Virus genome (UHGV): UHGV-0106422 | Length of the DNA stretch: 15,288 nt | Reading direction: 5' to 3' (one strand) | DNA from: a virus | Part shown: positions 1 to 15,288 of the stretch, in pieces | Numbering within the stretch: the stretch's first letter is position 1 | Layout of the letters: every line of letters begins with the position of its first letter | Notes under the pieces: model-generated | Seen by the model: the letters and a program-made list of their open reading frames with translations, nothing else | Databases searched by the model: none | Told to the model about the DNA's origin: nothing | Position numbers and translations under genes: made by a program

Positions 1-1
1 T

Positions 2-1066
2 CGCTGGGCCGGTAAAGCGGTAAAACTCAATGTTGGTGATTATCCTGCAATGAGTATCACCCAGGCAAGAGAGCGTCGCCAACAATTCAGAAACTGGTTA
101 ACTGAGGGACTGGATCCGCGAGAGCAGGTGAAGCTGGATAAGCAGACCCGACAGGAAGCGATGTCCGTTGCCGAAGCGTTCAATTACTGGATTGAAAGGC
201 ACTGTATCGCTAACGGGCTAGTTAAAGTCGATTACTATCGCCAGGTGTTTGAGAAACATATCGCCGAACCGATGAAGAATGTCAAAGTCGATAACACAGC
301 GAAAATGCACTGGATCAACGTCTTCGATTCTATAGAAAGCAGGGTGATGGCTCATTACATGCTTTCGCTGTGCAAACGGGCGTTTAGGTTCTGCGTTAAC
401 AGAAGTGTGATCGCCTCAAACCCACTCGAGGGATTACTGCCATCTGATGTCGGGCAAAAGCCTAAAAAGAGAACTCGCAGGATGGACGATGACGATCTGC
501 GCAAAATCTATCAGTGGTTGAAAAGCCATATGTCGATAGAGTCCGTTTTCCTGGTGAAATTTATTATGCTTACCGGATGCCGTACGGCTGAGATTCGACT
601 TAGTGAGAGATCATGGTTTCGATTGGATGATAATGAGTGGGTCGTGCCTGCGGGCAGTTATAAAACTCGGGTACATATTAGAAGGGGACTCTCAGACGCC
701 GCCGTTAACCTGGTCAGAAATCACCTCAAGAAAATAAACACCAATCACCTAGTGACTTCACAACGTAAAATTGATGGCGGGATTAAAGATTCGCCCGTTC
801 ATTCACCTGTGGCATCCAATTACGCCCGTTCTATTTGGAATGGAACAGGTATGGCAGAGTGGTCGCTTCATGATATGAGGCGGACGATAGCCACAAATCT
901 CTCTGAGTTAGGTTGCCCGCCGCACGTAATTGAAAAGCTGCTCGGGCATCAGATGGTGGGGGTTATGGCGCATTACAACCTTCATGACTATATCGATGAT
1001 CAGAAACACTGGCTCCGCGTTTGGCAGAGCCATCTTGAAGAGATCATCGGAGAGCCCTTCAGTTAA
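2..1066 (+). CDS. int: Tyrosine recombinase/integrase, P4-type; 5' end truncated by window edge (frame open from position 2; first in-window ATG at 50)
   Basis: C-terminal catalytic region ([37 protein letters not shown]) matches the tyrosine-recombinase R..H..R..Y pattern; N-terminal '[18 protein letters not shown]...GLDPRE' is typical of P4-like integrases. No stop upstream in frame, so partial. Confidence 0.85.
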
Positions 1067-1260
1067 TTTATCTTCTTTTTATCCTCCCACTCTTTGATTG
1101 ACTCAGAGCGCCAGCGGTTAGGGTTGCCGGGCCAGTCAGGGGGTGGGAACGGGCATACGAAGCCCCGAGGCATTGTGTCTGCACTTTGCCATGACCAAAG
1201 GGTTTTGCGTGAAATTTTGTAGCGACTGGTCAGGTCTGACGTTACCAAAATATCATCCAT
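1063..1260 (-). CDS. xis: Excisionase / AlpA-family small DNA-binding protein (Xis-like)
   Basis: 65 aa from ATG at 1260 with GGAGAGAG RBS; the track's longer form starts at a TTG (1305). Small HTH-like protein ending ...IKEWEDKK, resembling AlpA/Xis C-termini. Convergent with int; stops overlap at the TTAA at 1063-1066. Confidence 0.6.
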
Positions 1261-1301
1261 AGCTCTCTCCAGTTGCCCGTTCGGGCCATTCAAAATCTTT
1301 T

Positions 1302-1544
1302 TCAACCAACCTGCCCGGGCAGGGAGCGGAGACGGCGCATGCCGGTCATCGCTGTGGCCACGTAGCTCGCCTTTCGGTTCACCACCTCCACCCAGACTTT
1401 CACGCCTTCAACCTTCACCGTATAAGTCTCTTTCATCTTGCTTCGCCCATAGTCGCCATATGTTTGCAAGTGAGCTGCCAGCGCGATGTCGCATGCTTGG
1501 CGAGCTAAAGGTGATTGCTTACTTCCTCGATTGATCAGTCGCAT
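1302..1544 (-). CDS. Hypothetical phage protein (80 aa)
   Basis: ORF with AAGGAG RBS upstream of ATG at 1544; lies between the recombination module and xis. No recognisable motif. Confidence 0.5.
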   Translation of the reverse strand: MRLINRGSKQSPLARQACDIALAAHLQTYGDYGRSKMKETYTVKVEGVKVWVEVVNRKASYVATAMTGMRRLRSLPGQVG

Positions 1545-1582
1545 ATAATCTCCTTGAGGGAGGGTTACCCCTCCCGGTCTCG

Positions 1583-2701
1583 TCAGGCCACGTATTCCGG
1601 TTTCATATCCGCCAGGGTGATGCTGAATTGATCGTGCAGTTCATCGCCTAAGTGACGCTTTGAAGATGCAAGCATGCGCTCGGCTTCAGCGAACCGTTCG
1701 GCTGCATGCGGCTCGTCGGGCTGGGGCAGGGATTTAATAGCCTCCTCAACCTTGTTGCGTGCATCCACTAGGTAATAACGCTTTACGGCTTTGTTTTTCA
1801 GCTCGGTGAATAGTGCGGATCCCAGCGTAGCTTTCGCCGTTTCAATGTCGGCACGCAGCGATTTGGCGCTATCCACGTCCTGAGCAGATTCGATGCGTTC
1901 GCGGAAATCATCGGCAAGAGAGTCGACATTTACCGACGATTCCTGTGCGCTTTGCGTGGTTGTGACGGTGTCACCTGAGATATCAGCCAGGCTAACGCGT
2001 TGCGGCGTTGGGTTGATCTCTTTTTCTGTGCGCTGTTCAATCTCATCAGGGGTGTACACACCAAGAACAACTGCAGGGCAATATAGGCGCGCCCAGTATT
2101 TGAGTGCCAGATAAGCGATCTGCTGTTTCGGGTTTGATACCCAAAGTGGAGAATTACGTGTGATTACGCTGGAGAGGAAAACAGGCTCTCCCCAGGTGAT
2201 ATCACTTTCACCGCGAATAACGGCACCTACCCGTACCGACAGTCCTTGTTCATCAGCACTTTCCCAACCGCGTACCATTTCTTTCTTGTCGTACGTCCCG
2301 CCACCTTTCGCAGGCTTTTTAACGGTTATCTCGCGGCTGCTGGCACATTTCGACCAGTCGCCCTCGTACTCATAGTGAAAGCGGCCAACGATGGCGTTTG
2401 AGCTGGAGATCACCGCATTAACCAGTTGCGCTTCGTATCCCAGGACACCGTTAACCAGGTGCGTCTTTTGCGCCACGGCGTAAGGGTTCATACCCCACTG
2501 CATCGCCTGCATGATGATGGCCATGCAGTCTGCCGGATTGCCGCGGAGGTGCTCAGGCACCGTTACGGCTGCCTGTGCCATCAACCCGGCGACAGACTGA
2601 AGCTGGGTTAAAGCCTGCACGTTGAAAATGGCATTGCTGGCTGAGATCGTGTTTGGAGTCTGCTGTTCAGCGGTTACGATATTCGTGTTTTCCATCATCA
2701 T
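1583..2701 (-). CDS. Single-strand annealing protein, RecT/Bet family
   Basis: N-terminal segment GNPADCMAIIMQAMQWGMNPY... resembles the conserved Bet/RecT core (lambda Bet ...ALLIVANQYGLNPW...); a later segment SPLWVSNPKQQIAYLALKYW resembles the RecT ...GPWVTHWEEMAKKTAIRRL region. AAGGGGA RBS; starts 6 bp after the exonuclease gene stop. Confidence 0.75.
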   Translation of the reverse strand: MMMENTNIVTAEQQTPNTISASNAIFNVQALTQLQSVAGLMAQAAVTVPEHLRGNPADCMAIIMQAMQWGMNPYAVAQKTHLVNGVLGYEAQLVNAVISSSNAIVGRFHYEYEGDWSKCASSREITVKKPAKGGGTYDKKEMVRGWESADEQGLSVRVGAVIRGESDITWGEPVFLSSVITRNSPLWVSNPKQQIAYLALKYWARLYCPAVVLGVYTPDEIEQRTEKEINPTPQRVSLADISGDTVTTTQSAQESSVNVDSLADDFRERIESAQDVDSAKSLRADIETAKATLGSALFTELKNKAVKRYYLVDARNKVEEAIKSLPQPDEPHAAERFAEAERMLASSKRHLGDELHDQFSITLADMKPEYVA

Positions 2702-2706
2702 TCCCC

Positions 2707-5616
2707 TTATGCCTGAGTACGCAGAGCTTCAAGGCGGCGCAGGTCGAAGTCGTTCAGTTCGTCGGTGTAGTCAGCAGTGATTGGCGCTGGCCATTCACCT
2801 GTGTCGAATCCGGTTGCGATATTGCGCATCGCTTTGCGGTACTCGAGCATACCCAGCTCCAGTAGTTCAGCGGATGCCTCGATGATGGCGATCCAGTGGT
2901 AGTTCTCGTCTTTGTTGACGAAAATCCAGAAGAACTGATCCAGCGCTGCGGTTTCGCAGTACATAGCCGCGCTCAGGTGATAATCACGTTCAATAATTTC
3001 CCGGTGTAGCCTGGCGCGCAGGCTTTCCTGCTTAACATTCCACATGCTGATGGTTTTCAGGTCTGCACCTATACGCACGCCATCCAGGTCGATCTCAAGG
3101 TCAGGGCGCACACGAACTTCCAAGCCCGTCTCCTCGTCAAAACCAAAGTAGCTCACCTCAACGGCTCGGCTAGGGTGGGTCAGCAGCATGCCGGCGGTCG
3201 GGTGTGCCAGAAGCGCTTTTTGAATATTCAGCGCGGTGCTCAGCTGCTGGCGGGTGACCAGCACTTTTCCTTCCGGGTTATCGCGCCAGGCATCCAGCAG
3301 TTCGTCGGCAAATACGTCATCTGGTTTGACTGCCTTCACGGCCTGGATCATGTCTGCTTTGGTACCGGACACTTTCAGTGGTGCCGGTTTCTGTGCTTCC
3401 TGAGCCACAAGGTCAGGGTTGATGATTGCCAACTGCTCCAGCAGCGCGTCACGGCTGCCGCTGGTTTTAACCGGCGGCGGCAGGGTGGCGTTGTACTCTT
3501 TAATGCATGCCTTCATTGCCGTCGCCGTCTGCTTCTGGTCACCATCAATACGCTGGAAGTCAGCTGGCAGCGCCATATAGTTCTGTGCCGTTTCTTCCAG
3601 GTTAGCGCCAAGCGGAACCTGCGGCGGCAGGGTGGCGTTGTACTCTTCCAGTAACACCTTGATGTCGTCGGCAGACAGCAGCGCCGGCAGGCTGGCATTG
3701 TGCTCATCGATAAAGGCGCGCAGGGTCGCGGCCGTTGTGAATGCGCCTTCAGGGATCACCGGTTCAACGCTGAATTCTGCGTCCAGTAGTTCAGGCTGCA
3801 ACGCCAGCGCATGCACCAAGTTGCCCATGTCCAGCACCGCTGAGCGCTCTTTGACGATGGTTTTCTCTACGTGGCGCGCATTGAAGTACATCAGCGAAAC
3901 GCGCGCATCTTTCACCTGGGTTGAGCTGATGCCGTTGGCGGCGTGGTAAACCTCGTTTGGCAGCCCTTCATAGCGGCCTGGCTCGAAATAAGCGGGATAA
4001 ACAACAGCTGGTTCGTCAGATTGCGCTTCTGGCTCGGTTTGTGCTGCAACTGGTTCGGTTTGGCTTACAGAATCGCTATTTTTGGCGACAGAATCCGTAT
4101 TCTGGTCTACATCGTCCTTCTGGCTGGTATCTGACTCTTCACCAGACTCCAGACTGCTTTCGCCTGGCTGTACTTCATCACCAGCTTGTTTTTCATCACT
4201 GACAGTTTCTTGAACCTGCACATTGCTGGTGGTCTCCGTAGCCTTTTTCGTGCCATGAGTTGCTGAGTTCTGCAGCAAAGCCGTAACGTCGAATATTCCG
4301 TTGCCGACATTTTTAACCAGTTCTTGTTCGACTTTCTGCGGTTGTGCTGCCGCTTCCTCTGCGCGGCGGCGTGCTCCTTCTTCACGCACGCGTTGCAGGT
4401 TCTCTTCGTGAGTGCAGAAGGATTTGCGCGGAGACTCCTTACCTTCAGGTTGGGGAATTTCCTGTGCTGCGGGTTCAGCTTCATGCAACGGCAATAACTC
4501 GACCGCGGAATTGAACGCGGCTGTCATGGTCTGGTTAACAAATTCCAGGTGAGCGACAGGAGTTAAATGAATATTTTCCGGTGCGATACGTACCAGGTTA
4601 AAAATAGCCGTGCGGTTAACACCCAGAACGCCTGGCTGATTGCGCAGGATGTTGCTCCATGATTTCCATGGTTCTTCTTTTTTGGTCACGATTTCTTTAG
4701 CGCGACGAAGAATGCTGCCCGGGATCTCGAAGTGGTTGAAGTCCATAGGCAGAAGGGCACACGCAATCTCTAAATCGAGAGTGTCCAGTGTGTGGTGTGC
4801 CTCAGGTCCACGGTCAGTGACGTAACCGCCGTCGGCATTAGTGCCGGAATCAGTACGCTGCACACTACTGATGCGATTACCGGCGGCCCATTCACGCGCC
4901 AGGATGCCACGGTCAATGTAATCAGTCGCCGCCCACATTCTGGTGAAACGGAGTACCAGCGCGAGTTCGTGACGCTTGTCCTGGCTGAACACTTTGCGAA
5001 TGGCATCGGTGTAGCGCCACAGGTCTTTGGTGTCGTAACCCTTCACTTCCGGGCAGTTCTCAGCAGCTAACAGCAAGTTCTGGACGTAACTGTTATCAGT
5101 GTCCATCTCCAGCGCGCCGATAGCTTCGTACTCTTCATGGGTTACGTGGTGGCGCAGTTCGTCGGCGGTGAACTGGGAAAGCAGTTGCTTACGAAACGGC
5201 ATCTGCACTACCGGGTAGAGGGTTGAGTCGTCGTCGTGTTCGTCCAGCGTGATGCCAGCGGTTTCTGACAGCGTTGACTCAGTAGTTATGTGACTATCAA
5301 CGGTCTGAGCCGTTTTCTCGTCAGAGTTTTCAGCTGTGACTTTTGGCAGCCAGGTGCGGTCATCGTTCTGCAGTTCGTAGCGTTCGCACCAGGTGTAATC
5401 CACTGCGCCTTCTTCCGGCAGGTCGTCATATACCGGGAAATCGGTGCGGATTGGTTTGGCATAATCTTTACCGCGGCCAGTTTCTTCAATTCCGGCTTCT
5501 TCCAGTGCCACATCGAGTTGGAGATTGGCGCGCGCTACACTTTTCGCAGTGAACCAAATCACTGCATCTTTCTTGCCAGACTTCTGACTGGCTTTTATCA
5601 GATGGAAAAATTCCAT
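2707..5616 (-). CDS. recE: Exodeoxyribonuclease VIII (RecE-like), 969 aa
   Basis: N-terminus (…DAVIWFTA…FPVYDDLPEEGAVDYTWCERYEL…GNRISSVQRTDSGTNADGGYVTDRGP) closely parallels recalled E. coli Rac RecE; the C-terminal ~300 aa carries the nuclease-type domain. Immediately upstream of, and co-oriented with, the annealing protein. Confidence 0.85.
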   Translation of the reverse strand: MEFFHLIKASQKSGKKDAVIWFTAKSVARANLQLDVALEEAGIEETGRGKDYAKPIRTDFPVYDDLPEEGAVDYTWCERYELQNDDRTWLPKVTAENSDEKTAQTVDSHITTESTLSETAGITLDEHDDDSTLYPVVQMPFRKQLLSQFTADELRHHVTHEEYEAIGALEMDTDNSYVQNLLLAAENCPEVKGYDTKDLWRYTDAIRKVFSQDKRHELALVLRFTRMWAATDYIDRGILAREWAAGNRISSVQRTDSGTNADGGYVTDRGPEAHHTLDTLDLEIACALLPMDFNHFEIPGSILRRAKEIVTKKEEPWKSWSNILRNQPGVLGVNRTAIFNLVRIAPENIHLTPVAHLEFVNQTMTAAFNSAVELLPLHEAEPAAQEIPQPEGKESPRKSFCTHEENLQRVREEGARRRAEEAAAQPQKVEQELVKNVGNGIFDVTALLQNSATHGTKKATETTSNVQVQETVSDEKQAGDEVQPGESSLESGEESDTSQKDDVDQNTDSVAKNSDSVSQTEPVAAQTEPEAQSDEPAVVYPAYFEPGRYEGLPNEVYHAANGISSTQVKDARVSLMYFNARHVEKTIVKERSAVLDMGNLVHALALQPELLDAEFSVEPVIPEGAFTTAATLRAFIDEHNASLPALLSADDIKVLLEEYNATLPPQVPLGANLEETAQNYMALPADFQRIDGDQKQTATAMKACIKEYNATLPPPVKTSGSRDALLEQLAIINPDLVAQEAQKPAPLKVSGTKADMIQAVKAVKPDDVFADELLDAWRDNPEGKVLVTRQQLSTALNIQKALLAHPTAGMLLTHPSRAVEVSYFGFDEETGLEVRVRPDLEIDLDGVRIGADLKTISMWNVKQESLRARLHREIIERDYHLSAAMYCETAALDQFFWIFVNKDENYHWIAIIEASAELLELGMLEYRKAMRNIATGFDTGEWPAPITADYTDELNDFDLRRLEALRTQA

Positions 5617-5756
5617 GTGAGATCCTCATTTTTGGGTGTTAGAATCCCCGGACCATTGATAGCGCCCATTGGGTTAACTTTGGTTTTAATGTTGTTTCCG
5701 GTGTAACTTTGGTCGGTGAGGCCGGACATGGCGGGCCCACTTCGGTGGGCTTTCGC

Positions 5757-6044
5757 TTAACTGACGGCTACGATCGCCTCATTCATAAAATCTTGCTTGT
5801 ATGTACGGTAGGTTCCCCAGCCGGCGTAATCGCTATCGCTGATTTTGAGTGCCAGCAAGCTGATCTCCTCAATGGCGCAGTGCGGGCAATCAAACTTGCC
5901 AAGCACATAGCCACCGTCGAGAATGACTGTTGTTTCACCGTTTGTAGTTGAGTGAATAACGCCTGATACTTTCTTCTCGCAGTTGAATGCAGCCACTTCT
6001 TTATTCACTGCTTTCAGGTTCATTTCGATTTTTACGATTTCCAT
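5757..6044 (-). CDS. Hypothetical early protein (95 aa) with a C..C-P-H-C motif
   Basis: Clean ORF upstream of recE in the leftward operon; no match to lambda Gam/Kil/CIII by eye. Confidence 0.5.
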   Translation of the reverse strand: MEIVKIEMNLKAVNKEVAAFNCEKKVSGVIHSTTNGETTVILDGGYVLGKFDCPHCAIEEISLLALKISDSDYAGWGTYRTYKQDFMNEAIVAVS

Positions 6045-6129
6045 AAAATCTCCAGTTGTTAAATTAAGGGTGTAAGAAGCCGCGCCAAATTAATGGCGAA
6101 TTTTTCATTTCATATTTCAGGACTGCTAT

Positions 6130-6288
6130 TTAACTTTCGTGCGCCATCTGGTCGTATTCAGCGCATTGCTTAGAGCAATATTCTTTTTCTTTCTGTGCCA
6201 GTTGCGAACCGTTGAGATAGAGCAAGGTGCTCTTTACTTCTGCGCCTTCTTCAACAGGCTTGTGGCAATAACCACATTCTTTTTTCAT
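6130..6288 (-). CDS. Small zinc-ribbon-like protein (52 aa; below the ORF-track size cut-off)
   Basis: Manual translation of the minus strand: MKKECGYCHKPVEEGAEVKSTLLYLNGSQLAQKEKEYCSKQCAEYDQMAHES; CxxC...CxxxC arrangement; AAGGACAGG upstream of the ATG; fills an otherwise empty gap in a tightly packed operon. Confidence 0.4.
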   Translation of the reverse strand: MKKECGYCHKPVEEGAEVKSTLLYLNGSQLAQKEKEYCSKQCAEYDQMAHES

Positions 6289-6321
6289 CACCTGTCCTTA
6301 AAGTGTTTTGGCAACTCTCCG

Positions 6322-6528
6322 TTAATGGCTGAGGCCATTCCCCAGACCGTTCAGATAAACTTCAACCAGCAAATCCTTGGTGTAAGTCATTTCTACGCCG
6401 CGATGCAGATACAAACGTCCGCGAGCGTTAGCTGATGCCGTCCAGGTTGAGTCTTTGTGTTTGACGAGCATCCCCGGCTGAACTGCGCCGCGGTTTACTG
6501 TCTGTGTACCGTAGTGCTGGTTTACCAT
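6322..6528 (-). CDS. Hypothetical early protein (68 aa)
   Basis: ORF with AAGAGGAAA RBS before ATG at 6528; same strand as the neighbouring small genes. Confidence 0.45.
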   Translation of the reverse strand: MVNQHYGTQTVNRGAVQPGMLVKHKDSTWTASANARGRLYLHRGVEMTYTKDLLVEVYLNGLGNGLSH

Positions 6529-6669
6529 GATTTCCTCTTGGCCTTATCGCGGCGAACGGAACGGTTAATACAAGACTTCAACGCATTTATTCAGTGTTTC
6601 AATGGGCGGTGGATGGCCGCCGGTTGTCATAAATGGGCAGACTCGAAAATCTGCCTATGTATGGCCGAT

Positions 6670-6690
6670 AAAAAACCCGCCGGAGCGGGT
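6670..6690 (-). terminator. Candidate intrinsic terminator (stem CCCGC/GCGGG followed by a U-run on the minus-strand transcript)
   Basis: Plus strand reads AAAAACCCGCCGGAGCGGG; on the minus strand this is a GC stem-loop followed by TTTTT, abutting the stop of the 6690..6932 gene. Confidence 0.45.
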
Positions 6691-6932
6691 TATTCACACT
6701 TTGCATGCCTGACCGGCTTTAATTTCCACTCGGTGGCCTTAAGCTCAATTTCCTTCCTGATTTCCTGATACGTTTTCACGGAGCCATCAGCGTTTTTATT
6801 GAACGGATTGAGCGTTTGATAAAACTTTTCCCGTCGTTTGCAGGCTTTACCGCATACGTCACACTTCCCTGATTTCTCAGCAAAAGTTGAGATCTCATCG
6901 AACCGAGTTGTTGTAATTCCACCCCATCCCAT
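6690..6932 (-). CDS. Hypothetical early protein (80 aa) with CDVCGKAC motif
   Basis: ORF with GAGGGTAAGG RBS; cysteine pair suggests a small metal-binding protein. Confidence 0.5.
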   Translation of the reverse strand: MGWGGITTTRFDEISTFAEKSGKCDVCGKACKRREKFYQTLNPFNKNADGSVKTYQEIRKEIELKATEWKLKPVRHAKCE

Positions 6933-6989
6933 CGCCTTACCCTCTGTCGTTACCCGCTGATGCGGGAGAAATGCTTTATCTATCAGCTT

Positions 6990-7202
6990 CTACAACTCAT
7001 CACGAATCTGTGAGAGTGTGCTGATCGCCTGGTAATGACCGCGACGCTGCTCTTCTGTTTTGAACGCACGCATATCGTCTTTTATCGATGCGATTGCCTT
7101 ATTCAGAACTTCCACTTGCGCTTCTTTAATCGCCTGTTTGCGTGGCTTCTGACGCTTCTTAGGAAGGTCTCTTAAACACGCCGGAATGTATGTCTGAGTC
7201 AT
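6990..7202 (-). CDS. Hypothetical basic protein (70 aa), first gene of the leftward early operon
   Basis: AAGAGGA RBS; Lys/Arg-rich N-terminal segment (PKKRQKPRKQAIKEAQ). Position and charge are compatible with an N-like antiterminator or other nucleic-acid binder, but no sequence match recognised. Confidence 0.45.
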   Translation of the reverse strand: MTQTYIPACLRDLPKKRQKPRKQAIKEAQVEVLNKAIASIKDDMRAFKTEEQRRGHYQAISTLSQIRDEL

Positions 7203-7514
7203 AAAAAATCCTCTTGTGATTCAGCCCAGCCCACTCAACTTCGAATGGACTGGAATAAATCTGTTTGCGCTTCGCACCTCTCATCCCGCCAGTGTTGCCC
7301 GTTCCCACGCCTTTATCGCTCTCGCGAGGGGGTAGCCTCACACCGACCGGTTCGCCGCCGGTGATACGCCGCATTTTGTGCGTTGGGGTCTAAACAGGAT
7401 TGCCGAGTGCTGTTCCGACTTTGCATGTTGTTAAAAAGCAGGCGACTTGCTGTCCGCCGCTGGCTAACTTCGCTCAGCTGTCGATGTTTCGTTTCGATGA
7501 GCTGATTATTAACT

Positions 7515-7591
7515 AATGGTTATTTTCAGTCAATAACCATTGGTTAATTATTTTGCCATTGGTTATTAAGGTTATGATTTATTGGTTAATT
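7515..7591. promoter_or_regulatory. Array of ATTGGTTA(A/T)T motifs, including a perfect 10-bp inverted repeat (AATGGTTATT-7 bp-AATAACCATT)
   Basis: Inverted repeat at 7515-7524 / 7532-7541, with further direct copies at about 7542-7550, 7557-7566 and 7581-7590, in an AT-rich gap upstream of the 7652 ORF. Motif differs from the TTAACT half-sites of the cI/cro operators. Confidence 0.4.
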
Positions 7592-7651
7592 TAGTTCTGT
7601 TATGGATTTGTGCAGTACGTGCTATGCTGCAAAAAACATCAGGAGGTAGCT

Positions 7652-7870
7652 ATGGAACGAGATGAACGTGCAGATGAACGAATGGCCTTCATGGCTGGAG
7701 AGGTTGGGTGCGTAGTGTTCGAGCTGGTTTATAACGGAATTGAAATCAATAAGGACAACATTGTGGGATTTCTGGAAGGGAAGCGCAAAGCCGTAGGAAA
7801 CGTGATCCATAAGGGGATGCTACGGGATGCAGCTGAGATAGTCAGGAAGGGTAGTAAAGCTGTGAAGTAG
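7652..7870 (+). CDS. Hypothetical small protein (72 aa)
   Basis: Strong AGGAGG RBS 6 nt before ATG at 7652; the track's longer 7610 start lacks an RBS. Convergent with the cI-linked cassette and sharing its terminator region. Confidence 0.5.
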   Translation: MERDERADERMAFMAGEVGCVVFELVYNGIEINKDNIVGFLEGKRKAVGNVIHKGMLRDAAEIVRKGSKAVK

Positions 7871-7874
7871 GCAC

Positions 7875-7897
7875 AAAAAACCCGGCGCGGTGGCCGG
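7875..7897 (-). terminator. Intrinsic terminator closing the cI-linked cassette (possibly bidirectional)
   Basis: Plus strand AAAAAACCCGGCGCGGTGGCCGGG: GC-rich 6-bp stem CCCGGC/GCCGGG, followed on the minus-strand transcript by UUUUUU; sits 9 bp past the stop of the 7906..8838 gene. Confidence 0.6.
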
Positions 7898-7905
7898 GTG
7901 AGATA

Positions 7906-8838
7906 TTAAAGAACCGATTTAACAAGATGGTTTTTACGGTACAGACCTATGCGATCATTGTGAATCTCAGTAGTCTCCACTAAAAGAGAAACAATCTGTC
8001 CGACCTTGTGTTTTTTTTGTATTAAATCTAGCATTTCAATCGGATAGGAAGCCTTTAAATGTTCACCACCAACATCAAGCTCCAGCTTCCCATATTTGGA
8101 TAGAACGACCAGTTCGCCTGTAACCGTTTCAGTAATGGGAGGGGATGAAATGGTTGATGTAAGTCTACTCACCAAGTACTTAATTTTATTGGAGTCAATA
8201 GTTGCCACCTTGGTGCCATTACTAAATGGACCGGTCCAACTTGCATCAAATGTTAAGTTGTGTTTATCGCATTCCTCTACGATTCTCTTAAGGCTTACAG
8301 TGGAATTGTATCCAATTTCAGCGACGTGATTCATGAAGTTGTTGTCGTCATCGCTTAACAACAAATCGAATATGCCTTTTACAGCCTTGCTGGGTACTGT
8401 TTCTACTAATTCTGCTATTCCTGTAGAGAAGGTGACGCCCAATTTTGTAGACCCAGGGGATAAATCAGCCAGCCTGAGGTTTAAGGAGCTTTTCACGTCG
8501 TAGGGAACTTTTTTTGAGTCCTTGCCTGAGGCAATTTTGTGTGTTGCTCTTTGTATTAGCGCTGCAAGATTTGTTGAAATAGCCCCAAGCAGCTCTAAAG
8601 GAATAGAGCCAAAGTCAACCTCAGAGCCTTTCAGCCGCAGCTCAAAAAAATCGATAAGTGGGTGCCGACTATCTTGCTTTAATTTTTCGGCCTTCAAATC
8701 GCTCAGATGAGAATCCATGGAGCGATAAAGAAGCATGTCAGCAAAGGACCTGGTTTTGTTTTGCTTCATTGCATCGACTTCTTTTTGAATGAAATCAATG
8801 CGTTTATCGCAATTTTTAAACATTGATTTATCATTCAT
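7906..8838 (-). CDS. Hypothetical protein (310 aa), distal gene of the cI-linked AT-rich cassette
   Basis: Start ATG overlaps the stop of the upstream gene (ATGA, translational coupling); visibly AT-richer than flanking phage core genes; no recognisable catalytic motif or TM segment by eye. Confidence 0.7.
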   Translation of the reverse strand: MNDKSMFKNCDKRIDFIQKEVDAMKQNKTRSFADMLLYRSMDSHLSDLKAEKLKQDSRHPLIDFFELRLKGSEVDFGSIPLELLGAISTNLAALIQRATHKIASGKDSKKVPYDVKSSLNLRLADLSPGSTKLGVTFSTGIAELVETVPSKAVKGIFDLLLSDDDNNFMNHVAEIGYNSTVSLKRIVEECDKHNLTFDASWTGPFSNGTKVATIDSNKIKYLVSRLTSTISSPPITETVTGELVVLSKYGKLELDVGGEHLKASYPIEMLDLIQKKHKVGQIVSLLVETTEIHNDRIGLYRKNHLVKSVL

Positions 8839-9314
8839 AAAAAAATCCTCACTAACCCTTTCGGGTTTTCACTGCGATCAAAACCAAACCAACCGCGCCA
8901 GTAGCTACGCCAGTACTCATAATCATAGTTAGGGTCATCTAAATTCTTCATGAGTAGTAGGACATCAATTTTGTAGTTTTGTTTGATGTAGTTTCGGTCA
9001 AGCAAATTATCGACGCGGCCCCGAAGCATGACAGGTATTGAGTTTATATTGCTATAGTCACATACCAACAAAATATCAATATCATCAGGCTCTGGTTTAG
9101 ACGTGGTGTATGAACCATCAACCCATATTTCTGTAAAACAGCCATATTGAGCAGATAATTCTCGAATAGATTCGAGTAGCTGTATAAAATTACAGTATAG
9201 CATGCCTCGCCTGGATGATGAAGGAAAGCAATCGACACAATACGATTTTAATCCAGCTTCATCCATGTCATGGAACCCTGGCTCAAACAGGGGTGGGTAA
9301 TTAATTTTATCCAT
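8835..9314 (-). CDS. Small nucleotidyltransferase-fold-like protein (~159 aa from ATG 9314; track shows a GTG-initiated 175 aa form to 9362)
   Basis: Motif ...EIWVDGSYTTSKPEPDDIDILLVCD... fits the minimal Pol-beta-type NTase signature (G-S, about 9 residues, then D-x-D, followed by hydrophobics). AAGG 6 nt upstream of ATG 9314; none before the GTG. AT-rich. Confidence 0.6.
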   Translation of the reverse strand: MDKINYPPLFEPGFHDMDEAGLKSYCVDCFPSSSRRGMLYCNFIQLLESIRELSAQYGCFTEIWVDGSYTTSKPEPDDIDILLVCDYSNINSIPVMLRGRVDNLLDRNYIKQNYKIDVLLLMKNLDDPNYDYEYWRSYWRGWFGFDRSENPKGLVRIFL

Positions 9315-9491
9315 AAAAAACCTTGCTATACATTTGTTTTTTTTTATTAAAAATCTAACCACCGAAATGGTGACGGCAAGATGTTACATGGGGTTACAAT
9401 CAGCCAATACACCGCATTAAATAATTTTTTCACCAGCTATGCGCCGACCAGAACACCTTGCCCATCACCCAAACGTCTCATCAGGCCACCG

Positions 9492-10268
9492 CTACAGCAA
9501 TACCGAGTACCAGAAGAGACGGCCAATTATCTCGACATCATCAATATCAGCCTCTTCGTCTGGGTAGGAGTCGTTGTTGTAACTGCGGATGATCAGCTTC
9601 CCACCTGGCTTACGATACAGCTGTTTAATGCGCTTGAGTTGACCATTCCCGCCATCTGTCTGACCAATGGCATACAGTTTCCCATCAACTATGCGTTTGT
9701 TGTTCGTATCGACGGCTACAGTCGTACCATCCGGTATCACAGGTTCCATGCTGTCGCCAGTAGCAGGGAAACACAGGATGCCAGACCCATCTGTGTTAGC
9801 TCCAACGCGGCGGAGGGTTGCCTTTGAGAACCTGAGCTTAAAACCATTGTGATCTTCGCTGTGTACGCGTCCATCGCCACACGCAAATTCAATATCCTTA
9901 AGAAACGGCACTTCAACCTCGTCAGCAGGAAGCGGTGTGTTTTTATCCCAGGCGTCAACAGTTCCCCATTCAGATTCTGGAGGGATAGATGACTCCCTAC
10001 GCAGTTCAGGTTCGGGATCATTCCTTCCGTATTCAAGCCACTCAGGCCGTACCCCAAGCCAGCGGCTAAGGGCAAGGATATTGGTTTGGTCTGGTATCGC
10101 TGATGCGTTAAGCCATTTCCAGATCCCGGGCTCAGATACAGTAATTCCTTGGGACTTCATAGCCTCTCTGATCCTACCAGCCTGCCCACGACCACCAACG
10201 CCAGCATCAAGCAATGCAGCGCGAAGTCTTTTCGAGAATTCTTCTTTTAAATCGTCTTTTTTAACCAT
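9492..10268 (-). CDS. cI: Phage repressor CI (HTH N-terminal domain plus S24 LexA-like autopeptidase C-terminal domain)
   Basis: C-terminal GDSMEP motif is characteristic of the LexA/CI S24 self-cleaving family; divergent from the cro-like gene across an operator-rich gap. Confidence 0.9.
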   Translation of the reverse strand: MVKKDDLKEEFSKRLRAALLDAGVGGRGQAGRIREAMKSQGITVSEPGIWKWLNASAIPDQTNILALSRWLGVRPEWLEYGRNDPEPELRRESSIPPESEWGTVDAWDKNTPLPADEVEVPFLKDIEFACGDGRVHSEDHNGFKLRFSKATLRRVGANTDGSGILCFPATGDSMEPVIPDGTTVAVDTNNKRIVDGKLYAIGQTDGGNGQLKRIKQLYRKPGGKLIIRSYNNDSYPDEEADIDDVEIIGRLFWYSVLL

Positions 10269-10352
10269 TCGTTAATTATCAATTAGAGTTGACATAACTG
10301 TCAGTTAAGATATAACCTTAACTCGTAGTTAATATAGTTAACGGAAAACACT
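10269..10352. promoter_or_regulatory. Divergent immunity control region (OR-like operators with PR and PRM)
   Basis: Three palindromic sites with TTAACT/AGTTAA half-sites at about 10272-10286, 10295-10307 (TAACTGTCAGTTA) and 10318-10332 (TTAACTCGTAGTTAA), spaced 23 bp centre to centre. PR candidate: -35 TTGACA (10289-10294), 16-bp spacer, -10 TATAAC (10311-10316). On the minus strand GATAAT sits 6 nt before the cI ATG, suggesting a leaderless PRM transcript as in lambda. Confidence 0.7.
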
Positions 10353-10598
10353 ATGAACCCAATGCAATTTGCAATCGAAGCTGTAGGCGGTCAAACCGCT
10401 GCTGCTCGCCTGTGTGGCCTATCGAACGTTGCTATTCACAAGTGGGTGAAGAACGCGGCGCTGCCTCGTACTGAGTACACAGAGAAAACCAACTATTCGC
10501 AGCTTTTGGCTGACGCATCAAATGGGCAGTTTACGGCTGAATGGCTCCGTCAAGCAGCTAACCCTGACCGAATTAAACAAGATTCACATGCCGCCTGA
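10353..10598 (+). CDS. cro: Cro-like HTH regulator (81 aa)
   Basis: First gene rightward of the operators; HTH-like segment (QTAAARLCGLSNVAIHKWVK) typical of Cro/YdaS-type phage regulators. Confidence 0.7.
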   Translation: MNPMQFAIEAVGGQTAAARLCGLSNVAIHKWVKNAALPRTEYTEKTNYSQLLADASNGQFTAEWLRQAANPDRIKQDSHAA

Positions 10599-10606
10599 CC
10601 GGCGGC
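10590..10606 (+). other. GC-rich stem-loop at the cro-cII junction (candidate nutR boxB or tR1-like element)
   Basis: GCCGCC-TGACC-GGCGGC: 6-bp GC stem with 5-nt loop, overlapping the cro stop codon; no U-run follows, so not a classical intrinsic terminator. Confidence 0.3.
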
Positions 10607-10638
10607 CATAACCAATTAAATCAGAGGAATTATCGCAA

Positions 10639-10860
10639 ATGGAGACCTTAACGACACGCAACAAAGCGGAGGCACGACGAATTGAGAGCTGGGTGCAGCG
10701 GCAAATCGCAGATCTTGGGACAACCAGGATCGCCGAAGTAGCTGGCGTGAACAAATCAACCGTAAGCCGGTGGCGGGAGAACCTGGTGCCGAACATGTCG
10801 CTGCTGCTCGCCATCCTGATTTCTAGCAGGGATGGAGTGAAGGGAGATTTTGAAGCATGA
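10639..10860 (+). CDS. cII: Transcriptional activator CII
   Basis: RIESWVQRQIADLGTTRIAEVAGVNKSTVSRWRENLVPNMSLLLAILI parallels recalled lambda CII (ALRIESALLNKIAMLGTEKTAEAVGVDKSQISRWKRDWIPKFSMLLAVL); canonical position after cro. Confidence 0.85.
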   Translation: METLTTRNKAEARRIESWVQRQIADLGTTRIAEVAGVNKSTVSRWRENLVPNMSLLLAILISSRDGVKGDFEA

Positions 10861-10941
10861 ACGCAGAAAGGGCAAAAGCCGCGGTGCTGGAACACCAACG
10901 GCTTTCAGGTGCAAAAACAGTGCGTAATTGCGGAGAACAGT

Positions 10942-11850
10942 ATGTCAAACACCGCTGAAATAATCAATTTCCCAAATAAAACCGAACAACCGGGAGGTCG
11001 TATGGCCGACCTGTCGAACGGGTATACCAAGGTCGCTAACGAGATCCAACAGCTTAAGCCTCGCCTGAGACTGTCAGGCCGGGAATGGCAATGTTTTGAG
11101 GCGGTGATCTGGCTTACCTACGGCTGGAACAAGAAACAGGACCGCGTGACAAATACGGTTATTGCCGAGCTTACGGGCCTGAGCGATACGCATGTATCGG
11201 ACGCGCTTAAGTCTCTCGCAGAACGCAAAATCATCTTTTCACAGAAGCAGGGCATGATGAAAATCGTCGGTGTAAACACTGACCTTTCAGCATGGATTTT
11301 AGACAAACCGGAAACGGGAAGAAAATTCCCGAAAACGGGAAAATCCTTCCCGAAATCAGGAATAACCTTCCCGAAAACGGTAGACACCCAATACAAGAAC
11401 AAGAACAGTATTAAAAGATCTTCGTCCGAGAATTCTGACGAATCCTCTGACGCACGTCTGAAGAAATTTTTATCAACTCATCCTGAAGCTGCGGTCTACA
11501 CACCATCCGGTGCGAAGTGGGGCTCTGCTGAAGACCTCGAGACAGCTAAGTGGATTTCCTCCAGGGTGAAGCTGATTAACCCAACCTGCAAAGCCCCGGA
11601 CATGACCTCCTGGTCTAACACTGTTCGCCTGATGCGCCAGATAGACAACCGGTCGCACCAGGACATCTGCGCGCTGTATGACTGGGCTAGCAAACACCAC
11701 TTCTGGCAGACCAACATCCTGAGTCCCGAAAGCCTGCGTAAGCAGTGGGACAAGCTGACAATGCAGCGTAACGCCGGAGGTGAGCAGCGCGCTGTCAAGC
11801 CAGATCTGGACTTCAACAACACTGACTGGGCCTATGGGGTGATCCGATGA
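10942..11850 (+). CDS. O: Replication initiator protein O
   Basis: From ATG 10942 (GGAGAA RBS): MSNTAEIINFP...LSGREWQCFEAVIWLTYGWNKKQDR... matches the lambda O N-terminal DNA-binding domain (MTNTAKILNF...LTKRQFKVLLAILRKTYGWNKPMDR); lambda-like proline/lysine-rich linker; iterons inside the gene. The track start at 10909 is an unsupported upstream extension. Confidence 0.9.
   Translation: MSNTAEIINFPNKTEQPGGRMADLSNGYTKVANEIQQLKPRLRLSGREWQCFEAVIWLTYGWNKKQDRVTNTVIAELTGLSDTHVSDALKSLAERKIIFSQKQGMMKIVGVNTDLSAWILDKPETGRKFPKTGKSFPKSGITFPKTVDTQYKNKNSIKRSSSENSDESSDARLKKFLSTHPEAAVYTPSGAKWGSAEDLETAKWISSRVKLINPTCKAPDMTSWSNTVRLMRQIDNRSHQDICALYDWASKHHFWQTNILSPESLRKQWDKLTMQRNAGGEQRAVKPDLDFNNTDWAYGVIR
11305..11425. 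repeat. Origin of replication: iteron array plus AT-rich unwinding region inside the O gene
   Basis: Palindromic iterons of the form TTCCCGAAAACGGGAA at about 11308, 11326, 11347 and 11368 (21-bp periodicity), followed by the A/T-rich stretch ACAAGAACAAGAACAGTATTAAAAGATC. Same architecture as ori-lambda within O. Confidence 0.7.
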
Positions 11851-12536
11851 AATCTCTTGCAGAGCAGATGCGTAACCACGACCGCGAGCAGATGAGCCGC
11901 ATGGCCCATAACCTGCCAGAGCAGTACCAGGAGTGCGCGCCGGTCGAGCAGGTGGCGCAGGTATTCAACAAGCTGTTCAACGAGCTGCGCGCCGCGTTCC
12001 CGGCCAGCATGGCGAACTTCCGCACCCAGGAAGACCTGAACGAATTCCGCCGTCAGTGGCTGCTGGCGTTTCAGGAGAACGGGATCCACACCATGGCTCA
12101 GGTCGATGCCGGCATGCGCATTGCCCGCCGCCAGGAGCGCCCATTCCTGCCGTCGCCGGGCCAGTTCGTCGCCTGGTGCAAGCAGAGCGGCGGCGCGCTG
12201 GGCGTCAACGTTGACCAGGTGATCGCCGAATACTGGGACTGGCGTAACCGCTCGTTCGAATTCATCTCCAGCGAGCAATTTCCATGGTCGCAGCCGGTCA
12301 TGTACCACATTTGCGTAGAATTGCGCCACCGCAGCACCGAGCGCCAGTTAACGCATGGTGAACTGGCACGCGAGGCAGGCGATCTGCTGGACATGTGGGA
12401 AAGGCGCGTCACCGAGGGTAAGCCAGTGCCGCCGGTACGCCGGGCTATTGCCGCACCAGCTGCCGAGCAAGGGCCGACGCCGATCCAGCTGCTGCTGGCC
12501 AAGTACAACCGCAACAAGTCGAACGGGATGGTGTGA
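11847..12536 (+). CDS. P: Replication protein P (helicase loader)
   Basis: MKSLAEQMRNHDREQMSRMAHNLPEQY...RPFLPSPGQFVAWCKQ is near-collinear with recalled lambda P (MKNIAAQMVNFDREQMRRIANNMPEQY...RPFLPSPGQFVAWCRE); ATGA overlap with the O stop. Confidence 0.9.
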   Translation: MKSLAEQMRNHDREQMSRMAHNLPEQYQECAPVEQVAQVFNKLFNELRAAFPASMANFRTQEDLNEFRRQWLLAFQENGIHTMAQVDAGMRIARRQERPFLPSPGQFVAWCKQSGGALGVNVDQVIAEYWDWRNRSFEFISSEQFPWSQPVMYHICVELRHRSTERQLTHGELAREAGDLLDMWERRVTEGKPVPPVRRAIAAPAAEQGPTPIQLLLAKYNRNKSNGMV

Positions 12537-12537
12537 C

Positions 12538-12882
12538 ATGAACATAACAATCCGTGAGCAGGTGCTGGCAGCCCTGCGCAACAACCCAGGGTTGAACAAC
12601 GCCAAACTGGCAGGGCTTATCGGCATGGACACCAAAAAGATATCCGGAACGGTGAGCACGCTGCTGGCAGACGGCCTGATCGAGTTCGAAGGCAAGCACG
12701 GACAGCGGCTTTATCGGCTGACCGATTACGGCATGAAATACGCACCAGAAACAATCCCGGCTATGCCGAAGGGAAATTCGAAGCTGGTGCAGCGTACAGA
12801 GGCAAACGTGATCTGCCAGGAGTGCCGCAACAGCGCGGCGATGAAGCGAGTATTGATGGTTTGGGGGAGGGCAGGGGTATGA
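12538..12882 (+). CDS. ren: Ren-like protein (114 aa)
   Basis: C-terminus ICQECRNSAAMKRVLMVWG resembles the recalled lambda Ren C-terminus (FKECRQSAAMKRVLAVYG); sits directly after P as ren does in lambda; ATG 1 nt after the P stop. The track's 12355 start is an out-of-context extension overlapping P. Confidence 0.65.
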   Translation: MNITIREQVLAALRNNPGLNNAKLAGLIGMDTKKISGTVSTLLADGLIEFEGKHGQRLYRLTDYGMKYAPETIPAMPKGNSKLVQRTEANVICQECRNSAAMKRVLMVWGRAGV

Positions 12883-13385
12883 GCAATAAATACGAAGATC
12901 TGATTAAAAGCGCCAGGATGAATGCCGATTGTGGTGAGCACATGTCACCGGCAGAAGTTACGACTCTCCTTAACGTGGTTGAAGCCAAGTGCGCGGCGCT
13001 GGCTGCGGAGTTGAGTGCAATTGAAGCAATTCACAATGACGCGGTGTTCATCACCGATGCTCATTACGATCAATGCCATCCAGAAGTACAGAAGATTATC
13101 GGAGCTCTGGCTGTGCTGCAGATTCCTGCGTACCAGGCTTTCCTGGCTGAAGTGCGGGCGCAAGCCCACAAGGAAGGCGCTCACTTTGTTGCCAACCGAA
13201 TGCTGGCTGCATGGGAGGCTGGGTTTATCGAAGACACAGCGAAGAACGCTGCGGACATCGCACGAATGATACTGACCTCCACAGAGTTTATGGATGATGC
13301 GCCGGAAGGCGATTTCGATCGCTCGTTCGCTGATGGTGTACTCGAAGACATCGCCGCCCAGATTCGCAAGGGGGACGCGCAATGA
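12879..13385 (+). CDS. Hypothetical phage accessory protein (168 aa)
   Basis: ATG at 12879 preceded by GGGGAGGGCAGGGG; ATGA overlap with the ren-like stop; the track's 12822 start overlaps the upstream gene. Confidence 0.6.
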   Translation: MSNKYEDLIKSARMNADCGEHMSPAEVTTLLNVVEAKCAALAAELSAIEAIHNDAVFITDAHYDQCHPEVQKIIGALAVLQIPAYQAFLAEVRAQAHKEGAHFVANRMLAAWEAGFIEDTAKNAADIARMILTSTEFMDDAPEGDFDRSFADGVLEDIAAQIRKGDAQ

Positions 13386-13837
13386 GCAACATCGACAAAC
13401 AGGCGCTGCGCCTAACAGCAGAAAAGGCAAAAGATAACTTCATGCCGAACTTCATGGTACCAACTCGCGATTTACTGGCGCTGCTGGATGAGCTGGAAGC
13501 CGCAGAGAAGCGCATAGCAGAACTGGAGGGGGGCGCATTCAATCCCGCAATTCTTGATGTGGTAGCAGAACGCCAGCGGCAGAAAACCATTGAGGGATGG
13601 ACGCCAGAGCATGACGACGAGCACTGCAACGGCGAACTGGCAATGGCGGCGGTTTGCTACATCAACGAAACCGGAACAGTAAACCGCAATGGTGGCAAGC
13701 CGTGGGGATGGCCGTGGGATGCGTCCTGGTGGAAACCTAAAACCCGTCGTCGCAACCTGGTAAAAGCAGGGGCACTTATTTTGGCGGAAATTGAGCGTTT
13801 AGACCGCGACGCTGGCATTGGCGTGAAGGGGGAGTGA
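13382..13837 (+). CDS. Hypothetical phage accessory protein (151 aa), acidic/His-rich core (TPEHDDEHCNGE) and Trp-rich C-terminus
   Basis: ATGA overlap with the upstream gene; coding-like composition. Function not assignable by eye. Confidence 0.6.
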   Translation: MSNIDKQALRLTAEKAKDNFMPNFMVPTRDLLALLDELEAAEKRIAELEGGAFNPAILDVVAERQRQKTIEGWTPEHDDEHCNGELAMAAVCYINETGTVNRNGGKPWGWPWDASWWKPKTRRRNLVKAGALILAEIERLDRDAGIGVKGE

Positions 13838-13838
13838 G

Positions 13839-14057
13839 GTGACAAAAATATTCCGGAAGAATTATCCACGTCAAAGTCGGGTTAAAGAGGCTCTATTTTT
13901 CCTTCTCTTTCTTATTTTAATGGCTCCAATATCACCGATAGTCCTCATCTGGTTAGCAGGAGAACAGGCAGAAAAAATAGCTGAATGGTATAGCTCCATC
14001 GTATGGGGACCATTTAAAAAAATGCACAACAAATTAAATCCATACAGGGAGGGCTAA
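13839..14057 (+). CDS. Small hydrophobic (putative membrane) protein, 72 aa, GTG start
   Basis: GTG 1 nt after the upstream stop with GAAGGGGGAG RBS; one strongly hydrophobic segment (ALFFLLFLILMAPISPIVLIWLA); AT-rich relative to neighbours. Confidence 0.4.
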   Translation: MTKIFRKNYPRQSRVKEALFFLLFLILMAPISPIVLIWLAGEQAEKIAEWYSSIVWGPFKKMHNKLNPYREG

Positions 14058-14060
14058 CCC

Positions 14061-14906
14061 ATGACCAAACTAACCAAAGAACGCTTGGAAGAAATCGCAG
14101 AGCTTGCAAGAAAGGCGACGTACAAGCCATGTGCAATGCACATGACGAATTTATTGGTAGTATGCGATAGCGAAGTTATCGAGGAAATGGCCCGCCAGTT
14201 GCTTGCAAGCATGGAGCAGGAGCCTGTGTCGTACACCTGTAGTGACGCGTTAGATGATGTTTACTGTGGTAGCGCAGCCATGATGGGGCCCGCTGGCGCT
14301 GTGGGAGAAGTACCACTCTACGCAGCACCACAGTTACCGCAGCCAGCGGTGTTATCAGTGTCTGAGGGCGTGCTTAAAAGCCTCTTACCCGATGTTGAGA
14401 AGTCCGAGTTCTGGTTTGAGCATAATGGGAAAATCTTTTTTGAAGGTGTGAGGTTTAACAATGCGGTATTTGAAGCCTGCCGCGCCGCCATGCTTCAGGC
14501 CGAACCTGTAAGTAATAGTGATGAGTTACCGCTGGACTATCTGCAAGGACACAAAGACGGCCTGGAGTGGGCTGCACAATTGGCAGAAGCCAATCATCCG
14601 CAAACAGGTGACTGGTTGTACGATGACCCAATCGATCTTGCCAGGGCGATTCGCAAAGGTCCGGATATGCCTACTGTTCAGGGTGGCAACTCTCCGGTGA
14701 TTCCTGATGACGTACGCCGCATGGACTGGCTGGTATCGAAAACCGTTGATGTTCGTGAGCCTATGGTTTACGGAAGCCATAGCCTTTTCTGGTCGCAGAC
14801 CATCACGGATGAAGAGGATGATTATCACGCGACTAAATTACGCGAGCAAATCGATGCGGCTATGGCAGCTGAGCAGGCAGCAGCACCGCAGCAGGAGGCC
14901 GAATGA
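14061..14906 (+). CDS. Hypothetical phage accessory protein (281 aa)
   Basis: GGGAGGG RBS before ATG 14061; long ORF with acidic C-terminus; no motif recognised. Confidence 0.65.
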   Translation: MTKLTKERLEEIAELARKATYKPCAMHMTNLLVVCDSEVIEEMARQLLASMEQEPVSYTCSDALDDVYCGSAAMMGPAGAVGEVPLYAAPQLPQPAVLSVSEGVLKSLLPDVEKSEFWFEHNGKIFFEGVRFNNAVFEACRAAMLQAEPVSNSDELPLDYLQGHKDGLEWAAQLAEANHPQTGDWLYDDPIDLARAIRKGPDMPTVQGGNSPVIPDDVRRMDWLVSKTVDVREPMVYGSHSLFWSQTITDEEDDYHATKLREQIDAAMAAEQAAAPQQEAE

Positions 14907-15238
14907 ACGATTTCGTTAAGCGAATTCAGCGTCTTGAGGCGGAGCGTGGTAAGACCATCACCACTGAGGTGGAGCTTGTCTCTTACGTCAAAGAGCGCAG
15001 CACTGGAAGCTCTGAGGCTCGTTACTACGTTAAGCACAGCAACCAAAAGACGGTGCTTGAGCAGGGAATGGTGATAAACAGAGATGGGTTTGGTAATCAT
15101 CAAGCCAGCATCATCATCACTGATTTTCCGGGGCAGAAAACTCCGGAAGACGCGGCGCTCAAACTGGCTGATTGGTTAAAGCGCCTAGGAGAGTCCATCG
15201 AGGCTAATTTCAAAAAGCCAGAGGTGGATGATGCCTAA
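14903..15238 (+). CDS. Hypothetical phage accessory protein (111 aa)
   Basis: ATGA overlap with the upstream gene; clean ORF ending about 50 bp before the window end. Confidence 0.6.
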   Translation: MNDFVKRIQRLEAERGKTITTEVELVSYVKERSTGSSEARYYVKHSNQKTVLEQGMVINRDGFGNHQASIIITDFPGQKTPEDAALKLADWLKRLGESIEANFKKPEVDDA

Positions 15239-15288
15239 CCCATTCGACGCATAACTAAACGTCAAGCAACGTTTGATAAAACACTATC

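Follow-up and report, generated by a model that had tools for sequence, protein, structure and literature searches.

At the left end of the window, our term for the whole 15,288-nucleotide stretch of the virus genome UHGV-0106422 that was analysed, an integrase gene (int) and an excisionase gene (xis) face each other and end within the same four letters, TTAA. The earlier note on this DNA, made from the sequence alone, drew attention to these overlapping stops, and proposed that convergent transcription of each gene through the 3' end of the other could provide antisense cross-regulation of integration versus excision. The question that this locus raises is whether the shared stop is a regulatory device, or the ordinary way in which two facing genes meet. 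The features first needed to approach it are the following:

2 to 1066, plus strand: int, a tyrosine integrase of the phi80 type whose 5' end lies off the window (PF00589, PF13356; identity to phi80)
1063 to 1260, minus strand: xis, a 65-amino-acid excisionase, or recombination directionality factor (phrog_1553; identity to phi80 Xis)
1063 to 1066, no strand assigned: TTAA stop/stop overlap of int and xis (direct reading; same in the phi80 records)

We confirmed by direct reading that both stops fall in one TTAA (window 1061-1070 is agTTAAttta), and that the two genes are convergent, with int on the plus and xis on the minus strand. The TAA of int, which is transcribed rightward, towards the prophage interior, occupies 1064-1066; xis starts at the ATG in 1260-1258 and its TAA is read from 1065 down to 1063. 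With stops included, the two coding regions have 4 nt in common (1063-1066), and the stop codons themselves have 2 nt in common. Geometrically, 4 nt is the minimum for a convergent overlap, which at this length is possible only as TTAA, CTAA, TTAG or CTAG, the four tetramers named by Lillo and Krakauer (2007; PMC2174442). In the 58 prokaryotic genomes of that study there were 1890 convergent overlaps, 1218 of them being at least 5 nt long, which leaves about 672 (36%) of the 4-nt type (PMC2174442). The int/xis junction is structurally the same as these generic 4-nt overlaps, but the opposed functions of its two partners make a regulatory reading tempting. We conclude that the shared TTAA is not beyond chance: it belongs to the commonest class of convergent overlap, it reflects ordinary genome compaction, and it is no signal in itself. 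For genome scanning, a TTAA shared between facing genes is the default convergent geometry, and it is not worth flagging alone.

As phi80 references we used X04051, deposited with Leong et al. (1986, J Mol Biol 189:603), and the genome JX871397 / NC_021190. Window 900-1330 is 100% identical in nucleotides to phi80 in both X04051 and JX871397, whereas identity over window 1-1523 is 99.3%, and the match stops inside the DUF4060 gene that precedes xis:

1302 to 1544, minus strand: DUF4060 gene, homologue of phi80 PHI80_33 (PF13269, E 1.5e-34; phrog_1852; RefSeq annotation)

The same 4-nt overlap is found in X04051 (xis 1383..1580, complement; int end 1386) and in JX871397 (xis 26013..26210; int 24808..26016). 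Since both records, the first of them from 1986, annotate it, the junction was already known. Phi80 and the window agree in the junction DNA, the 65-aa Xis, the 4-nt overlap, the position of a putative leftward terminator and the upstream DUF4060-type gene, and they differ only rightward, where from position 1523 Rac-like recT/recE replace the exo/bet-type genes of phi80. Phages HK225, mEp237 and mEpX1 have the same int-xis module as phi80. By this sequence identity, then, the left end of the window is the int-xis module of coliphage phi80, carried in an E. coli prophage.

In E. coli chromosomes that are 99.9% identical to window 1-3000 the integrase lies directly beside kch, and this match places the prophage at the phi80 attachment site (attB region), adjoining kch. 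The window itself begins within int, and att site, int 5' end, pI and attP lie outside it. Of 5426 complete E. coli genomes, 172 contain the junction at an identity of at least 99%, among them laboratory strains with phi80dlacZdeltaM15; this remnant, present in strains of the DH5alpha/NEB5-alpha type, has the identical junction. Window 3000-15288 was covered to at least 80% in none of the complete E. coli genomes. Rightward of the module the prophage is mosaic: the minus strand carries the DUF4060 gene, RecT, a RecE-family exonuclease, Kil and a cI-like repressor, and the plus strand Cro-like and CII-like genes. The DUF4060 gene lies directly upstream of xis, in a leftward transcription unit common to both, and this layout of minus-strand genes makes xis the final gene of a long leftward early operon. 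The operon, recE-recT-DUF4060-xis, would start some 8 kb away, close to the gene for the cI-like repressor.

The integrase call was straightforward. RefSeq labels the gene a site-specific integrase, its DNA is 99-100% identical to phi80 int, and it has both the catalytic domain (PF00589; E 6e-17, 62 bits, cut-off 27) and the N-terminal arm DNA-binding domain (PF13356; 33.8 bits, cut-off 27) that characterise tyrosine recombinases of the phage integrase type; an HDMRRT motif and a C-terminal HY are seen in the translation.

The case of xis called for more care, because the overlap would be an artefact if its minus-strand frame were accidental and not a gene. For a chance frame speak the omission of xis from PGAP and RefSeq annotation, with nothing placed between int and the DUF4060 gene in matching E. 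coli chromosomes and no gene but the integrase listed at the junction for 29 of the 30 genomes sampled, and also a series of searches with the protein. Nothing meaningful was found in Pfam even at E values up to 10, Phage_AlpA (PF05930) included; NCBIfam gave Xis_Gifsy_1 at 19 bits only, below the cut-off of 60; and a profile search of PDB sequences, in which a relative of solved structure might have appeared, returned none below E = 1. A single-sequence AlphaFold2 model, made with a view to a winged-helix DNA-binding fold, reached a mean pLDDT of 55, which is too low for use; in the literature, Fogg et al. assign phi80 Xis to the AlpA family (PMC3064807). However, Xis matches phrog_1553, 'excisionase', over its full length (E 7e-34), and it is 100% identical, by tblastn against phage genomes, to the Xis of phi80, HK225, mEp237 and mEpX1, the first of which is annotated and experimentally used. 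Moreover, homologues of 42-86% identity occupy the same position beside the same type of integrase in at least 12 enterobacterial genera, and the gene has a ribosome binding site:

1267 to 1270, minus strand: GGAG, the Shine-Dalgarno sequence of xis, 7-10 nt ahead of its ATG, corresponding to the 'pot. ribosome binding site' of X04051

The open frame around xis extends on the minus strand over 1063..1305, and we placed the start at the ATG at 1260 because the PHROG match is full length (residues 1-64 of 65) and because of the phi80 annotation. On the strength of the PHROG match, the phi80 identity and the positionally conserved homologues, we rejected the chance frame, to which we attach practically no probability, and both genes stand as the earlier note had called them. 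The routine absence of this xis from RefSeq E. coli annotation affects automated judgement of the ability of a prophage to excise.

Does the palindrome matter, or only the abutment? We compared relatives found with an Xis profile (one genome per species, and viral contigs) together with annotated phages. Of 25 loci from different species, 23 have convergent int and xis that overlap by 4 to 110 nt. The junctions met with in the survey were the following:

Phi80 type: TTAA
Kluyvera: TTAG
Klebsiella phage Kp4864-1: CTAA
Citrobacter: TTAACTGA (8 nt)
More distant relatives: overlaps of 20, 37, 41, 47, 53, 59, 104 and 110 nt

The groups with overlaps of 104-110 nt have a G+C-rich hairpin within int box II and an Xis extended at its C terminus. 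Hence the abutment without a spacer is conserved among the sequences compared and the palindrome is not; as both the tetranucleotide and the length vary among relatives, the palindrome as such carries no meaning. What the phi80/Phi24B-type Int/Xis family keeps throughout is the overlap of the 3' ends.

With no intergenic DNA between int and xis, any terminator must sit within a gene. Of 58 convergent overlaps in E. coli, 21 have a rho-independent terminator within the partner's coding sequence (PMC2174442), and a putative terminator is likewise placed here, inside int:

1010 to 1032, minus strand: terminator-like hairpin of the xis-sense (leftward) transcript (terminator scan, folding, conservation)
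1000 to 1009, minus strand: U-rich tail after the hairpin, GUGUUUCUGA (terminator scan)

The hairpin RNA, read in the xis sense from 1032 to 1010, is UGGCUCUGC-CAAAC-GCGGAGCCA, with a stem of 9 pairs (6 of them G-C) and a loop of 5 nt. It starts 31 nt beyond the xis stop, within the int codons for W-L-R-V-W-Q-S-H, and lies 31-54 nt inside int; hairpin and U-rich tail together are built into the final 57 nt of the gene. The U-tract is interrupted (5 U in 8 nt), and in relatives it is still T-rich (GTGTTTCTG, ATGTTTTTG, ATGCTTTTG). Two further results bear on its standing. First, the hairpin was the sole terminator-like match in a scan of window 1-3000, although one match in 3 kb, against 2.6 expected from shuffles, is no excess. 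Second, its free energy of -15.9 kcal/mol (z = -4.1) was equalled by none of 200 shuffles. The 'putative leftward transcription terminator' of JX871397 (25961..25981) corresponds to window 1011-1031 and thus coincides with it, and a search of Rfam gave no family at the int/xis junction.

In 12 distinct relatives 99% of the cells of the stem alignment are paired, and eight of the nine pairs are invariant; the ninth changes from G-C to G-U in relatives, a change that pairs solely on the xis-sense strand. Compensatory double changes were absent from these 12 sequences, and with them classical covariation. As the stem is invariant and covariation could not serve, we tested synonymous sites in its place, using the 196 int codons that are degenerate and whose amino acid is invariant. 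Ten of these 196 codons are synonymously invariant, and three of the ten are all the degenerate codons that the stem contains, namely, Leu CTC at 1013, Gln CAG at 1025 and Ser AGC at 1028. The contrast between the stem (3/3) and the rest of int (7/193) gives P = 9.7e-5 in a one-sided Fisher test on related sequences. The wobble bases that flank the stem, 1009 and 1033, are variable, and window 1022-1032 is the longest invariant run over 1020 nt of int. These comparisons are good evidence for selection on the hairpin at the nucleotide level, beyond the protein code, and they give the terminator marked 'putative' in JX871397 quantitative support in the form of synonymous-site selection inside int. 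The hairpin thus combines the sequence features of an intrinsic terminator, that is, a G+C-rich hairpin and a U-tract on the transcript strand, with conservation beyond the code; most likely, as judged from sequence, it serves to terminate the leftward xis transcript or to stabilise its 3' end. As a terminator it would end leftward transcripts some 55-65 nt into int unless they are antiterminated; if it works, int and xis RNA would be complementary over no more than about 60 nt, antiterminated transcripts excepted.

A larger structure around the same hairpin would suggest another role. Lambda controls int and xis through pI, inside xis, and through sib/tI retroregulation; its two genes point the same way, with a head-to-tail overlap, and sib lies beyond attP. 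By analogy, leftward transcription that continues past the hairpin, for instance under antitermination, could give an RNA with an extended stem, whose cleavage by RNase III would destabilise the xis mRNA. A 91-nt xis-sense RNA (1075-985) does fold in a nested manner, with an 8-bp outer stem in which window positions of about 993-1000 pair with 1042-1049 and enclose the hairpin (-30.8 kcal/mol, z = -3.6). But pairing in the outer stem falls to 82% across the 12 distinct relatives, with five of the eight pairs broken in one relative or another, and no compensatory changes are seen. Its arms, furthermore, code for the conserved Int residues I-D-D-Q and I-I-G-E, and protein constraint accounts for such conservation as they show. 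We therefore rejected the extended stem as not conserved and free of covariation, and rate sib-like retroregulation as very improbable. The likeness to lambda is of a more general kind: Int alone integrates, Int and Xis together excise, xis is distal in a leftward early operon, and a hairpin or terminator stands at the operon end. The differences are that int of the window is convergent with xis and that the putative terminator is inside int.

The rightward transcript offers less to hold on to. A scan of window 1-3000 found no intrinsic terminator in the int sense, and RNAalifold, applied to the sequence that follows the int stop, returned a covariation term of -0.13 from pairs within the xis coding sequence. 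Since no intrinsic int terminator is predicted, any position for the end of the int mRNA is a guess. The first 40 nt or so after the int stop are C-rich and G-poor, which may be a weak hint of Rho loading, and the int mRNA would continue antisense into xis, probably until Rho-dependent termination. As regards its origin, JX871397 marks a possible int promoter, pI, beside attP; a CII box (TTGC-N6-TTGC, up to 1 mismatch) was not found at this annotated phi80 pI.

How integration and excision are chosen can be approached from the Stx phage Phi24B, the one relative studied by experiment, in which xis, coding for a homologue of about 50% identity, is convergent with an 'inverted' integrase gene. 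There, int is constitutive from its own promoter, independently of CI, whereas xis remains subject to pL and CI; the lysogen is thereby kept stable (Fogg et al., 2011, PMC3064807). The two loci are not the same in detail: in the Stx2a-phage loci used for this comparison the overlap is 37 nt and not 4, and no phi80-type hairpin stands at the corresponding position. By analogy with Phi24B, promoter logic of the same kind most likely operates in the window. Integration versus excision would be set by making Int from a repressor-independent promoter and Xis solely once the repressor is lifted, and any antisense effect would be a secondary trim at most. Taken as a whole, our preferred reading, to which we give a probability of about 85%, is that of a mosaic lambdoid prophage with phi80 int-xis at its left end, an ordinary overlap, a leftward terminator embedded in int, and Int/Xis control set by promoters.

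This leaves the regulatory proposal of the earlier note. Both stops lie in TTAA and each mRNA needs its own stop, from which it follows that functional transcripts cannot end before the overlap, and the refuting outcome that the earlier note offered for the transcripts, an end short of it, cannot arise in working mRNAs. Both mRNAs crossing TTAA have complementary 3' ends, and antisense cross-regulation of int and xis is thus physically possible and, as far as the sequence goes, plausible. The stronger version is a dedicated switch, in which the 3' overlap has been selected and int and xis repress each other through polymerase collision or through an RNA duplex and RNase III; int transcripts would silence leaky xis in the lysogen, and strong leftward transcription after induction would lower int. 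That the junction is crossed by both mRNAs can be read directly from the sequence. The zero-spacer overlap, moreover, is kept in the 23 of 25 species loci despite varying junction sequence and length, and, with no int terminator predicted, int RNA probably covers part of xis. Among other phages, lambda has an OOP RNA that overlaps the 3' end of the cII mRNA and triggers its cleavage by RNase III. In the staphylococcal phage 80alpha, antisense-overlapping operons near the lysogeny module control mutually exclusive states (PMC11087260): the ith-1/tha-1 'noncontiguous' operon consists of opposed, overlapping units in the lysogeny region, an arrangement that favours mutually exclusive expression. 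However, the genes and the host of 80alpha are unrelated to those studied here, and the gene formerly called xis in that phage proved not to be an excisionase (PMC11087260).

Several observations weigh against such a switch. The conserved terminator-like hairpin would hold leftward transcripts to about 60 nt of int. Excision depends on Int and Xis alike; this speaks against strong mutual repression, and to repress int strongly at induction would be self-defeating. Also, the conserved abutment may be no more than inherited gene order in a compact phage genome. The Phi24B study, for its part, explains its phenotype by promoter logic alone, reports no antisense effect, and mentions neither overlap nor antisense (PMC3064807). 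In the papers accessible to us we found no such switch for phi80-type phages, and in the same literature nothing specific on phi80 retroregulation or on convergent int/xis regulation. We therefore consider a dedicated antisense switch unlikely. The same low standing applies to its most elaborate form, an excludon-like arrangement governing the direction of recombination, in which convergent int and xis without a spacer, kept over at least 12 enterobacterial genera with overlaps of 4 to 110 nt, would have been selected, the terminator embedded in int would set how far leftward transcripts invade that gene, and duplex formation or collision would tune the Int:Xis ratio; we regard this form as a doubtful possibility. 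If true, antisense coupling would be one more layer on a well-understood type of switch.

The junction, the overlap type and the putative terminator had all been described, and the element is an ordinary one. What is new is the family-wide survey of overlaps and the test of synonymous constraint, which are refinements rather than discoveries. They concern a module of practical use, as phi80 Int/Xis is widely employed for strain engineering, where helper plasmids supply Int for integration (pAH123) and Int/Xis for excision (pAH129) (PMC2532685).

In distant relatives, which carry integrase (Int) and excisionase (Xis) of the phi80/Phi24B type, the xis open reading frame extends 104-110 nt into the int coding sequence, around locus positions 2688-2880. 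This arrangement was found in the int/xis loci L006, L008, L017-L023, L025, L031 and L032, from prophages hosted by Klebsiella, Rahnella, Ewingella, Serratia, Citrobacter and others. As predicted from these loci, the extended frame would provide Xis with a tail of about 35 amino acids, rich in Pro, Asp and Gln, and it stops at the conserved Val-Met of the 'V-M-A-R-Y' motif of Int. About 45 nt beyond the extended xis end, within the Int box II region, there is a G+C-rich hairpin of 10-11 bp with a T-rich tail.

Within the window, a second cluster of synonymously invariant codons was identified in int, together with a promoter-like match on the opposite strand that overlaps it:

47-91, plus strand, second synonymously invariant codon cluster of int, inside the arm-binding domain
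68 to 39, minus strand, promoter-like match (TTGCCT, 18-nt spacer, GATAAT)

The invariant codons of the cluster are A47, Q62, A65, F86 and R89, and its invariant runs span positions 47-54, 62-69 and 86-91. A promoter for antisense transcription could lie here, or else an element of the mRNA.

Upstream of xis, the DUF4060 gene (1302-1544) contains a perfect palindrome at its 3' end:

1309-1322, perfect 14-nt palindrome CCTGCCCGGGCAGG, immediately upstream of xis

The palindrome is followed on the leftward strand by a partly T-rich stretch; significant folding of positions 1309-1322 was not found (z = -1.2). Within the same DUF4060 gene the identity to phi80, of 99.3%, stops at position ~1523, which is a mosaic joint. 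To its right lie the following features:

1583-2701, Rac-like RecT
2707-5616, minus strand, RecE-family exonuclease of 969 amino acids
5658-5755, plus strand, candidate isrB (RF01386), an Hfq-binding sRNA, from an Rfam match

Whereas phi80 has exo/bet-type genes, this prophage has RecT and a RecE-family exonuclease in their stead. The isrB match scores 38.2 bits (E = 6.5e-4), where the gathering score of the family is 35. It is located immediately upstream of the gene for the RecE-family exonuclease and is read from the other strand. The RecE-family open reading frame encodes 969 amino acids here, compared with 1129 annotated in the closest E. coli genome (L001 8707-12096). The near-identity to this genome, of 99.7%, stops at position 4923, and from 5340 onward identity is only ~84%, so that recE in its N-terminal part, like the genes upstream of it, derives from a different lineage.

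Separately, we observed that xis (1063-1260, minus strand) is omitted by the RefSeq annotation (PGAP) of E. coli chromosomes with identical sequence. In such records, for example NZ_CP173996.1 and NZ_CP029242.1, there is no annotated feature between int and the DUF4060 gene, and the integrase is the sole feature listed at the junction in 29 of the 30 E. coli genomes sampled. Unlike these chromosome records, phage RefSeq records do include xis as an annotated gene.

Follow-up and report, generated by a model that had tools for sequence, protein, structure and literature searches.

The closest described relatives of the genes analysed here include the exonuclease gp31 and the RecT-like gp30 of phage mEp237 (NC_019704) and the recET genes of Gifsy-1/Gifsy-2 (STM1009/STM1008), which encode a RecE of 961 aa and a RecT of 369 aa in the same architecture. 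When activated by mutation (derepressed), Gifsy-1 and Gifsy-2 recET suppress recB recombination defects, replacing RecBCD-dependent recombination (PMC3121763). Rac RecE–RecT of Escherichia coli K-12 (b1350/b1349) shares the two-gene logic, the gene order, the Pfam families and the nuclease catalytic residues, and RecT is known to bind RecE specifically (PMC11611040). Lambda Red (Exo and Redβ) likewise joins a 5′–3′ exonuclease to an annealing protein, in which the N-terminal core binds DNA and a small helical domain, set apart at the C terminus, binds both lambda Exo and SSB (PMC11611040), but the system differs in the size and quaternary structure of the exonuclease, and its gene order is reversed. 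RecT C termini that form extended helical bundles have already been described, and such RecTs support RecET recombination (PMC13490951).

The window, a 15,288-nucleotide stretch of virus genome UHGV-0106422, carries two adjoining open reading frames on the minus strand, at 1583–2701 (372 aa) and 2707–5616 (969 aa), with a gap of 5 nt between them. Across all 4034 bases they are 99.7% identical in nucleotide sequence to mEp237 gp31/gp30, with genes of equal length in the same order, flanked likewise by DUF4060, xis and int, and essentially no difference inside the two genes. Identity to E. coli prophages, in which the genes are annotated as a RecT family recombinase and a RecE family exodeoxyribonuclease, is 99.9%. 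The pair is present in at least 58 complete E. coli genomes (coverage 80% or more), and HK225, Gifsy-1/-2, Klebsiella phages and PHB10 carry the same two genes. Because the homology is strong, both reading frames are taken as real genes. The pair is thus already known, being standard and annotated in published phage genomes (mEp237, HK225); no experiments on this exact allele were found in the literature searched. The genes of the module and its conserved neighbour are as follows.

1302–1544, minus strand: DUF4060 gene, conserved neighbour downstream of recT (PF13269, E 1.5e-34)
1583–2701, minus strand: recT-family gene for a single-strand annealing protein, 372 aa from the first ATG (open reading frame, PF03837, PHROG 561)
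2707–5616, minus strand: recE-family gene for a 969-aa 5′–3′ dsDNA exonuclease of the exonuclease VIII family, Gifsy/mEp237 type (open reading frame, PF06630, PF12684, PHROG 607, mEp237 gp31)

The flank on one side reads int, xis, DUF4060, recT, recE, and that on the other side S24 repressor, cII, O and P, a lambdoid arrangement. The DUF4060 gene holds an equal position in mEp237, HK225, a Klebsiella phage and phi80; in Gifsy-2, a hypothetical gene of similar size stands there. The exonuclease gene and the annealase gene adjoin each other in one orientation within a phage early operon, which places the pair among the two-component RecET/lambda Red systems. We consider it very probable that the source is a phi80/HK225-like lambdoid (pro)phage and that the locus is its early-left recombination module, carrying a Gifsy/mEp237-type RecE–RecT two-component recombinase. 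The earlier note's reading of positions 1583–5616 as a RecE–RecT-type module is borne out by Pfam and PHROG matches and by the annotated mEp237 pair, as are its two reading frames of 969 and 372 aa, the RecT length probably being 370 aa. The mEp237 genome covers 53% of the window, the remainder of which is mosaic relative to that phage. Truncation of the integrase by an IS, as seen in strain MSB1_9D, was considered and dropped; the start of the window falls inside int. PADLOC matched neither RecE nor RecT to a defence system, and a hairpin 3′ of recT is thermodynamically not unusual (z = −0.72).

The third ATG (2695) is the probable start codon of RecT, which is then 370 aa long: the Shine–Dalgarno spacing fits, and the mEp237 gp30 and RefSeq recT annotations (1113 nt) use this codon. 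The protein divides into three parts (residues numbered from the first ATG).

2018–2587, minus strand: RecT annealing core, aa 39–228 (PF03837, E 2.5e-36)
1928–2017, minus strand: Ser/Thr/Gln-rich flexible linker, aa 229–258 (predicted disorder; pLDDT below 50 at aa 214–256; poor conservation)
1586–1927, minus strand: RecT C-terminal helical-bundle domain, aa 259–372 (model with pLDDT 94.7; invariant TELKNKA..RY and L.DM.PEY motifs)

The core scores 125.5 bits against PF03837 (cut-off 24) and contains residues that are invariant across 46 distant relatives. As regards the Rad52-like beta-beta-beta-alpha core fold of the solved RecT/Redβ structures, the full-length model is of moderate confidence (pLDDT 69); it has no significant Foldseek match in the PDB, and sequence profiles found no solved relative. 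The protein resembles Gifsy-2 RecT and the proteins named for enterohemolysin closely along its full length, tail included, which assigns it to the EHAP1-like/Gifsy-type RecTs, the EHAP1-like group being a subgroup within the RecT/Redβ superfamily (PMC8093625). Homologues carry the names ‘enterohemolysin’ or ‘Gifsy-2 prophage RecT’.

The long C-terminal extension beyond the RecT core that had been described from the sequence is present, as the linker and an acidic, helical, soluble bundle lacking any hydrophobic segment. Among the best 120 RecT homologues, all but one 309-aa fragment are 340–375 aa long with query coverage of 99–100%, and PHROG 561 spans RecT residues 2–371, so the family profile takes in the tail. 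In an alignment of 38 relatives, which come from Citrobacter, Salmonella, Erwinia and Enterobacter among others, every one keeps the tail. The tails of related RecTs normally measure 75–175 aa and are very variable in sequence, falling into 77 sequence clusters among 138 representatives of the branch. The present tail may share an ancestral three-helix module with the commonest other tail type: hhalign placed the two in the expected register, although the score did not reach significance (E 0.065, probability below 1%). The long tail is the normal, conserved form in this RecT branch and gives no sign of a mismatched partner. A widely conserved RecET allele with an equal extension, the outcome that the earlier note had set against its own proposal, is what mEp237, HK225, the E. 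coli genomes and the tailed relatives display.

The 969-aa RecE has a discontinuous nuclease domain at its C-terminal end.

4507–5616, minus strand: RecE N-terminal domain, aa 1–370, mosaic part of the gene (27% identity to Rac RecE aa 7–351)
3988–4506, minus strand: RecE middle region, aa 371–543, acidic, low-complexity and hypervariable (pI 4.3, 21% acidic residues)
3775–3987, minus strand: RecE nuclease domain, first part, aa 544–614, with His602, equivalent to Rac His652 (38% identity to Rac RecE 596–659)
3271–3774, minus strand: 168-aa insertion inside the nuclease domain, aa 615–782 (repeated helix–loop–helix units of about 35–50 aa)
2710–3270, minus strand: RecE nuclease domain, second part, aa 783–969, with PD-(D/E)xK residues Asp839, Asp852 and Lys854 (DUF3799; match to PDB 3H4R with RPD and DxK aligned)

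Domain annotation, which had been proposed as a check, gave PF03837 in RecT and two families in RecE: Exonuc_VIII PF06630 at aa 4–181 (E 7e-22; 78.7 bits, cut-off 25) and PDDEXK DUF3799 PF12684 at aa 789–944 (E 4.6e-10; 40.1 bits, cut-off 26). His602, Asp839, Asp852 and Lys854 align to Rac RecE His652, Asp748, Asp759 and Lys761, and the role of Rac His652 is confirmed in a review (PMC11611040). The earlier view that the exonuclease N terminus tracks Rac RecE closely was overstated, as identity is 27–28% over about 370 aa and the score for the NCBIfam equivalog of K-12 exonuclease VIII (NF007259), 459.6 bits, falls short of the required 1269. By its sequence, the window RecE classifies as a member of the exonuclease VIII family and not as the same protein as Rac RecE. 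Conservation is uneven along the protein: identity across related loci is 31% to 99% in the N-terminal domain, 24–97% (among phage relatives) in the middle region, and 72–100% and 70–100% in the first and second parts of the nuclease domain. In HK225, the first ~90 residues of the N-terminal domain differ and the remainder is 66% identical. Gifsy-2 shares 75% of the RecT core, 68% of the tail, 89–93% of the RecE nuclease domain and 80% of the insert with the window, but only 44% of the RecE N-terminal domain and 41% of the middle region, and its linker cannot be aligned. The real mosaicism is found in the N-terminal two thirds of RecE, between RecT core and tail, and in swaps of whole modules.

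The insertion lies at the position of the disordered DNA-capturing loop of Rac RecE, residues 665–698 (PMC11611040). It has no counterpart in Rac RecE, which has a 34-residue loop there, and the flanking alignments connect Rac residue 659 to 693. A 32-nt direct repeat is present in three copies in the insertion region. The insert resembles the SAP domain (PF02037) at 12.9–14.3 bits against a cut-off of 23.9 (E 0.03–0.09), below threshold in every attempt; a SAP identity was rejected, and SAP/HeH is retained as a hint only.

The operon would be transcribed leftward after induction, as its gene order indicates. By homology and conserved catalytic residues, the C-terminal PD-(D/E)xK nuclease domain of RecE would resect the 5′ strand at double-stranded ends. 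RecT, from its family membership and Gifsy recET genetics, would then coat the 3′ single strand and anneal it to a complementary strand, leading to RecA-independent recombination and break repair. By analogy with the Redβ C-terminal domain, the helical bundle of ~110 aa on its flexible tether (a linker of ~30–45 aa) probably links RecT with the exonuclease of its own pair, with the SSB of the host, or with both; the additional interaction surface that the earlier note had suggested is plausible. The 168-aa repeat insertion, replacing the DNA-capturing loop of Rac RecE, may help to hold the duplex end, which is speculative.

Pairing data bear on whether the tail is matched to the exonuclease. 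Among IMG/VR loci with a usable upstream reading frame, 74 of 74 have this RecT directly after a large RecE that shares its nuclease domain with the window RecE (70–100% identical). In PHB10, identity to the window is only 51% in the RecT core but 90% in the tail and 89–93% in the RecE nuclease domain. Measured as identity to the window, the tail follows the nuclease domain (Spearman 0.53–0.68), whereas the core does not (−0.22 to 0.07). In all-pairs Mantel comparisons, r is 0.48 for tail–nuclease and 0.40 for core–nuclease; because this difference is modest and is confounded by shared ancestry, the covariation is not taken as proof. RecTs bearing other tail types go with a different, minimal RecE. 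In IMG/VR loci L088–L167, RecT cores are 47–56% identical to that of the window and a linker and acidic helical tail are always present, but the tails (67–169 aa) are unrelated in sequence and the partner is a minimal RecE-like exonuclease of 272–307 aa, consisting of the nuclease domain only. Strict docking of the tail to the insert was weakened by two relatives, L045 (tail 86% identical) and L033 (tail 67% identical), which keep the tail beside a RecE with a single-unit insert; the tail is thus independent of the full insertion. We tentatively advance a joint reading that we hold to be possible but rather doubtful. A variable C-terminal domain would match each RecT to its own exonuclease, a 140-aa bundle going with the large repeat-insert RecE and a tail of ~87 aa with the minimal RecE, and the helix–loop–helix repeats, of variable copy number at the RecE DNA-capturing loop, would form a tunable duplex-end clamp.

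A real possibility, although short of probable, is that the tail mainly couples RecT to the host, binding SSB by its acidic C-terminal peptide, or a different replication factor of the host, and bringing RecT–ssDNA to the lagging strand, and is not a RecE dock. SSB tails are alike across Enterobacteriaceae, to which all the hosts belong, and the tail has an invariant basic patch (K302, K304 and R308) inside the TELKNKA..RY motif. Moreover, the SSB site of the Redβ C-terminal domain overlaps the Exo site (PMC11611040), and the ETfinder paper proposes that extended bundles add surfaces for SSB or host factors (PMC13490951). However, a conserved SSB peptide as target predicts less variation than the hypervariable tails of this branch display, and tail type shifts together with exonuclease type.

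That the tail instead governs RecT self-assembly (filament length or capping, or autoinhibition of ssDNA binding), with no partner-binding role, is unlikely. A flexibly tethered, spectrin-like bundle of helices would suit such a function, and structural resemblances to UvsY and UvsW.1 appear below threshold, but elsewhere in the family DNA is annealed by proteins that lack a domain of this kind. In LiRecT, only residues 34–244 are visible in the DNA-bound reconstruction, and the remaining C-terminal stretch is 26 residues (PMC11611040).

The earlier note had instead raised module shuffling; on this view, a Rac-like RecE was joined to a foreign, non-cognate annealing protein, and the tail compensates as a new interaction surface. 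Similarity to the Rac protein is detectable for RecE and not for RecT; at deep scale, RecE-type nucleases pair with different RecT branches, and the minimal exonucleases that adjoin RecTs of the window's branch are nearer to the Rac RecE nuclease domain (47–52%) than the window RecE is. The annealing protein is indeed diverged from Rac RecT (269 aa, with a tail of ~25 aa), to a degree that had been understated, since BLASTP finds no similarity (E = 22). However, the RecE nuclease domain is itself 22–38% identical to that of Rac, so both partners have diverged, and the module as a whole is therefore no hybrid but a member of a separate, Gifsy/EHAP1-like lineage. The pairing is also the same in every viral locus counted, in several named phages and in the E. 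coli genomes, and cassettes swap whole rather than as single partners, phi80 having gam-rec-exo at the same site. Shuffling is therefore unsupported for this pair, and we judge it very improbable. An ‘enterohemolysin’ whose tail has lytic or membrane activity is hardly credible, for although several sources give close homologues that name, the N-terminal two thirds are a bona fide RecT core, the gene directly follows recE in a recombination operon, the tail is soluble, acidic and helical without a hydrophobic segment, and the EHAP1-like group is classed under RecT/Redβ (PMC8093625).

A RecE–RecT pair of the Gifsy/mEp237 type is of small discovery value in itself, as the genes are annotated, the Gifsy recET lineage has been studied genetically and extended helical RecT C termini have been described. 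For the family, RecTs of this branch as a rule have a long C-terminal domain of variable sequence, tail type accompanies exonuclease type, and this RecE lineage carries a repeat insertion at the DNA-capturing loop. The practical use is modest: when RecET pairs are chosen or engineered for recombineering in Enterobacteriaceae, these features could serve as a guide. If the tail does match RecT to its exonuclease, RecE–RecT compatibility could be predicted from the tails or re-engineered through them.

The recombination module of the window consists of two adjacent minus-strand ORFs separated by 5 nt, and both lie at exactly the coordinates proposed in the earlier note:

2707-5616, minus strand: RecE-family exonuclease ORF, 969 aa
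1583-2701, minus strand: RecT-family annealing protein ORF, 372 aa

Pfam assigns residues 39-228 of the downstream protein to the RecT family (125.5 bits; cut-off 24), and the upstream protein matches Exonuc_VIII at its N terminus (aa 4-181) and a PDDEXK-like DUF3799 nuclease domain at aa 789-944. Strong PHROG matches were also obtained to families 561 (RecT-like) and 607 (exonuclease); the former spans RecT residues 2-371, indicating that the family profile already takes in the C-terminal tail. RecT begins with three consecutive in-frame ATGs (window 2695-2701), the third of which (2695) has the best spacing from a GGGG Shine-Dalgarno; this start is used in the mEp237 record and in RefSeq, where the protein is annotated as 370 aa rather than 372. 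The gap from the recT stop to the DUF4060 start contains a perfect 7-bp GC-rich hairpin (GGGAGGG GUAA CCCUCCC, ~1553-1570, minus strand), which lacks a U-run, lies just upstream of the DUF4060 Shine-Dalgarno and has a folding energy that does not stand out against the local base composition (z = -0.72).

The observations in the earlier note are largely right; they concern a feature that was known and annotated before. E. coli chromosomes contain prophages with 99.9% identity to the 4034-base recE-recT stretch, in which the pair carries the labels 'RecE family exodeoxyribonuclease' and 'RecT family recombinase'; a match is present in 112 of 5426 complete genomes, with at least 80% coverage in 58. 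The stretch is also 99.7% identical to mEp237 gp31/gp30, and HK225 is 95% identical across 83% of it. The window as a whole represents an early region of the phi80/HK225-like lambdoid type with mosaic structure, containing int, an 80-aa ORF at the position occupied by xis in relatives, DUF4060, recT, recE, small early-left genes, an S24 repressor, cII, O and P. Two overlapping low-GC genes (7906-9362, minus strand; GC 0.40-0.42), located between the early-left genes and the repressor, encode a 310-aa protein without a Pfam match and a 175-aa DUF6932 protein; in PADLOC they match a candidate pair for anti-phage defence, PDC-M63B (E 7.5e-45) and PDC-M63A (E 2.4e-41), and are probably a prophage-borne defence cassette.

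Both proteins were compared with the recE and recT reference sequences of the E. coli K-12 Rac prophage. RecE is homologous to Rac RecE but distant: the N-terminal ~370 residues are 27-28% identical, the halves of the nuclease domain 38% and 22%, and it scores below the NCBI equivalog cut-off for exonuclease VIII; the earlier statement that its N terminus tracks Rac RecE closely was thus overstated. The catalytic residues are retained, with His602, Asp839, Asp852 and Lys854 opposite Rac His652, Asp748, Asp759 and Lys761; Rac His652 is discussed in PMC11611040. BLASTP detects no similarity between RecT and Rac RecT (E = 22), although both match PF03837. Divergence from Rac thus affects both proteins of the pair, not just the annealing protein. 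Among other IMG/VR loci (L088-L167), minimal exonucleases of 272-293 aa, with 47-52% identity to the nuclease domain of Rac RecE, are partnered by RecTs of the window's branch, which have no BLAST similarity to Rac RecT. RecE-type nucleases have thus been joined in evolution to RecTs from two widely separated branches.

The earlier note had proposed that a diverged partner might indicate module shuffling. Instead, the pair is a standard, widely conserved RecET allele whose relatives share the C-terminal extension, which is the outcome that the earlier note said would refute its proposal. HK225, Gifsy-2, Klebsiella phage ST974-OXA48phi18.2 and PHB10 carry the same two genes in the same order (RecT 361-371 aa, RecE 961-1129 aa), with a DUF4060-sized gene directly downstream in HK225, Gifsy-2 and PHB10 and after two extra genes in the Klebsiella phage. 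Across these phages, the best-conserved segment is the RecE nuclease domain including its insert (80-97% identity); the RecT tail is 67-99% identical, and the RecE N-terminal and middle regions are mosaic (24-97%). Among 80 IMG/VR loci with a RecT 70-100% identical to that of the window, a 140-aa tail is present in every one, and in all 74 where an upstream ORF reaches 200 aa or more, it encodes a large RecE (842-1235 aa) whose nuclease domain shows 70-100% identity. An intact recE is absent at three or four loci, which look decayed or rearranged. The same RecT and tail without an intact upstream recE were seen in viral contigs L044 (RecT ~5883-7098), L046 and L085 (RecT 5953-7113), the last retaining only a short C-terminal recE remnant; these three look like decayed or rearranged prophages. 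Given the conserved pairing and the shared tail, a mismatched or shuffled partner is unsupported.

Shuffling is observed at three other joints: inside recE, where the nuclease domain meets the N-terminal two thirds; at the boundary of core and tail in RecT, as in PHB10 (core 51%, tail 90%); and by replacement of the whole module. In phi80, a lambda-type gam-rec-exo set occupies the same position, between DUF4060 and kil; the entire recombination module is swapped as one cassette. Comparison of phi80 (NC_021190.1 24900-32500) with window 1302-6000 shows int, xis and DUF4060 in common, and phi80 carries agt besides gam-rec-exo in place of recE-recT.

The annealing protein has a long C-terminal tail: 144 residues follow the Pfam core, compared with about 25 in Rac RecT, and they are mildly acidic, with a pI of 4.9 and a net charge of -8. 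AlphaFold, run with a 38-relative alignment, gave a moderate-confidence core, disorder at aa 214-256 and a helical C-terminal region. Residues 250-372 modelled alone (33 sequences; pLDDT 94.7, pTM 0.83) formed four helices, two of them of 34 and 39 residues. On the basis of this confident model and the disordered aa 214-256, the tail is predicted to fold into an elongated bundle of helices that is attached by a flexible linker; no specific solved relative of the tail was found.

Such tails are the norm in this branch of RecT. The best 120 of 5019 homologues are 340-375 aa long with 99-100% query coverage, except for one 309-aa fragment. Their source genera include Escherichia, Citrobacter, Salmonella, Enterobacter, Leclercia, Lelliottia, Hafnia, Buttiauxella and Erwinia, and many are named 'enterohemolysin' or 'Gifsy-2 prophage RecT'. 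The 38 of these that were aligned (70-92% identical) all keep the tail, with invariant TELKNKA..RY and L.DM.PEY motifs, and a search with the tail alone retrieved only RecT proteins and RecT fragments, save one partial DUF4060-annotated entry. An exhaustive search of 50%-identity representatives yielded 5246 RecT relatives; the 143 nearest with a complete core have a median of 122 aa past it (mostly 75-175 aa), and 138 tails fall into 77 sequence clusters, with the window's type in 13. From these lengths, motifs and clusters, a long, acidic, helical and sequence-variable C-terminal region is normal for the branch, which is the EHAP1-like subgroup that PMC8093625 credits to Iyer et al. 2002. 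A 2026 paper sorts RecT C termini into compact helical bundle, disordered and 'extended helical bundle' classes, all of which support RecET recombination, and remarks on UvsW.1-like similarity (PMC13490951).

The tail most likely serves as a domain that couples RecT to its partner exonuclease, to SSB or to both. In PHB10, the RecT core is replaced, and the tail and RecE nuclease domain that flank it on the DNA are still ~90% identical. Across 63 distinct locus profiles with the window as reference, nuclease-segment identity correlates with tail identity (Spearman 0.53-0.68) but not with core identity (-0.22 to 0.07), and in an all-pairs Mantel test the tail has a small edge over the core for the nuclease core (0.48 versus 0.40) and the insert (0.40 versus 0.18), all of these comparisons being confounded by shared ancestry. 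RecT relatives with 47-56% identical cores have other tails (67-169 aa) and are paired, via a 4-nt overlap, with minimal 272-307-aa RecE-like exonucleases (DUF3799); a shared origin of these tails with that of the window was not shown by hhalign (E 0.065). As a precedent, the Redβ C-terminal domain binds lambda Exo, and an overlapping site binds host SSB; RecT binds RecE but not lambda Exo (PMC11611040). The PHB10 pattern, the correlation and the pairing suggest coupling with the exonuclease, and together with this precedent they favour a role as a coupling domain.

The module most likely acts by the usual mechanism, in which RecE would resect 5′ strands and RecT would be loaded on the 3′ overhang before annealing it to complementary single-stranded DNA. 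The Gifsy-2 proteins are 68-75% (RecT) and 80-93% (RecE nuclease domain) identical to those of the window. The Gifsy-1 and Gifsy-2 recET orthologues are repressed in lysogens; once activated by mutation, they suppress the defective recombination of recB mutants (PMC3121763).

Within the RecE nuclease domain, 168 residues (aa 615-782) that Rac lacks separate the conserved halves, the flanking alignments joining Rac residue 659 to 693. The insert thus occupies the position of the Rac disordered loops (residues 665-698), which are thought to capture the dsDNA substrate (PMC11611040). It is built of repeated helix-loop-helix units, whose '(E/K)EYNATLPP'-type heads are encoded by a direct repeat inside recE:

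3469-3500, 3616-3647 and 3676-3707: three copies of a 32-nt direct repeat, the other two 97% and 75% identical to the first

Copy number differs among relatives, as L033 and L045 contain just one unit; this much shorter insert goes with tails 67% and 86% identical, respectively, to that of the window, a caveat to the proposed coupling of tail and exonuclease. With Pfam, only SAP ever appears on the insert, always below threshold (E 0.03-0.09). That the insert is an enlarged duplex-end clamp is a reasonable guess, no more. The combined reading, that the variable RecT tail sets exonuclease specificity while the repeat insert is a tunable DNA clamp, strikes us as rather unlikely; if true, it would be of moderate interest to recombineering specialists.

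What the first reader, a model, noticed from the sequence alone, without database searches (positions are those of the whole stretch)
7490..7870. Repeat array of ATTGGTTA(A/T)T motifs with a perfect inverted repeat, upstream of a small convergent ORF
An AATGGTTATT-7 bp-AATAACCATT palindrome plus at least three further direct copies of the same decamer are packed into about 80 bp immediately upstream of a 72 aa ORF with a strong AGGAGG RBS. The motif is unrelated to the TTAACT half-sites of the cI/cro operators, so it is probably bound by a different factor. The ORF is convergent with the candidate exclusion cassette and shares its terminator, so it may be a regulator or third component of that module, or an independent moron. 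The region could alternatively hold the leftward early promoter and operators.
Basis: seen in the sequence. Interest (0 to 1): 0.55.

Follow-up and report, generated by a model that had tools for sequence, protein, structure and literature searches.

The report
Prophage left operator plus AriR-like gene
The repeats are the ordinary left operator and leftward early promoter of a phi80-like prophage, bound by its own CI repressor; the small gene beside them is a conserved, uncharacterised phage relative of the E. coli stress-signalling protein YmgB/AriR and is not part of the neighbouring defence cassette.

Summary
ATTGGTTA(A/T)T is the half-site of the same TAAC-N5-GTTA palindrome that forms the cI-cro operators. 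That palindrome occurs five times in the window: twice in the array and three times between cI and cro (0.29 expected). The "perfect inverted repeat" is the right half of OL1 and the left half of OL2, flanking the -35 of a leftward promoter (TTGACT-N17-AATAAT), where phi80 has its annotated OL/pL. Two weaker operator-like sites follow. Across 88 related loci the array falls into 35 sequence types. Type tracks the local cI-cro operators and the CI DNA-binding domain.

The parts
7428..7440 (-). boxA-like element of nutL (TGCTTTTTAACAA on the minus strand), downstream of pL
   Evidence: Window 7422-7505 is about 95% identical to the phi80 segment that carries the annotated nutL boxA. The match to the boxA consensus was judged by eye.
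7505..7533 (-). pL, the leftward early promoter: -35 TTGACT (7533->7528), 17-nt spacer, -10 AATAAT (7510->7505)
   Evidence: It is the only sigma-70 consensus match in 7300-8000, at 10 of 12. It lies at the same position as the annotated phi80 pL. An equivalent minus-strand promoter passes a strict filter in 23 of 35 operator types.
7508..7524 (.). OL1: ATTAACTAATGGTTATT, a full TAAC-N5-GTTA operator that overlaps the pL -10
   Evidence: One of only five exact TAAC-N5-GTTA sites in the window. Top PWM score in the window.
7532..7548 (.). OL2: AATAACCATTGGTTAAT, a full operator abutting/overlapping the pL -35, 24 bp centre-to-centre from OL1
   Evidence: It differs from the OR site TTTAACCATTCGTTAAT at 10260-10276 at only 2 of 17 positions. 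The 24-bp spacing also separates two of the OR sites, at 10295 and 10319.
7551..7567 (.). OL3-like weak operator: TTTTGCCATTGGTTATT, with the right half intact and the left half degenerate; 19 bp from OL2
   Evidence: Best-scoring non-training site in the whole window, rank 6 of 15272. It has 2 mismatches to the core.
7570..7575 (+). Extra isolated half-site, GGTTAT
   Evidence: Read directly from the sequence. It belongs to direct-repeat family D2.
7574..7590 (.). OL4-like weak operator: ATGATTTATTGGTTAAT, 23 bp from OL3. It is the operator-like site closest to the ORF promoter.
   Evidence: PWM rank 8 of 15272. The sites are conserved in other phages of the same immunity type, L019 and L028, although the sequence downstream of them differs.
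7620..7628 (+). Predicted promoter of the small gene (P_orf): extended -10 TGcTATGCT, followed by the conserved leader (C)AAAAAACATCA
   Evidence: TG-n-TATGCT and the leader are conserved across the 35 operator types. A regex match is found in 69 of 89 loci. The element is also present in phi80. No transcript data were available.
7641..7646 (+). Shine-Dalgarno sequence AGGAGG, 5 nt before the ATG
7652..7870 (+). 72-aa gene encoding a YmgB/AriR-like three-helix protein of family phrog_3975
7880..7899 (-). Intrinsic terminator of the leftward cI/cassette operon. Its hairpin is also met by the small gene's transcript, but no U-tract follows it on the plus strand.
7906..9362 (-). Neighbouring two-gene cargo cassette (PDC-M63B, 310 aa; PDC-M63A/DUF6932, 175 aa). 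It is not part of the feature and is listed for context.
   Evidence: It is found together with the small gene in only 2 loci.
10260..10333 (.). OR: three full operators of the same type (10260-10276, 10293-10309, 10317-10333) between cI (9492-10268, minus strand) and cro (10353-10598, plus strand). Reference set for the array.

Best explanation
The array is OL, the left operator of a phi80/HK225-like lambdoid prophage, together with its leftward early promoter pL.

**Operator and promoter.** The resident CI repressor (9492-10268), and Cro during lytic growth, recognise 17-bp palindromes built on TAAC-N5-GTTA.
- Two strong sites, OL1 and OL2, lie 24 bp apart. They cover the -10 and flank the -35 of pL, which fires on the minus strand toward nutL, kil and recET. 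CI bound there would shut off the left operon in the lysogen.
- Two weaker sites, OL3 and OL4, and one lone half-site extend the array rightward. All keep the ATTGGTTA(A/T)T half.
- The 'perfect inverted repeat' is a by-product of two adjacent palindromic operators.

**The small gene.** Back-to-back with pL, about 137 bp between predicted start points, is a conserved extended -10 promoter. It drives a 72-aa gene that is a fixed part of this phage lineage's OL region. It is not part of the variable cargo slot between its terminator and cI.
- The product is a three-helix remote homologue of E. coli YmgB/AriR.
- It does not co-vary with operator specificity or with repressor type, so it most likely acts on a conserved host target. 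By analogy with YmgB that target would be SpoT/ppGpp or the Rcs relay, not the repeats or CI.

**Shown versus inferred.**
- Shown by computation: operator identity, promoter position, synteny, purifying selection, fold and profile homology.
- Inferred: CI actually binding the sites; P_orf being active; how CI affects it; and the protein's target. On CI control, operator-like words stop just upstream of the P_orf -35. That resembles the lambda OR2-PRM layout more than occlusion, so I lean weakly toward expression that CI does not block.
For: **The array is made of the resident repressor's operators.**
- Exact TAAC-N5-GTTA occurs 5 times in the window: 7510, 7534, 10262, 10295 and 10319. Shuffles give 0.29.
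- A PWM built from those five sites ranks 7551-7567 and 7574-7590 as the best remaining sites in 15 kb.

**The promoter is where pL should be.**
- The minus-strand promoter TTGACT-N17-AATAAT at 7533->7505 is the only consensus match in the region.
- phi80 has three annotated CI operators and pL at the homologous position. The phi80 nutL flank is about 95% identical to the window.

**Comparison across 88 related loci and 35 array types.**
- Array 7-mers shared with the locus's own cI-cro region average 21.3, against 7.0 for other types.
- CI N-terminal identity has a median of 97.7% within a type and 26% between types. The exceptions are types that share half-sites.

**The small gene is real and is fixed at OL.**
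- It matches phrog_3975 at 1e-31 and has dN/dS of 0.02-0.06.
- The TGnTATGCT element and the leader are conserved across types.
- The same layout occurs in HK225, phi80 and HK639, and in relatives only 36-39% identical.
- About 46 different gene arrangements lie between the gene and cI. One locus has none.
- Orthologues at least 85% identical to the window's gene sit beside 10 operator types.

**YmgB/AriR homology.**
- A family profile matches 2oxl at E 1.4e-6; the next hit is at 0.4.
- Five distant members give sub-threshold hits to PF10798 and one to YcgZ_fam.
- The near-invariant R58 (invariant in alignments A1 and A2) aligns with YmgB R74, the residue needed for SpoT binding.

**Promoter geometry.** Operator-like words fall to background from about 36 nt upstream of the P_orf -10 hexamer onward.
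Against: - No binding, transcript or expression data exist for this prophage. P_orf is a consensus-plus-conservation prediction.
- OL3 and OL4 have degenerate left halves and might bind only cooperatively, or not at all. The PWM was partly trained on OL1 and OL2, whose right halves resemble them.
- The window protein itself does not reach any Pfam threshold. The narrower profile gave only E 0.68 to YmgB. The homology therefore rests on the wider profile plus the fold match.
- YmgB-like function (SpoT, Rcs) is extrapolated from a homologue about 20% identical.
- The hairpin after the gene lacks a plus-strand U-tract. Transcripts may therefore run antisense into the cassette, which would give the promoter a role I have not modelled.
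Confidence: 0.85

Rival explanations
1. The repeats are binding sites for a factor other than CI/Cro. The candidate is the 72-aa protein itself, autoregulating its gene or regulating the cassette.
For: The repeats lie directly upstream of the gene. The extra direct half-sites at 7551-7590 are not classic palindromes.
Against: - The motif is the half-site of the cI-cro operators, and full operators are present in the array.
- The array changes with the CI DNA-binding domain, whereas orthologues of the small protein at least 85% identical sit beside 10 unrelated arrays.
- The protein has a YmgB-like three-helix fold and no helix-turn-helix family hit.
Confidence: 0.03
2. The small gene is a third component, or a dedicated regulator, of the adjacent two-gene exclusion/defence cassette (7906-9362).
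For: The two are adjacent, convergent and meet at one hairpin.
Against: - The cassette matches the two-gene PADLOC candidate system PDC-M63 A+B, and the small protein hits no PADLOC model.
- The small gene occurs with about 46 other arrangements. Its pairing with this cassette is seen in only 2 loci, and one locus has no gene between it and cI.
- The eight loci of the window's own immunity type carry eight different cassettes.
Confidence: 0.03
3. This keeps the anatomy of the best explanation but reverses the regulation. P_orf is repressed by CI bound at OL3/OL4, or by an OL-OR loop. The YmgB-like protein is then an early lytic or decision-phase function made only on infection or induction. 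For example, it might raise ppGpp to bias the lysis-lysogeny choice.
For: - The window type has two extra operator-like sites reaching to about 30 bp from the extended -10 element.
- The gene is conserved like a core phage function rather than like a moron.
- From my own knowledge of the lambda literature, not checked here: ppGpp is known to influence lambda development.
Against: - Operator-like words do not overlap the P_orf -35/-10 core in any consistent way across 24 types.
- In about 13 of 35 types an IHF-consensus site, not an operator, sits next to the promoter.
- Related-specificity types such as L036 have only two operators.
Confidence: 0.35
4. The ORF is not functional as a protein. 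The conserved promoter would exist only to make a rightward RNA antisense to the cI/cassette operon, or to organise supercoiling at pL.
For: The hairpin lacks a plus-strand U-tract, so read-through into the cassette antisense is possible.
Against: - dN/dS is 0.02-0.06, with saturated synonymous change.
- A strong Shine-Dalgarno sequence is present.
- The fold prediction is confident.
- Residues are invariant across relatives only 30-50% identical.
Confidence: 0.04

Closest known systems
OL/pL of coliphage phi80 (annotated in JX871397) and of phage lambda
   Same: - Position: left of cI, beyond the lysogenic cargo genes.
- Two strong palindromic operators about 24 bp apart overlap the -10 and -35 of a leftward promoter, followed by weaker distal site(s).
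- A nutL boxA lies downstream, and the flank is about 95% identical to phi80.
- The operators are of the same type as at OR.
   Different: - The operator sequence, and so the immunity specificity, differs: TAAC-N5-GTTA here, against TGTGGATTT-type half-sites in phi80.
- There are four operator-like sites plus a lone half-site here, not three.
- Lambda has no gene transcribed divergently from pL.
Lambda OR/PRM-PR arrangement (back-to-back promoters sharing an operator array)
   Same: Two divergent promoters are separated by an operator array. The strong sites cover the lytic promoter, and the distal sites end just upstream of the -35 of the other promoter.
   Different: - The distance between predicted start points is about 137 bp here. 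For lambda it is about 82 bp (from my own knowledge).
- The last operator-like site is centred near -53, whereas lambda OR2 is at -42 (from my own knowledge).
- The gene driven is not the repressor.
- Activation by CI is untested.
E. coli YmgB/AriR (PDB 2OXL; Pfam PF10798), a small connector protein that activates the Rcs relay and binds SpoT to raise ppGpp (PMC10704370)
   Same: - Significant profile match over helices 1-3.
- Conserved helix-3 arginine: R58 here aligns with R74 in YmgB.
- Both are restricted to Enterobacteriaceae.
   Different: - Only about 20% identical, and below the Pfam threshold for the window protein.
- Lacks the roughly 25-residue N-terminal extension of the 88-aa YmgB.
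- Encoded in a phage immunity region, not in the ycgZ-ymgABC operon.
- No functional data.
Lambda Orf73 and other TraR/DksA-like small phage proteins (PMC9239242)
   Same: This is a functional precedent only: lambdoid phages carry small proteins that re-programme the host's stringent-response circuitry (abstract).
   Different: The fold and family are unrelated, the genome location differs (nin region, from my own knowledge), and the mechanism is direct RNA polymerase binding.

Membership tests
Lambdoid left operator/promoter (OL/pL) | Sites of the same sequence type as the operators between cI and cro | tested here: met
   The five exact TAAC-N5-GTTA sites in the window are confined to the array and the cI-cro spacer, against 0.29 expected. 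Degenerate-pattern and PWM scans agree.
Lambdoid left operator/promoter (OL/pL) | Operators overlap a sigma-70 promoter that fires away from cI into the early-left operon | tested here: met
   TTGACT-N17-AATAAT lies on the minus strand at 7533->7505. OL1 covers the -10 and OL2 abuts the -35. Downstream on that strand are a boxA-like element, kil and recT/recE.
Lambdoid left operator/promoter (OL/pL) | Positional homology with an experimentally defined OL | tested here: met
   The flanks align to phi80, where OL, pL and nutL are annotated at the same place.
Lambdoid left operator/promoter (OL/pL) | Operator sequence co-varies with the repressor's DNA-binding domain across phages | tested here: met
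   Array k-mers shared with the locus's own OR average 21.3, against 7.0 for foreign ORs. CI N-terminal identity is 97.7% within a type and 26% between types.
Lambdoid left operator/promoter (OL/pL) | Physical binding by CI/Cro and repression of pL | not testable with these tools
   Needs footprinting or EMSA and reporter assays.
YmgB/AriR family (Pfam PF10798) | Match to the Pfam model above its gathering score | tested here: not met
   The window protein has no PF10798 hit. Five distant relatives hit it only at E 0.007 or weaker. I therefore call it a remote homologue, not a Pfam member.
YmgB/AriR family (Pfam PF10798) | Three-helix fold superimposable on the 2OXL structure | tested here: met
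   [not shown]
YmgB/AriR family (Pfam PF10798) | Statistically significant sequence-profile relationship | tested here: met
   A 30-member family profile matches 2oxl at E 1.4e-6 (31 bits), with the next hit at 0.4. The narrower profile gave only E 0.68.
YmgB/AriR family (Pfam PF10798) | Conserved surface arginine of helix 3 (YmgB R74) required for SpoT binding | tested here: met
   R58 is invariant in alignments A1 and A2 and aligns with the only arginine in the matching YmgB stretch. The role of R74 comes from PMC10704370. The residue numbering of YmgB is my own count.
YmgB/AriR family (Pfam PF10798) | Dimerisation, Rcs activation and SpoT-dependent ppGpp accumulation | not testable with these tools
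   Requires two-hybrid, mucoidy or cps reporter assays and ppGpp assays.
PDC-M63 candidate defence system (as a third component) | Consistent co-occurrence with the M63A and M63B genes | tested here: not met
   Among the loci that carry the small gene, the cassette is present in only 2. About 46 other arrangements are found.
PDC-M63 candidate defence system (as a third component) | Match to a PADLOC model of the system | tested here: not met
   The small protein has no PADLOC hit, while both neighbours hit M63A and M63B.

The most novel reading that the evidence does not exclude
phi80-like lambdoid phages carry, as a fixed part of their left operator region, a PRM-like promoter adjacent to CI sites. 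It drives a YmgB/AriR-type 'connector' protein. Through it the phage would tap the host SpoT/ppGpp or Rcs circuits, either to bias the lysis-lysogeny decision or to alter the physiology of the lysogen (capsule, stress tolerance). The chromosomal ycgZ-ymgAB connectors next to prophage e14 could be domesticated descendants of this phage gene family.
Probability: 0.25. Interest if true: 0.7.

Novelty: new member of a known kind. Interest (0 to 1): 0.35.

Why it matters
The repeat array needs no new biology. It is one more immunity specificity of the classic lambdoid operator design, and it gives a clean sequence-level definition of this prophage's OL, OR and pL.

The by-product is more useful. 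A strongly constrained small gene sits opposite pL in a whole lineage of temperate Enterobacteriaceae phages, including the laboratory phage phi80 and the phi80 remnants in DH5alpha-type cloning strains. It has been left unannotated or labelled 'hypothetical'.

Recognising it as a YmgB/AriR relative yields a concrete, cheap hypothesis: phage control of SpoT/ppGpp or Rcs from the immunity region. That can be tested in phi80.

The comparison also shows that the slot between this gene's terminator and cI is a hot spot for cargo and defence genes. The window's PDC-M63 pair is one of about 46 arrangements found there.

Tried and rejected
- **Rfam scan of 6900-8100:** it returned only a spurious miRNA match caused by the palindrome. 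There is no known RNA element.
- **Direct family searches with the small protein:** Pfam, NCBIfam and PADLOC gave nothing significant.
- **Weak Pfam hits:** FakA-like_C, DUF6240 and DUF2767 were treated as noise.
- **Fold searches:** Foldseek against viral structures (BFVD) gave no hit with E below 0.3. The afdb50 library was unavailable.
- **Other regulatory boxes near the gene's promoter:** LexA-box and CII-box (TTGC-N6-TTGC) scans found none near 7560-7650.
- **First k-mer control:** the best cluster anywhere in the locus separated own from foreign arrays poorly, because the words are AT-rich and some 'types' share specificity. I replaced it with a comparison restricted to the CI-defined OR and with the CI-domain comparison.
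- **The idea that the protein binds the CI C-terminal (S24) domain:** I considered it and down-weighted it. The gene also accompanies short 131-155-aa repressors whose sequences show no evident S24 domain (by length and eye, not scanned against Pfam).
- **Literature:** searches found no description of this gene or of a phage-borne AriR/YmgB. The phi80 genome paper (PMC3510586) is not held.
- **Candidate N-like ORF at 7159-7374:** it has no family hit and I did not pursue it.

Full report
**1. What is in the sequence**

The window is the early region of a mosaic lambdoid prophage of the phi80/HK225 type.
- Minus strand: recE/recT, kil, a two-gene cassette and an S24-type cI (9492-10268).
- Plus strand: cro (10353-10598), cII and replication genes.

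- ATTGGTTAWT with up to 1 mismatch occurs 11 times in the window, against 1.79 expected. Six of these lie in 7508-7590.
- The inverted repeat AATGGTTATT / 7 bp / AATAACCATT is real. It extends to 20-nt arms.
- The 72-aa ORF runs 7652-7870 behind AGGAGG.

**2. The repeats are the resident repressor's operators**

The cI-cro spacer contains three palindromes of the form TAAC-N5-GTTA: TTAACCATTCGTTAA, ATAACTGTCAGTTAA and TTAACTCGTAGTTAA.

- Exact TAAC-N5-GTTA occurs only five times in 15,288 bp. Two are in the array (7510, 7534) and three are between cI and cro. Shuffles give 0.29.
- A degenerate 15-mer scan gives the same picture.
- A PWM trained on the five full sites ranks 7551-7567 and 7574-7590 as the best remaining sites in the window, at ranks 6 and 8 of 15,272.

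The array therefore reads OL1 (7508-7524), OL2 (7532-7548), a weaker OL3 (7551-7567), a lone half-site (7570-7575) and a weaker OL4 (7574-7590).
- Centre-to-centre spacings are 24, 19 and 23 bp.
- The 24-bp spacing recurs between two OR sites.
- The 'perfect palindrome' is the right half of OL1 and the left half of OL2.

**3. The promoter**

The spacer of that palindrome holds AGTCAA, which is TTGACT on the minus strand. The only sigma-70 consensus match in 7300-8000 is TTGACT-N17-AATAAT on the minus strand, 7533->7505, at 10 of 12. OL1 covers its -10 and OL2 abuts its -35.

In phi80 (JX871397), three CI operators and the -10/-35 of pL are annotated at exactly the homologous place. The segment just downstream, which carries nutL boxA, is about 95% identical to window 7422-7505.

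**4. Comparative test**

I fetched 85 loci that encode a relative of the small protein and added phi80, HK225 and an E. coli prophage. The roughly 95 bp upstream of the gene's promoter fall into 35 sequence types.
- In nearly every locus the array's words recur as a cluster 0.7-3.6 kb to the right, at the repressor/cro spacer.
- With OR defined independently from the CI gene, arrays share on average 21.3 7-mers with their own OR and 7.0 with the OR of other types.
- The first 95 residues of CI are 97.7% identical (median) within an array type and 26% between types. The between-type exceptions are exactly the types whose arrays share half-sites.
- A minus-strand promoter passes a strict filter in 23 of 35 types. 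phi80 itself fails that filter, so it is conservative.

The repeats therefore travel with, and change with, the CI DNA-binding domain.

**5. The small gene is real, and it belongs to the OL region rather than the cassette**

- It matches phrog_3975 end to end at 1e-31.
- It has 98 homologue clusters in Enterobacter, Klebsiella, Citrobacter, Salmonella, Kluyvera and E. coli.
- dN/dS against eight orthologues is 0.02-0.06 where it could be computed.

Upstream, TG-n-TATGCT (an extended -10), the leader AAAAAAACATCA and a Shine-Dalgarno sequence are conserved across all operator types. These elements are also present in phi80.

Between the gene's stop and cI there are about 46 different gene arrangements drawn from 65 protein families.
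- The window's pair occurs with the gene in only two loci.
- The eight loci of the window's own immunity type carry eight different arrangements.
- One locus (L021) has nothing there.

The window's cassette matches the two-gene PADLOC candidate system PDC-M63 (A is DUF6932; B is the 310-aa protein). The small protein hits no PADLOC model.

The same pL-small gene-terminator-cargo-cI order is found in HK639, which uses put RNA rather than N. It is also found in relatives only 36-39% identical.

The phi80 copy (JX871397 33348-33557) is not annotated in any of three GenBank records.

**6. The protein does not read the repeats**

Orthologues at least 85% identical to the window's protein sit beside 10 different operator types. 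Proteins with identical sequence occur with the phi80-type and the CATAGTTGT-type arrays. The gene also accompanies both S24-type CI repressors and short 131-155-aa repressors in which no S24 domain is evident (judged by length and eye, not scanned). A target specific to immunity, whether the operators, the CI N-domain or the CI C-domain, is therefore unlikely. A conserved host target is more plausible.

**7. What the protein is**

AlphaFold2 with a 27-sequence alignment gives a confident three-helix model with pLDDT 90.5.
- A profile of the close family is only suggestive, at E 0.68 and rank 2.
- An exhaustive profile search recovered 93 representatives. A profile of 30 diverse members matches YmgB at E 1.4e-6, with the next hit at 0.4.
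- Five distant members touch Pfam PF10798 and one touches NCBIfam YcgZ_fam, all below threshold.

I therefore call it a remote homologue of the YcgZ/YmgA/YmgB connector proteins, not a Pfam member.

YmgB activates the Rcs relay. [quoted passage not shown] In the profile alignment, the phage family's R58 falls on that arginine; R58 is invariant in alignments A1 and A2. This is a lead to function, not a demonstration of it.

**8. How CI might affect the gene**

Averaged over 24 types, words specific to the locus's own OR are enriched from -110 to about -36 relative to the first base of the P_orf -10 hexamer. From there onward they fall to control level. The core promoter is thus free of operators, and the last operator-like element ends just upstream of the -35 position.

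In the window, OL4 is centred near -53 relative to the predicted start. In about 13 of 35 types an IHF-consensus site sits in fixed register next to the promoter instead.

This geometry resembles the lambda PRM-OR layout more than promoter occlusion. I lean weakly toward the gene being expressed, or at least not blocked, in the lysogen. Repression by CI with expression only on infection or induction remains a serious rival at about 0.35.

The hairpin at 7880-7899 is a canonical terminator only for the minus strand. Plus-strand read-through into the cassette is therefore possible.

**9. Verdict**

That covers a different factor, a cassette component, and the ORF protein binding the repeats.
- Its alternative, the leftward promoter and operators, is correct.
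- The array is an ordinary member of a very well-known kind.
- The modest interest lies in the conserved, overlooked YmgB/AriR-like gene opposite pL.
- No literature on such a phage gene was found in the held library.

Noticed in passing
window 7906-8838 (-) and 8835-9362 (-): The 'candidate exclusion cassette' next to the finding matches the two-gene PADLOC candidate defence system PDC-M63: the B protein at 7.5e-45 and the A protein (DUF6932) at 2.4e-41. It occupies a cargo slot between the small gene's terminator and cI. Related phages hold about 46 other gene arrangements in that slot.
   Followed up: partly
window 9180-9195: A perfect LexA-box-like palindrome, CTGTATAAAATTACAG, lies inside the 5' part of the PDC-M63A gene. 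It is the only zero-mismatch CTGT-N8-ACAG in the window.
   Followed up: no
window 10260-10276: The cI start codon (10268->10266, minus strand) lies inside the leftmost OR operator, TTTAACCATTCGTTAAT. This suggests a very short or absent leader for the maintenance transcript, as at lambda PRM.
   Followed up: no
L001 (phi80, JX871397) locus 3225-3434 = record 33348-33557: phi80 encodes a 69-aa homologue of the small gene with the same extended -10 element. It is unannotated in JX871397, X13065 and M11919. The same segment is present in DH5alpha-type, XL10-Gold and other laboratory strains.
   Followed up: yes
related loci, e.g. L008, L017, L021, L036, L076: 44-50 nt upstream of the small gene's -10 hexamer: An IHF-consensus site (WATCAANNNNTTR, minus orientation) followed by AATTTATTTTTT sits in fixed register in about 13 of 35 operator types. 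The background rate is 0.93 per kb. The window has only a 1-mismatch match, in a different register (7567-7579). The site may serve pL, the small gene's promoter, or both.
   Followed up: partly
window 7845-7900 compared with L001 3400-3465: The last roughly 25 codons of the window's small gene, including the C-terminal EIVRKGSKAVK shared with phi80, and the terminator are phi80-like. The rest of the gene is HK225-like. A mosaic recombination joint therefore lies inside the 3' end of the gene.
   Followed up: partly
L078 3664-4131; L042 6268-6663: Some phages that carry the small gene have short 131-155-aa helix-turn-helix repressors with no evident S24 peptidase domain (judged by length and eye, not scanned) in place of a CI-type repressor. 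The operator/pL/small-gene layout is the same.
   Followed up: no
window 7159-7374 (-): The first ORF downstream of pL/nutL encodes a 71-aa arginine- and glycine-rich protein with no family hit. It overlaps the next gene (6990-7202, phrog_5305) by 44 nt. It might be an N-like antiterminator or might not be a gene.
   Followed up: no
window 15250-15266 and 5756-5772: Two isolated sequences score as weak operator-like sites with the PWM, at ranks 7 and 9. They are probably chance matches.
   Followed up: no

Follow-up and report, generated by a model that had tools for sequence, protein, structure and literature searches.

The window, a 15,288-nucleotide stretch of virus genome UHGV-0106422, carries two genes, here called A and B, on the same strand as a cI-type repressor gene and directly downstream of it (Table 1). 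The first-pass annotation had read an ATGA overlap between the two genes from the sequence, and this reading stands; an overlapping or abutting A/B arrangement is found in related loci as well. Its span for the cassette, 7906-9362, was right as to the two-gene layout, but the end at 9362 belongs to a mechanically GTG-extended open reading frame. The family profiles begin at residue 17 of that frame, and in phage mEpX1 the gene is annotated with a length of 480 nt. The most likely start of A is therefore ATG 9314, which gives a product of 159 aa; AAGG lies six bases upstream of this codon. The assignment of the upstream gene as cI was confirmed by Pfam and PHROG matches, and its product is similar to the HK225/phi80-type repressor.

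Table 1. Features of the A/B cassette and its surroundings, in positions of the window.
Feature	Position	Strand	Remarks
Gene A	8835..9314	minus	159-aa minimal Pol-beta-type nucleotidyltransferase (predicted), DUF6932 / PDC-M63A / phrog_9194
Gene B	7906..8838	minus	310-aa soluble protein, PDC-M63B / phrog_6603
ATGA stop/start overlap, coupling A and B	8835..8838	minus	A stop TGA 8837-8835, B ATG 8838-8836
cI-type prophage repressor	9492..10268	minus	258 aa, HTH + S24 peptidase; Pfam Peptidase_S24 1.2e-15; phrog_4 2.8e-43
pRM-like sigma-70 promoter CTGACA-18-GATAAT	10275..10304	minus	consensus scan 10/12; predicted
Conserved junction block	9432..9491	minus	relic of lambda-type cI 3' end and first ~30 nt of lambda cI-rexA spacer
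Intrinsic terminator, operon end	7873..7899	minus	7-pair stem 7899-7880, 6 G-C pairs, then U6
pL-like promoter	7533-7505	minus	promoter scan 10/12; phi80 layout equivalent
Paired 20-nt palindromic operator arms around pL-like promoter	7505..7551	minus	inverted repeat 90% complementary

The predicted pRM-like promoter ends 7 nt before the cI ATG, in the place that pRM occupies in the phi80 annotation. It is presumably the source of a cI-A-B transcript, on which A and B would be expressed together with the repressor. The spacer between cI and A holds a single hairpin (9377-9358). We rejected this hairpin as a terminator, as its folding energy of -7.2 kcal/mol (z -0.19) does not exceed that of shuffled sequence, and the earlier statement that no strong terminator separates cI from A therefore holds. 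The strong terminator proposed for the far end of the cassette was also recovered, with a hairpin of -13.7 kcal/mol and a z of -2.1. Likewise, the cassette had been described as AT-rich, and we found a GC content of 40.2% vs 51.7% for the remaining window, the cassette being the window's lowest-GC 1.4-kb stretch. A 17-nt inverted repeat around the cassette is probably a product of chance, given that ~0.2 would be expected by a rough estimate and that the pairing is weaker in mEpX1.

Beyond the terminator, the pL-like promoter and its operator arms place the cassette between cI and OL/pL, as is the case for rexAB. The claim that A and B occupy the rexAB slot was thus substantiated, and the point of replacement is visible as lambda-like junction sequence: window positions 9432-9489 match the 3' end of lambda cI and the cI-rexA spacer with ~94% identity to lambda 37196-37251. 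This block is common to mEpX1, 434 and other lambdoid phages. On the downstream side, homology to phi80 spans 7800-7897 and homology to mEpX1 begins at 7875. Judged by these homologies, the junction block is the upstream recombination joint of the cassette, and the terminator region, common to phi80 and mEpX1, is the downstream one. Other occupants of the slot are phi80 gene 40A and, in HK225, genes like HK97 gp48/49.

RexA and RexB form the oldest unsolved abortive-infection system, and the cassette resembles them in lying between cI and OL/pL on the cI strand, in having two genes and in ending at a terminator. Co-transcription from pRM is presumed for both, and the upstream junction is homologous at the DNA level. 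The likeness of the genes themselves is one of position, as hhalign gave a probability of 0.3% for homology of the B family to RexA and of 0.07% for the A family to RexB. Moreover, A and B are soluble, unlike the membrane protein RexB, and neither RexA nor RexB is known to be a nucleotidyltransferase (NTase). As a recognised hotspot, the slot is also home to the abortive-infection gene bstA (PMC8585504). BstA of Salmonella BTP1 shares with the cassette a place directly downstream of the repressor, a presumably common promoter, a terminator of its own and a strikingly conserved synteny (PMC8585504), but it is a single unrelated protein that comes with a DNA-based self-immunity element, aba.

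The protein encoded by A matched Pfam DUF6932 above the gathering threshold (E 2.3e-24, 86.9 bits vs a cut-off of 27), the PADLOC PDC-M63A model PDLC04744 (2.4e-41, 139 bits, residues 17-174 of the 175-aa open reading frame) and phrog_9194 of PHROG (3.3e-64); in RefSeq, the same gene is named "DUF6932 family protein". NCBIfam has no model for A or B. The NTase-like motif that had been picked out in the first protein, VDGS...DDIDILL, proved to be real: across 50 homologues, G67, S68, D78 and D80 never vary and D117, the third carboxylate, is present in at least 90%, which completes the G67-S68, D78-I-D80, D117 signature of Pol-beta NTases. A second motif, RSYWRGWFGF at 136-145, is invariant from R136 to G141 and at F143 in the same 50 homologues, with W142, G144 and F145 in at least 90%, and there is a conserved N-terminal GFH. 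In the AF2 model (pLDDT 96), A adopts the alpha-beta-alpha-beta-alpha-beta NTase core, with the motif residues on beta1, beta2 and beta3. Structural searches with Foldseek returned NTases for all of the top 18 PDB matches, among them 2rff, MNT antitoxins, CdnC and AAD(9), with marginal E-values of 1e-3 to 7e-2. Searches of PDB sequences with the protein and its family profile gave nothing significant, only weak matches to Pol-beta palm domains at E ~0.4. Some A homologues also contain PF01909. By sequence and predicted structure, A is a minimal Pol-beta-type NTase with intact catalytic residues, in line with the first-pass annotation.

The solved structures nearest to A are the MNT antitoxins 7ae9, 6m6u and 8xeo, although these matches are marginal (Foldseek E 1e-3 to 5e-2, TM 0.3-0.4). 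The MNT/HepT systems are similar to the cassette in operon form too, with a small NTase gene first that overlaps a larger partner, and their enzymatic neutralisation of the toxin by nucleotidylylation is a plausible analogue for what A might do to B. However, A carries the additional GFH and RSYWRGWFGF elements and belongs to DUF6932, and the partner in MNT/HepT is a HEPN protein whereas B has an OB fold.

In the structural model, B begins with a helical hairpin, continues with a central domain of no recognised fold and ends in an OB fold at ~235-309. The OB fold forms a beta-barrel of five strands, the third and fourth of which are separated by a helix; its strands carry conserved basic and aromatic positions, and it is similar to SSB/RPA and to the OB domains with which LysRS and AsnRS bind the anticodon. 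Through this fold B may act on a nucleic-acid target. The central domain contains a low-confidence Gly-Ser-Thr loop of the pattern GS[TS][RK] in which Ser130 is invariant, making this residue a candidate acceptor for nucleotidylylation. B matched the PDC-M63B model PDLC04749 (7.5e-45) and five further PDC-M63B models. The central domain also weakly matches the N-terminus of PDC-M32A, and a profile of residues 58-150 retrieved four fragments only from a large protein database. Searches of the PDB with the B protein and its family profile gave nothing significant beyond coiled-coil noise. We considered B as a HEPN protein and rejected this, since the R39-x4-H44 pair is not conserved (R39 in 9 and H44 in 55 of the 82 family sequences) and the sub-threshold matches to HEPN_AbiU2 and HEPN_Toprim_N each come from one of the 82 members. 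No toxic or enzymatic domain was recognisable in B by Pfam searches, also across these 82 members, or by PDB searches with the protein and its profile, so that its role as an effector is a conjecture.

An NTase joined to an OB fold of the ssDNA/RNA-binding type fits the logic of a guard system such as Hailong, which pairs the NTase HalB with the membrane channel HalA. Here, A would constitutively make an oligonucleotide that is bound by the OB fold of B, and phage nucleases or single-strand-binding proteins would strip off the ligand and thereby activate B. The GS[TS][RK] loop could bind phosphate. Yet we found no transmembrane partner of the Hailong type: the maximum 19-residue Kyte-Doolittle window is 1.38 in B, vs 2.39 in the RexB control (A reaches 1.25), and B therefore has no transmembrane segment, nor does it have an identifiable effector domain. 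Any product of A would be hypothetical as well, and we consider this explanation very unlikely.

The first reading of the locus could not place the pair in a known family and pointed to MNT/HepT or AbiEi/AbiEii. Neither statement survived. B lacks a conserved Rx4-6H, AbiE systems have the opposite gene order and do not match, and a PADLOC scan put both proteins in one family. As A and B both strongly match the HMMs of that family in the same gene order, the cassette is, by these profile matches, a member of the PADLOC candidate system PDC-M63. According to the passages of Payne et al. 2024 (bioRxiv 10.1101/2024.01.29.577857) drawn on here, PDC-M63 was predicted by "guilt-by-embedding", on the basis of cassettes that sit inside BREX, DISARM or type I RM operons (CAS_00189), and counted among "145 untested" systems. 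These passages do not describe a repressor-operon placement, an OB fold or an invariant Ser. The sole published test, deletion of PDC-M63AB in its native prophage in E. coli NILS69, gave no defence phenotype against 10 dsDNA phages, all of them virulent (NILS69 study). Within the literature searched, PDC-M63 is named only in that study and "DUF6932" is not mentioned; the DefensePredictor and domain-centric NAR 2026 papers make no mention of an NTase/OB pair. PDC-M63 is thus already known as a computational candidate with one negative test in a native host.

To what extent A and B belong together can be seen from their distribution. In every one of 92 loci, A is followed directly by B; searches with A alone had brought up 80 of these loci, at identities as low as 29%. 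The pairwise identities of the two proteins co-vary (r = 0.95), with B diverging faster and A being the more conserved, and A is acidic in 98% of the pairs. Of 54 enterobacterial viral loci, 53 have a repressor gene directly upstream of A, with a wide variety of cI alleles, and HTH repressors precede the pair in several distant loci too. The cassette is 99-100% identical beside many of these cI alleles, which upholds the earlier suggestion of a horizontally acquired moron; in mEpX1, both proteins are identical to those of the window. The cassette is thus very probably a moron of the repressor operon. Outside prophages the pair is found as well, for instance next to YoeB/YefM and a type I RM system and within a mobile element with RadC, Lar and a methyltransferase. 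Two single losses were seen: A is disrupted and B intact in one genome, and B is frameshifted and A intact in one viral contig, so neither loss is obviously lethal in situ. Of three 'truncated' A homologues that were checked, two were resolved: the one in an Erwinia phage is a start-codon miscall, and in the one from K. pneumoniae the gene is genuinely disrupted by an insertion.

Small, overlapping and strictly paired genes on diverse mobile elements, in one case beside a classical toxin-antitoxin (TA) module, would also be produced by an addiction or stabilisation module with no direct anti-phage role, whose presence in defence islands reflects shared mobility. The negative outcome of the only defence test agrees with this, as does the occurrence of the NTase family FAM_00167 in another cassette too, one that the PADLOC authors rejected as a candidate. 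Such a module would not readily account for a repressor-operon placement that, in more than 50 phages of different immunities, mirrors that of the proven exclusion genes rexAB and bstA, nor for the embedding in RM, BREX or DISARM operons by which PDC-M63 was first found. In addition, TA and defence roles can coexist. We regard a pure addiction module as quite unlikely. The least likely of the explanations considered is a role outside conflict altogether, be it nucleic-acid repair, end-protection or a lysogenic conversion that benefits the host. One chromosomal locus of the pair does adjoin imuB/dnaE2-type genes, and DNA repair often involves OB folds and NTases. Against this, the pair is patchy and rare, occurring in ~2% of complete E. 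coli genomes and, among 50,697 phage records, in 3. Conflict systems are typically marked by low GC, rapid shuffling across immunity types and neighbours of the RM/TA kind, all of which the pair shows.

The conservation of A and the fold of B bear on the question of which protein is the effector. If it were A, the cassette would be a two-subunit terminal nucleotidyltransferase that adds nucleotides to single-stranded 3' ends, and B would serve as its OB-fold recruiter, sensor or adaptor rather than as a toxin. Substrates could be tRNA, as for toxins of the MenT/AbiEii type, or phage ssDNA intermediates, so that translation or replication would be blocked. Only A has a recognisable catalytic site, which is invariant, and A is more conserved than B; minimal NTases lack a substrate-binding domain and classically borrow that of a partner, as in the PDB entry 1no5, titled "two protein nucleotidyl transferase". 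Consistent with such a division of labour, the OB fold of B has the SSB/RPA and LysRS/AsnRS anticodon-binding likeness noted above, and the conserved aromatic-basic RSYWRGWFGF helix of A could contact nucleic acid. AbiEi/AbiEii and MenA/MenT are likewise abortive-infection or TA modules of two genes with a Pol-beta-fold NTase at their core. In those systems, however, the NTase is the second gene, encodes a DUF1814 protein of ~300 aa and is partnered by a wHTH antitoxin, whereas here it comes first, at 159 aa, and B has no HTH. PADLOC and Pfam searches gave no AbiE, AbiEii/DUF1814 or MenT profile match for either protein, and the contig in which A is intact beside a frameshifted B suggests that A alone is not strongly toxic. 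On balance, we find this account unlikely.

The reading we prefer, tentatively and with a probability of about 0.4, is that the cassette is a lysogen-expressed moron operon encoding an obligate two-protein conflict module with type VII TA or "guard" logic, in which A restrains B; this direction of control is an inference of ours. A would continuously use NTP to hold B in check. It might do so by nucleotidylylating B, with Ser130 in its flexible loop as the acceptor, or by synthesising a ligand for B, either a nucleotide or an oligonucleotide. A superinfecting phage would upset the balance and free B, which would then bind single-stranded nucleic acid via its C-terminal OB fold and block phage development or host growth, such that competitors of the resident prophage are excluded. 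In weighing this reading, we counted in its favor that the NTase gene precedes its partner in every case, as it does in MNT-HepT operons, and that B diverges faster, as a phage-facing component might. We counted against it the NILS69 null result, the gap in the domain assignment of B, the marginal nature of the MNT structural matches and the single-loss cases.

A separate claim, which we hold to be possible but somewhat doubtful, is that PDC-M63 truly is an anti-phage system and works by a new mechanism, as an NTase/OB complex which senses single-stranded nucleic acid and is aimed at superinfecting temperate competitors. Lambdoid and other temperate phages would express it from their repressor operon. 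Its chemistry would be unlike that of every validated system, whether A nucleotidylylates the invariant Ser or makes an oligonucleotide for the OB fold to bind. A target range of temperate competitors would explain a null result obtained with virulent phages only. Hence, for a module carried in a repressor operon, the NILS69 result may not be decisive. A defence module is a plausible description of the cassette, with phage exclusion as its putative function.

Taken together, the slot between cI and pL resembles a plug-in socket, whose conserved joints, the block at the cI 3' end and the terminator, permit cassettes to be swapped, and one and the same PDC-M63 cassette has been spread over many immunity types and genera. 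If the cassette is not a defence system, it would be a clean case of a widely catalogued candidate that deserves lower weight. If it is one, it would bring a new type of partner, an OB fold, to NTase-based immunity, and it would offer a tractable model in E. coli K-12, since the mEpX1 cassette encodes identical A and B.

The window is a mosaic prophage segment of the phi80/HK225/mEp237 lambdoid type, running from the integrase gene to the replication genes. The genes, overlap, terminator, and cI neighbor described in the first-pass annotation were all confirmed (see table). The cassette itself stood, but the start of gene A, placed at GTG 9362, is almost certainly ATG 9314, which gives a protein of 159 aa. 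The claim that no strong terminator separates cI from the cassette was also borne out, since the hairpin at 9377-9358 in the spacer does not exceed shuffled sequence in stability (z -0.19). Because the plus-strand ORF and the pL/operator arms lie further downstream, the cassette sits between cI and OL/pL exactly as rexAB does in lambda, in keeping with the proposed rexAB slot. The proposal of an AT-rich moron agrees with a GC content of 40.2% versus 51.7% elsewhere, the minimum of the window, and with the wide differences among repressors beside cassettes that are 99-100% identical.

Features of the repressor operon and the adjoining leftward promoter region
Feature	Position	Strand	Remarks
pRM-like promoter	10304-10275	minus	upstream of cI
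cI	10268-9492	minus	encodes HTH and S24 peptidase
cI-A spacer	177 nt	minus	
Gene A	8835-9314	minus	between cI spacer and gene B
Gene B	7906-8838	minus	ATGA overlap with A at 8838-8835
Intrinsic terminator, strong	stem 7899-7880, then U-run	minus	fold -13.7 kcal/mol
ORF, 86 codons	7610-7870	plus	phrog_3975, 1.9e-31; likely start Met15
pL-like promoter TTGACT-17-AATAAT	7533-7505		inside palindromic arms spanning 7505-7551

The phrog_3975 ORF, which encodes a putative protein, is located between pL and the cassette and reads convergently toward the cassette terminator; HK225 has a plus-strand ORF of similar size and placement. The palindromic arms (7505-7524 and 7532-7551, 20 nt each, 90% complementary) are presumably OL operator sites for a phi80-type repressor. 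Elsewhere, 5658-5755 on the plus strand matches the Rfam family isrB, an Hfq-binding sRNA (38.2 bits, gathering score 35, E 6.5e-4); this match falls in the intergenic gap that separates the RecE-like gene from the next leftward ORF.

Scanning viral contigs with peptide patterns derived from A alone yielded 80 loci, and 12 from other look-ups brought the set to 92. A B homolog on the same strand started at or overlapped the end of A in 92/92 loci, one of these B genes being frameshifted. The identities of A and B co-vary (r = 0.95), with B diverging faster (A was more conserved in 89% of comparisons). Of the 54 enterobacterial viral loci for which upstream sequence was available, 53 carry a same-strand cI-like repressor upstream of the cassette, typically 46-250 nt away. 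Several distant loci (29-39% identity) had unrelated HTH repressors directly upstream. The pair also co-occurs outside prophages, a check suggested in the first-pass annotation: it neighbors a type I RM system together with YoeB/YefM, is carried by a mobile element that also encodes RadC, Lar, and a methyltransferase, and adjoins imuB/dnaE2-type genes. Its prevalence is low, with this variant in 17 of 5,426 complete E. coli genomes (a 55-61% identical variant in 96), in three distinct cultured phages (six records when duplicates are counted) out of 50,697 phage records, and in three plasmid records. In a single one of the 92 loci the pair is broken: at L043 (IMGVR_UViG_2917891409_000001, 4450-5399), B is frameshifted near residue 220 and A is intact. 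At a K. pneumoniae locus (L096; CP155670.1, 1041-3420), B is intact, and an ∼1.9-kb insertion carrying an opposite-strand RVT_1 gene (group II intron-type reverse transcriptase) interrupts A after codon 39.

In phage mEpX1, the cassette is 99.6% identical in DNA, with 100% identical A and B proteins; there it follows a 212-aa cI that differs from the window's and precedes N. On the terminator side, 7800-7897 is common to phi80 and homology to mEpX1 starts at 7875. On the other side, 9432-9489 is ∼94% identical to lambda 37196-37251, a stretch made up of the final 25 nt of lambda cI and the beginning of the cI-rexA spacer. Since this block sits downstream of the window's own, different cI stop codon, it is what remains of a lambda-type cI end. 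The minus strand at 9465-9491 reads …GTTTGGGTGA versus lambda GTTTGGCTGA (…F-G-stop), and the relic marks an old immunity swap at the joint. In lambda this slot holds rexAB, in phi80 gene 40A, and in HK225 HK97 gp48/49-like genes; the cI-N interval has been described in the literature as a mosaic hotspot that is also home to the abortive-infection gene bstA (PMC8585504). The Providencia prophages L004 and L006 (4969-5466) have a small DUF3024 gene between cI and gene A, L004 with an additional 44-aa ORF; the slot therefore gathers further cargo upstream of the cassette. An imperfect 17-nt inverted repeat (15/17) brackets the cassette at 7887-7903 (terminator) and 9476-9492 (cI stop) but is probably coincidental, because we estimate ∼0.2 by chance in 2.3 kb and only 13/17 positions pair in mEpX1. 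A and B are a strictly paired, co-diverging pair that occupies a repressor-operon position and moves as a unit.

Protein A matches Pfam DUF6932 (86.9 bits, cut-off 27), PADLOC PDC-M63A (2.4e-41), and phrog_9194; our literature search for "DUF6932" found no mention. Across 50 homologs, down to 34% identity, G67, S68, D78, and D80 are invariant, D117 occurs in at least 90%, and the distinctive, conserved segment RSYWRGWFGF (residues 136-145) is invariant at most positions. The AlphaFold model (pLDDT 96) has canonical NTase topology, and its best PDB matches, with marginal E-values of 1e-3 to 7e-2, are without exception enzymes of the Pol-beta superfamily; they comprise the minimal NTase 2rff from Sulfolobus, MNT antitoxins (HEPN-MNT), CdnC, and aminoglycoside adenylyltransferases. 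A is a minimal NTase with intact catalytic residues. With a pI of 4.7 it is acidic, a property shared by 98% of family members. No transmembrane-like segment is present in either A or B. RSYWRGWFGF (window 8880-8909) shows a weak, nonsignificant alignment (E 0.23) with RSYWLGGW of a ribosome modulation factor (PDB 2jrm), which may hint at an RNA-contacting helix.

Protein B matches PDC-M63B (7.5e-45, six models) and phrog_6603 (3.4e-147), and its sequence gave no match in Pfam, NCBIfam, or PDB. An exhaustive profile search across 1.84 billion representatives returned only 267 clusters, with nearly all full-length matches at ∼300-330 aa and no domain fusions. The model (pLDDT 81) combines an N-terminal helical hairpin, a central region for which no structural relative was detected, and, at the C-terminus, a barrel of five strands into which a helix is inserted. 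B is a soluble OB-fold protein. Basic and aromatic residues are conserved on the OB strands (K/R251, F/Y265, K/R301, and Y/F304). E/D63, R68, R122, W201, and W212 are nearly invariant, and Ser130, in a G-S-[TS]-[RK] motif within a low-confidence loop, is the single invariant residue of the family (82/82). The central domain (residues 62-146, window 8401-8655, including Ser130) weakly matches the N-terminus of PDC-M32A (3.4e-5), which suggests a shared module; a profile search following this match found nothing further.

The data show a strict, co-diverging pairing of a catalytically intact minimal NTase with a soluble OB-fold protein, a repressor-operon position, and mobility as a unit; beyond these points we infer. 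Our preferred model, at a probability of roughly 40%, is a type VII-TA or guard logic in which the NTase restrains B until infection. A would keep B in check by nucleotidylylating it, with Ser130 as the candidate acceptor, or would alternatively make a ligand for B; infection would free B, which would then bind single-stranded nucleic acid. We favor this model because the NTase gene comes first, as in MNT-HepT, because the nearest structures are MNT-like, and because the invariant Ser sits in a flexible loop. In the main rival, which we consider unlikely, the roles are reversed: the OB fold of B would recruit A to the 3′ ends of tRNA or ssDNA, and the effector would be A, as in MenT.

The first-pass annotation was right to read A as an NTase. 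Its statement that the pair could not be placed in a known family does not hold, since both proteins match PADLOC models of PDC-M63 (cassette CAS_00189). Its MNT/HepT and AbiE analogies were not upheld at the membership level: when we tested HepT/MNT, AbiE, RexAB, and Hailong, their defining features were not found in the pair. A Hailong-like oligonucleotide guard is, in our judgment, very doubtful. Payne et al. 2024 list PDC-M63 as one of 145 untested PADLOC candidates, predicted because members had turned up inside BREX, DISARM, or type I RM systems. In the only experimental test that we found in the literature, deleting PDC-M63AB from a prophage of E. coli NILS69 left the infectivity of 10 virulent phages unchanged. 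We also weighed a pure addiction module, which seems rather improbable, and a non-conflict role, the least probable reading of all. The pair is an already catalogued candidate defense system whose function is predicted; what this analysis adds is the OB fold of B, the invariance of its Ser130, the linkage of A and B in 92/92 loci, and the conserved repressor-operon position of the cassette in phages of different immunity types.

Follow-up and report, generated by a model that had tools for sequence, protein, structure and literature searches.

The window, by which we mean the whole stretch of DNA analysed (15,288 bp), is a segment of a lambdoid prophage of the phi80/HK225/mEp237 type, and 74% of its length aligns with HK225 at 96% identity. 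Its immunity module is unlike that of HK225, which has in common with it only the 3' half of cI. A cI-type repressor gene (9492..10268, minus strand, 258 aa) and a Cro-like gene (10353-10598, plus strand, 81 aa, with a YdaS-type HTH) are divergent and separated by a gap of 84 bp (10269-10352). The Cro-like gene is followed by cII (10639-10860, Phage_CII), O (10909-11850, Phage_rep_O) and P (11847-12536, Phage_lambda_P). A small divergent HTH gene followed by cII and the O and P replication genes is the gene order of lambdoid phages, and, as in other lambdoid modules, several related palindromes in the cI-cro gap overlap PR and the cI promoter. Gene order and sites bear out the initial annotation, which had recognized here the region controlling divergent cI and cro genes in a lambdoid prophage, with palindromes for the repressor lying over a rightward promoter.

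The cI product was matched to Pfam Peptidase_S24 at 1.2e-15 and to PHROG 4 (transcriptional repressor) at 2.8e-43; Pfam identified no HTH in it, and a PDB sequence search with cI gave no match. An AlphaFold (AF2) model, built from 40 homologues and with a pLDDT of 82, predicts five N-terminal helices and a beta-rich C-terminal S24 domain. Foldseek matches of the model included lambda repressor (3bdn), a lambda-186 hybrid and LexA, and those of its N-terminal domain included TP901-1 CI, P22 c2 and lambda fragments. The sequence carries a Cys130-Gly131 cleavage site, Ser173 within a GDSM motif, and Lys215, the latter two residues forming the Ser/Lys dyad. According to the model, cI would be a normal lambda-repressor-like HTH protein with a self-cleaving S24 domain, as expected of a lambdoid repressor. 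The Cro-like protein belongs to PHROG 35 and scores 29.9 bits against Pfam YdaS_toxin, just below the cut-off of 30, while an identical gene is labelled in RefSeq as a YdaS family HTH protein.

A key question is which of the palindromes in the gap are conserved. In close E. coli prophages, the gap is almost identical and hence uninformative. Scans of genomes (3 loci) and viral contigs (44 loci) with the N-terminal-domain alignment added 47 loci with 65-100% identity, and 50 regions (the window and 49 related loci) were aligned, representing 26 distinct OR sequences with 120 nt of each flanking gene included. Matches from a protein search with only the N-terminal domain of cI were mostly fragments and were left out of the comparison. 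The immunity module is present in 26 of 5,426 complete E. coli genomes and is common in other Enterobacterales (Enterobacter, Citrobacter, Salmonella and Klebsiella), as well as in Stx1-converting Shigella/E. coli phages. Among named phages, the cI N-terminal domain is most similar to those of the Shigella Stx1 phages 75/02 Stx and POCJ13 and of Escherichia phage phiSTEC1589-Stx1c, at 69%, and phi80 follows at 46%. The mean pairwise difference at the third positions of cI and cro codons was 0.48-0.51, and that in the cro leader was 0.43; it was 0-0.07 in the half-sites of the three operators A', B and C described below, 0.00 in the PR -35 element and 0.08 in the GATAAT hexamer before cI. In each of the 48 loci that were scored for the complete set of five sites of the module, with at most two mismatches allowed, the centres of these three operators lie at 0, -33/-32 and -57/-56 relative to the cI ATG.

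All 24 distinct N-terminal domains of cI have the same recognition helix 3 (EPGIWKW), in keeping with the invariance of the half-sites, and the HTH of Cro is conserved likewise. The statement that this switch defines the immunity specificity of the prophage is therefore to be qualified: the operators do define an immunity type, but half-sites and helix are family-wide (65-100% identity in the N-terminal domain) and extend to the Stx1 phages.

Two sites in the gap are 15-bp palindromes with the consensus wTAACy-N3-rGTTAw. Operator C (10318..10332, TTAACTCGTAGTTAA), the cro-proximal, OR1-like site, is a perfect palindrome over the predicted start of PR (about 10323-10325). Operator B (10294..10308, ATAACTGTCAGTTAA), the middle site, has one mismatch, lies within the PR spacer and contains the putative -35 element of PRM. 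Their centres (10301 for B, 10325 for C) are 24 bp apart. Among the 26 distinct OR sequences, 11 of the 12 half-site positions of C and 10 of the 12 of B are invariant, and the centre of B reads GTC in 25 of 27 site combinations. The palindrome pattern originally described at this locus, searched for with at most one mismatch, matches only B and C in the 15,288 bp, compared with 0.02 matches expected, and none of 200 shuffles reached two. Two of the three palindromes first proposed are thus genuine, being both rare in pattern and near-invariant in 26 distinct relatives. A full-text literature search with four operator 15-mers returned no paper, and these operators are not described in the literature searched.

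A lone extra half-site, AGTTAAC (10336..10342), is situated 9 bp past the right half of C. It is kept as rGyTAAy in the 26 distinct OR sequences, with 10339-41 invariant. A complete fourth site in the form of an everted palindrome, GTTAA-N5-TTAAC (10328-42), was considered and rejected, since the outer element in the relatives is TTAAT and only the rGTTAA reading is conserved.

When the palindrome search was relaxed, three more sites emerged, one straddling the cI start (A', see below) and two situated 2.7 kb to the left of OR. OL1 (7509..7523, TTAACTAATGGTTAT) lies over the spacer and -10 element of a leftward promoter, and OL2 (7533..7547, ATAACCATTGGTTAA), at a distance of 24 bp, abuts its -35 element. 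This promoter (7505..7533, minus strand) consists of TTGACT, a 17-bp spacer and AATAAT and was found by the promoter scan with a 10/12 match; both hexamers are conserved in the relatives. Such a pair at a leftward promoter corresponds to the OL/PL expected of a lambdoid phage. The 24-bp spacing of the pair is found in 48 of the 49 related loci, the remaining one (L018) ending before the OL region, while the distance of OL beyond cI is variable because different cargo genes are located between cI and OL. The centres of the OL operators are free to vary, and 7-8 different triplets occur there. A 'terminator-like' hairpin at 7508-7548 was rejected as a terminator; it is instead the inverted pair of OL1 and OL2. 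A score matrix trained only on the OL sites of the relatives, with the window's own sites excluded, gave the six highest scores among 15,270 window positions to, in this order, OL2, OL1, A' (18.4 bits), C (14.3 bits), 7552-66 (13.2 bits) and B (10.0 bits). The fifth of these (7552..7566, TTTGCCATTGGTTAT) is a possible weak OL3, of which only the right half is conserved and the left half varies among the relatives. Lone half-sites are present at 7561-89.

The -35 element of PR, TTGACA (10289..10294, plus strand), is invariant in all 26 sequences, whereas its -10 region (10311..10318, plus strand) can be read in two overlapping ways, as TATAAC (10311-16, 16-bp spacer) or as TAACCT (10313-18, 18-bp spacer). 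TATAAC has a C in place of the key T at hexamer position 6 and so is not listed by the promoter scan; its critical second position, 10312, varies in the relatives (A, T or G), and 10316 varies too. The hexamer 10313-18 is conserved as TAnnnT, with T10313, A10314 and T10318 invariant in 26 sequences, and TAACCT itself matches just three of the six positions of the -10 consensus. On this pattern of conservation, the conserved -10 element of PR may be 10313-18 rather than TATAAC. With 10313-18 as the -10 element and an 18-bp spacer, PR would start at about G10325, which is the exact centre of C; whichever -10 is used, the PR spacer is occupied by B and the PR start by C. The near-consensus promoter TTGACA-16-TATAAC of the initial annotation is therefore only partly upheld: its elements are present and TTGACA is invariant, but TATAAC lacks the T at position 6 and is less conserved than 10313-18.

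On the opposite strand, GATAAT, the putative -10 element of PRM, can be read directly from 10280 to 10275, 6 nt before the cI ATG, as had been reported. It is kept as GATAAT or GATACT, always at this distance, in 26 of 26 sequences. The putative -35 element, CTGACA (10299..10304, minus strand), is found 18 bp from GATAAT, and the promoter scan gave this pair a 10/12 match; in distant relatives the spacing is 17 bp, so that the spacer drifts in sequence and shifts in length by 1 bp between the hexamers. CTGACA is conserved beyond what an operator centre requires: the maintenance of the centre of B while the OL centres vary argues for an additional function of the B centre, which fits a -35 hexamer. 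No Shine-Dalgarno sequence precedes the cI ATG in the window or in any of the 26 relatives. Judging from the sequences, a leaderless cI transcript starting at A10268 from CTGACA-18-GATAAT is plausible, and we consider it likely.

The proposal that such a transcript is leaderless 'as in lambda' is consistent with the hexamers, the fixed 6-nt distance and the lack of a Shine-Dalgarno sequence, and fails with respect to geometry, the operator centres being at 0, -33 and -57 from the cI ATG compared with -19, -42 and -66 in lambda. Each -35 element lies within the spacer of the other promoter, that of PR in the PRM spacer and that of PRM in the PR spacer and in B, and the predicted start points of PR and PRM are 55-57 bp apart and may coincide with the centres of the outer operators (A' at 10268 and C at 10325). 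ATG 10268 is the first possible start of the cI ORF, and B therefore cannot be at -42 of any cI promoter; a more upstream transcription start would reduce the distance to B even further. The lambda-type activation geometry, with the middle site near -42 and abutting the -35 element, is thus not found here; B is at -33 (-32 in some relatives) and covers the -35 element. The interdigitation of the two promoter cores rules out activation of PRM from B in the manner of lambda.

Could cI instead be expressed from an unrecognized promoter further to the right, or from a cII-dependent establishment promoter, its mRNA not being leaderless and GATAAT and CTGACA being conserved for other reasons? A -35 element inside an operator needed for PR repression does seem self-defeating, and CTGACA could be explained as an operator centre and TATC as the flank of A'. 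Yet near OR the minus strand has no promoter-like match other than CTGACA/GATAAT, and both hexamers with the 6-nt distance are kept in 26 of 26 sequences while the spacer drifts and changes by 1 bp. Moreover, the variable OL centres indicate that an operator centre alone need not be GTC, and the start codon is without an upstream Shine-Dalgarno sequence. A leftward promoter that would place C at -42, with a start near 10283, was considered and rejected: by inspection of the sequence, there is no -10-like hexamer at the position required, which is occupied by the invariant PR -35 element. Lambda-type CII boxes (TTGC-N6-TTGC) are not enriched in the window and none is found near cro/cII, so that no PRE was placed. 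Taken together, these observations make a non-leaderless cI unlikely, although it is the alternative that survives best, and the promoter CTGACA-18-GATAAT remains our preferred source of cI mRNA.

Another important question is the position of the third operator. A site that we term A' (10261..10275, TTAACCATTCGTTAA) is centred on the A of the cI ATG (10268) and straddles the cI start in an OR3-like position, 33 bp centre to centre from B, which in turn is 24 bp from C. Its 18.4 bits place it third among the 15,270 window positions. Four of the six positions in its non-coding right half are invariant in 26 distinct sequences: within GTTAA (10271-75), there is no variation at 10272-75, and all but one of the 26 sequences have G at 10271. 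In its left half, which is coding (Met-Val-Lys), the synonymous third position of Val, 10263, is invariant, as are just 2 of 39 neighbouring third positions. A' is found at a fixed position with at most one mismatch in all loci except L052, which has a second mismatch (CATTAA), and it is recovered in 48 of 48 loci with at most two mismatches. Part of this conservation has other causes, since the left half is coding and the right half adjoins the -10 element of PRM.

These other causes could be taken further. If only B and C bind, the operator-like sequence of A' would result from the Met-Val-Lys codons together with promoter and start constraints, and the right operator would be bipartite and without an OR3. 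Besides the coding left half, this would accord with the inner base of the right half, which is a pyrimidine (C/T) in A' of all relatives and a purine in B, C, OL1 and OL2, and with OL, which likewise has only two strong sites. Against it, A' scores higher than B and C with a matrix derived from OL sites only, the conserved non-coding GTTAA lies between -10 and +1, in a stretch that promoters normally leave unconstrained, and the invariance of synonymous 10263 is far from typical of the neighbouring third positions. We regard a right operator of only two sites as somewhat less likely still than a non-leaderless cI, and the conservation points to A' as the true third operator, which is predicted to shut off the cI promoter.

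The third palindrome originally proposed, at 10272..10286 (TTAATTATCAATTAG, centre 10279), lies 11 bp from A' and is not an operator. It would complete an evenly spaced, lambda-like OR3-OR2-OR1 array in which 10272-86 covers the -10 element of PRM and the middle site activates PRM. In its favour, it matches the palindrome at 12 of 15 positions (three mismatches) and overlaps GATAAT, and the resulting spacings of 22 and 24 bp resemble the 23 and 24 bp of lambda. However, its right half (10281-86) has no invariant column among six, shows a mean pairwise difference of 0.38 and contains a 1-bp indel in the relatives, thus drifting almost neutrally, and with the OL-trained matrix it scores 1.7 bits, which is background and within the range of random window matches. 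The A' half-site and the -10 hexamer account for what is conserved in its left half, and relative to the only possible cI start the centre of the middle site is at -33 and not at -42. The array is therefore improbable; the apparent palindrome at 10272-86 is composed of the right half of A', the PRM -10 hexamer and unconstrained spacer. The 23-bp periodicity is lost along with it, the centres on which it was based being 22 and 24 bp apart and those of the conserved sites 33 and 24 bp apart. A palindrome that is convincing in a single sequence can thus be spurious, and comparison with relatives relocated the third operator to A'.

When the window was searched for wTAACyNNNrGTTAw with at most one mismatch, exactly five matches were found, namely, A', B, C, OL1 and OL2. 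Words of the TTAA type are frequent in this AT-rich region, but a chance origin of the palindromes from such intergenic sequence is already refuted, as only 0.25 matches are expected, none of 200 shuffles reached five, and the site positions are kept in all relatives.

We consider it probable that 10261-10342 constitutes the right operator (OR) in the immunity module of a lambdoid prophage, with the A'/B/C layout, and would work much as follows. Dimers of cI would fill C and B cooperatively, by analogy with lambda OR1-OR2, whose 24-bp spacing they share, and would block PR from B in its spacer and from C on its start point (about 10323-25); occupancy of OL1 and OL2 would block PL likewise. The repressor itself would be made from the leaderless transcript that is predicted to start at A10268 from the promoter CTGACA-18-GATAAT. 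With interdigitated cores and start points 55-57 bp apart, the polymerases at PR and PRM would exclude each other, and silencing of PR, for example through C, would therefore free PRM. Occupancy of B, over the PRM -35 element, and of A', over its +1, would cap cI synthesis. Cro would shut off cI through these same operators, of which it would probably bind A' first, again by analogy with known switches, and RecA-stimulated self-cleavage of cI would induce the prophage.

One difficulty of this scheme is that the predicted PRM -35 element would be covered whenever repressor occupies B, which poses a problem for ongoing cI synthesis in a lysogen in which B and C are filled. Promoter competition with differential occupancy could allow PRM activity under these conditions, as could co-binding of repressor and polymerase on opposite faces of the DNA, as in the case of lambda CII at PRE. 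There, CII flanks the -35 element and binds together with polymerase from the opposite DNA face. Much more tentatively than for the operator itself, we suggest that the autoregulatory logic is unlike that of lambda, with cI not activating PRM by contacting sigma from -42 and PRM being turned on by the loss of PR competition or by opposite-face co-binding at B, with B and A' providing negative feedback, and that the same design governs the Stx1 phages 75/02 and POCJ13. As a switch it is of an ordinary kind, the layout being more compact than that of lambda.

These data provide a corrected operator map with the consensus wTAACy-N3-rGTTAw, five sites and three promoters, for an immunity type seldom encountered in E. 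coli (26 of 5,426 complete genomes). They also lead to two predictions: lysogens of this prophage may be immune to Stx1 phages of the 75/02 and POCJ13 types, and Stx1 induction in phages of these types would depend on the compact switch.

The module shares with lambda the divergent cI (HTH and S24) and cro genes, three related palindromes in the gap and related sites at PL, a 24-bp promoter-proximal pair (at both OR and OL here, and at OR1-OR2 in lambda), a probable leaderless cI mRNA, and cII, O and P downstream. The repressor mRNA of lambda has been mapped as leaderless. The differences are mostly geometric. The sites are 15 bp here and 17 bp in lambda, the gap is 84 bp compared with 100 bp, and OR3, OR2 and OR1 in the lambda record are centred at -19, -42 and -66 relative to the cI ATG, where A', B and C have their centres at 0, -33 and -57. 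The third site is on +1 here and over the PRM core in lambda, and the putative PRM -35 element is inside the middle operator, which is at -33 where that of lambda is at -42. The start points of lambda PR and PRM are about 83 bp apart compared with about 55-57 bp here. Finally, the Cro-like protein is of the YdaS type and not of the lambda Cro type, and only two strong OL sites are present.

For the predicted interplay of PR and PRM, the immI region of P22 offers an analogy. Its divergent promoters Pant and Pmnt are too close for joint polymerase binding, and repression of the strong promoter indirectly activates the weak one. The analogy is mechanistic only, as the P22 repressors Mnt and Arc are ribbon-helix-helix proteins.

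Among systems with a YdaS-type protein, the PaaR2/YdaS/YdaT region of CP-933P is a lambdoid immunity region in which this protein serves as Cro, and its repressor mRNA was proven to be leaderless by 5' RACE (PMC8630535); a leaderless cI mRNA with a mapped 5' end is also known from PY54 (PMC4488713). CP-933P resembles the present module in its YdaS-type Cro, in related operators at a PL-like promoter and in accessory genes on the repressor operon, and differs from it in PaaR2, a 15-kDa protein without an S24 domain, and in a gap of 97 bp with four 18-bp repeats of the consensus GTTTAGTAA (PMC8630535). The switch described here does not belong to the PaaR2/YdaS type: its Cro-like protein falls below the YdaS_toxin cut-off (29.9 versus 30 bits), and its operator consensus is unlike that of the CP-933P repeats. 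A distant DNA search revealed no similarity to CP-933P and retrieved no sequence relative.

The closest experimentally characterized cI is that of phi80, whose N-terminal domain is 46% identical over residues 34-123. The backbone of the window is phi80/HK225-like, and phi80 is annotated with three OR and three OL sites; its annotated OR spacings are also 33 and 24 bp, with the order of the intervals reversed relative to cI. The phi80 operators are 19 bp long and of another sequence (..AACA..TGTTGATT), and sites such as AATTAACATGGTGTTGATT do not fit wTAACy-N3-rGTTAw, so that the immunity specificity is not that of phi80. According to the annotation, the -10 element of phi80 pRM is about 20 bp before cI, the transcript is not leaderless, and the -35 element only abuts OR2.

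Comparison of the half-sites with known immunity groups, which the initial annotation had proposed as a check, gave a match to the Stx1 phages 75/02 and POCJ13 and none to phi80. In 75/02 Stx, POCJ13 and phiSTEC1589-Stx1c, for which the literature searched contained no operator description, the half-sites and positions of OR and OL are the same and the recognition helix EPGIWKW is identical, the cI N-terminal domain being 69% and Cro 80% identical. These phages differ in having an Eru4-type replication module and stx1, in the PR -10 region and leader, and in one base in the right half of B (AGCTAA). With just 69% identity in the N-terminal domain, there may be heteroimmunity towards 75/02 and POCJ13 through other contacts. 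A survey of Stx phages listed 75/02 and POCJ13 as Stx1/Eru4 and described one CI clade without a Pfam HTH, the regulatory function of which was given as 'unknown' (bioRxiv 10.1101/2021.11.24.469858). This clade probably corresponds to the type of N-terminal domain seen here, in which a repressor without a Pfam HTH still shows, in the predicted model, a lambda-repressor-like HTH with clear predicted targets.

The segment between the repressor gene cI and the predicted left operator OL carries two minus-strand genes (7906-9362) in the position of rexAB, one for a DUF6932 protein of 175 aa and the other for a protein of 310 aa. The two match PDC-M63A (2.4e-41) and PDC-M63B (7.5e-45), which PADLOC lists as a candidate pair for defence. 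In related loci, the same slot is occupied by a YafO-family toxin gene with a neighbouring hypothetical gene or by other unrelated genes; the contents of the slot differ while OL and the right operator OR, in the cI-cro gap, are unchanged.

Between OL and these cargo genes lies a small plus-strand gene (7652-7870; 72 aa, phrog_3975) with a strong Shine-Dalgarno sequence, the direction of which opposes both the cI transcription unit and that of the leftward promoter PL. Behind this gene comes a GC-rich hairpin (7880-7899) with an A-run on one side and a T-run on the other, so that it could act as a bidirectional terminator; the promoter/terminator scan reported it on the minus strand only. The same scan listed a 17-pair "terminator-like" hairpin at 7508-7548, which we rejected as a terminator, as it represents the inverted pair of OL1 and OL2 operator sites. 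The first reading frames downstream of PL, both on the minus strand, are a 71-aa ORF (7159-7374) without a match in PHROG or PADLOC and a 70-aa gene (6990-7202) assigned to phrog_5305; an N-type antiterminator was not recognised in either of them with these two databases.

Two overlapping -10 candidates were found within 10311-10318 for the rightward promoter PR. The near-consensus TATAAC, which the initial annotation had taken as the -10 hexamer, is not the phylogenetically conserved one, whereas in the candidate TAnnnT (10313-10318) the three key positions are invariant. Unpaired rGTTAw half-sites were also present at both operators: one at 10336-10342, 9 bp past the right half of OR site C and kept in the relatives, and three to the right of OL2 (7561-7566, 7570-7575 and 7584-7589). 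These lone half-sites might provide additional contacts for Cro or cI.

In the first 120 residues of cI (9492-10268, minus strand), Pfam did not detect an HTH, although the fold predicted for this region is the usual domain of five helices, like that of lambda repressor. Surveys that rely on domain searches would wrongly count this family of repressors among those without a DNA-binding domain.

Directly past the cI stop codon, a 56-bp stretch (9434-9489) shows 94.6% identity to lambda, 434 and SfI, in which the counterpart comprises the 3' end of cI and the sequence beyond. The stretch resembles the remnant of a conserved junction at which immunity modules are swapped by recombination.
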